From Eledone cirrhosa (Eukaryota), in assembly GCA_964016885.1 (NCBI GenBank), contig OZ024749.1, positions 45,322,001 through 45,386,000 on the forward strand: a DNA stretch of 64,000 nt. Direction: 5' to 3'. Position 1 is the stretch's first letter. Every line of letters begins with the position of its first letter. This document shows, one piece after another, positions 1 through 64,000 of the stretch. The translations under genes were made by a program, and so were the position numbers. The notes below the pieces were generated by a model. That model was not told the DNA's origin, did not search any database, and saw nothing but the letters and a program-made list of their open reading frames with translations.

Positions 1-124
1 CAGGCTGACGTGCTGTATATTCAAATGACGCGAGTGAACCGTAGTTCATCTAAGTGATACACAGCTGAATATATATATATATATATATTTGTGTGAGTTT
101 ATGTGTGTGTTGTGAGTGTGTGTA

Positions 125-163
<39 letters not shown>

Positions 164-307
164 ATTATCGCGTTTAGTGATGGCTGCTCGGCCCCGTTGG
201 ATAACATAACAACCCACCAGCATGCAGATGATTCTAACCACTGAAACACATGAATGACATATATATTTTCAACCTTGGTATTAAGCAATACTCGACCGAC
301 ACGTAGT

Positions 308-370
308 GGTTTTGAACTCAGGAAACAAAGGGACGTAATCGCATATACAGCATTATATTGTCCGACGCTT
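308..370 (-). mobile_element. tRNA-derived SINE family B, 5' fragment
   Basis: Reverse complement resembles the head of SINE B (…GTCGGAC…CTGAGTTCAAA) seen in better copies at 16452 and 29995. Confidence 0.5.
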
Positions 371-597
371 AATAATATGTGTCAGTAGAGAGTTCGTAGT
401 AGATGAAATCGATTTTAGCCCACTACTACTCTCCCTATGAATGGCTTGTACTAATTAATTATAGAGATCAATATTATTCAATATAGAATGACGGAATGTT
501 GAACAGTTTCCAGTTATGTCCCTTGACGTTCATATTTCGAGGATTGTCGCAGTTTCGACTGTGATATATTGCGGTTAAATGGCAGCACGGTTAGTGT

Positions 598-745
598 AGT
601 GAATTCGCAGCATCGTTAGGACGTCGGAGAGGGTAGCTTGTGATTTACTGGGCTCTAAGTTCGAATCCCACTAAGGACAAATTTACTTTTAATAGTTTAG
701 GTTTTGATAAATAAAATACTAATCAAACACAGGAGTTGATTACTA
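598..745 (+). mobile_element. tRNA-derived SINE family B, decayed copy
   Basis: gcagcatcgttagg…ctaagttcgaatccc…tttgataaataaaatact parallels SINE B copies elsewhere. Confidence 0.55.
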
Positions 746-1080
746 TCTCGGCTAAGTGAAAGGAGAAGAAATGAGCTATTACATGTCGGTCCAATTCTCT
801 GTGAGTCTATCATTTCTAGATCAATAAAATCAATTACTAGCAATGTACTGTCATCGATTACCAAATATTAAACATTAAGATTTTTAAATTAGACACAAGC
901 CTACTAATCGAAATATTAATCATAATAAAAAATATTTTCTATTGCTCTTCACACTATTGCCTCTGCTGAGCATGATATGTATTTTATCGATCTTTTATCG
1001 GAATTCTAAATATTTATATATATATATATATAGAGAGAGATGTTTCTATGTATGTTTGTGTTTCCTTTCTCTCGAACGCC

Positions 1081-1200
1081 TCTTCTGATGACTTTTGTTC
1101 GAAACGTAAAGATATGTTCCTACTATATCAAGCGTTAAACTAATATATTTCTTCATTGACCTGTGTCATTTGCTTTGTTGCTCCCTTTTACTTTTTGCAT
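1081..1200 (+). mobile_element. Penelope-like pLTR fragment (family F) with degenerate HHR
   Basis: TCTT-CTGATGA-(stem II eroded)-GAAACG-TA-AAGA, followed by ctatatcaagcgttaaactaatat shared with the 55425 and 56450 copies. Confidence 0.55.
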
Positions 1201-1381
1201 GTATGAAAAACCACAAACCCTCCATCTCAATTCTACTTTTGAAAAGCACAAGAACTGCGAAACCGGTAAAGGAACCAAATAAATACTTTTAAAAAGACTC
1301 CATTTTCGATTTCATCTTTTTTCCTTATACTTTCACTCGTGTAGGACATCTCGTTTTTTTTTCATTTTGTAAATAAAACTC

Positions 1382-1456
<75 letters not shown>

Positions 1457-1926
1457 AGTTTCCCTCAACTAAATTTCACTCACAAGGCATTGATCAATCC
1501 GAAGGAGTTTCGTGATAGAAGACATTTGCCTAATGTAACTTGCAACTTCGAAGTGAAAATGCGTCTATAAACAAAAGTAAAGTGGCATATTTATTTTCCT
1601 AGATATTTTATCACAGGCATAGTGCTGAATTAAGTATGAACAAGACAATAACTATTCGTTATTAGATATGTAGATTTGCTGATTCGTTAGATAATCGGGA
1701 AAAATCGCTTGTGATGTTTGTTTCAGCTTAGGTCAAATTTGAATATTATCCCTCCTGATTCGATAAAATAAATAGGGTTATATTTAATCATCTAACTCCA
1801 CCTCCAAAAATAAGAGACAAATGCGCATATGTATATTTGAAACTAATGTAGCTATAGTTTCATAATTATTATATCAGTAATGAATATTATGTATGTATAT
1901 ATGTATATGTATTTTACACACACACA

Positions 1927-1961
<35 letters not shown>

Positions 1962-2232
1962 ATAATATATGCATATATATATATATGTATATGGAAAAAA
2001 TGAAACGAAATTTCATTTCTCACTCTTAGTACGGCTGATACTTAAATATAAGTATGTATACGTCCATACATATATGTATACAGACGTACAGTAGTATGTA
2101 TATATATACATACATGCACACATATATATATGTACGTATGGATTTACCGAACATTTATTATAATGCTCGGTTTGTTTGTAAACAACCATCCCAATTTACC
2201 ATCGTTGCTCTTTTGTTCAACACTGATAAAGG

Positions 2233-2277
2233 AACGATGTACTAGTTTCAAGTTTATTAGCTATCGTCAGCATCGTC
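2233..2277 (-). ncRNA. Type I hammerhead ribozyme motif (family A, left arm)
   Basis: GACGATG-CTGACGA-TAGCTAATAAACTT-GAAA-CTAG-TA-CATCGTT; 7-bp stem I, one mismatch in stem II, minimal palindromic stem III. Confidence 0.65.
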
Positions 2278-2521
2278 TATCTTCCTGCCAGATGATTGAA
2301 CGTCTGAAAGTATATACTTTCCTTATGCATATTAACGGCTGAGTAGCCTAATTTGCATATCGAGTGAGTTAATCGGCCGGGCGCACCGAAAACGATAATT
2401 TACCGTTTTCGGTGCGCCGGGCCGATTAACTCACTCGATATCCAAATTAGGCTACTCAGTGGTTAATATGCATAAGGAAAGTATATACTTTGAGACGTTC
2501 AATCATCTGGCAGGAGGTATG

Positions 2522-2562
2522 CGGTACTGACGATAGCTAATAAGCTTGAAATTAGTACATCG
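2522..2562 (+). ncRNA. Type I hammerhead ribozyme motif (family A, right arm)
   Basis: CTGACGA-T-AGCT-AATA-AGCT-T-GAAA-TTAG-TA-CATCG; stem I partly mutated. Confidence 0.55.
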
Positions 2563-2744
2563 TTCCTTTATCAGTGTTGAACAAAAGGGCAACGATAGTT
2601 GCTAAACACTGTACGGCGTAATTGGGATGTTTGTTTACAAATAAACCGAGCATTATAATAAATGTTCGGTAAATCCATACGTACATATATGTACGTCTGT
2701 ATACATATATGTATGTACGTATACATACTTATATATGCTCTGCG

Positions 2745-2798
2745 GTGTACTGAGTGCCTTGCTTACTGTGGCTGCCTCCGATTCAACCCGGAATAACG
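2745..2798 (+). mobile_element. 3' tail fragment of family E element
   Basis: tactgagtgccttgcttactgtggctgcctcc matches 16797-16847 and the reverse complement of 21060-21110. Confidence 0.6.
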
Positions 2799-2954
2799 TG
2801 TGTGTGTATGCGTATGTGTGTGTGTGTGTGTGTGTGTGCGCGCTTTTATGTATTTTCGTGTATGTGTAGTTGTATGTGTAGTCTTATTTTATTTTTCCTT
2901 TCCTTCTTCCTTCTCCAGCCTCACTTTCATATAGCTTGCTTTTTTTGTTTTTTT

Positions 2955-3146
2955 AAGATCCAAATTCAATAAACAAACCAGGATTTTTTCATTCTGAGGA
3001 CTGAAAGCAAAACCTTTTGCTTTTAAGAAACCACTGGTAAATGGAATAATTGCCTTATGTTGTTTATTACATAATAATAATTAAGCTCTGTTGCTTACAT
3101 AGAGCACTCTTTTTTCCTGGACTTTTCCGACGGAATTACTTCATTT
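2955..3146 (+). mobile_element. Single-arm copy of HHR family B
   Basis: Closely matches an arm plus tail of the 15848-16162 palindrome; ends in (TA)n. Confidence 0.85.
2987..3046 (+). ncRNA. Type I hammerhead ribozyme (family B)
   Basis: TTTCATT-CTGAGGA-CTGAAAGCAA…TTGCTTTTAA-GAAA-CC-ACT-GG-TA-AATGGAA. Confidence 0.75.
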
Positions 3147-3475
3147 ATATATATATATATATTCTCGTATCTTTGTGTGTGTCTAGATGTATTCTGTGCC
3201 TGCATGCTTGCTTCTTTCCTCATCACTGTAACCTAGCTATGTATCTTGTTTCGTCTCCCCCTCTCTTTCTCCCTCACTCCCTCTCCCCTCTGACTCTCTT
3301 TCTCTGTTTGTATCTCATCATTCTGCCTCATATATTTAATTATTCAATTATTAGTATTATTATCTTCTGTTATTACATTTTTTTTAAAAAGTAGATCCTA
3401 CCCTAAATCTCAGAGAGCAGCTGTCACAACGTAAAAGTTTGTAGAAGAGTTACTCTTCATACTCACACAACATAA

Positions 3476-3495
3476 TCTCTCTCTCACTCTCTCTC

Positions 3496-3567
<72 letters not shown>

Positions 3568-3589
3568 ACACACACACTCTCTCTCTCTC
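3476..3589. repeat. (CT)n microsatellite
   Basis: Direct inspection. Confidence 0.95.
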
Positions 3590-3917
3590 ATTCAGTTCCA
3601 CATACGAACTCTCTTTTTAACATTCACACACATTCAGTCGATCACTGCTATACTTTATTACATGTCTACGCAATACACCCCTCCTTACTCTCATTATGAC
3701 CGCCCCCCCCCCGCCTACTAACACTCATACTAACCCTCTATCTCTCACTACCCTTTCTCATTCTACAATCTAGCTCACTATCTCTCACTCTGTCTCTACT
3801 CTCACCCCCCCTCTCTCTCTCGATGTTTATGTAACTTTCCTCTTTCTTAACCATTCGTCCTACTTAACAATCCAATTATTTTTAGTTTAACTATCTTAGC
3901 CGATATTTGCATACGCA

Positions 3918-4838
<921 letters not shown>

Positions 4839-5245
4839 GCATATGCACATACACACATTAGTGTGTTTGTGCATATGCGTGTGTATGTATGGCTGTGTAC
4901 GTAAGCGCTTTTTCACAGAACCAAAGAAACATCTGCTGTATTAAAACTCATTAGACACTAGATTTCGTCCGCAAGCCTCTTAAAAATGTATTTCTTGTTA
5001 GGGGCTGCCTTGATGGTTGGTCGGTGTGTTAGTCGGTTGATTACAACTCAAACCGCCATCTATATATTACTATACTGATGTTGTCATTGTATTATTGTCT
5101 TCGTGATGACGGCAGAAACCACCACACTATCGACAGTCAGTCGCACAAACTTCCTTCCTTCTTTCAAGGAGTTCAACCCCCAGTCTGTACCCTTCCTCTC
5201 CCCTACTTCTACTCCTCCTCCTCGCCCACTCTCCCTCTCTTTATA

Positions 5246-6170
<925 letters not shown>

Positions 6171-6562
6171 CATACCCATATAACTATATATGCATATATT
6201 TATATATTTATATATTGATGAATATATGTATGCGTATGTATGTATAGGTGTATATGTGTATGTATGTATGTGTGTATGTACACACATACTTTCTTAAGAT
6301 ATCCTGATCCAAAAGGCTTACTAGCCATAATCTGGCCATACTACAGGACGGCAATAATCCTACGGATTAGGGGTGCGGGATGTCTGTGTGAACACCTGGT
6401 GGCGATAAATATACCCGAACTCATTTATGAGTAGAACAGATGAATTAAATTAGACAGATACACGCAAAAAAAGTCATAGCTACACACGTACACATGCATA
6501 TACACACAGAACAACACACTCACACACTCACACACACGCATACAAACACCCACACGCATATG

Positions 6563-6597
<35 letters not shown>

Positions 6598-6959
6598 TTA
6601 TATATCTGTGTGTGTGAAAAATTCATTAATTATGACTGTTATATGTGGATATATATATATATATATATATATTTGTGCGTGTGTGTGTGTTTGTGTCTAT
6701 GTGTGTGTGTGTGTATGTGTTGGTGTGTGCAAGTGTATATATGTTTGTGTGTGACAAATTGTGATGTTTTCATATTGATTTTCCCAATTGTTGATTTCAA
6801 TGTCTTATTTTTTAAATCTCTTATGTAGTTCAACTTTTTTATAATTGAGCTGGGTTTAGTTATTTGAAACGCCCATTGAACCTGCTCCAGCTGAAGTTCA
6901 TCTTTTTATTGAACATCGCTTTTCAATTTCATTTATTTTCTTGTAAAGAATGACTGCTT

Positions 6960-8330
6960 GTGTGTTTTCTTAATTACACATGCTAACATTGATTTTCTCA
7001 CTCTTCCTCTATGGTATTTACTTATGTTGATTTAAATTCAGTGTTATGAGGAGATTGTATCTCTTATTATCAGTATAGACTTACCTACCATTATATTTTA
7101 CGTGAATCACAGTTTAAATGCTTGTCTATCTATGTTGGATCAATACTGCTATTTATTTTGTCATAGTTGTTGATGGTTGGCAGACGATGGGAGTCTTTTC
7201 AGATCTGATAGTTATTCCAAGTTTCACGGGTGAAAGCTGTAAATATTACTTGCAGATATTTTTCTGAGAAATCACTTCTGTGTCTTTATATGTAATTTAA
7301 GGATAATCTACTCATTAATATTTTGATGTATACTTGATACGGGAAAGATTCGATAATCTGTCATCAGTTATGTAAACAAGATCAAATTTTCAGGATAGGT
7401 ATCCTTATTTATTCTATTAAATAATTTTAACATTAAATACTTTTAACATTAAATACTTTTAACATTGTTTCAACCATTGTGTGCCACTGTTTTACTCCTC
7501 ATTTTACTTGATTTTACTCACAGTCAATGTTTATGTGACTGTGGCATGATTGATCGTGTGCATGAGTCTCAGATTGTGAAGAACGTTTTAAGGACAGGAA
7601 TAGTTGAATGGAATATCCCATAGGGTTTCCTTTCAAACCGGTTCAAATGTTTTGATGAGGTCAATGAATGCTAAGTATAAGGGGTGATATGGTACGCGTC
7701 ATCTTTCCAGTAGTTGACACATTGTTAAGGTCAGATTAATTGTTCAACATGATGATATAAATGCACTTTCTTCTAGATTAATGTTTGCGGCTAATGCCTT
7801 GAGCCTGGTGTACAGAATGCACTTAAGTATAATGACTACTGTTACATACAGGTAAATTATGGTGATTGTTTCCACATTCGTATCGACGACGATTCGTTAT
7901 ATAACTGGAAGCAGTTGGTGAGTTTCTAAAGGCCTCTTGTCCATTTTAATTTATGCAGATATTGATAAGAGATTAATGCTGATGGTAATGAATCAGATTA
8001 TCGCAACTTTTGTAAAGCACAGCTGGAAGTCCAGTGAAGTCAGTGGTTGTGTTTTTCGTTGTTTTCATGGCTTTCTTAACTTCTTTAGCCGTTGTTAATT
8101 TATTTAGGGTGTCATCAGTAGCCTGTTTGGGAATGTTGTTAATCACAATTCTGTCAAATCAGACGTTTTTAGTTAAAAATGTCACTCAACTTAACGATAT
8201 CAAAATTGAATTTTTTTTCAGATCCCGACTAGTAAAACGTCTGTTCTTTCTGATCAATCTGAGATTAAGTTGCTTATCAAAGTCCGTATATTTCGAGTTA
8301 CAGATTTCATTATTTTGATTCTTAAAGTTT
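6960..8330 (-). pseudogene. Decayed LINE (RTE-like) reverse transcriptase
   Basis: Minus strand near 7630-7780 translates …MCQLLER*RVPYHPLYLAFIDLIKTFEPV, matching the RT motif RQLxEKxxE…PLYLAFIDLxKAFDxV; many stops; boundaries approximate. Confidence 0.65.
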
Positions 8331-8565
8331 TTCGAATTTAGAATTTATGATGATTTATATTCTCACCAGATGACGTGGATATCATCCAATCAAATACAAG
8401 GAAACATTCGTCCTTAGTATTATTCTGAAATGGATGTAATTATTTGCAAATAGTTAACGGTTGTGTTGGTAAGTAATTAAGATATATACTAGGATGTGCG
8501 CTAGTATCAGAATTCCATGATAAAGTTATTTTTGTATACAAACACACACACACATACGAGCGCGG

Positions 8566-8601
<36 letters not shown>

Positions 8602-9214
8602 GAAAAGAGTCAGGACCCCGACGGCTAGATCCGACACCTAGATCCGAACTGATATATATGTATATATATATATATGAACCTAATAAACCTTTATTTGTCT
8701 GACTCTCTGTTTTGTTCCCGTATAAATTAGCCCTATATATATATATATAAACACACACACACACTTTATTTATTCGCAGTCTACCAATATCTAAAAAATG
8801 GGTTTGTTTTCTTAGGTTCCTTATATTTTATCTTTTGTGTGTTTAGCAGAAAATAGTGTGTAGGCGTAGTCCCCAGATTCACCCTCCCCATTATCATTCC
8901 TCTTCTCCATGCTGATGCCTGACAGGAGAGAAAATCCTGTAAGGCGTCAAAATCTAAACGCGAAAACTGAAACCAAAACGTAGCATGTGTGTGAGTCTGA
9001 GCAAGTGTGTGTGTATGTATATATATATGTGTGTGTGTGTCTGCATACACGTGTATTACTTTCACATCTTTTAGTTTTTATTACACTCCCAAGACAAATA
9101 TATCTAAATGAAAGCTGTAAAATTCCCCACCCTCCAAATAACATTCGCGTATTGGTATAGGTTTTCAGAACAAAAATAGGCGTTCTAAAGTCTCCAGTTA
9201 TTTTCAGAAAAAAA

Positions 9215-9393
9215 TAATTGTTTCTACATTTGGAACAAGGCCAGCAATTATCCCAATGTATTACTGGTACATTATTTTATCGACCCAGTAAGGATAAAGA
9301 TAACCTCGGCGGGATTTGAAATCAGAACGCAAAGGGCCGTAACTTTATTCTGCAAAGCATGGTATCCGACTTTCTACCGTTACTGCCAATCCA
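9215..9393 (-). mobile_element. tRNA-derived SINE family B (short subfamily)
   Basis: Reverse complement matches the 29330-29508 copy. Confidence 0.85.
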
Positions 9394-9557
9394 TGGAAAA
9401 TAACGTTGTTCTTCAGTGTTTTAGAGTTAATTTTCCAACTATGCTTCGTAGGCAAAAAAACTATGAATGATCTTTCATAGGTAGATATTTTCGTCCATGT
9501 GTTTGATCTGATACAACAAATGTATAGATGTATGTAAAGATGAGTATATACGTATCA

Positions 9558-9658
9558 GTTGAGCTCAGCCGTCGGGGTCCTACTCGTTCCTATTACCCTA
9601 AGTATTGAGTACTTTGGTGCGTTATGGTCCACCTGGTTCCTTACCACATTTGCTTCGT
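9558..9658 (+). mobile_element. Family D element 3' fragment (Penelope-like)
   Basis: gagctcagccgtcggggtcc…tattgagtactttggtgcgttatggtccacctggttcc shared with the 13220 and 28497 copies; ends at (TA)n. Confidence 0.65.
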
Positions 9659-9770
9659 TATATATATATATATATATATGTGTGTGTTTACTTGATTTTG
9701 CATGTGTATGGACAAGATTAGCGGATGAAGGTTCTATAGAAATGAAGGTTATACTATTAAATTCATTTAT

Positions 9771-10009
<239 letters not shown>

Positions 10010-10219
10010 ATACTTGTGTGTTTACCTTTCTAAAGATTCTGCCAGTTCACCGCCTTACACAACATCTTTACTTTCTCAATATAAATGAGAGTGACAATAA
10101 AGTAACCTCTTCTGTCGCGTATAATGTTCTCGTTTTGTCAAATATCAATGAACTACTAGAGAAGGTACTATGAAAGAGATTATAGACTTCCGACCTTAAA
10201 TATTTCACTAAAATAATAT

Positions 10220-10421
10220 AATGATGGTTTCTAATTTTGATATTAGGCGAACAAGTTTTAATATGTGTGTGTGGGCGAGTTAGAATCGATCATATCGACC
10301 CCAATGCTCGACTAATACTTTATGTTATCGGCCCATGAAATGCAAAGTAGATCTCGGCGTTGTGATTTGAACATAGAACGTAAGTAAATGTCTTTAAATG
10401 CCGTAAAGCATTTCGTCCAAC
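10220..10421 (-). mobile_element. tRNA-derived SINE family B (long subfamily), decayed
   Basis: atcgatcatatcgacccc…gatttgaac…aagcatttcgtcc. Confidence 0.7.
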
Positions 10422-12202
10422 GGGTTTTTAAGAGCATTTAATTTGATATCTCTCTCCGTGTGCCCATCTATCTGTCTGCTTGTCGGTCTGTCTGTCTCTC
10501 ACTGTGCCTGTCGTTTTGTCTGTCTGTCTGTCTGTATGTATATGTATGCAGGCATTCGTGGGATTTATCTTAAATACGGTCATTAACAAAGCAACAAGAA
10601 TATTTTGTTTAAGCAATAAGAATTCCACGGATATGTGTGGTAGCTATTGTGTGTATATCTGTATGCGTGTATGTGTGTCTTCCATATGCCCACATGCATT
10701 CTCTGTGTGATATACGCTTGTGTATACCAATGCATGTACGTATATATGTCTGTATGTATGCATATATGAATGTGTTGATGTATATATGTATGCGCGTGTA
10801 CATATATATGTATGTAAGTATGCATGTAAAATAATGCATATATGTGTGAATTGTAAGTACGTGATAGAATTAAGTGCAGTCTCAAGAGGGTGTTGTATTA
10901 AAAAAGTTAAATTTTCCTTGTACCAGAGACACCCACCACCAACACCAACAACACCAGAGTAAGGACCACCACGACCACCACCTCGACCACCAGCATGAAC
11001 CACTTAGTGCTGAGAAATAGGATAAAAAAATGTCTCCCATTCAATCGGTTCATAGGTCGACACCCTGTTGACACAACCCACTGCGACTCTTACAAGTAGT
11101 ACGTTAACCACAAACTTACTGTCCTAGTCGCTCAAAAAATATATATCATGACAATCAAATTGACTGGCTCGGTTAAACTGAAATAGAAACAACAACAACA
11201 TTACAACAAAATAAGCAATACAAAAAAAAAAAATCAACATCAACATATAAAGTAACAAAGACAAAAAGAGGTCGAAATCTAAAAAATAAAACAGCAATAA
11301 CTAACTAGCTAAATAAATAAATACAAACATACATAACTAAATAAGGCAGACGGCAATTTAAATTCTTAGTGTTGTATGTGAAAGTGATAGGTGTCCCAAT
11401 CAGGTGTACTTCTGAAGGTGAGTGAGAGAGACATAGAGAGTGAGTTAGTGAGTGAGTGAATAAATAGGGAGAGGGAAGTGAGAGTGAGTGAGTGAGCGAA
11501 AGAGAAACTGTCATGTTATGTATGTGACATAGTTTTTGTCTTATGTTTCTTCATACTGACCCAATTTGGAGAAAAAAAAAAACAATAACAACAACACAGA
11601 CATATACATAGGCATATACATATACGCATTTACACAACTATACAGGCACATACATGTACGCATACAGAGCCATATATATTTACGCACGTAAACATATATA
11701 CAGAGGCACATATCTACACATTCTCACATATACAGACATGGAAACCTAGAGGCATACACACACATACATACAGACACCAGGAAAGAATATTGGAATATAA
11801 AGTTTAACAGAATAAGCTGCTTGAAGGTGTAAGCTGAGATTTAGTATTACACAACAAAAATGCTAAAAGGTACAATACAAATTATAATGTTTCTTAAATT
11901 TTGAGACCTGATTGAATGTTAGTGCTGGAAGATACGTGAAACTTTTACAGCAAAGTGACTGAGAAATTGAAAAGCATTCGTTCATTCTGATTTCAAATCA
12001 CATCCGCCTCCCACCTCATAGTTTAACACCGCCGCCTTTTTGGCCTTTAGCGGACTTCAGTCTATTGAAATTATTCGGGACAGGTGCCCCGTTTGAGGAT
12101 TCCTACTCGCCTTATCCTTAACTTTGATAGAGGCACTTAAGTCTATGGATACTCTCCGTGATTTCTTGCCAGATTCTGTTCTGACTCTGAATCATTTCGA
12201 CA

Positions 12203-12357
12203 TACGAGGGTCGGCAGAAACGTTTCAAATGCTGACAAGAATACTCTTGGAATGACCAAGGGAACAATTCAGTTTATGAGAAAAAGAGTTGAAAATAATG
12301 CATGCAAGATTTCAGTCCTTCATAATCAGCCTCTGAACTTTTCAGATCACCCTCGTA
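12203..12357. mobile_element. Mariner-type MITE
   Basis: TA-flanked imperfect TIRs (TACGAGGG…/…CCCTCGTA); internal similarity to 20820-21021. Confidence 0.7.
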
Positions 12358-12721
12358 TATTTCGTCGACATTTTAGTGAATGTGTTGACATATGTTTGCG
12401 CCCATACATTCAAAATCGTATTCTATCCTTACATCGCACATGAGATTTTTCCAAGATTTAATTAAACCCTCGAGCAATGACCAATAATTATAACGGACCA
12501 CACATGAAATATTGAAGTGGACGTCTACGTATCAGGCACCTCAGCTCTGCTCGAGGCAAGGAGAAAGGAACACTGGCGAACATCATCATTCCATCATGAA
12601 AATAAAAATATAATTGTTTCTATATTAGGCACAAGGCCAGCAATTACCCAGTACATTACTGGTACATGAAAATAAAAATATAATGATCTAGAAACATCGT
12701 TTGTCAACTTATTTATCCCGA

Positions 12722-12819
12722 TGCTCTACGGTTCTTATATATTTGATATATATTTATCCTTATCGAGCCCTCTTTGGATTTTAGTCTTCAAATTTATTAT
12801 TATTACTATTATTATTACT
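12722..12819 (+). mobile_element. Tail fragment of family C element
   Basis: gctctacggttcttatatatttg…aaatttattattattacta, then (TA)n. Confidence 0.85.
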
Positions 12820-12839
12820 ATATATATATATATATATAT

Positions 12840-13187
12840 AAAATAAAGTTAAATAAAAGTCAAAAGATTAAAATTTAGCTTCGTTTATTACTGCTATATA
12901 TATTTCAGTGACAACCATCTTTGGCTGTGACCTCTTCAGGCAGTTTGAATTAGTATGGTATAGACAAGTACATATGTTATTTAGGTGTATGATATTGTCA
13001 ATACTCTGATATGCCCAGTTCCTTGTTGGGTTGTTAATTCACTGGGGAACTGGAGTCATATAATCATTTGACTTTTATTTAACTTTATTTTACACTACTC
13101 CGGTGTAACCAAACCAACCTGCGCACTTCGTCGAGTGCTCCAGCCTGCATACTGAGGTGTTGGTATACAACCAACATAAACTCAAAA

Positions 13188-13190
<3 letters not shown>
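12840..13190. mobile_element. Asymmetric fold-back element family G
   Basis: aaataaagttaaataaaagtcaaa (12841) inverted at about 13067-13090, followed by about 100 bp tail; between (TA)n tracts; contains an HHR. Confidence 0.7.
12890..12944 (-). ncRNA. Type I hammerhead ribozyme (family G)
   Basis: ACTGC-CTGAAGA-GGTCACAGCCA-AAGA-TGGTTGTCACT-GAAA-T-ATAT-A-TA-GCAGT: perfect 5-bp stem I, 11-bp stem II with one mismatch, minimal stem III with palindromic loop. Confidence 0.8.
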
Positions 13191-13219
<29 letters not shown>

Positions 13220-13389
13220 GGGTGTGGTAAAAACCAATTAGACACTAATCCACTAGACTACTCGATACTTGGGGTAGTAGAGTGGGTAATATGAAAAAAT
13301 TTAGGACCCCGAAATCTGAGGTCCAGCCGTTTCGACAGCTAGATCCGAACGGCCGGAGCTCAGCCGTTGGGGTCCCGAATGTTTTCATA
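13220..13389. mobile_element. Asymmetric fold-back, family D
   Basis: atgaaaaaatttaggacccc… inverted with …ggggtcccgaatgttttcat; about 70 bp extra tail on the left; (TA)n both sides. Confidence 0.7.
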
Positions 13390-13399
13390 TATATATATG

Positions 13400-13506
13400 T
13401 ATTAAAAAACAGATTAAAGTTTAAGCAAAGAATCGCTTCTTTCACCCTTAACGCGATCTTATCGACCGCTTTTCGGATTTTAGTCTTCACATCTATTATT
13501 ATTACT
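13400..13506. mobile_element. Family C truncated fold-back
   Basis: Inverted arm start (attaaaaaacagattaaag…) fused at about 13460 to the sense tail (atcga…ttagtcttcacatctattattattac). Confidence 0.75.
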
Positions 13507-13522
13507 CTCTCTCTCCCTCTCT

Positions 13523-13586
<64 letters not shown>

Positions 13587-14019
13587 AAGTATATACCAAC
13601 ACATTTGTGGGTGTTTCTGTGTGTGTCGTACACAAATACACAATTCCCTATCCAGTAAAATCTATGCATATAATCTTGATTTCTGTCCGTCAATATGTTT
13701 ACATATAGGTATGCATCTATATATGCGTACAAAGTTAAATGAATACACATACACACATATTTCTATATATATACATATATATTATACACAAAGTTCACTG
13801 TGTGATTGTATGTGAGTGTATGCGCGTCGAAAAGCAATAGACTTCTAGGACACTACCTAATCGGATACGACTAGTTCTACTCCAAACATAACCAAGATAA
13901 ATTAATCCCAGGAAATGGCAATGAATGGGAAAGGGGAAAAAGTGTGGGTGGAAATAAAACGTATGTGAGATGGAGACGCAATAACAGAAGAAGACTGTGT
14001 ATGTGTGTAACAATTTCTA

Positions 14020-14630
14020 TATTTGGTTTCGGTCAATCTCCATCACTCTCTCACTCTTACTCTCACTCCTTATCACTCTATCCCTCTCTGTTTCGCTCCA
14101 TATTTATCTCTCTCATTCCCGTCCCTCCTATATATCTTCACAGTCAAAATCTCTGCTTTCTCCACAATCTCTCTCTCTTTCTCCTCCACACTCACTTTCT
14201 CTCTCATTCTCTCTTTGTTTTCTCTCTAATTTCTTTCCTCACCTCTTCTCCGCTTCAAACTCTACACCTCTCTCCTGAGCTCTATCTCTTTCCTTCTCTC
14301 ACCATTTCTATCTTTCTTTCTCCACCCCTCTCTCTCACTCTCTCTTCTTGTTTCCTCTGCAATTTCATTTACCATCTCTTTTCCGCTTCAATCTCTGCAC
14401 CTCTCCCGTACTCTATCTCATTTCTTCTCTCCCCATTTATCACATTCTTTCTCCACCCCTCTCTCCTTCACACTCACTCTCTCTTTCTCTCTCACCCTCT
14501 CTTCTTGTTTCCTCTCCAATTTCATTTACCACCTCTTCCCTGCTTCAATCTCTGCAACTCTCTCGTGCTCTATCTATTTCCATCTCTCACCATTTCTCAC
14601 TTTCTTTCTCCACCTCGTTCTCCAACATCT
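14020..14630. repeat. Pyrimidine-rich degenerate minisatellite
   Basis: Recurring units such as tcttgtttcctct..aatttcatttacca.ctctt..cgcttcaatctctgca and tctcaccatttct..ctttctttctccacc. Confidence 0.7.
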
Positions 14631-14913
14631 CTCAAAACAGAAAATGAATTAATAGCGCCAGATTTACAACTAAAAATAGTTACGATTATTAATCTAGTTA
14701 TTTCTATTGATAGGTTGGATGCCTCTTCCGAGCTTTGATCAAACGGAATCATATAACAGTATTCATATATTTCATTATAAAATAGGCATAATTCTTTAAA
14801 AATATATAATTTATTCATGTTATAAAAACATGATGATGATACAGATTGAGAACTGCACCCCCCGCCACACACACACACACGCACACGCACATATACACAC
14901 ACATACACATAAA

Positions 14914-15043
<130 letters not shown>

Positions 15044-15174
15044 AATATAAGTATATAAATATGTATGTGTATATATATATATATGTATATATGTATAAAT
15101 CTGCTTTCAAGAAACCACTGGTAAAGGAAATAATTATCTTATCTTGTTTATTACATAATTATATATATATCTAG

Positions 15175-15620
15175 TTTAGAGCTTGTAATATCAAGTTACT
15201 GTTGGTTCACCAAAGTGAGCACTAGATACGTAGTCGCTAGTATGTAGTTTGAGTTTGTACTAAGCAGAATGTAATAAATAATTGTTTCTACTGTTGGCAC
15301 AAGGCCAGCAGTTACCCAGTGCATTACTGGTACTTTATTTTATCGACCCCGTAAGGATGAAAGGCAAAGTTAACCTCGGCGAATGATAAGTATGGATGAG
15401 GTGTCATATTTTCATTAAGTTTATTCAGGTGTCTAGTGAACTTCTTATTCTAAAAGTTGTGCCCGATTGATAGATATCGAACCTTGTGCTGACCAACCAC
15501 GAAACGCGTGTCATACCTGAATAAACTTAATGATGATTAGAAATCGAGTCATATACTAGAGACTACGCATCGAGTGTTCACTTTTGTGAACCAACAGTAA
15601 CTTGAAGTACAATCCCTAAA
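15175..15620. mobile_element. Older fold-back element with nested SINE B fragment
   Basis: caagttactgttggttcaccaaagtgagcact inverted with agtgttcacttttgtgaaccaacagtaacttg; inner IR tcattaagtttattcaggt/acctgaataaacttaatga; HHR 3'-half remnant cgaaacgcgtgtca at 15500; SINE at about 15280-15382. Confidence 0.7.
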
Positions 15621-15700
15621 TCATATACGTATATATATATACAAGAGCGGTGCCACAGAATTGCCTCAGCCGGCTAGCTGCAACAAGTAAAAGAGTTATT

Positions 15701-15734
<34 letters not shown>

Positions 15735-15784
15735 ATTAAAGTGAGTTACAAACGAAACGAAATTTAATTTCGTTTCGTTATTTG

Positions 15785-15847
<63 letters not shown>

Positions 15848-15943
15848 AATGAAGTAATTCCGTCGGAAAAGTCCAGGGAAAAAGAGTGCTCTATGTAGGT
15901 AACATAGCTTAATAGTTATGTAATAAACAACATAAGGCAATTA

Positions 15944-16003
15944 TTCCATTTACCAGTGGTTTCTTAAAAGCAAAACATTTTGCTTTCAATCCTCAGAATG
16001 AAA
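15944..16003 (-). ncRNA. Type I hammerhead ribozyme (family B, left arm)
   Basis: Reverse complement: TTTCATT-CTGAGGA-TTGAAAGCAA…TTGCTTTTAA-GAAA-CCACTGG-TA-AATGGAA; intact core. Confidence 0.8.
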
Positions 16004-16067
16004 AAATCCTGGTCTGTTTATTGAATTTGGATTTTAAAATCCAAATTCAATAAACAGACTAGGATTT

Positions 16068-16127
16068 TTTCATTCTGAGGATTGAAAGCAACATCTTTTG
16101 CTTTTAAGAAACCACTGGTAAATGGAA
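16068..16127 (+). ncRNA. Type I hammerhead ribozyme (family B, right arm)
   Basis: 7-bp stem I, CUGAGGA, 10-bp stem II, GAAA, CC/GG stem III with ACU loop, GUA cleavage triplet. Confidence 0.8.
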
Positions 16128-16164
16128 TAATTGCCTTATGTTGTTTATTACATAACTATTAATA

Positions 16165-16235
<71 letters not shown>

Positions 16236-16451
16236 GGGGGGGGGGGGCACTATATTGCTGCATTAAGTGTGGCCGAAACCCGAGTGCGGGTATAGATTTG
16301 AGGTACCCATTTATGTGTGTTGTATTGAAGTAAATAACTTTGTATCTTCTCTGGGATTTTACATAACATCTATTAGAACGCTGAGATGCAAACCGGTACT
16401 AGCAGTGAAAGTCGTGCTAGTCCCGTCAACATATTATTATTATTGACCGGT

Positions 16452-16633
16452 GAATTGGCAGTATCGGTAGAGGGTCGGACACCATCCTTTTCAGCATAGT
16501 TACGTCCCTTTGCGGTCTGAGTTCACATCCCGCCGAGGTTAACTTAACTTTCATCCTTACTGGGTCGATAACATAAAGTACCAGTAATGTACTGATTAAT
16601 TGATGGCTTTGTGCCAAAAGTAGAAACAATTAT
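16452..16633 (+). mobile_element. tRNA-derived SINE family B
   Basis: A/B-box-like head (ttggcagtatcggtag…ctgagttcacatccc), central ttcatcc…gggtcgata…taaagtaccag; flanked by attattattgacc direct repeats. Confidence 0.9.
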
Positions 16634-16713
16634 TATTGACCACCACCCATCCCAATCACCAGCCTCTCGTAACACCATAAAATTTATAAATACCACCAGA
16701 TTATTGGACAGTC

Positions 16714-16764
16714 GGCTTCCTGATGATTTCTCCCGAATGAAACAGTTCTAGTCCTGTAGAAGCC
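16714..16764 (+). ncRNA. Type I hammerhead ribozyme motif (family E)
   Basis: GGCTTC-CTGATGA-T-TTC-TCCC-GAA-T-GAAA-CAG-TTCTAGTC-CTG-TA-GAAGCC; 6-bp stem I, weak stem II; element continues to 16847 then (TA)n. Confidence 0.7.
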
Positions 16765-16862
16765 ATTTATATAATAAATATTTATACTTTGTTATGTATT
16801 GAGTACCTTACTTACTGTGGTTACTCCTGATTGAATCCTGGATAAACATATATATATATATT

Positions 16863-17078
16863 GTGAAGGCGTGTGGCTGAGTGGTTAGAGAATTGGATTC
16901 GCAATCGTAAGGTTGTGAGTTCGATTCCTGGACCAGGCGATGCGTTATGTCATTGAGCAAGACACTTTATTTCACGTTGCTCCTTCTACCTGCAGTTGCG
17001 ACCGATAGATAGTATTAGCAATTGGAAAGACCAACGGAAACATTGTTCCCTCGGTTCGATTTGACGAAAGTCGATCCT
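16863..17078 (+). mobile_element. tRNA-derived CORE-type SINE (family A-SINE)
   Basis: tRNA-like head (gtggctgagtggttag…gagttcgattcc), CORE-like tgtcattgagcaagacactttatttcac; other copies at 25098, 26388, 29763, 52120. Confidence 0.85.
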
Positions 17079-17079
17079 T

Positions 17080-17119
<40 letters not shown>

Positions 17120-17507
17120 CGTACACTCACATATATACATATATCATATATATATGATATTTACACATACATTATGCATAAGTATATGTAATTTCTAGTT
17201 CACATGAAACATCTAAAAGAAATCGGTATCGCTCTATAAGTTCGTGAGTAGCGAGGTAAATATCTCCTGTCCCCATTTCACTGTGGCTCTAGGGTTAGTT
17301 TATTTTCTAATCTACTGACCTCATTTCATCTAACTGTCGGGAAGAAACATCAGATTTTCTGAGAAAAATTTTAATAAGGCTGATCGTTCGTTGATGCATA
17401 CTTCTGGTCACGTAAGGTCTAGCAATTTGCTCCAATTGTCATACCTGTGTGTGTCGTGTGGAAAAATGAACACACACATAATGAAACATATATATATATA
17501 TATATAT

Positions 17508-17542
<35 letters not shown>

Positions 17543-17547
<5 letters not shown>

Positions 17548-17833
17548 ATTTGTTCTCAGTATGGTGAACTAACTGTTGTGGAGCTACATATATATATGTA
17601 TGTATATATATATATGTATATATATATATATACATACATATATATATGTAGCTCAACAACAGTTAGTTCACCATACTGAGAACAAATGTTTCACCTCATT
17701 CGGATCCGCATAAGGTGAAACATTTGTTCTCGGTATGGTGAACTAACTGTTGTGGTACTACTTCTACCAAGCTCGTCCCACGGTCTGAGTGCTCTACTAC
17801 GACGAATATAACACGCCAGTGTTCTACTATTAT
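17543..17833. mobile_element. Fold-back element family H with extra inverted arm
   Basis: aaacatttgttctcagtatggtgaactaactgttg occurs three times (+,-,+); fold at about 17705; last arm has about 75 bp tail. Confidence 0.8.
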
Positions 17834-17986
17834 TTATATATATATATAAATATATATATAAATTACCGATATAAAAGACCCAGAAGCGAAAAGCGAAAAC
17901 CAACCAAACAGTGAGTGTGTTCTGTTATTAATTCTGGCAATATTACACAAATATGACCCTCCCCAAGTATAACAATATATTTAAAT

Positions 17987-18017
<31 letters not shown>

Positions 18018-18073
18018 CGTCGAAAAGTAAAATGTAGGAGAACAGACCGTTAAAACATGTTTATTTACAATAG

Positions 18074-18113
18074 CACCTACGTACGTTTCGCCCGAATGGA
18101 CTTCTCAAAGGCA
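18074..18113 (-). ncRNA. HHR-like motif with variant core
   Basis: TGCC-TTTGAGAA-GTCC-ATTC-GGGC-GAAA-C-GTAC-G-TA-GGTG; stems fit but core is non-canonical. Confidence 0.4.
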
Positions 18114-18556
18114 TAACGAACTAAAATGTGCTCCTTACATGGCCCGGAATGTGTTTTTAGAGATAAGTTCATGTCAGAGTTCATTCTTCGCAAAAAAGCA
18201 TATTTTGATTTTGCAGCAGGTCAAGAGAGGTAACTCTGGTCGTTGTTAGGGCATTCTTTCCCGGACAAAATTGTTTTCATCCGTTACAAGATGTGGTTAC
18301 AACCTTACGATTGTCGATACGCACAGGGTCAGGTATGCAACGTTTGTATTGAGATGTTTGTTTGCTGCACCTACCCGCCTGAGTCAATTGAAGCCGGGTC
18401 TCGGATGCATGGTTAGTTTCCGGATGTATTTAACACTGCCGGCACTAGTATTGAGCACCCTCTGCATACGCTATTTGGCAAATAACTACATGTATCACCT
18501 ATCCCTCCTTTTCTCTCTCTCGATACGTAAATATTCTCTCTCTCTCTATATATATA

Positions 18557-18943
18557 TTTATTAAAATAACAGATTAAAGTTTAAGCAAAGAATCGCTGCT
18601 TTCACCCTTAACGGGATCTTCTGAAACTAAAGGAATCAATCTGTGAACGCAGAAGTAAATATTTCAAAAACGTTGCAATCGAAGGAAGACAGGAAGACGA
18701 TACTTTGGTTCGTGGAAACGTTCCCTGGCAAAGAACGGATAAAGACAAAGATAAAAACTCATAATTTGGAGCGGTGAAAACAATTACACGCAAAGACAAA
18801 AGCACGTTTACGGTATAAATGAAGTCGTACACTAATATTCTATTAGGTGGTTCGTCTTTGCGTGTAATTGTTCTCACCGCACCACATAATGACGTATCAT
18901 CTTCGTTTTTTCCGTTCATTGTCAGAGAACGTCTCCACGAACC
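18557..18943. mobile_element. Longest family C copy with diverged internal inversion
   Basis: Starts ttattaaaataacagattaaag; about 18706-18807 is inverted at about 18854-18943; variant HHR on the minus strand at 18578-18628. Confidence 0.75.
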
Positions 18944-19626
18944 ACCGCTGGACTCGATAGAAATCTTGTGGACCAGAAGCCATTGTAGTAGCGGCAGAAT
19001 GTTATAATGTGTAGAGTACACACCATGTGGAGTTTGACTTTAAAATTTATTAGTAAATGAGCTGTAGTTATTCAAGCGGATGATTTGGTTTCGAAGATGT
19101 CTAGAAGGTTTAAATTGTGTGTAGTAACAGAGCCGTAGAAAACGTGGTAAAATTATTAGATTATGTGTTATTCTTTAGATTTATAGCTAGTCAGCAGTTG
19201 TTTACAACTAAAGCTGAAATAAACGATACGTGTAAGTGTTAAAATGTTGATATCTGGGTTTTTTCTGGTGATGTGCAAACAAAAAAAAAGAAATAAGTAA
19301 ATAAATATATGAACCCCTTTAAGAAATCATCTCTTATATTATTTGAGCTGTAAAGATAAAGTGATACACTAACCACCCGACCACTTCTACAAACACAACT
19401 AAATCTATCATGGAATCCTTTCAACAATATTGATTACATTGCTAAATGAAAAAGTATAAAATAAAGTAAAATATGTTCATATATAAACAACATTATAACC
19501 ATCGTTGATAATGCATAAACTTTATCGATTTGGAAGTGAAGAAGGGTTGGGAAAACAGATAAAAAGAATATTTACCGAGTCAGGCTACCAGAGAATATTT
19601 CAACAAACATATACCCGCATTTAAAT

Positions 19627-19697
<71 letters not shown>

Positions 19698-19703
19698 TCT
19701 CTC

Positions 19704-19734
<31 letters not shown>

Positions 19735-20819
19735 CACACACACTCTCTCTCCCACACACACGCAAACACGCACATATGCACACATTTTCAGCCACACACA
19801 TACACGTCTATACAATCCTCTGTTTGTATTACATTAGAATATCAAGTGCATATCGTTGGTTTCATAGTTTTCCGACGTTATCGTTGTTGCAGCCATCTCC
19901 TGTGGGTGATGACAGAAGATTACTGTAATCTCACTAATATGAGCAACTGTAATGATATGAACGTTATGAGATATTTATCAACTGAATGAGTGTGAAAGAT
20001 AAAGCATGTTTTGCATTGCCAAGCAAATCCGCTAACTACGGTGCGAGATTGTTTAACGTAGAGAAATTATGATACGACCTCTGTTAAACATCGAAAATTA
20101 GCAGGTAGAAGTATGGTGTAACGATGTTCATTGATATTTGTAATATTATGAGGCGTAACAAAGAACGTCCTCTTATTCGAAAGATATGTACTGTAGCAAT
20201 AGGATAAGATAACATTGAAAAAAAAACATAGATTAACCCTCACCCACCCAACCCCTAAAGCAAACCCACAGCCACAAATGGTGGTAGTTACCGATTAATT
20301 TATATTCCCAATACACAAAACAAAATTTATTTAATTGAGTGTAAAATATTTAAAATCTAATTACAAATGATGTAAGCTCAAAATTCATGGAAAATACGAT
20401 TACAACACGTTTCAAGGGATAAGAAATATGCATCCCGTTTTCATGGTTACAAATCATCCTATGTTGAAAAGGTCTACGGCGGAAGCTTTATGATAAACCG
20501 GGAATTGAACCACTAAGCTAGTCTGTTGTTAGGCCCAATAAGTTATACTGGAACAAAACGTCCTACTCTGCATTCTGTTGGATCAAAGCAGTGAGTTCCA
20601 GAATAAGATTCCTATAATTGGGTGACCCATTATCTCCATACAACTCATAAATGCGCCCTGTAGTGAGAACTTCAACATGAAAAGTTCTTGGAAGAGACAG
20701 AGAAGGATGTCCCCTACCACTGCGAATTGATCTGCATTTTTAAGGCGATTAACTAATAGTGCAAACCTCTACTGTCGTTTGAGGCATACAAAGGATATAT
20801 ATATATATATATATATATA

Positions 20820-21019
20820 TACGAGTGTTAGCCGAAGAGTTCACAGGCTGAATAAGTTACTCTCATGGAATGACCAAATGGGGTGTATTTTTCAACATAA
20901 TCCATGGAACGAAACAAAGCAGTTATTAATAATAAGAACTGCAATTAATGCAAGCAAGATTTCACAGCTCTAGTCTCAATCCTTCGTAGTAAGCCTGTGT
21001 ACATTTCAGCTAATCCTCG

Positions 21020-21021
<2 letters not shown>
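20820..21021. mobile_element. Mariner-type MITE
   Basis: TACGAG…/…CCTCGTA termini, similar to the 12203 copy; inserted in TA. Confidence 0.7.
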
Positions 21022-21059
<38 letters not shown>

Positions 21060-21060
<1 letters not shown>

Positions 21061-21181
21061 TTTATCCCGGGTTCAATGGGGGGTAACCACAGTAAGTAAG
21101 GTACTCAATACATAGCAGAGTATAAATATTTAATATAGAAATGACTTCTACAGGACTAGATCTATTTCATTCGGGAGAAAT
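21060..21181 (-). mobile_element. Family E element, 5'-truncated within the HHR
   Basis: Reverse complement matches 16726-16847. Confidence 0.8.
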
Positions 21182-21379
21182 ATATATAAATATTTATAAA
21201 GAATGAGAGAGAGAGAAACAGACAGACAGGCAAACAATGAGATATCATAGACACCCACATATACCCACATATACACAGTATATGTGTACTCATGCATAGA
21301 CCCCTACACAAAGACATTCCCTGATAAATCGTCATGAAATTCTATTCTTACATAACACATCAAAATTGTATTGCTATCA

Positions 21380-22000
21380 GGTTGTTGTTTGGTTTACGTC
21401 GTATATTTAGTCAATAAACCTTTATTGACGACGATGACGCAAGCAAAGGTCAACCAGTGTTCTTGGATTTTGGGCAACACGATTTTTCACAGCATGATTC
21501 TTTGTCCGAGCTACAATCTTGAGACAAACATGGAGAGAGCATCGACGCCTTTATCAAGCATAATGCCAAGTACACACAGCAATTAACTGGTCATTGTGAT
21601 CGGGAGCCAGAAACTATCGTTTGCATTCTATTCTAATAAATGTGTAAGTTATGAGAGTGGGACGGCAGTGAATGGATCTGGGCATTGAAGAGGATTGTTG
21701 AGCAGAGTTTTCTGAGAGAAAGTTCAGTTCGTGTATTATGAGCAATTCTCAGAAATCATTGTCATGTCATTGCCGAAGGAAGACATCTCCAAAACAAGAC
21801 GGGCTTCTCAGACACACAAGTGCACAAATTCTTCTCACTATCGCACGGTGACTCTCTTTTGTAAACATGCAAGCTTAAGACGAACAATTCTTAGTAAATA
21901 TAGGATATATGCTGTTCCCAGCGGTGTCTATATTTGAATGTGAACAGCCTCCTTCATTTTGCCGGGAAGAGAAGCAATTCTTTTTTGCATAGTAGCTGTG
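21380..22000 (-). pseudogene. Decayed mariner-like transposase
   Basis: Minus-strand remnants resembling the HTH region (ACLQKRVTVR**EEF…EAR), WLPITMT (WVPxxLT) and a frameshifted SRIVAxDESW-like motif; possible C-terminal remnant at 20600-20780. Confidence 0.45.
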
Positions 22001-22519
22001 ATGAAAGGAGCTATTAGGTGGATATGTCTAAACATTTTGAGGACAAGAATCCTTTTCTAAGTCAAGGCCACAATCAAATTCTTCACTTTACACATGAAGG
22101 GACAGATTTTTGTAGAGAGGAAGGTTCTGCCTACATATTGACTTATATAATATTTGTATTGTTATTATTACTATTTATTTGCATCAGCGTTATTGTTGTA
22201 TCTACAGTCCGTTTTGTGATGTTGACTTTACATTCATCAGATGTAAACTGTATTTCGTGTTGTGTTACTTCCTTGTATTGTCTCCAAAATCTGTGTATCT
22301 TTCAAGCAAATAAAATAAATCCTTACACTTTTTGTTGCTGTTGTTATTATTGTCATTATTATTGGGAGGTCGGTAAGCAGAACTGTTAGAGGTTCGATCA
22401 CATGAATATTTATTGATTTATACGAAATTTAAAGGTCCTTATTTTGTTGTATTCTTCTTAAAACCGCAATGTATCTAATAGCAATTACAGAGAAAATTTT
22501 TTAGGATGGGCAAATTTAC

Positions 22520-22570
22520 CTCAGATAACCTCTGCTTTATATTTTGATATGTTATAAATACCATGCTCAT
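22520..22570 (-). CDS. Candidate first coding exon MSMVFITYQNIKQRLSE (unknown gene)
   Basis: ATG with purine at -3, 17 open codons ending at the donor GAG|GTAAAT; lies in non-repetitive sequence about 490 bp downstream of CCAAT/CRE-like motifs; no homology recognised. Confidence 0.2.
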
Positions 22571-23051
22571 CTCCTCTCAAATGTCGTCCTACCAGTTTGA
22601 AGATAAAGGATAGTTTGAAATCCTTGTACACAAAGCAATTTTTTTTAATAAGTTTGATCGATGAGGACAGAGCAGTGGTTTTTAGAATTGCCATGCATAG
22701 TAGATCAAATAACAAATCTAAAACCACACCTTCCTCTCTTAAAAAAATTAAATATAAAATTATTGGGATGGACGTGTCTGGAATGTGGAATACCTTTGAT
22801 AAGTTGTCTTCTCTATCTGGAAAAAAATATACAACAGCTGAAACATGTGATCCAAACCGACTCAAATGATTTTGTCAATGAGACGATCACAACACCGTTA
22901 ATGTAACGTCAAGAAATTTAAGCCACAGCTGAACAACTTGGCAGGCATTCAAATGTCTTGGTCATTTGTAACTGTGGCAAGCTCAATCAGATAATGGTAC
23001 TTAATCAACTCAAAGTTCTAGTGTACTAAAACTTTTAAAATAGAATCACCA

Positions 23052-23092
23052 TTTCCTATTGGCTGCTCATATATAGATTCATTGACGTAAAT
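23052..23092 (-). promoter_or_regulatory. Candidate promoter: NF-Y-like CCAAT box plus CRE/ATF-like site
   Basis: Minus strand AGCAGCCAATAGGA (CCAAT at 23058-23062) and TGACGTAA at 23083-23090. Confidence 0.3.
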
Positions 23093-23465
23093 GTCTCCAC
23101 TGAACCCCAACCCAACATTATGTTTCTACAGCACTAAAAACCTGCACTCATTAGTTTGTGTCTCATTAGCATCTGGTTTGTTTCCTTTATTTCTTCCCTT
23201 CTTCCTTCCTTCCTTCCAATCTTTCTTTTTTTCTATCTTCTTCCTTTTCTTTCTGTCGTTTTTCCTTCTTTCTTATTAATCGATTTGGCTCAGAAGATAT
23301 ATGACCAATCAATAAATATTATGTTCGTATTTTTAATCTTTAGAATCATAACTCACTTCCCTAATTTTTCTTTTTCTATTTTGTCTTTCTTGCTCATTTG
23401 TTTAATTAGTATTCAAGGTCGTTAGAAACGTAAAGTCTATCAAATTAATAATATTAATGGCACAT

Positions 23466-23732
<267 letters not shown>

Positions 23733-24182
23733 GACCAATCACTTATTCCCTGTAATACAGATAGCAGGATACGAAGCCTGCAGTTGGAGGTATAAAAAAT
23801 TGTTTGTCTTAAGTAAATGAAAATTACAAATTTTAAATTTGCGTTGGGACGGACTCATTTCAAATTTTAAATTCACCTAAATACTCTAAAATCATTTTTT
23901 ATTTTTATGCTTTTCTGGCTATAGACTTTAAATCGTTTAAATATATGATTATTTAGTGGGATGGATGGTTAAAGTAATTGTCCTGTATCCGAGAGATCTT
24001 GCCGGTGACTCTTGCTATTTTCTAATCTCTACGGGGATGCCTTACCTTATATTCTCACATACAATTTACAGTGATCATCACTAATATAAACATATGCTTT
24101 TGGACGCATACATTACAAATTCTGTGAATCATATTTGAGTGTCACTGTGTTGTCTTAATATATTATATATATATATATATGA

Positions 24183-24227
<45 letters not shown>

Positions 24228-24295
24228 ATTAAACTTTATGTACAATAAATAACGAGTACTTTTATTTACACTCCTTCACACACACATGCACACGC

Positions 24296-24396
<101 letters not shown>

Positions 24397-25097
24397 GAAT
24401 GTGTCTTTTCTCTGTAACATAGTGAATACGTGATAAAACTCACAAATGCATATGTATATATGTATATATATATATATATATGTGTGTGTGCGGGTGTGTG
24501 TGTGTGTTTGTGCGTGTGTATGTGTGTGGTTGTCCATAAATACACACATACATATATATATATATATGTGCATGATCAAATAGATTTAGAATTGCAAATA
24601 CAACATCCAAAGTTATGTATTTGGTGAAATGATTTCTGTATATGTTGGTGTTTGTAGTGTTACTACTGCGACATGAGTACAACGCAATCAATAATATTTT
24701 AATAACAAACAAACAAGCACAATCATCATTGGAAATTAAATTATGGGCTTTGATGAAGCGAAAACACAAAAATACCATTTCTCTAACTTCAAATCAATAA
24801 ATAAAAAAAAGTCACAAATTTCGTGGAAAAAAATATTTATATAAAAATATATTTTAAAATTATTTATGTCCTGTAGTTACGCTTCGGTAGTTTTTATGAG
24901 TATATTTTATGATATAGCGTTCACAGACGTTGGTGGTTCCGGCTAGGTCAGTTAGTTAGGATATATATAAATACAACTTTTAATGTCGTGGCAAAAATGA
25001 CAGTGTTGACGTAGTATCTGCCTACGAACAAATTCAGTTTTGTGTTCAAATATTCAGCTATCATTAATGTAATATCTTTACATGCGATTTACATACA

Positions 25098-25310
25098 TGC
25101 GCTTGACTGAGTGGTTAGGGAATTAGATTCGCAATCTTGAGGATGTGAGTTCGGTTCCCGAACCGGGCGATGCGTTATGTCCTTGAGCAAAACTCTTTAT
25201 GTCACCTTGCTCATTATACCTGGAGTTGCGATCATTAGATAGTACTAGCAATTGGAAGGACCAACGGAAACATTGTTTCCTCGGTCCGATTTGACGAAAG
25301 TCGATCGACT
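25098..25310 (+). mobile_element. CORE-type SINE
   Basis: Collinear with the 16863 copy. Confidence 0.85.
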
Positions 25311-26387
25311 GTCAATATATATATTTATGTATTTATTTTGCATGGTTTATAATATAACATGGTGTGTTGAAAACCAAACCAAAGAGTGAGTGTATTTTAC
25401 TAATTTTTGACAATATTTGGACAACATGACAATTCCCAAATATAACAATATAACAATATATATATATATATCAATTATTTTGAGAGGAGGGGCACGTCGA
25501 AATAGAGAACTTGACAGTGAGGACAGATGTGAGAAGCATCTTCTTTATTCGACATTCACCAAATTTCAATTAAAGTATTTGTGAATTTGGAATCACGGTA
25601 TAAGCCAGTAAACCATTCGGACAGAAGAGAATCTCTATTCAATGTAAGAGGAATGTGTAGGACTATACAGAACAATACAGTAAACGTACGGAAAACAAGC
25701 ATTTGAGGAAAGGTTTTAGAGAATAAGCAAGAGAGCAGAATAATATGTTGGTAAATGAACGAGAATATCTTTCGACTTGGATGAAGCACAGTAGGTAACA
25801 GATTCATCAGACAATATAGCAGGTACATTTACCTGTGTATCAGAATATAATACATATTATATTATCTCGTATTACATAATATTTACAAGCTTGTTAACCA
25901 CTAATATCTACATGCTTGCAGAAATATACTGGGCAGTAAAACAAGTGGTACCATCTGATATACTGCGCTACATACCAGTAATTACTGTATGGTAGAATGA
26001 ACAGTGTAGTTTTCCCCGGCTCAGTGAAGGTATGATATTCCTTGAAATAAACAGAGATGTTGAAATGACTATGCGATGTAGTTCCGTATAATGTGGCATG
26101 TCGATGGATATACAGAAATCCGGGCAATGAGGAGACCATATGGAACAGTTACTATGAGATTACAAGTTTCTAAGTAAGGTCTGATGTGCTGAATTAAAAA
26201 CATTTTCTGCAAACATATTTTGCACAGGATTGAGCATGTAATCCCACTCATTGTATTGCTATGCTATTTTAAACGCATTTTCTCTATAGAAAACGACTTC
26301 TGATTCTGACTGAAGAACTTACGGTGGCATAAGTCCTAACTTCTCTTTTTGAAGGAAAGGGGAATAATTACATTTTATACATATATA

Positions 26388-26595
26388 GTGAAAGCACCTG
26401 GCTTAGTGGCTAGAGAATCGGATTTGCAATCGTGAGGTTGAGAGTTCCATTCTTGAAGAGGGTGCTGCGTTATGTCCTTGAGAAAGGCACTATTTTTCCC
26501 GTTGTCCTTTCAGCCAAGAGTAGCGACAGTTAGATAGTATCTGCAATGAAAAGACCAATGGAAGCATTGTTTCCTTAGTCGTATTTGACAAGTTC
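26388..26595 (+). mobile_element. CORE-type SINE, older copy
   Basis: Collinear with the 16863 copy, more diverged. Confidence 0.75.
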
Positions 26596-26851
26596 CACCA
26601 CACTCAGTAAGCGAATGAGGTCGGATCTGGTCGATCGTGTTTATACATGTATATGTATATACACGTAACCAATACATAAGTGGTATACATTTAGGAGTGA
26701 TTATGAAAATGCTTAATGATGATAAGGCTTAAATGGTTTACGTTTCCTTTCTGGCTAAGACCTATTACCATACAACCCGTCGCCGTTGTCTTACAATCTG
26801 ACAGGTGCTATCTCTCACGTGGTCTGATCACAGTCGATTTCTTCCAAATAT

Positions 26852-26898
<47 letters not shown>

Positions 26899-27861
26899 GG
26901 TAAGATTGAAACAGAGGGAGAAAGTGATAGAGACGGACGATATATAGAATTGCTAATATATAGAACGACAAAGAATGATTAAAATCTTATTACCTAATTT
27001 AATGACACCTCCGTCCCACCTATACACCACAAACGCCCCACACACCTAAACAATTATAGGTTCATACATAGACGAAACGGAATAGATCACTGTAAATAAT
27101 TCAGCGATTTTTTCATATTGCCATATACATATAAACACACACATATAACATAAGTTTTATTCGAACATCTCGGAACTGCCAGTTTCACAGACTGCTCTGT
27201 AAGTGGTACTCTGTTATATATCTTTATATTTATATACGAATTTGCGCATCGCAGTGAACACAAGGTATCACTCATGTTAGCTTTGATATTTGAATATGGG
27301 AATTATTTCTATAGCTGTGATCTACAACGTTAGGAGTGGCAGATACGTCCCACATTTTGATACACCAAAACGAAGTACTGTCTGATAAGGGGAGATAATA
27401 ACATATATACTTAAATAGGTCTGCCTGACACTTATATTCTTAATACTGGACTGGTGTTCGAAATGACAATAATGAAAATCAAACCACTAAATGAGTAGAA
27501 TTTCGTATATGGGTATAAAGGGAAGCAACTTACTTCTGCATCATCATATAGTTCCCTGATCTGAAATTTCAAACAGCATGATTGCCTGAAATGAGAGGCA
27601 TATATTTAGTCAGGAGTTACTTTTTTCTTCTTTCTCTTTATGTTAAAATAATAGACCAGCTGTTTTATTCGATCCATAATTAACGGTTTCGTATTTACAT
27701 AAACAATACCGACAAGCATACACATTGTATGGAAATGCTTCCTGATAATCATCTAAGGCGTAACTAGTCATCATGTAGAACTTATATATGGTGGGACTCA
27801 ATTAATCAAAGCTCAGTAGGAAATAAAGATAGGAAAACGCAACAAAATTTACACATACACA

Positions 27862-27923
<62 letters not shown>

Positions 27924-28155
27924 TTCTCTCTCTCCATCTCTCTCTCCCTCACACACATACAATCTATGTCTCTCTCACACACATGAACTTTTATACACAC
28001 ACACATATATATATATATATGAGTGTTTGTGTGTGTGTGTGTTTCTGTGTGGTTGTGTGTTTGTGTGGATGTACATACTTATGCCTATCTGTTTTAATTG
28101 ATGGTGCCTGTTTTCTCCACACGCGCTTATATATAAATATATATTCACACACACA

Positions 28156-28189
<34 letters not shown>

Positions 28190-28374
28190 TATATATTTCA
28201 TTAAAGAATGCAACATATACAAGGATGATTAATCATCTCTTAAAAGGTAATATTTGAAGATCTAGTTAAACTTTAATTAGTTACCTACCTAGCTGTGTGT
28301 GTTTACACACTTTACAAATTATCCCTTGTGATTGTTTCATGTGTTTATTTTAAATATATATGTCAATATATATA

Positions 28375-28479
28375 TTTATTAAAATAAATATTTGCTCTAC
28401 GGTTCTTATATATTTGATATATATTTATCCTTATCGAGCCCTGTTTGGATCTTAGTCTTCAAATTTATTATTATTACTA
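28375..28479. mobile_element. Family C minimal fold-back
   Basis: About 12-bp inverted arm (tttattaaaata) fused to the full tail; (TA)n flanks. Confidence 0.8.
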
Positions 28480-28496
28480 TATATATATATATATAC

Positions 28497-28605
28497 CGAA
28501 GGAAGAGTGGTCAGGAACCAGGTTGACCATAACGCACCAGAGTACTCAATAATTAGAAATAGCCGTCGAAACGGCTTGAGCTCTGCTGTCGGGGTCTAAC
28601 ACATT

Positions 28606-28609
<4 letters not shown>
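28497..28609. mobile_element. Family D fold-back fragment with HHR 3' half
   Basis: Inverted tail, then GAAA-CGGC-ttgagctct-GCTG-TC-GGGGTC. Confidence 0.65.
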
Positions 28610-28683
<74 letters not shown>

Positions 28684-28859
28684 TATATATATATAGATAT
28701 ATATACCTTTATGTATGTTTGTAAATATGTGAATTCATAAATGATATTAAAATAACATTGGAGCTTATCGATTTTATGAAAATTGGAGCAGATATTATTT
28801 GCTTCTGTCCCAGTTTTTCAGCCTGAGTTATTTCTACATCAATAATGCATTTATACGTT

Positions 28860-29075
28860 TTGGCAGTATCGGTAAGGCGTCGAGCACTGTGCTTTGCGGC
28901 ATAGATATATGACCGTTTCCGTTTTGAGTTCAAATCCCGCCGAGGAAATCTTTGCCTTTCACCCTTACGGAGACAATAACATAATATAGCAGTAATAGAC
29001 TGAGGTTGATTTAATTGACTTTCTCCTCTCCTCAAATCGCTGGCCTTGTGCTTAAAGTAGAAATGATTATTATTA
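28860..29075 (+). mobile_element. tRNA-derived SINE family B (long)
   Basis: Collinear with the 29995 copy. Confidence 0.85.
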
Positions 29076-29329
29076 TGATTACAACAGGCTACTTCTTTTA
29101 CCTTTTTTTTTTACTAATTTATTCTGCTGCTGCTACTGCTACCTCCACTACTACTATTATTCTGTTGCTGCTGCTTCTGTAGTAGTTGTTGTTGTTAGTG
29201 GTGGTGTTGTTGTTTGTATTCACATCACGTTTCCATTGTTATTTTTATCATTAAAAAATGCAAGATCAATGTATCGATCAGTATAAAATAAACACTTCCT
29301 CGTTTTTCATTATTATTATTATCGATTAC

Positions 29330-29508
29330 TTAGTGGTAGAGGGTCAGACAACATGCTTTGCAGCAAAGAGTTGTGGCCCTTTATGTTCAGAGTTCAAATC
29401 CCGCCGAGGTTAAATTTGCCATTCATCCTTACGGGGTCGAAAAAATAAAGTACCAGTAATACACTGGGATAATTGCTGGCCTTGTGCCAAACGTTGAAAC
29501 AATTATTA
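29330..29508 (+). mobile_element. tRNA-derived SINE family B (short) with TSD
   Basis: Flanked by attattatcgattactta direct repeats. Confidence 0.9.
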
Positions 29509-29762
29509 TCGATTACTTATTTAGGCACAAGGCTATCGTAAATTTATATTTACGAGGAGAGGATTATGAGATGTTCATGCCTTTTCTTCGTGGAACAAAT
29601 TATATTTTTGTTGAAAAGAAAAATCCTCTGATTTAAGTTATATTCACAGGTTATTAGAGATGTTGTTTTGAGGAAGTTGTTGTTCCGAGGAATGGAGTTG
29701 TTGTTTTTGAGGAAGTGATGATAATTGAATGACTACTTTTAGGGATCCTTATATATATATAT

Positions 29763-29966
29763 GTCGATCAACTTTCGTCAAATCGGACCGAGGAAACAAT
29801 GTTTCCGTTGGTCTTTCCAGTTGATAGTACTATCTATAAGTCGCAACTCCAGGTAGAAGGAGCAACGTGAAATAAAGTGTCTTGTTCAAGCAGATAACGC
29901 ATCATCCGATCCAGGAATCAAACACACAACCTCAAGATTGTGAATCCAATTCTCTAACCACTCAGC
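29763..29966 (-). mobile_element. CORE-type SINE
   Basis: Reverse complement collinear with the 16863 copy. Confidence 0.85.
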
Positions 29967-29994
29967 AGTTTATATTATTTACCTATTTCAGGTG

Positions 29995-30212
29995 CGGCGG
30001 ATTGTCAGTATCGGTAGAGGGTCGGACGCCATGCTTTGGAGCATAGAGTTACTCCCCTCTATGATCTGAGTTCAAATTCCTCCGTGGTTAACTTTGCCAT
30101 TCTTCCATTCGGGGTCGATGAAATAAAGTACCAGTCACGCACTGGGGTCGATTTAATCGACTTTCCCCTCCCCTCAAATTGCTGGCCTTGTGCCTATATA
30201 ACAAACCATTAT
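29995..30212 (+). mobile_element. tRNA-derived SINE family B (long)
   Basis: Full head, central ttgccattcttccattcggggtcgatgaaataaagtaccagt, tail cactggggtcgatttaatcgact…gctggccttgtgcc. Confidence 0.9.
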
Positions 30213-30479
30213 TCTCCCATTTTTCATGATGGATAATTTCACTCTAACGGAAGATCTTAAAACACAATTTCTTTGTCTTTCGCCATGTTTAACCCTTTCC
30301 TGGCTTTGTATTCATTTGAGTTACTAACATTGTCTTAACATTTCCATACAGCAATATATATGTACTGACAGAATTTCATTCACATTTATAAGTAGCCAAT
30401 AAATAAGTGACATTTTGTCCAATGGTAAACATCCCAATTTGGAGAATTCTGCGATATAAAGAAGACGAATAAAAAATAA

Positions 30480-31790
30480 TTAATTTCAAAGTGTTTTGCT
30501 TTATTCAAAGTCATTCCAATGATTAATTCTAATTATAGAATTGTTGAAAATATATCGAGGACATACAAATTTAGAGAGAACAAAGTGGAATGCCGTAATG
30601 CCGTATTAACGTCTACATTTAAGAAATCTTACAGTTCTCACACTCAACTATTTCAAATGTTATATTAAATAAATATATACATATAGTGTTTTTTCAGATC
30701 TCAGCAGAAACCGAGTTTCGGCAGATACGCTATTACACACCTAGGTTTTTTTTCTGTAATATGATCACATCTCGTTACGTAGTTTCGATTGTACAGGATA
30801 TTGCAATACTCATATTCAACAACCTCTTTTGACAGGTGATTATAATATGTATATATATCTTTGAACCTGACTGCCCCACTAACTTGCTAATATTCAATCT
30901 TTCCATAGTATACTTGTATACTTTGTGTCATATTGCTCTATTTACAGTCGGTCTAAATGCTTTACACACATAGACAAATGGCACATATCTGTCTCTTACT
31001 GTCTTGGTGGTATGTGTTAACTTTGTTGTAATGAAGTTTAGCGTAATCGTTAGTACGTTTTCTATCTTGAATACATTCACCGTTTCTCTTCGCGTCAATC
31101 TCATTGTTCCGTTCATGGTGTATCATCAGTTTGTTTATTTTCTTCGAGGATTAGACGCCAGGGAGCATAATAGAATCTTTGTTGCCTTACTTTCACTGGC
31201 GAAGAGGTGGAATATTTTACCAAAACAAATTGTTGTAACCTCTTTTCTCTAACGGACATGGCGGATTCTCCGTCAGTTTCGACGATGAAGCTTTAGTTGT
31301 TTAAACAACAGTGAATCCAACTCGCGAGTTATATAGGTACGTAATGGACAAGCCAGAGCATGACAGAATGTGCCAAGGCTGGACCCTTGAAATACAGATA
31401 CAAGCAATCCGATGGACGTCTTTGCAGTTTCCACCTACATAATTTCGCTCACAGCATTTTGGTCACACTACATCATTCTTTATTGTTCTTCTCATGAAAT
31501 TATGAACCCGGGTGAAACGAAATTCCAAGTACCGCGTCTGTAAAACCACAGCAATTGGTACATGGATCGAGGTTTTCCTCTCAAACTGGACTATCGCGGT
31601 GTGCAACAAAAGAGTCTCTGAGACTAAAATGTTATCAGATTTGTTGACACGGTAAGAAGTTTTATTGACACACTGAAACATAGTTAATTTATATCTCCGG
31701 GAAACATTGATAATTTTAATACTACATCCACTACTAACACACACCAAAAATAAAGTTTTACATTTCACGCGTTTTACATTACAATTTATA
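30480..31790 (-). pseudogene. Possible decayed Tc1-like transposase interrupted by SINE fragments
   Basis: N-terminal HTH-like ORF 31463-31768 (SSGCSIKII…) and C-terminal-like NKAKHFEIN at about 30490; weak similarity only. Confidence 0.3.
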
Positions 31791-32921
31791 CCAAACTTTC
31801 TCTGATTTCATGTGCTGCGTCTTTGGAAGGTCCCTATAATATTAATATCGCAACACTGTCACTGGATATATGAAGAAGAAAGTCAACAATCATCACACTG
31901 ATACACGCAAAGTTATAACTTTGCGAAAAATAAGAGTAATTAAATTGATTTAAATTTTCGAAGCGAAAGGATAAACATCTAACCTTGGACTCTATCTCAC
32001 TCACACACTTTCGTTTCCACTTTAACCTTTTTATCTTGCCTTGCGTAAATATTATCCCCTTCTAAATCAATTCTGTATACATACCATGTTCAAGTAAATT
32101 TCTGAGCATGGGCATGATCCAGTCAAGGAAAGTAACTGTGTAAATGTGCGTCATAAAGTAGTAATTTTTATTTCTGAAACTTTGACTACTCAAGATAAGG
32201 AGAAAAGTGACACACCTCTGGCTCACGAAGAGTGGGAGAGTTATTTAGTTTACCCTGCTGTCAAGTACGAAGGTCAGTCGGTCATAGATAGTGGGTGGAA
32301 GCTTTTATGATATGAATCAGATCTGTTAAAAACCATAGTCGATTAAAATGAATATCGGTTGTTCAAGTAACTTTAGGACAGTTTGACTGAAGCTGAACTA
32401 GGATTAATAGCAAAGTTTCCAAACATAACTATCCCATCATTTATCTTCTTTATCCATATGAATATAGAGAGGATTACATGTGACCGTACGATTAAAAATA
32501 TAAAGTTATGTGCATTCAGGGAAACCTGACTGCCGTTTCTCGAAAGTCGAATTAGAAAATAGATATTTCTTTGGCTTAAAACCAGTAAAAGAGTAAGGTA
32601 GAGGAAGTCGTAAATCTGGGGAAACTTCATGCAAAATTAAATGAACTAAATTTGAGAAAACATCGTGTCACATATTTGTAAATACATTTTATCTTTAAGC
32701 AAAAAGGAATCCACACAATTTAAACTTCGCGTTATTTATGACAATTTTCTGTTATCTATTATCACAGTGTCATTTAATTGAGATCAACTGCGGATTGCCT
32801 TCTTTTTTTCCTTCTTTCATTTTCGAGATCTTATCCAGTTAATTATACGTATATAGACACTCACATATATTTACATTCATAAACATCTAAACTCCTAAAC
32901 ATACACACCTCACACCCTCAG

Positions 32922-32953
<32 letters not shown>

Positions 32954-33505
32954 GTATTTTTCAAGCGAAACATTTTTTTTCTAATTCTACTATATTTACA
33001 TTCCTTAAAGAATTAAATTTCAAATATCAATACTATTCTGTTTTTTTCAATTCTTTCTCACACTAATTGAGGTCAAAGCATATCGAATCCTTCAGATCAG
33101 AGGTTCGCTGGCTTCTAGGGCATATGTTACATGTTGTGTATATTTTTCTTTCACTAACTTTTTTTCTATTTTAAATATGGTTTGTCCGATCGAATCAAAG
33201 TCGTTTTAATCGTGCTTTTCTCTCCAGGTAGTGGATTAAGTTAGCGAGGATTAAAAGAAGACAACATTTCATATTATGTCCGCAAACAATTATTAAAAAA
33301 AAAAAATAAATATTGTGATTAATAAAGTAAATAAAGTGAATAATATGAATAAAAAGGCCAATAAAAAAGCCAATATGTTTTATTATATTGTTTTTATTTA
33401 TATTGTTTGCCCTTTCGATTTTATTATCGCACTCTCCCGCCCTCTTCTCATCTATATTTTGATATCTTTCTATCTATTCATCTATCTAACTCACTCTCTC
33501 CTTCA

Positions 33506-33641
<136 letters not shown>

Positions 33642-34059
33642 CTCTCTCTCTCTCTCTATGTATATATTTATATACAAACACACACAAACGACGAACGTAC
33701 TCAAACACACTCACTCCTAAACACACATACATGTAAGTATCCGTTAATTCTAATTTAAATTAATGTTCTCTATACTATATATATATATATATATAATGAG
33801 AGCGTAGCAAAGTTTTTGGTACCGTTGAAATATATATAATGAAATAAATATGGTTTTATATATAGTTTCCATTTATTAATATCACTGATATATATATATA
33901 AAAAAAGGTTGGGCATATAAAACCCTGCATAGGGAAATCAGCGGTCAGTGTCACGCGTGAAACTCGAACTCACACATACCAAGTATCAATGTGAAACCAG
34001 GCTCTCCTCATGAGAATTTTTACTTTGTTTTCTTTGACTATTATATTAATATCTATCTC

Positions 34060-34322
34060 TCAAGGGTGGGTAAAATTCCCAAGATCCATGAATGACATCT
34101 CTGCAGCGGTCTCTGTCCATTCATCATCGCTGCCATGTCCTGCGCTTTCAAGAGTCCACTGTCTGTCCTTATGGCATCAACATATGTCAACCTCGGTCTT
34201 CCTCTTCTAGTGTGTCCGTGCAGAGGCTCCCACAGGAGCACTGAGTGTAGTGTCAACTCTGGATGTCGGTGAGCATGTCCAGCTAACCTCAATGTCCCCT
34301 GTGATACTTTGGAGCTGACTTT
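34060..34322 (-). mobile_element. RTE-clade LINE 3' end
   Basis: RLAGHAHRHPELTLHSVLLWEPLHGHTRRGRPRLTYVD; same family as 50518-51304. Confidence 0.85.
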
Positions 34323-34676
34323 TATATAATATAAGTAAGTATATTTCCAGTAAAATTCAATAAAAATGACATTTACTAATAAATATTCTTTTTATTATGT
34401 CTGCATGTCTATTTAACGTTAGCACCTTCATATTCCAAGCATTGAATATATTTATGCATATATGTTTATGCATGTATATAGCTATGTTTGTATGTATGTA
34501 TGTATGTATGTATGTATGTATGTATGTATGTATGTATGTATGTATGTATGTGTGTATGTATGTAAGCATGCATATGTGTATGTGTGTTTGTATGTATTGA
34601 CCTATGTATGTATCTATCTCTCTTTCTCTATAGATATACATATAAATAAATAATCATACATAGACACACACAGCCA

Positions 34677-34780
<104 letters not shown>

Positions 34781-34811
34781 TGTGCGTGTATATATAATAT
34801 ATATATATATA

Positions 34812-34886
<75 letters not shown>

Positions 34887-34920
34887 CTATGTATATGTAT
34901 ATATATATACACACACACAC

Positions 34921-34967
<47 letters not shown>

Positions 34968-34968
34968 C

Positions 34969-35001
<33 letters not shown>

Positions 35002-35194
35002 CATATGTATATACTGCACATGAGACGGGTAAATAATTAATCGCAAAGCTAGAGAATGCGTAGTTTAATTAAGCAAAGGTAGAAAAATACCTTCACGCTT
35101 CACAGACAACAGTTAAATATGGAGCTAAATTGTATAAATATATTAATTAGCTTTTTTTTCATTCATCCTCTTCTTCTCACCTTCCTTTTCATGC

Positions 35195-35825
35195 ATTCAT
35201 CATCATCGTCATTATGCCGATGATGATCATGATCATCATCATCATCATCGTCATCTTCATCATCACCAGCAACACTATAATCGTCATATTTACCAGCGTA
35301 ATCATTAACATTATCTTCATTGTCGTCGTCGTTATCATCATCTAAATCATCACCATCATCGCCATCATAACCATCATCAACATCATCATCATCATCATCA
35401 TAAACAGCAGCAGCAGCAGCAGCGCCAACAGTAGCATAAACATCATCTTCTGCTGCTTCTTTTTTCATGATAATCGTCACTCAAGACATCACAATGATGA
35501 TGACGATGGTTATGGTAGTGATGATGATGATGATGATGATAATGATGATAATGATGATGATGGTAATGGTGATGATGATGATGGTTAGATATTAACTGTA
35601 ATGATGGTGATGTTGATGATGATGATCATCAGCATGATCACCATTAACGTCCCCATCACCGCACAATCATCATCCTTATCATCATCTTCATCATCATCAA
35701 CTTCATCACCATCATCATCATCATCATGCTGATACTGATGGTAGTGGTGATGATGATGATGATGATGATGATAATGATGATGATTGCGGTGATGGGGGAC
35801 GTTAATGATGATTATGATGATGATT

Positions 35826-35862
<37 letters not shown>

Positions 35863-35881
35863 ACATCATCATCACCATCAC

Positions 35882-35956
<75 letters not shown>

Positions 35957-35980
35957 CATAATCATCATCATCACCATCAC

Positions 35981-36053
<73 letters not shown>

Positions 36054-36055
36054 GT
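35195..36055. repeat. (CAT)n/(GAT)n trinucleotide array with alternating polarity
   Basis: Direct inspection. Confidence 0.9.
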
Positions 36056-36388
36056 CGCAATCTTCTTGATATTTTTCATTCCTTTTTCCAAATTATTATA
36101 TTTTTTTCTCTTGATTTCTACGTTTAGTTCTGTTCTCTCAGGTGGAACGTTTCTTAAATGAAAATTCTGGAACAAACCAAGCATGTTACAATGGTCCATT
36201 TCCCACACAACTACTGAATATGTGTTTAGTTTAGTCTACTCGTCCCTGGGTAATTTCCTCCTGTCACACCTCTACACGTAGTTAATTCCCGCAATTCATT
36301 ACACCTAAAATGTTTATGAATCTTTATTATTCGTAATTTCCTTCTCTATAATATTTCCTTTACTCTCACACACACACACATATATATA

Positions 36389-36455
<67 letters not shown>

Positions 36456-36566
36456 AATATGCATGCCAATTCTTATACATATATATCCTAGAAACGATCG
36501 TTAAATAATGAACTTTTTTTGTTTAATATAAGGAACTGTTTCATTGTTTTATTCATTATTTGTTTA

Positions 36567-36649
<83 letters not shown>

Positions 36650-36686
36650 GCATACACACATATATATATATATTATTATTATTATT

Positions 36687-36754
<68 letters not shown>

Positions 36755-36942
36755 GTTTATAGTATATGAACAAAATAACGATCCATGACCTCAATGGCTT
36801 TTGAATTTTTTAAAAGACCATTATCCACTTGGTGTTATATTTCTCGCATATATATTATATACCTATTCTTAACTGAGCAATATATATATATATATTTATT
36901 TATTAGTCTTTAAATTTACTATTATTACTATATATATATGTC

Positions 36943-37796
36943 AGTATGTACGTATGTATACGTACATACATATATGTATACAGACATACAGTAGTATGTA
37001 TATATATACATACATGCATACATATATACATGCACGTATCGGTTTACCGAACATTTATTATAATGCTCGGTTTGTTTGTTTGTAAACAAACAGCCCGAAT
37101 TACGCCGTACAGTGTTTAGGCAAACACGTCACCTTTTTGTTCAACACTGACACAGGGCTGAAAATTCGGGCTGTTTGTTTGTTTACAAACAAACAAACCT
37201 AGCATCATAATAAATGTTCGGTAAACCGATACGTGCATGTATATATGTGTGCATGTATGTATATATAAACATACTACTGTACGCCTGTATACATACATAC
37301 ATACTTACATTTAAGTAAGTGCCGTACTAAGAGTGAGAAATGAAATTTCGTTTCATTCTATTCCATTTATCGTTTTCGGTGTGCTCGGCCGACTGAACTG
37401 ACTCGATATGCAAATTAGGCTGCTCAGCCGTTAATATGCATAAGGAAAGTATATACTTTCAGACGTTCAACCATCTGGCAGGAAGGTATACGATGCTGAC
37501 GATAGCTAATAAGCTTGAAACTAGTATAGCGTTTCTGTGTCAGTGTTGAACAAAAAGGTAACGTGGTTGCCTAAACACTGTACGGCGTAATTCGGGCTGT
37601 TTGTTTACAATGATTGTCTGTTTAAATGTTCGGTAAACAGATACGTGCATATATATATGTGTGCATGTATGTATACATATACATACTACTGTACGTCTGT
37701 ATACATATATGTATGTACGTGTACATACATACATACTTACATTTAAGTAAGTGCCATACTAAGAGTGAGAAATGAAATTTCGTTTCATTCTATTCC

Positions 37797-37801
<5 letters not shown>
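36943..37801. mobile_element. Family A element: inverted arm plus two tandem sense units
   Basis: Tail-less inverted arm 36943-37152, sense arm with tail to about 37368, then a full about 430-bp sense unit ending in the same tail ttccattta. Confidence 0.85.
37490..37532 (+). ncRNA. Type I hammerhead ribozyme motif (family A)
   Basis: ACGATG-CTGACGA-T-AGCT-AATA-AGCT-T-GAAA-CTAG-TA-TAGCGT. Confidence 0.65.
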
Positions 37802-37839
<38 letters not shown>

Positions 37840-37840
<1 letters not shown>

Positions 37841-38066
37841 TTATTAAAATAACAGATTAACTTTAGGCAAAGAATCGGTGCTTTCACCCTTAACGGGATC
37901 TTCTGAAAGTTTTTCAGAAAATCCCGTTAAGGGTGAAAGCAGCGATTATTTGCTTAAGCTTTAATCTGTTATTTAAATAAATATTTGCTCTACGGTTCTG
38001 ATATATTTGATATATATTTATCCTTATCGAGCCCTCTTTGGATTTTATTCTTCAAATTTATTATTA

Positions 38067-38070
<4 letters not shown>
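37840..38070. mobile_element. Family C asymmetric palindrome
   Basis: 70-bp arms folding at about 37910; right arm has about 90 bp tail; (TA)n flanks. Confidence 0.9.
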
Positions 38071-38157
<87 letters not shown>

Positions 38158-38841
38158 TATATATATATATATATTTATATATGTATATATTTCAGACATC
38201 TAATGATTAACCAGAATTATTTCTAAAAAAATATATAGTCTCCACATTATTAATATTGCCTTCGGATGTGCCTAAACAAAACAAGTTGCATATGGAGGTG
38301 ACGTTTACAAACCCACCATAATTGAAAATATATTTGATAATCACAGGTTTCAAGGACACCACCACCTGTTGGCATCCGATCTTCTCCGAGACCTTTTAGA
38401 ACCTTTCCAAATATAGTCGCAGAACGTGTAATGAAAGATATGAACTTCATAAAATTTAGTCATATTATCCTCTGAGGGAGGTTTTTTTAAAATCCAGATG
38501 ACTACATACAAGGTAACATATCTGATGAGACACACATTTAAATCAAAATTTGATAACATCAGAGTCACATTTAAAATAGAAGCGTAACACACAAGGGATA
38601 AATGAAATCTTCCAGAACAAACCTTCTTTAAAACTGTTCACATGCACAAGCAAATATAAGGAAACTATATTAAGAGACGTGTATCTATACGTCCACACAC
38701 ACATTTATATATGAGAGCTCGTAGTCATATAATATATAATACTAAAGAATGATATGCATATATACATGTATATGTAAACTTAGGAAATTTACCAAAGAGA
38801 AGACAAGAGAACGAATAAAGAATATATGAGCGAATGAGGTT

Positions 38842-38947
<106 letters not shown>

Positions 38948-39088
38948 CATCGTATTAGAATATTTAAATAAACATAATGTTTCTATATAGTGTTGATAAC
39001 TAAAAAAATGTAATTTTATTTCATTTCAACATGAAAGTCGAATTAAAAATTATAGTTCTAAAATGTACGTGATATAGAAATGGATGCT

Positions 39089-39298
39089 AATAATAATAAT
39101 AATAATATTAATAATAATAATAATAATAATAACAATAATAAAAAAATAATGATAATAATATTGTTTTCGATATAAACGCACCAACGACATGAAAATCAAG
39201 AAGAAGAAGAAGAAGAAGGAGAAGAAGAAGAAGAAGAAGAAGAAGAAGAAGAAGAAGAAGAAGAAGAAGAAGAAGAAGAAGAAGAAGAAGGAGAAGAA
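39089..39298. repeat. (AAT)n and (GAA)n microsatellites
   Basis: Direct inspection. Confidence 0.9.
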
Positions 39299-39756
39299 TT
39301 CTAACTAAAAGAAGAAATATAAATATAAAATAAATAATAAAAAAAAAACAGAAACCAAAAATTATGAGAAACTGAAAAATTAATGATAATTATTTTGTTG
39401 ATGTTGATAAACAATTAATAATTAGAATAGAAAAGAAATTACAGCAAAAACTATAACAAAACATCAACTCCAGCACAGCGAAAAATGAAAATAATATGCA
39501 TGAGGCGATTTGAATTTCATTTATAATTTTTAAATGCAAATATATGAGTAATGAATATCAAATCAAAATCGATGTTCTATTTTTATTAGTTTCTTAGCAA
39601 CAAGTTTTCGAAAAACACAACTTTAAAATAACGAAATGAAAATTAGTAAAAATATAAAAAAAACATATAACGCGTCGGAGCAAAACTAACAATTTCCCAG
39701 AAAACCCCACCAAAATAAAAACTAAAAAAAAATAATAAATACATGTATAAAAAAAT

Positions 39757-39787
<31 letters not shown>

Positions 39788-40119
39788 CAAAGAATAAAAA
39801 AAAACACAAATAAAATATTGAAATACCATCATTCACGATAAGAATCAACATTATTCTTTGTTTCATTGAAATTTCAATTCGTTTTGCTCGGCAGTGATTT
39901 TTAGCGAAGGACACCATTTGTAATTTTGTTGATAATACAGTGTCACTGGATTCTTTGTTTCGGTAGAAAGACAGAAGACATTGCTCTAAAAGGGGAAATA
40001 AAAAAAAGGAAACAAATATTTCTGAGCACCTTATCGTGGATTTTGCATGATGACGTGAAATAATGTTTTTTAAAACAATATAATGCAGCAAAATCGTTCA
40101 GCTTTCGGATTTAGTCATG

Positions 40120-40546
40120 ATGCCGGTAATTTTGGAGGAGCAGGAAAGTCGATTAAATCGACCCCAGTGCATTACTGGTATTATATGTTATCAACCCCGT
40201 AAGAATTCCAGCAAAGATGCACCTGCTTACGTACCAAATATTACCAAGCAGTAATCATCTTGGTCAATATGGGGGAGGGAAAAGTTGATTAAATCGACAC
40301 CAGTGCGTTACTGGCACTTTATTTTATTGACCGCGTAAGAATTCCGACAAACACGCACAAGCTTACTTATCAAATGCTTCCAAGCAGCAAACATCTTGGC
40401 CAATTTGATGGATGGAAAAGTTGATTTTAACAACATCGACCCCAATGTGTTACTGGTAATTTATTTTATCGACCACGTAAGAATTCCGGCAAAGACGCAC
40501 CCTCCTACTTATGAAATACTACCAAGCAGAAATCATCTTGGCCAAC
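40120..40546. repeat. Three tandem 135-140 bp units containing a SINE B 3' fragment
   Basis: aaagt.gatt..atcgac.ccagtg..ttactgg…cgtaagaattcc…ccaagcag.aa.catcttgg.caa repeated three times. Confidence 0.85.
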
Positions 40547-41137
40547 TCATTTTTATTCAGTGTTTGATTATTTTTACCGGTGCTGGCGAAAGTTAAATCT
40601 GTTTTCGCTTTTTTTGTGCGGTTAAGAAATAGTGTTTGTGTTTGTATGAGTGTGTGTATGTGTGTATGCGTGTATATTTGAATGTGTGTGCGTGTGTGTG
40701 TGCATGAATGTGTGTGTATTTTTATTTTGTTGTGTATGTTATTTCTGAAATTGTTCTACTTAATGTCACTGCTTTCTTTTAAAATATCATTATTTTCTCT
40801 TTTCGAAATGTTTACGTCTTGCTGTGTAATTAAAATTGTTTTCTTTTTTTACTGTATTTTCTGTGGCACTGCAATCATTTGACACTCTCACTGTGGGTGG
40901 TGTCTGGCTAGAAGATATCTTATCTTTGATTGTAAACAAACAAAATTATGTATAAAATGTCCAAAGATATTTCAACATGTTCCAGCTGGGTTCACTGAAC
41001 TATATATGTAAAAACAAATAATTATTTTCCCTTCTGAATATATGAAGTGATAAATCGAATGCTCCTCCACGCTAAACATTAAAATCAGAATAATAATAAT
41101 ACTAATAATATAATTATAAACAGACTTTCGTTCTTCT

Positions 41138-41192
41138 GCTACAATCTCATGACGCTGCCACAATCTCATGACGCTGCTACAATCTCATGACT
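41138..41192. repeat. 19-bp tandem repeat (about 2.7 copies)
   Basis: acaatctcatgacgctgc(c/t). Confidence 0.85.
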
Positions 41193-41349
41193 CAAGGATA
41201 ATAACATACAGAATCAGGTTTATATGTATTAACGACAACTATGTATATAACAATAATAGTTTTTGTAATAAACATTCCTGCTTCCAATAGAAATCAATAA
41301 GAAATCTCAACTAGGAACTGTTTACAATAATGAGGAGGTTGCGCTTAAA

Positions 41350-42170
41350 GGTAATGCCTGCGATAACCTCTTACATAACAACCAGATTATCCTATCATCT
41401 TACGAGCATTGGAAGTACGCTCACCATGATTCATTTTTCCTGCTGGAAAAGCAGAGTCAGAGTTTCAGATTTGTCAACCATGACCCCAATAAACCATCTT
41501 TCATAAAACAAACCAGAAAGGATAATCTCCCTCTGTATCTTCACAAACCTCATCAAGTGGTACTTGAAAACGTTGATGAATGCTTTGCCATGAAAATTAG
41601 CTTCCTGTCCTCAAGGCGTTTAGATTTGTCCACTATGGATCTTCTTTCGGACAGAGGAAGGAATACAACGCCTAATTTCTAAAGGGAGATGGTTGTTTAA
41701 ATTTCACTACAGAACCAGTTAATAGTCAAATCTGTCTGACACCTGATAGCAGTTATTCGACACAAGTTAACAAGTCTGCAATAATGGTCACTGAAGATAG
41801 CAGGCGAGACTGTCTTCGGCTTGAATAAATATTGGACAGGTCCCGTTGATTGGCTATTCCATTCCAGATTTTACGTCAAATTAATATTTTTCTTCTGTAG
41901 CAAAGCCATGCTGAAGATTTAGGTTGTAGGCAGCACGGAAATTCCATGAAAAGGGTATAGTATTTGACTTGGAAGTCACCCGGCAAGTTGGCTTGCCTGA
42001 TGGCGTAAAAAAAGAAGTCAATGTTATGTGAGGGAAATTTGGCTGCTCCTTTTTTGTAGTATTTATTATACACAAACGTTTATCATTAATTCTGATTTCC
42101 ACAAAAAACAGTACAGTATCTAGTGGAGGATGCGAAATAATTACCCGTTAGTTAGTAAGCTGAAAATTCA
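41350..42170 (-). pseudogene. Decayed Sola-like DNA transposase
   Basis: Minus-strand remnants in the expected order: VKYYTLF…PKSSAWLCY, frameshifted FDVKSEWN, and C-terminal FYERWFIGVMVD…DNLVV; superfamily assignment is from memory of motifs. Confidence 0.4.
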
Positions 42171-42914
42171 TAAATACAGTCGGATGTAACTCGTCCCTTG
42201 TTTATTGAACCTTAATATACGATAAATCAAAAACTCAAAAGATTATATACGACTTCGTCTTCTTTGGCAATTTTATTGTTATATTTTTATGTTATTTTTT
42301 TAACAAATCTTAATGTTTTTGAATTTTTGTCCTAGTGTCGCCTAATAGTAAAAGGTCATTTTAGATGTATGAAATATTTATGTAATTAAACATACTTGTG
42401 ATTATCTTTTATGAAAAAGAACAAAAGAGAGAAAAAATCTGCATTGATTGTTTAAAAATAGCGACTACAATTCATTCTGCATTCTGAATACAAACTAGTG
42501 ATAGTAAACCATTGGTTGCGAACAAAAGACGATGCGAGACAATGTCAAATATTTGAATTATTCTATTTGAGCAATTTTCCACTAAGTTGCTTAGAAACAA
42601 TCGTACAAATATTTTACTTGTTTTTGTGGCAGTTTTATTACTGATGATATATATGAAACAGAATCGCGACAAACGGAGTGTATGTGAGCTCTTCGTAAAA
42701 CCAAATATATGATTTGGTTTCGCTTCACGATTGTATCAGTTTTAGTTTATATCGGTTATTTTGTTACAGCAAACGAAAATTGTTCGCACATCTTCAAAAT
42801 CTATTTTTGCTGCCGTTGTTGGTTAATGTCAGCTACACCACGAAAAATTATAGCTATAACCAAAGATTTTGTTGTCAGGACTGATACATGTTTCTGTGTA
42901 TCTTACGCTACATG

Positions 42915-43065
42915 AAGGCAGCTAATTGCCAATCTTGGTAGAGCGTCGGAGAAAATGTTTGCGATATTTGGAATTGTCCATTACGTTGTGTGTTCCAAAT
43001 GTGCTAAGGTCGACTATGTCATTCATCCTACGGGGCCAATAATATAAGCAACAGTCTAGACTGAT
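42915..43065 (+). mobile_element. tRNA-derived SINE family B, decayed
   Basis: ggtagagcgtcggagaaaatg…aaggtcgactatgtcattcatcc. Confidence 0.7.
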
Positions 43066-43632
43066 TAATTTTTGAGATCGTTAGGGCGTTGTGCAAAATC
43101 TTTGTTGGGAATTTTCTTTAACCCAGGTAGTTAAGGCGATATTGACTATATCCAGCTGATAAGGTAGTGTCTTTTCCGAGTTACTATACCTGAAGGAATT
43201 TACCTAGAAACCATCTTTATATTCGCCAAGAAATTCCCACAGCAGGCCCATAGGCACATATCACTTAGGGTTGGCATAAATGGGATCGTCCATCGGCACG
43301 AAGGAACGAAAATAAAAAGAAGGAACTACATTAATCAATGTTATCGTTCCTTTAATAAGGCTGAAATATTATCTTACCCTATATTTCCGAATTTTTAATC
43401 ACAAAGAACTTCGATAATTCGTAATACATAAGTTGTTTTTCATCGATGATTTGTCGAATATAACATATATATTGTCTACCAAATTATTTAGAAACTCTTT
43501 TAAATTTGGTCACTTCCACAACCCCAAAGGATTAAATGCGGAAATTTCCTACTTTATAAATAAATGTTTTGACATTATACTGAAAAATCCCTCCACCATT
43601 TTCTACTGAATTTCTTTTCCTTTTTACTATTT

Positions 43633-43672
<40 letters not shown>

Positions 43673-43689
43673 GTACCTGCAAATGTATG

Positions 43690-43754
<65 letters not shown>

Positions 43755-44619
43755 TATCTTTTCAGCTATATTTGGAAGTATGCTAAGATGGGCAATGTCG
43801 TCACGCGTATGTCAGCGGATTAGTGCTACATACATCTTTGTGTAGCTGTTTACTTCATCATTTTCTGTGTGTATCTTTATGTATGAATATGTGGGTGTGT
43901 GTTTGTGTGTGTCTATGTCAGTGTGTGTCTTTACCAGTGTGTAACTGTGTGTTTATATATATGAGGATAAGTAGAATATTTATAATGTTCTTGCTTTGAA
44001 AATGAAATCGGAATGAAAAACACAACAGCAGCTTTAACTATAACGGCATTAAGAACAACAACAAAAACATTACAAGCAGTAATCATACAATAAAAAAAGA
44101 ATTATTACAATTCTGAAAATAATTATAATCGTGAGGTAATTAAACTTTAACCTGAATTCTACTATTTATTTATATAAACATTTTTAAAGAAACAATTTAT
44201 TTCAGAAAACAACAATAATGAACTTGTCAATAAATTATAAAGTCTATATAAAATTATTAATAAAATTACATAGCAGGATAAATATAATTAAATAATATTC
44301 ACACAATAGACTACTGCCAATACTTATATACAAAGATAAAAACAAATGTATATATATATATGTTGTGCGTGTGTGTGTGTGTGTGTATGAATTAAATGAT
44401 TGAAATTCAGTCAGATTAAATTCAATAATGAATATTTTCAAAGAAAGGATTATCTGTCTTTTCAGTCGCTAACGTAATCTTTGCAATTTATTAGAAGGCT
44501 TATTCGTCGTTTTTTTCTCCTTACTTTTCCGTGTGTATTGTGAGAGGAGGGTAAGAGCAAAGCCCATATAAGCTAATGAATATGTATACACACACCCACA
44601 CACCCATATACCCACACAC

Positions 44620-44678
<59 letters not shown>

Positions 44679-45406
44679 TCCACAAACACATAGATAATTA
44701 TATATATATAATTATGCTGCATGAAGCTGCCTATATCTATGTGTGTGTATGTTTATACCTGTGTTAGTTTGTATGTGCAAAGGTCAGTGAAATTGTGAAT
44801 TTCGTATTGAATAGCTGCTATGAGTTTATTAGTATGTTATATTAAAAAGCATTTACACCGTGGGGGAAACGAAACAGATCGTCTATCGACTAGTTTCTGT
44901 GTGTTTCTTAACACTGTATAATATAATATACTACATTTACATTACACTTATATTGTAAATATTTTAATATTTCTTACTCCCAAGGCGTTTAAAGTTTTTC
45001 TCGTTATACGAATTGATTCAAACTTGTGAACTCTAATATATAATATTTGCTACGAAACAATAATTTCAGTATGATTTCTATCAATTTTATTTATTGTATG
45101 ATTAAATAAATTGTTTTGTTTGAATCATGTTGTTACAGTAGATTCAATGTTGAATAGTACCATAAGTTGCTTATAATGTACAATTACGGTAGAATCAGAA
45201 ATATGGAATATATTGAGTTGAAAACTGTAGAGTAATTGCCGTTTCTGTTTACTTGAGTATGGCAAAGTATCTATAAATGTAAGTGAAAGTAATTTACATT
45301 TCGTCTATGTTTACATATTAAAAGGAAAGATAAAACGAAATAATGGAGAAGAAAAACTTTAAATACCGAAATTAATGGTAAGAGAGAGAGAGGGAGAGAG
45401 AGATAG

Positions 45407-45498
<92 letters not shown>

Positions 45499-45649
45499 TA
45501 TGGGTCTTTACACTATTCTAGGTGGTATGTTTCAGCTACGATTCTTAAACAAATTGGTGATGGCAGGTGCATGAACAACACCCGGTGAATCTCAATGCGT
45601 CAATCTACCTGCTGACGCTCCTTTCTCAGGTGATTTTGTAAATGAAAGC

Positions 45650-46400
45650 AGGAGTTCGGGGACTAAGAACTGCAAAGTATCGACTGTCACCGGCATGAAT
45701 GGAAATGGTCATTAAAACTCCATTTAGGATTGTTTTACATTTCTGATAGAAACCCATCTGAAAACGCCCATTATTTTGTATATAAAACAGTCTGTCTCAT
45801 AAAGTTTATATTAAAATTTCAAATTTGTTAAGATACAGAAGAAAGAACAGCTTAAAAGTGAAAAAGTAGTTTTCATCAAACCGAAGATCTGGTCTGAATG
45901 CACATTGTAAGATGTGCTACACTAAATTCACCAAAGAAAAAACTATTTATTCTTTACACATCGCAAAAGATTTATTAAATCTACAACAAAATATCACAGA
46001 TTTTGTGAGCCACTTCACAATATTACGAAGTTGGATCAAAACCAGAAACGTATAAATCTAGAGCAAACTTCTCAAACATAAACCATTCGTGCTTTGCTGT
46101 AAATATTTCCCTGAATTCAATGATATAAGGGTCAAGAAAGTAAGCAAAAGAGGTGTATTGATTCACTATTCAGTAATCTAGAGTTTTTCTCTAAAATTGT
46201 AGCTATATGCTGATGAGAGTAATCATTGTTTTATATTACACATGGAATAAAATTGTAGAGTCACTAGAATTCAAATTGAAATTCATGAAAGAGAGAAATG
46301 TATAGTATTTTGTCATCATTCCTGTCCCAAACAATGTACATAGAATTTACGTTATACTTCAAATTCACATCATTATGATAGATTGTTTAGAAAGAATAGT
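45650..46400 (+). pseudogene. Heavily decayed LINE RT (CR1/L2-like)
   Basis: Remnants LHIAKDLL (cf. LDFAKAFD), LRSWIK and LYADES at about 46203 in the correct order. Confidence 0.35.
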
Positions 46401-46556
46401 TTCGCTATACTAGAACAATTGAAAGAACTCCATGTTTAAATAATACACTTAGAAATATTTTGTAGGCAAACGCACACACTAGAGCACATACAGACACACA
46501 CACCCACACTCACACACGCACACACACACACACGTTCACATAGGCACACACAAACA

Positions 46557-46642
<86 letters not shown>

Positions 46643-47065
46643 TGTGTGTGTGTGTGTCATATAAGTGTGTCATATAAGCTTGTCTGTGTTTCATACATAT
46701 ATACAGAAAAAAATAATGTAACCAAAAGGACATACAGACATACATAAATATACACATACAAGGATGTATGTATACATACACACATGTATACATACATACT
46801 TGCATACGTACATTTGAACTTGCCGGCAGCATTCTTTGATATGAAAACTTGTTATCCGGTATTATCGACTATCACCCTGACCTGCAGTCCTAGCTTTTCA
46901 GGTGTGTTCCAAATATAGATTGGTCACCTTTTTATCACTCACGCAGAAGATAAAAGTTATATATAAGACACCCAGCAAGAGTTCATTCTTTAATCCTTAA
47001 CTAGCTATTCCCATGAAGGGTGTACAACACTGACTCACTTAACTCCATTATAATTACCTATATAT

Positions 47066-47250
47066 GGAGATTGACAGTATTGGTAGAGGGTCGGACACCA
47101 TGCTTTGCAGCATAGATTTAAAGCCCTTTATGGTCTGAGTTCAAATCCCGCCGAGGTTCACTTTGCCTTTCATCTTCACGGGGTCGATAAAATAAAGTAC
47201 CAGCAATATACTGAGATAATTGCGGGCCTTGTGCCAAATGTAGAAACAAT
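47066..47250 (+). mobile_element. tRNA-derived SINE family B (short)
   Basis: Well-preserved copy flanked by attataattacctatata direct repeats. Confidence 0.9.
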
Positions 47251-47268
47251 TATAATTACCTATATAAT

Positions 47269-47416
47269 AGTTTCTTATATAGGCACAAGGCCAGCAATTT
47301 TTATGGGGGGAGGGGAAAGTCGATTAAATCGACCTCAGAGCGTGACTGGTACTTTATTTTATCGACCCCGTAAGGATGAAAGGCAAAGTTAACCTCGGCG
47401 TGGTTTGAACTCAGAA
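47269..47416 (-). mobile_element. tRNA-derived SINE family B (long), 5'-truncated
   Basis: Reverse complement matches the 29995 copy; flanked by attacctatataat. Confidence 0.9.
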
Positions 47417-49191
47417 ATATTACCTATATAATGATTACCTATATAATGGCACCCAGCAGGGATGAAGTATAACAATTTAAATCTTCACTATTATCATAAT
47501 TTTATTTTTATAACGTGGGAATACTACCTTATTATCAGTTTGTTGTGTGTTTGTGGCTGCTGGAATTAACCACCAGCCAAATCATTGCACATAATCTTCA
47601 CTCTTTTAGTACAATGTCCACTTATAATGTACCGACTTATTTAAAAGTCGGTTGTTTTAGTTTTAGTTTTAGTTTTTCGGAGTTTAATCGTAAACTGGAA
47701 TATAGGCTGCTTAATATAGATATATCTAAAGTACCACATGTGTTTTTATGTTGTTTTTTTATCTATTCAAGGTCAACGAATTTGTCTATTATATCTTGAA
47801 CTCCTTAAGATATTTTATTTTGTGTCGTTATATTGTAGTTAAGATTAAAAGGAAGTTTCACTTTTACTTTGATCTTAGCCAATAGAATTGTCCGCTTATT
47901 TACCTTGCAGAGAACATTATTCATTTTTTGTTCTTGATAAAAGATATTTAACATTGATATAGTTTGTGGTATGAAATAGAATGAATCTTCGTCGGTTTTA
48001 TGAGGAACGTTCTATCTATCCGACCCATGGAATAGCCTACTCATAAAACTAACGTGCAGGTGACAAAGCATTTCAAAGAGATTCAGCTTTATAGAGCGCG
48101 TGACAATGTTGGCCGTATGTGTTAGACACAGACCATTTAACGGCCTTCAACGACAACAAAACATTGTGTTCATCATAACGCATATTACAATATGTGGTCA
48201 TTTAGTCTTCTAGAAATAGCCACCAAATCTCCCTTAAATCAAACACAACCAACTTTCATAAAACCTGGAGGTTTATACGTTTTCAGTCTTTAAAAAGATA
48301 CACGTGTTCTTGATATTAAAGGTGGGTGGTCAAAGCTATAACACCTGTTATGTTTAGAAGTAAGCTGTGGAAAAATAGCTAGAACAAATAGTAAACAAAC
48401 ATTCATACCCAAAATCAAATTACACAAATTGTAAACCGAGATTTAAACCGGCAACTAATCATCGCTCACTGGTAAGAGTTAAAAGAAAAAAGATACAGGT
48501 AATCCTGACAAGAATGTGGGCTGGTCAAGTGTGCAACACCTGCGATTATTAAAGCTGAGCTGTGGCTATTGAAAAAAAAAACAAATGCTAAAAATAAAGA
48601 TGAAAAATGTATCACGATCAAAGTCAAGTTGCACAGCTGCTTTACATACACTTCGACATGCAGCTCAAAATATCTTGATGATAGTTGTAAAATCTGAAAC
48701 AATGATACAGGTAAACCTGATAAGGATGTGGTCTGGTCAAGGCAGAAACACCGCAGCTGGTATTCCTTATCAAAATCAGATTACGCAATTAGTTAACCGT
48801 GACTTAAAGTTCCAGCTCAGAATACGTAACAGGTTGTTGTAAAAACTGTATTAATACAAAGAAATAAAAGTGAAAATAATAATTCTGGGCAGTAAGTGTG
48901 ACAAGTGTGCCAAGTAAACTTAGAACACGAAGAAGTATAGAAAAGTTTCGTATTTTTCAGGTTTGAAAGTAGAAGTGATATGTAGTGTTACAACAGGTGT
49001 CGGTAGTGAAACGCTGCTGTAAATTACGGCGTGTAACTCGAGACTGAAGAAGTGGCAATTGACAATATAGATTACCTGCTGGGCCCTCTCGGATAACGAG
49101 TCACATGAGTGGCGTACACAATCACAAGTCCTGCCTTGTTTGCATGACCAAGGAAATTGTAATTCCCTTCACTTTCGTTGATACACGTGTA

Positions 49192-49273
<82 letters not shown>

Positions 49274-49402
49274 GGAGTCCAACAAATGCCCACTTTGCTC
49301 GATGAAGAGCATAATACAAATCAATTTTGGAAACGTAAATAAAATAAAAAAATATTTACTTATTTACTCAGTGTTCCTATTGTATACATATATATATGTA
49401 TA

Positions 49403-49492
<90 letters not shown>

Positions 49493-50131
49493 CACACACA
49501 CATATATATATTCAGTGTATTTGTTAAATACTCCCCTACGGTTGAGTAAAGAACTTGGCCGAATCGGACTGCTATATTTAGCAGCATTTTCTCTTGCCAG
49601 TATCCACATACCTCTGCCCTTAAGTAGGACGTTATTCCCGTGATAATTCCTTCGTTTGAATATATATGTATATATATTTATATACACCTGCACACCCACA
49701 TTCCCAAGCACCGGTGCCCTTACATACACATACATAAATAGATACGGATGTTTAATTAAAAAACAAGATTTGATACATTCAACAACTTCTGATGTAACAA
49801 TATTTCCCTTGAGTACAGATCGACAAAATATGAATTGAATCGCATCAAATGACTCTGGGTCCAATAAGCAACGTCTTCTCTTTAGAGATTTTAAAATAAA
49901 AATAAAATTGTACAAATAAGATTTGCAGTTGTAATAGCATTAATATTCTTTGTTGGAATGTTAGCCCATTCTGTTTGTTGTCTATTCATATTCACCTAAC
50001 TTTGTTCTCTTTTTTTCTATTCCTCTTAGATTATTTGTAATAAAAGAAATCATGTCACTTTTAGATGGACGACTAGATGCTTATATATGTATGTATTTAT
50101 TTCTCCCCCACCCCCGCCTCTCTCTCTCTCG

Positions 50132-50274
<143 letters not shown>

Positions 50275-50278
50275 CATA

Positions 50279-50310
<32 letters not shown>

Positions 50311-50378
50311 CATATATATATACATATATATGTACATATATACATATATACATATATATATACACATATATATACATA

Positions 50379-50450
<72 letters not shown>

Positions 50451-50517
50451 TATACATATCCAGATATGTCAACCGCTCTCTCCACACTTCTGATCTTCTA
50501 TATCAGTTCCTCCTCTC

Positions 50518-51304
50518 TTGCACTGGAGAAACACCAGGACGCTGGCTTTACTGTAGCACCGGCTCAGAGCAGGAGAGTTAAGGCGAAAAAGGTATCGGAT
50601 GCTGAATTTGCCGACGACATAGTTTTAGTGACAAATACAGTGAAGGAGGCAGAGGATTTGATGCGAGAGGTTGAGATTGTGTCGATGAGTGTGGGGCTGA
50701 GAATGAATGAGACTCAAACAAAATATCTGGTAGTGAATGTTGAGACGCCATAGGGGATCACTAATGTAGGCGCGAAGCCGCTAGAATTGGTTGAGGGCTT
50801 CCTGTATTTGGGAGCAAAGATTGGGAATACGGAAGGTGATGTGGTTGAGAGGAAGAGCAAAACCTGGGCGGCGTGCCACAGCTTGAGATCGGTGTTGAAG
50901 TCGGACCTTCGTAAAGACCTGAAAATCCGCCTCTTCATTGCTGTAGTGGAGTCTGTGCTGCTGTACGGGTCTGAGACTTGGACACTGACCAAGAAACTCA
51001 CTCAGATGGTGGATGGGTGCTACACGAGAATGCTGAGGATGGCTCTGAACATTAATCAGTATACACTGAGGATGAAAAACCAAAAGTCAGCTCAAAAGTG
51101 ACTCAGAGGAGACTGAGGTTAGCTGGACAAGCTCACCGATATCCAGTGTTGACATTGCACTCAGTGCTCCTGTGGGAGCCCCTACATGGACACACTAGAA
51201 GACGAAGACCAAGGTTGGAGACGCAGGACATGGCAGCGGTAATGAGGGACAGAGACCGCTGGAGAGAACTCGTCCATGGATCTCGGGAATTTTACCCGCC
51301 CTAG
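50518..51304 (+). mobile_element. RTE-clade LINE, 5'-truncated ORF2 (RT C-terminal half), pseudogenised
   Basis: EFADDIVL…[43 protein letters not shown]…WEP; in-frame stop at 50751 and deletions. Confidence 0.92.
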
Positions 51305-51320
51305 ATAGATATATATATAT

Positions 51321-51414
<94 letters not shown>

Positions 51415-52119
51415 TAAGCTTTACTGCATTTCAGGTCGCATCTTTGAATAAGTCAGATATTTTTGATATCTCATATTTATATATTCTGTTAGCTCCTGTT
51501 AGCAGTAAATACAAAAAATCGATTTTGTTGCGTGTTTTAGGGCTGTTGTAATCAATATTTAGATACAGAAAAAGCATATTTAAGCGGATCCAAATCGTTT
51601 TCAACGTAGTCTATCAAATCACATATCTTAAGTGTTCACCATGTGTCGTATTTCAGCTGACTTTCAGAGATATCAGCTTGTTTAATCTAACAAATGTGTA
51701 AGACGAGAAGTTGACAGATATGGTGGAGTGATTTTCTTTTTATCTAACATCGTCTCCTTTCCTTGATTAGTTCATATTCCACTGCTGTCTACATTGCTTA
51801 TTTTTATAGTGGGCTGCAATATATGATAAAGGACCAGACATATATCTAATCTAATATGGCCGAGTTTACACTCGCAAATAAGAAGAACCCGGGCTGCCCC
51901 GAGGAGCATTGGATTTGTTGTATTTCATATTTGTTTCTGTTATTGAATACAATGAGTGGTCACTGCTTCTCTTCTAACTCGAGCGGGAGCGCCTTTCCAT
52001 TGTCAATTTGCATTGCTCATCTGCAAAGCCGCATTGTTCTCAGAACCACTACACCAGTCTTTCGATGTGTGCAGCTGGAACTACTGCCTCCCATTGATTT
52101 GACAGGATTGCAACTCATT

Positions 52120-52258
52120 TCTACAGCTGAGTAAACTGGAGCAACGTGAAATAAAGTGTCTTGGTCAAAGACACAACACATCACCCGGTCCGAGAATCGA
52201 ACTCACAACCTTTCGATTACAAGCCCAATGCTCTAATCACTAAGCCATGCGCCTTCAC
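52120..52258 (-). mobile_element. CORE-type SINE
   Basis: Reverse complement gtgaaggcgcatggcttagtgattagag…gagttcgattc…gacactttatttcacgttgctccag. Confidence 0.85.
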
Positions 52259-53393
52259 TTAGACATATACTAGTGCCGGATTGTCCACCATGTTATGTTT
52301 AATATTCCTCTTATTTAATATTCTACTTAGTAGCTCATATTTTCTCATTTACAGGACGCTGCTCCTTTATTGTTTAAACGTATACACATGAAGAACGATT
52401 CTGATGTTATAGTATAAATATCAAATTATCACTATTAAACATTCAAAAACTCCTGTATTGAATCTAAATAAAGCTTAGACAATATGCTAACAATTACTGT
52501 TAGCAATCGCTCATTTGAATACGATGGCCTAGCCAAACATAAGGTCTACCAATATCTAATAAACAATTACCTTCAATGTACGTCAATACTTATCTTTTGC
52601 CATTTCTTAGAGAGTACTGTGAGGCTAACATTTCTTCAGTCAAAAAATACGGCGAATCATTTATTTCTAATTCCAAACTCGCTCGCTGTTTCAGACCTTA
52701 CTTATAATTACCTTCAATGTATAAATTAAGGTTCACAACCGAAGCCTTCAAACTACACTTTCATCAGCACGGCCACAACTTCTATATCCCTCATAGAGGG
52801 TACAACACCTCGTTAACAATGCACCAGTGTGAGTTGAAAATCGAAAACATCGAAAACCTGGGTTGGAATATATGATCAATTATATAACTAAATTCAGAAA
52901 GTAACGCGTAATGTGAATTCAGTAAAGCGAAAAGCCGAGAAATCTGAATCTAAATTAAATTCCGAAATATTCAGAATATACAGATCAGTAACCACATGAA
53001 CCTACACAATGAATGCCATAGATAGAGTAACGTAAACAATGTGTAATATATATTGTTATATACATATATATTTTAATATATACTGTATATATATATACGT
53101 ATATTATTTCATTTATAATATATCCATATGTAACTTTCGACACACACAAACTTGTTTTTATGTTGATACACACACACACAAACACACCCCCACACATACA
53201 CCCCACCACACACACCCGCGCACGCACACACACACACACACACATACGTATATTCATTTTTTAAGGTTTGTCAGAAGGTCATCAGGCTCACTATTTCGCC
53301 TTAATAGAATGAATATTTAAACTCCACTGTTGTATTGAGTACTCTTTTCTCTCAGCCGCCAACTACATGCGAATATATATATATATATATGTG

Positions 53394-53454
<61 letters not shown>

Positions 53455-54267
53455 TGTGTGTGCGTGTATGTGCGTGTATGTGTGTATTTGTGTGTCTGTG
53501 TGTCTATGTATAAGTGTTTCTGTGTGTAGAATTATAAATATAGTTATATATTTGCGTTAAAAACACCAGTCTTTGATCAGCTTAAAAAAAAAAAATAATC
53601 AAACAGAAAGACAGTGGACCGACTGTAGAGGTAGATAGTATGTCTTATCTGATTGCTTAGTCAGTCCTTACACTGTCCTTTTGATCATGGTAAAGCAATA
53701 ATGTGTTTCATTCAGCTTGACACATGAGCTTCTCACCGCGTTGGTTTGAAGAGCATGCGGCATTGCTTTTTTGGTATGACCTTTCTCTGATTGGGGTCAA
53801 CCATGCAGTTTAGTGTAGTCAGGCGAGCCAAAACTAAGGTAATTCGCTCACCAACTTTAAGAAAAAACTGAATCTATGTTGTTTGAAATAAGCTGATTTC
53901 TTTTTTATTATTATTATTATTATTTTTGGTCATATAATTCTATCCCATTTTCTGAAACAATTTCACTTTGAACTCAACTGATGACAAATTATTTATTTAT
54001 TCATTTATTTCTTTATTTATTATTAATTTTATTATTTTTATTATACTCGTTTCTATTGTTGTTGCTGTTGTGGTTGTGGTTTTGTCATTGCTGATGCTGT
54101 CGTTGTTTATGATGCTGCGATTTTCGTCGTTGCTGTTATAATTGTTATTGTCATCTTCATCATAATCGTCATCATCATCATAAGCATCATCATCATCATA
54201 CTCATTATCAACATCATCTTTTATAATTCATATTCTTGTATTGATGTCACAAATATATATATATATA

Positions 54268-54625
54268 TAATAATAAGAATAAATGTGAAGACTAAAATCC
54301 GAAGAGGGCTCGATAAGCATTATATATATATATATAAATATATAAAAACTGTAGAGCAAATATTTATTAAAATAACCGATTAAAGTTTAAGTAAATATCG
54401 TCTTCCTTTTTCCTTCGGTTGCAATATTTTTCGAAATATTCATTTCTGCGTCCACAGATTGATTCTTTTTAGTTTCAGAAGATCGCGTTAAGCAGCGATT
54501 CTTTGATGAACATTTAATCTGTTATTTTAATAAATATTTGCTCTCGGGCTCTCATATATTTAATATATATTTATCCTTATCAAGCCCTCTTTTGATTTTA
54601 GTCTTCACATTTATTATTATTACTA
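54268..54625. mobile_element. Family C palindrome with tails on both arms
   Basis: Left inverted arm 54268-54395, right sense arm 54396-54625; HHR partly deleted. Confidence 0.85.
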
Positions 54626-54668
54626 TATATATACAAACACATGCACACACACACACATACACACACAC

Positions 54669-54763
<95 letters not shown>

Positions 54764-54860
54764 TATATATATACACACATATATATATATATATATTTGT
54801 TTTTTTGACCAGTGTAAATATTTCTCTTTCTATATAGAAAATTAAATATACATATGTAGG

Positions 54861-54934
54861 GAAAATAAAACGGTGTCAAAACAGATAAAAAAATACATAT
54901 ATTGATTTATCTGTTTTGGCATCGTTTTATTTTC
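54861..54934. repeat. Short hairpin inverted repeat
   Basis: gaaaataaaacggtgtcaaaacagataaa / tttatctgttttggcatcgttttattttc with two G.U-compatible differences. Confidence 0.8.
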
Positions 54935-55424
54935 ATTTTTTTTTCATGTCGTTACCCTATAAAAGGGGCCTGATGTTTATACAGCGCCAGCAAAACACCA
55001 ACATTGCAATACTTTAACAGTGACATATGTGAGAACATCGTAGAATAAAACTTTAACAAAGGTGAATACCCAGTGTATAACTGGTATTTTATTTTAACGA
55101 CCCCGTAATGATCCTTGGCGGGATAATAACAGATAGAGACGCTTTCCACGAATGAATCTTCGCATCTTACAGATGTTATATATTGTATTTCACTTTCACC
55201 GCATGTATTTAATTCTATAAAACTTATAAACATTATAGCACAATTAATAAAAATTAGAGAACAATTAAACATACAATAAAACACATCCCGTCTATGGCTT
55301 TTATATATAAAGTTTCATTCAAAATAAATCATCAGGAAATCCTTCCATATGATTTTGTTTTGGTTGAAACAGTTCAACTCCTGTTCAACGCCTTTTTATA
55401 TTAAATTTGATGTTTACAATTCAT

Positions 55425-55460
55425 TCTTCTGATGAAGGACTGGCGTCCGAAACGTCGAGG
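55425..55460 (+). ncRNA. Minimal type I hammerhead motif (family F)
   Basis: TCTT-CTGATGA-A-GGAC-TGGC-GTCC-GAAA-CG-TC-GAGG; stem III reduced to palindromic ACGT; element continues to about 55545. Confidence 0.6.
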
Positions 55461-55568
55461 CTCTCTTCCCGCTATATCAAGCGTTAACCTAATATATCCC
55501 TTCCATATACTGTACCGATTGTGTTGTTATTTCTGTTAACATTTTTTGCGCACACACACACACACACG

Positions 55569-55635
<67 letters not shown>

Positions 55636-55852
55636 GCAAACATGACGGGCGCTCTATCTCAAAATTATTTTTGAAAAGCATTAGAAATGCACAACCGGTA
55701 AAAACTTAAAACCAAAACTGAATACCAACCAATACTTATTACTCATTTTTACTTATTCCTAATTAAACTATTTTTCACTGGGAACAATTTGTCAGCATTT
55801 TCTTTTCCTTTTACCAATATATCATAACACGTGTGTTACACCTCTATTCTTT

Positions 55853-55897
<45 letters not shown>

Positions 55898-56449
55898 TTA
55901 TATATATATATATAAACACACATATATATATATGTATATATATATGTATGTATATATATATATATATACATATACACACACACACAGACACATATATATA
56001 TATATATATATGGGGGGGGGGGGTCAACACATGTATATATTTTCTCCTTGAGTAGTTCTGCACTGGCTATACAAGACAAAAGTAAAACACCTGTTGAGTT
56101 GAAAGGTATTTCATTTCACTAACGAGGCTAATGGCCTTGGGACAACATTAATATAACATCTTCCCCAACCTATGTCATATAGACATCGTGTCTGCTCGGC
56201 GAAGCCAACTGGAAAATATTTCAGTGGACACTCCTTAACATATTACACCATCGTAAACTTAATGTGATATACTTATATCAGATATGTTCATATATCTATC
56301 TTATATTTCGATATTTTTTCTTTGATCTATCTGTTTAACTATTGCCGCATACATCTATCATCTTTCTTTCACAACCAACAAGATGCTCACACAAACACAC
56401 ATATAGATACGTATATAAATGCATATATGTATATAATATGTATGTAAAA

Positions 56450-56670
56450 GGTAACGATAAATAGAAATAGCAACATAATCGGTACAGTATATGGAAGGAA
56501 TGTATAAGGTTAACGCTTGAAATAGCATGAAGAGACTTAATGTTTCGGACGCTAGTCCTTTATCAGAAGAAAGAATGAGAAATACGATAGATTGAAGGGT
56601 CGAGCGGGTTGGAATGGGAAAAATGTCTTTAGATAAAAATAACAGATCCATTCATGTTGACAACTCCTGG
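56450..56670 (-). mobile_element. Family F element with mutated HHR (56535-56570)
   Basis: Reverse complement ttcttctgataaaggactagcgtccgaaacattaag…tcaagcgttaacc…ccttccatatactgtaccgatt matches 55425-55530. Confidence 0.75.
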
Positions 56671-56717
56671 AAAACTACATATATATACAGACATATATTC
56701 ATATATATATATATATA

Positions 56718-56797
<80 letters not shown>

Positions 56798-56802
<5 letters not shown>

Positions 56803-57030
56803 ATAATAATAAATTTGAAGACTAAAATCCAAAGAGGGCTCGATAAGGATAAATATATATCAAATATATAAGAACCGTAGAGCAAATATTTATTAAAATA
56901 ACAGATTAAAGTTTAAGCAAAGAATTGCTACTTTCACCCTTAACGGGATCTTCTGAAACTCTGAGTTTCAGAAGATCCCGTTAAGGGTGAAAGCAGCGAT
57001 TCTTTGCTTAAACTTTAATCTATTATTTTA

Positions 57031-57036
<6 letters not shown>
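56798..57036. mobile_element. Family C asymmetric palindrome (youngest-looking copy)
   Basis: About 72-bp arms folding at about 56962; left arm has about 90 bp tail; in (TA)n. Confidence 0.92.
56964..57014 (+). ncRNA. HHR-like motif with CAGAAGA (U4A) core, family C
   Basis: AGTTT-CAGAAGA-T-CCC-GTTAA-GGG-T-GAAA-GCA-GCGATTCTT-TGC-TT-AAACT; all three stems form; mirror copy on the minus strand at 56910-56960. Confidence 0.6.
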
Positions 57037-57073
<37 letters not shown>

Positions 57074-57963
57074 AATAGCTTTGGGACATATATTGCATGG
57101 TTTATACATGTTCACTCTAGGGTTTCAGCTGATAAATTTCTTAATATAAAAAAAAAATCTTTAAGTTGTGTTCAAATTTACAAGAATCAATTATTGTTGC
57201 AGCAAGATCAATTGATCCACGTTTTCTTAAGAAAAAGGAAAAAAAAAAGAACAGTAAAGCTATGGGTGAAACAGGAGTTAATCCTCACAAAGGGGAATCA
57301 AGTGGCATGTTTCAATCTCGTATGACCCCTATCTACTTAACATTTTGTTTCGATATATGCAAATAGTAAAGGTGAAGACGAATTGATCGTGGCTTATATG
57401 AAGCAATAACATTTTGAGACAACGTATCATTTTTCACTCACTACTGCATTGTCTAAATATTTAATCTTTTATAGCAGTAAGTTATAAAACATATAATATA
57501 TATTTCAATATTATGATGAAAGAAAATTATTCAAATTTTATCAAGCTTTTATTTAATAAGACTTTCTTGACCCACCTATATATATAGACATATACTCTGT
57601 CATAATATATCTATTTGGCTCAATTACCTATCCTATGAAAAATAATACAATGCTTTACACGCTGTGTGAAATGCATAAATGTTACACGCTTGACTGTTAG
57701 TATCAAGTGTTCACCCCTTAGAGATATGCATGAAATTACTTTGCAACAGAGAGAAGACACATACATATATGAATTTACATATATATACATATGTATTGGA
57801 AATGGCAGCAATGCAAGGACAAACAACACAGTAAAACGAAGCGATATATTAGCTTAAAGATTGATATAGATATATTTTGAATGTGGGCAGGTAGATATTT
57901 ATATAGACATATACGAATATATATCTGTCTCTTTCTCCTCCTCCTCTCTCTCTCTCTCTCTCC

Positions 57964-58017
<54 letters not shown>

Positions 58018-58020
<3 letters not shown>

Positions 58021-58201
58021 CGTTTCTACTTTTGGCACAAGGCCAGCAATTATCCCAGTGTATTACTGGCACTTTATTTTACCGACACCGTAAGGATGAA
58101 AGGCAAAGTTAACCTCGGTGGAATTTGATCTCAGACCATAAGGGGCCGTAATTCTTTCCTGGAAAGCATGGTGTAAGACCCTCTACCGATACTACCAATC
58201 C
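58018..58201 (-). mobile_element. tRNA-derived SINE family B (short)
   Basis: Reverse complement closely matches the 47066 copy. Confidence 0.9.
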
Positions 58202-59055
58202 AAATGTCTAAAAGACAGGTGAAAACTTATCGTGGCTATGTTACCATCGTTATCGGCGTCCATTTGTTTATTAAGGTCACGTGCTGGAGTCCACATTTAA
58301 ACATAAACTCATATTTAAAAAAATAATTTTACGTAATATGATCAGTTTCTAACAAACAAAATATAGAACATAATTCCATTTTGATATGGGTTTTGCCGTC
58401 TCATACATGTCTTCGTATTGTTAGCAATTTATTGGCTCTTCCTTTACTTTCACAGAAGTGAATTTTAGTTATTAAATCAACAGACATATTGACTCATTTT
58501 ATTAATATTAAAGGGCTATGTATTTCCCAGAAATTTGTTTATTCTGGCAGATCATATTGGGCACGCATACATAGACATCAATGCCCCCCCCCCCCCACGC
58601 ACACACACATAACGCTTACTCACAGACAAATACCTAGTGATAGATAAATACACAAAAATGATTTCTTTTACAAGATTTCTCAATATAAAATTCATAATAA
58701 TATGCAAACGGCTGTATTTGAACGAAAATATATCTAAAATTGTTTTATGTCTGATAAATATATGTGGAACTTAGACAATGATTTCTGCCGCAAGCCTTGA
58801 CGGAAGGGGTACACTATAGCTAATTATATTTTTCTCTAAATCTGAATGTAGAATATTTAATTTCTTTCTAAACATAAATCAATAACAAATCATATTAAGT
58901 GAGGTCAATATTATCGATGGAAAGGACATAGCAATATAGTAACATAGAAGTGTTGATAAACTTGCTTCAAGATGTTCGAGTAAAAAATGTGTCTATATGA
59001 ATATATATATATATACATATATGTCTGCGTATGTGCCTGTATGTGCCTAAGTTTG

Positions 59056-59098
<43 letters not shown>

Positions 59099-59349
59099 CA
59101 AGAGAGAGAAATAGAGTGAGTGAGTAAGCGAGAGAGAGAGAGAGAGAGAGATAGAGAAAAGAGAGGTTTAAAGGCGAGGAAGCTTTAAGTATGTAGAGAT
59201 AAAAAGAAATATAGAAAATATAGAATATGAAATACAGTAAAACTAAATGTAGAATAACAAAAAATATAATAAAACCTCAAAAAATAAGGCAAGAATATAC
59301 GTCACTAGAAAAAAGAAAAAAACAAAGAAGTATTAATAGCCAGGAAAAC

Positions 59350-59760
59350 CTAAAATAATCTTTAAAATAAATTTACCCCCACTAAAATGCATAACAATGA
59401 CAGAATAATGTTGCTTTTCATATTCAAATTTTATATTAAGTTGTCCCAACCTCAACGCCATCATATCTACACAGAATATTTCCATCAAAGAGATTACATA
59501 ATAGATATATTCTAAGGTGGTTATGTTTTTTTTTCTCAATAATTTTTAAATAAGAATGATACCATCAACATAATGTTGTAGACACAAAACAATGCGAAGA
59601 AAATGTAGATAGAAAAAATAGTTTAAACATAGGAACACAGAAAAAAACAATAGCAAATTTAAATAAAAAAAAAAGCTCAGGAAATTATGTTCTTCATGCT
59701 CAGTTAACGAAGAGATGTTTAAATGATATATCCATTATACACTAAAGCTATATCAATTTC
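59350..59760 (-). pseudogene. Decayed Penelope-type RT core fragment
   Basis: Ordered remnants MDISFKHLFVN (cf. FDVxSLFTN), QHYVDGII (cf. YxQxDGxxMG), QLNIKFEYEKQ (cf. HPNIKFTxExE). Confidence 0.45.
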
Positions 59761-59925
59761 ATCACAAAGCAATGTGAGTAGTTTGATATCAAGTACATAT
59801 GGTTTGGTGGAGGATTGGAATTATTTCGCTGTTAAAATTTTACAGATTGTTTGACGATAAAGTTGAAATGTATCGTTCATATCACATAGAGAGATATGAA
59901 ATGAAATATATATATACAAACATAC

Positions 59926-60071
<146 letters not shown>

Positions 60072-60455
60072 ATACACACACACACTCACACATATATATA
60101 TATATATATATTATTCATATATATGTGTACGTGTATATTTATTTGAATATATATATATGTATGTATATTGATTTTAACATTTTCAGGGAAACACACTCTA
60201 CAAGCTATTTACGAATTATTGTTTGCGCTTTTAGTTTTTGTAACACTTTAACTGTATATATTTATGTATGCAAGTATGTATGTGTGTATGCATGTATGTA
60301 TGTATATATGTATGTAGGTACGTATGTATAACGGTAAGAAACATATCCTACAAAAATAAAATGAACAATTATTCCTAACTAGATCTTTCTTTTAGCTAAA
60401 TATTACACCGATAAGAATATGTATATATACATTACTTACCTATATATATATGTAG

Positions 60456-60496
<41 letters not shown>

Positions 60497-60948
60497 AAAA
60501 TGTAATCTTATCGATTAATGTATGTTTTCTATATTGGGGCGACATCTTATTTAGGATAACATCAACAACACTTCAATACACCAAACATCTCTTGTGATAT
60601 AATTTCATCTCCTCGCTGAATAATGTGTCATAGTATGAAAATTACTAGTTTCATCAGTTCACTTAAATCTTTCTATCATTTTATTATTATTTTTTCGATC
60701 ATTACATTTATGTTGTATTTGCTGATGTTGTTGAAATATATGAATATATATGTTTTCATAATGCATTACTTGTATGTATGTATCTATGTATGTATCTATG
60801 TATGTATCTATGCATGTATATATTGGGCGGGGGCAGGAAAACTACGAAGGCAATAAAAATATTTACCGATATAATTTTCTTTTTTTTGTAAAGATGGAGG
60901 ATGGAGTGTCGTAATGAGATTATAAAGCAAGGAAAACTGTTATATATT

Positions 60949-61086
<138 letters not shown>

Positions 61087-61964
61087 TATATATATCTCAT
61101 AATTTAAGCGAAATTATATCGTTTTTGAAGCATATACTGAGACTGGAGTGTGATTTAAATAGTATCGTATGCAATAGTAGAAGAAAGTTTCTAGTTAATA
61201 CACATGAAACATATATCATATATCCTGTATAATATCCTGTCACCAAGCACATTCTCTTTCGTATTAGGCTTCAAGTGCAAAAAAATTGCTCTGCCTGCGT
61301 CTTGCATAAGAGATCTCAGGGGTGTTTGCTGTTTATATGAACTGTAGCATATAAATATGTACGATGCTACAATATCCACAATATGAACAAATCAAATACT
61401 TACAATTTGGTAATTCTATATAAAAAAGTAGAATTAACATTAAAATATTGAAGTCTGTGGAGGTTTTTAAAGCCTATTTCATAAGTTTCTTTTCATGTTT
61501 CCCTAATTTTATATCATAGACGGTCTTTAAGTAGCTGTGATATGCTACAGCCCCCATCACTATAAAGACCTATACCGATTGTAAGGAATTTTTTTTAATG
61601 TGTCTAGGTTACAGTGACTTACAAGAGGACATTTTTCTCTGCTGATTCACATTGTGCTGAAATGTAGGTACTTTCTGAATGAACGGTGTAACGTCATGAT
61701 GTGGACTGATGTTATCTCCAGTGAAACGACTTCTCTAAATACGAATGTCTATGCAATCAACTCTAAATATTGTACTTTCACGCTAAATTTTAGTGTGGAG
61801 AGTTGACAGGTCTGTATATTTTATCGATAAAAAGTTTATATATTTACAGACTATATTTACATGTTGCGTACTGGAAATAGATAAACAGTTGGAAACGTAT
61901 GTGCCGAGAATAGTCTTAAGTAAACTATATCCAGCTGAAGCATTCCTACTGAAAAAATTATATG

Positions 61965-61996
<32 letters not shown>

Positions 61997-62699
61997 TATA
62001 TCCGTGTCTGCATGTTTTTGTGAATGTGTGTGTGCATGTTTGTACGTATGTGTGCGTATGTGTTGGTGTATGTGTGTCAGTGTTCATGATTTTGAAATAG
62101 TTGAAACTTTCTGGCAACTAAATCAGAATTGTTCATATGTGAAAGAACTTTACTATAAATTTGAGTAATTATTCTTTTTTACATTAATGATAAACGGAAA
62201 GGCCCGTGATTTAAATACTGGACAGTGACATACTAAGCATAATGAAACAAAGGTTAAAAAATATATCATATAGTTTTGTCAGATTAATTATATACAAGAA
62301 ACTATTAAGTCAAGCTATATGTCAAAACAGTTATTTGAGAGAAAAAATAATGAAAACAAGAAATTAAATTTTGTCACGTTCTAGAGAAGCCTGTATTATA
62401 GGACACAGTAAATTTTCTAACTCTGGATTTACTGTTTGATCTCGTGTCAACCTATATTCGCCTACTTGAAGGCGATGACACTCTCCGATCAACATCACAA
62501 AATGCCCTGAGAAAATTATAATAGATTTTTGTAGGCATATCTAGTGTTGTATGTATGAAAGACACAAGACGAAGTAAAATGCTTTATTAAAAATACAATG
62601 TAATTGCAGCGGCTATTCTAAAACAAGTTCAATTCAGTAGACGTTAATTACTATTTATTTATTTACTTATTTATTTATATATTTTTTATTCTATAATTT

Positions 62700-62970
62700 G
62701 TCGTTCACTACCGGTTTCCAGCTGGTCAGTCATAGGGTCACAGTGTTTCTGACTGTGAGTGCGAATCCGGTTTGAATATGTCTCTCCGGTTGAACAAATA
62801 CAAAGCAGAGTCTTTCCTGATTCGAATGCGCATTTTGTACTTTCATCATTTCTTTCTATTACGGCATGTACCGGACTGATGTGTCTCCAGACTCGAGAGA
62901 GATATTCAGGCCAATGACATCTTCAGATATGTCTCAAGATATAGGCTTCCGAGAAATGTTCCTGCGATCT
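62700..62970 (-). mobile_element. Possible RTE LINE 3' end, decayed
   Basis: C-terminal zinc-finger-like remnant (…HSQKH) followed on the minus strand by an (AAAT)n-like tail. Confidence 0.3.
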
Positions 62971-63196
62971 AGTAGGTAGATTTAATTAGTGTACACGAGC
63001 GAATCTACTACCAATAACAAACACAGTAAGTGTATTGAAACTGTAGCTCTCGGCATCCGAGACCACAAACACCTGTGGTGCTTTCACCTTAATCAACAAG
63101 CATATTCACACTCACATGTCACACTTCTCATACCTGATTTCCTTCAAATAATTGTCCACACGAGGCTTCGGATATATAACACACACACACACAGAC

Positions 63197-63294
<98 letters not shown>

Positions 63295-63309
63295 CGAGTT
63301 CTCACTGTG

Positions 63310-63700
63310 ATGAACCTACAGTTATTGGACCTTACAATCCCTATATATATATATGATTGATCAATATAATCGTGTATTGATCAAAATTATTTTTAACATC
63401 TCTGCTTTTATTGACGTTAGTTGAGCTGACTTATATACCTTGCGGAGAGCTATTTTTAGCATTTCTGTTAAGTCACCTGTTTCCTACAACATAAGCGTCA
63501 TTATTCATGTGTTTTCACAGTTTGTGATTTGACTGCAATGTCTGTCAGCTGGAGCTATTTGAATATAATAAGATGCTGCCGACTGAGGATGACCTAACCT
63601 TTTAATTATGCTTTTTTTAAGTTAATAATGGCAATCGGCATTATTTCTTGTGAGATCGAATCGGAGATCTATGTCTTAAGAATCGGTATTTAGCATCTTC
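63310..63700 (-). pseudogene. Decayed Penelope-type RT N-terminal fragment
   Basis: IAPADR…MNNDAYV (cf. IxPADKG…MxxxDY) followed by frameshifted GL-KVQ (cf. YGLPKVHK). Confidence 0.4.
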
Positions 63701-63923
63701 ATATAAGTTAATTGATTATTTTCTCGCTTTTCTTGTGCTTATATATATATATATATATATATATATACGTATTGTCATGGATACGTTTAGGTAATATTAT
63801 CTGATGTGCACGCTTTGACTGACTCTCTTTACAACCGTTCTGTCATCGAACAACTGCAGAGGAATATGATCGATATTACTAAGTATCGATCAAAATTACT
63901 CTAATATATATATATACATACAT

Positions 63924-63956
<33 letters not shown>

Positions 63957-63960
<4 letters not shown>

Positions 63961-64000
63961 TTAAAATAACAGATTAAATATTTGCTCTACGGTTCTTATA
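63957..64000. mobile_element. Family C mini fold-back (runs off window)
   Basis: tttattaaaataacagatta fused to aatatttgctctacggttcttata. Confidence 0.8.

What the first reader, a model, noticed from the sequence alone, without database searches (positions are those of the whole stretch)
36943..37801. Head-to-tail family A units: candidate ~430-nt retrozyme-like monomer
The tail end of one sense unit (…ctattccattta) runs directly into the head of the next (tcgttttcgg…), at the same position where the 2399 palindrome folds. No coding remnant was seen in the unit and it has one HHR. Established: metazoan non-LTR retrozymes are short tandem HHR repeats that yield circular RNAs. Inference: this may be a non-autonomous monomer copied from a circular or tandem template by a Penelope RT. 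Its minimal ACTAGT stem III suggests dimer-dependent cleavage.
Basis: partly seen in the sequence, partly recalled or inferred. Interest (0 to 1): 0.75.

Follow-up and report, generated by a model that had tools for sequence, protein, structure and literature searches.

The report
Hammerhead retrozyme with Penelope insertion footprint
This is one decayed insertion of a roughly 430-base non-coding repeat that carries a hammerhead (predicted self-cutting) RNA motif in over 11,000 copies in an animal genome; it is a known kind of parasitic element (a retrozyme), and its ends match those of protein-coding Penelope-like retrotransposons in the same genome, which likely copy it.

Summary
5,670 of 6,186 exact heads follow the tail's last five bases; none of the 23 most deviant leads into an ORF. 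The locus is one two-armed insertion in (TA)n: an inverted 213-base arm plus a 1.5-unit arm. It has one hammerhead, with a damaged stem I, so it cannot itself release a monomer. The unit border is an insertion end, not the cleavage site (156 bases away). In 49 of 52 classifiable two-armed copies one arm ends at an inner and the other at an outer fixed site, 62 bases apart. Coding Neptune-type Penelope elements here show the same pattern. Verdict: new member of the animal non-LTR retrozymes, likely mobilised by a Neptune-type protein. Whether the template is a circle or an uncut multimer is open; cleavage, expression and the partner family are untested or unresolved. The scan noted this pattern before on other DNA, including this genome.

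The parts
36943..37155 (-). Inverted arm: unit bases 164-379, ending at the inner fixed site next to (TA)n
   Evidence: locus L001
37156..37161 (.). Inversion joint between the two 5'-truncated arms (6 extra bases)
   Evidence: row L001
37162..37370 (+). 5'-truncated upstream copy (unit bases ~218-441), no hammerhead; forms the partial tandem
37371..37802 (+). Full 432-base unit, ending at the outer fixed site; followed by (TA)n; degenerate stretch near 37600-37630
37361..37379 (+). Tail-to-head junction, 4,078 exact copies in the genome
37490..37532 (+). Type I hammerhead: stem I 37490-37495 with 37527-37532; core 37496-37502 and 37517-37520; stem II 4 bp with a U.U pair at its base; stem III 2 bp in a 6-base palindrome 37520-37525; predicted cut after 37526. 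Stem I is damaged in this copy (5 of 6 pairs)
37740..37801 (+). 62-base 'tail' between the inner and outer fixed 3' ends (predicted RT start sites)
37331..37404 (+). Predicted tail-head helix (37331-37337 with 37398-37404) around the junction; one compensatory change between subfamilies; one pair is broken in this copy
37802..37844 (.). (TA)n target remnant on the right
1988..2729 (.). Second, more diverged two-armed insertion of the family (81-83% to the unit): reverse arm from the outer end, forward arm with an internal deletion ending at the inner motif (by eye)

Best explanation
The locus is one two-armed insertion of a high-copy, non-coding, head-to-tail hammerhead repeat into a TA microsatellite, likely made by a Neptune-type Penelope reverse transcriptase-endonuclease that would copy a head-to-tail RNA (probably a circle, otherwise an uncut multimer) from two predicted fixed start sites. 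Steps: (1) Tandem copies are likely transcribed (inferred). (2) Paired hammerheads would cut as dimers and the monomer would be ligated to a ~430-nt circle (inferred from known retrozymes). (3) The borrowed protein likely cuts both strands of (TA)n and primes one cDNA at the inner and one at the outer site, 62 bases apart (the ends are shown; the enzyme is inferred). (4) Both cDNAs run through the hammerhead and the junction and stop at scattered points, where they join head to head with short overlaps (shown in DNA). (5) Some arrays later expand at DNA level into satellites with higher-order periods (periods shown, mechanism inferred). This copy is probably a dead end.
For: Copy number and junction. 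No ORF upstream: 0 of 23 deviant heads (3 mutated tails, 19 inversion joints, 1 other repeat); no PLE protein hit directly 5' of a head in 106 loci. Fixed 3' ends and scattered 5' ends. 49 of 52 classifiable two-armed insertions are inner+outer (p=5e-12 against 0.5); 132 of 160 inner/outer ends are flanked by TA-like sequence against 445 of 8000 background 12-mers. The same inner+outer, TA-flanked, back-to-back layout is seen by eye in coding Neptune-type loci L139, L142, L143, L146, L148, L149, L152, L155. PMC11167929 shows a PLE protein extending both target strands from two internal RNA sites that define the tail (parts 1-2 of 4 read). Template not cut at the hammerhead: 40 inner and 32 outer arms of 49 are long enough to cross it, and joints do not pile up at the cut site. 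For a circle: in L181 all 9 pieces on both arms are nearly identical, and their two-site haplotype occurs only 8 times in the genome, all in that insertion, 5 forward and 3 reverse. RNA structure is kept: stem I fully paired in 144 of 175 locus-level variants, with three subfamily pairings at one position; tail-head pair U-A to C-G.
Against: No cleavage, ligation or RNA data. The autonomous partner was not found: no nucleotide match beyond the family's own copies in 20 long-ORF PLE regions, and different features point to different families (tail length to F137, a 14-base end motif to F149, hammerhead type to F140). Two of 43 loci with tandem pairs (L123, L191) join different subfamilies at 6-7 diagnostic sites, and 5 of 43 differ at 3 or more, which one monomer circle cannot give. 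Only 8 of 43 tandem loci and 2 of 24 inverted pairs share a private allele. PMC11167929 found hammerhead cleavage unnecessary in vitro and unprocessed RNA the main substrate. In the 2026 preprint 8 of 9 tested dimers did not cleave. Covariation rests on 2 of 53 pairs, probably two or three events. The sample of 124 insertions is not random (picked by head similarity, junction, exact core, or by hand), and includes one duplicated pair.
Confidence: 0.8

Rival explanations
1. Same Penelope-type copying, but the template is only a linear read-through multimer from tandem arrays; the hammerhead cuts rarely or acts at another step and circles play no part.
For: Long arrays exist as sources (at least 39 units at C1:70.05-70.07 Mb). 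Subfamily mosaics L123 and L191. PMC11167929: unprocessed RNA dominates. Isolated monomer hammerheads fold no better than shuffles and stem III is absent from the predicted minimum (4 of 4).
Against: L181 would need a source of at least 5 identical units carrying its private alleles, and none is in this assembly (it could have been lost or be on another haplotype). The core is intact in 153 of 180 locus-level variants (sample partly chosen for the core) and stem I is compensated between subfamilies, which suggests use. Circles are shown for mussel, coral and axolotl retrozymes (PMC7229834, parts 2-4 of 6 read).
Confidence: 0.4
2. The copies are only the 3' ends (pseudo-LTRs) of 5'-truncated insertions of a protein-coding Penelope element, not an independent element.
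For: The anatomy is that of a pLTR with tail (PMC8557442 passages). The 2026 preprint derives retrozymes from pLTRs.
Against: 5,670 of 6,186 heads follow the unit's own tail directly; 0 of 23 doubly deviant heads lead into coding sequence. The remaining 493 heads with a partial mismatch were not inspected. None of 124 sampled insertions carries an ORF.
Confidence: 0.06
3. A satellite or fold-back DNA element spreading only at DNA level (unequal exchange, rolling-circle DNA or cut-and-paste), with the hammerhead as a passenger.
For: Higher-order periods exist: alternating A/B units in L180 and L120, a 3- or 6-unit period in L063. Two-armed copies look like inverted repeats.
Against: The two arms end at different sites and are truncated at scattered points, unlike terminal inverted repeats. 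Most copies are short and dispersed on many contigs. The footprint equals that of coding retroelements.
Confidence: 0.04

Closest known systems
Animal non-LTR retrozymes (PMC7229834, parts 2-4 of 6 read; bioRxiv 10.64898/2026.07.22.740005, parts 1-3 of 5 read)
   Same: Non-coding tandem unit of a few hundred bases with one type I hammerhead; monomers, dimers and long arrays; PLEs in the same genome. Axolotl HHR_Amex2 also has a U.U pair at the base of stem II and cleaves better as a dimer.
   Different: Circles and cleavage are shown for coral, mussel and axolotl, not here. In the parts read, those papers propose PLE mobilisation from co-occurrence and pLTR similarity but do not describe two fixed ends, back-to-back arms or TA targets. 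Target-site duplications cannot be read in (TA)n.
Neptune-clade Penelope-like elements and the PLE 'tail' (PMC8557442, passages; PMC11167929, parts 1-2 of 4; PMC4209133, parts 1-2 of 4)
   Same: Partial tandem, inverted 5'-truncated copy, tail on one end only, microsatellite target, hammerhead with short palindromic stem III. Coding elements in this genome show the same layout. Clade assignment rests on the C-terminal GIY-YIG and a Cys-rich linker seen, named from recall.
   Different: No ORF; tail is 62 bases against the published 30-40 (about 39 in three families here, about 62-66 in F137).
Non-autonomous Chlamys elements such as MRC1 (PMC8557442, one passage)
   Same: Non-autonomous PLE derivatives with pLTRs and multicopy head-to-tail insertions.
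   Different: Green algae; reported to lack canonical hammerheads; they resemble autonomous partners at the 3' end, whereas no such partner was found here.

Membership tests
Animal non-LTR retrozyme | Short head-to-tail unit, no protein coding | tested here: met
   420-441 bases in the reference copies; no PLE protein match
Animal non-LTR retrozyme | [quoted passage not shown] | tested here: met
   Met for the family (L181, L182, L018); not for this locus, which has one
Animal non-LTR retrozyme | No LTR/PBS/PPT organisation | tested here: inconclusive
   No LTR-internal-LTR layout in any mapped locus; PBS and PPT were not searched
Animal non-LTR retrozyme | Self-cleavage (monomer weak, dimer better) | not testable with these tools
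   Only folding
Animal non-LTR retrozyme | Expressed as circular RNA | not testable with these tools
   No run on record as RNA was available
Non-autonomous Penelope-like element | Partial tandem plus inverted 5'-truncated copy | tested here: met
   64 two-armed, 54 one-armed, 6 complex of 124 insertions
Non-autonomous Penelope-like element | Two fixed 3' ends (optional tail) | tested here: met
   49 of 52 inner+outer; same in coding elements
Non-autonomous Penelope-like element | Microsatellite target bias | tested here: met
   132 of 160 ends against 445 of 8000
Non-autonomous Penelope-like element | Sequence shared with the pLTR of an autonomous partner | tested here: inconclusive
   None in 20 long-ORF regions and 30 short GIY-YIG loci, out of 10,595 candidates of which 150 were scored; only a 13-of-14 motif match, post hoc
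Autonomous Penelope-like element | RT plus GIY-YIG ORF between pLTRs | tested here: not met

The most novel reading that the evidence does not exclude
A dimeric Neptune-type protein rolls around one ~430-nt hammerhead circle from two fixed sites, one protomer per cut DNA strand, so every two-armed insertion is a record of one circular RNA. The family would then be genomic proof that animal retrozyme circles are the templates of Penelope-type retrotransposition, and the 62-base spacing would point to the F137 family as the partner.
Probability: 0.35. Interest if true: 0.65.

Novelty: new member of a known kind. Interest (0 to 1): 0.4.

Why it matters
The class is known, so the element itself is no surprise. 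Its value is as a test system. In the papers read, mobilisation of animal retrozymes by Penelope-like elements is a proposal resting on co-occurrence and pLTR similarity. Here the retrozyme and coding Neptune-type elements of one genome leave the same footprint, near-intact candidate proteins are at hand (open frames of 938 and 1096 codons), young near-identical copies exist, and both predicted start sites are mapped. That makes the partner and the circle-versus-multimer question directly testable in vitro.

Tried and rejected
Rfam scan: no hammerhead family among the best 150 of 298 matches shown; the list is dominated by microRNA models on TA palindromes; 148 weaker rows not seen. Repeat finder on the whole window was swamped by microsatellites. 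A Pfam model for the PLE thumb region was not in the library. Sequencing runs: no RNA holder listed; contigs of four runs of unknown kind were laid and say nothing on expression; two other coded organisms hold 85-95% similar pieces at low depth, not followed up. Idea that 5' ends pile up at the cleavage site or at stem I: not seen in joints; the excess near unit base 120-128 comes from selecting loci by the intact core. First count of subfamily differences between neighbouring units and an apparent 'B-type first unit' were alignment artefacts and were redone on a multiple alignment. One row (L174) of alignment A1 had wrong coordinates and was dropped for A2. Circular folds score z -4.8 to -7.7 on 30 shuffles, but TA palindromes inflate this and the window slice was 2 bases short, so it carries little weight. 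Short frames across the junction were judged chance. Literature searches for a description of this family or of two fixed ends in retrozymes (listings only, except the five papers cited) found none; Repbase and Dfam could not be searched, and the preprint's supplements were not seen, so the family may already be catalogued. Sequence look-up in earlier scan notes was empty.

Full report
Observation. The window is part of a 3.0-Gb, TA-rich animal assembly. At 37369-37371 the tail of a sense copy runs into the head of a full 432-base unit. Mapping shows three pieces: an antisense arm (36943-37155, unit bases 164-379), a 6-base joint, a partial sense copy (from ~37162) and the full unit, followed by (TA)n. 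There is one hammerhead, at 37490-37532. A second, more diverged insertion lies at 1988-2729.

Family size and junction. The exact junction occurs 4,078 times and the exact 26-base hammerhead core 11,409 times; reversed controls give 0. Of 6,186 exact heads, 5,670 follow the last five bases of the tail. All 23 heads with both upstream bases different were inspected: 3 mutated tails, 19 inversion joints, 1 other repeat, none coding. The other 493 were not inspected. Eleven PLE protein frames from this genome hit flanks of some of 106 family loci, never directly 5' of a head. The unit is therefore a closed head-to-tail sequence without an ORF. Arrays run from partial tandems to at least 39 units. 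Clustering of 65 full units gave five groups and four singletons, this copy among them.

Insertion anatomy. 3' ends pile up at two sites 62 bases apart, each followed by (TA)n; 5' ends and inversion joints are scattered. Of 124 insertions (non-random sample; big unspanned arrays, the 23 deviant-head loci and known duplicates were dropped, one duplicated pair remains), 64 are two-armed, 54 one-armed and 6 complex. Twelve two-armed cases have an unclassifiable end; of the other 52, 49 pair an inner with an outer end and 3 are outer-outer, two of which continue into a further head. I had the two ends; the formal inner/outer count followed an earlier scan note (e1-8807173). TA-like flanks: 132 of 160 ends against 445 of 8000 background samples.

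Comparison with coding elements. The genome has 10,595 GIY-YIG candidates, 150 scored. Twenty long-frame regions include RT plus GIY-YIG proteins. By eye, eight of these loci show opposite-strand arms with one inner and one outer end in (TA)n. Spacing is about 39 bases in three families and about 62-66 in F137. Published PLE hallmarks are the same: partial tandems, inverted truncated copy, tail at one end, microsatellite bias (PMC8557442 passages), and two internal RT start sites with extension of both target strands (PMC11167929). No partner sharing real sequence with the unit was found.

Ribozyme. The motif has a 6-bp stem I, a 4-bp stem II with a basal U.U pair, and a 2-bp stem III inside a 6-base palindrome. 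The core is intact in 153 of 180 locus-level variants and stem I is fully paired in 144 of 175; one position reads A-U, G-U or U-G by subfamily. On 18 real units, 98.4% of cells pair, but only 2 of 53 pairs change on both sides. The second is in a helix joining tail and head: across 86 junctions it reads U-A 49, C-G 29, U-G 5, unpaired 3. Four isolated monomers fold no better than shuffles, as expected for dimer-dependent motifs (PMC4209133). This copy has one mismatch and one new wobble in stem I, and neither partial arm includes a hammerhead, so it cannot release a unit-length RNA.

Template. Because copying starts 220-285 bases downstream of the cut site and most arms run through it (40 and 32 of 49; 12 and 5 through two), the template was uncut or re-ligated there. 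A cut linear monomer is excluded as the main template. For a circle: L181 has nine nearly identical pieces on both arms, and its haplotype is found only there, 8 hits. Against a monomer circle as sole template: L123 and L191 join different subfamilies, and most neighbouring units share no private allele. Alternating and higher-order arrays (L180, L120, L063) point to later DNA-level expansion. I put circle and uncut multimer at about even odds.

Relation to known work. This fits the animal non-LTR retrozymes (PMC7229834; preprint 10.64898/2026.07.22.740005), whose mobilisation by PLEs is proposed there. Circularity and cleavage could not be tested. Earlier scan notes report the same two-armed pattern for other units in this and other genomes, and one describes a ~420-base dimer in this genome that may be this family; these are unchecked notes, not support.

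Verdict. Real, high-copy, new member of a known kind; this locus is a decayed copy. Interest 0.4, for the direct footprint match with coding Neptune-type elements and the tests it opens.

Noticed in passing
L137 and L156, 3' repeat downstream of the ORF: Neptune-type pLTRs carry a hammerhead-like motif with U in place of C3 and A in place of G8, and a palindromic stem III; read by eye, matching the U3-A8 variant in PMC4209133. F149 has a more degenerate form.
   Followed up: no
window 37842-38070: A different small fold-back repeat shares the TA run; a similar copy flanks L149 and its ends recur beside several family insertions. It may be another two-armed non-autonomous element.
   Followed up: no
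window 1085, 16720 and 55429 (+ strand): Other hammerhead-like cores; the 16720 type recurs near PLE loci L139 and L155.
   Followed up: no
L137 (938-codon frame), L139 (1096-codon frame): Near-intact Neptune-type RT/GIY-YIG elements with both pLTRs; candidates for in vitro work.
   Followed up: partly
L063/L066 (C1:70.05-70.07 Mb), L064, L180: Satellite-like arrays of the unit with 2-, 3- or 6-unit periods; in L063 many units have a changed first core base, so the ribozyme is probably lost there.
   Followed up: partly
L148: A family insertion sits in the TA run directly at the inner end of an F137 Neptune arm, i.e. nested use of the same target.
   Followed up: no
L184 (C1:19.617-19.626 Mb): Two insertions are each present twice, apparently a local segmental duplication.
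   Followed up: no
window 40145-40545, 14198-14614: Unrelated tandem repeats of 136 and 131-157 bases.
   Followed up: no
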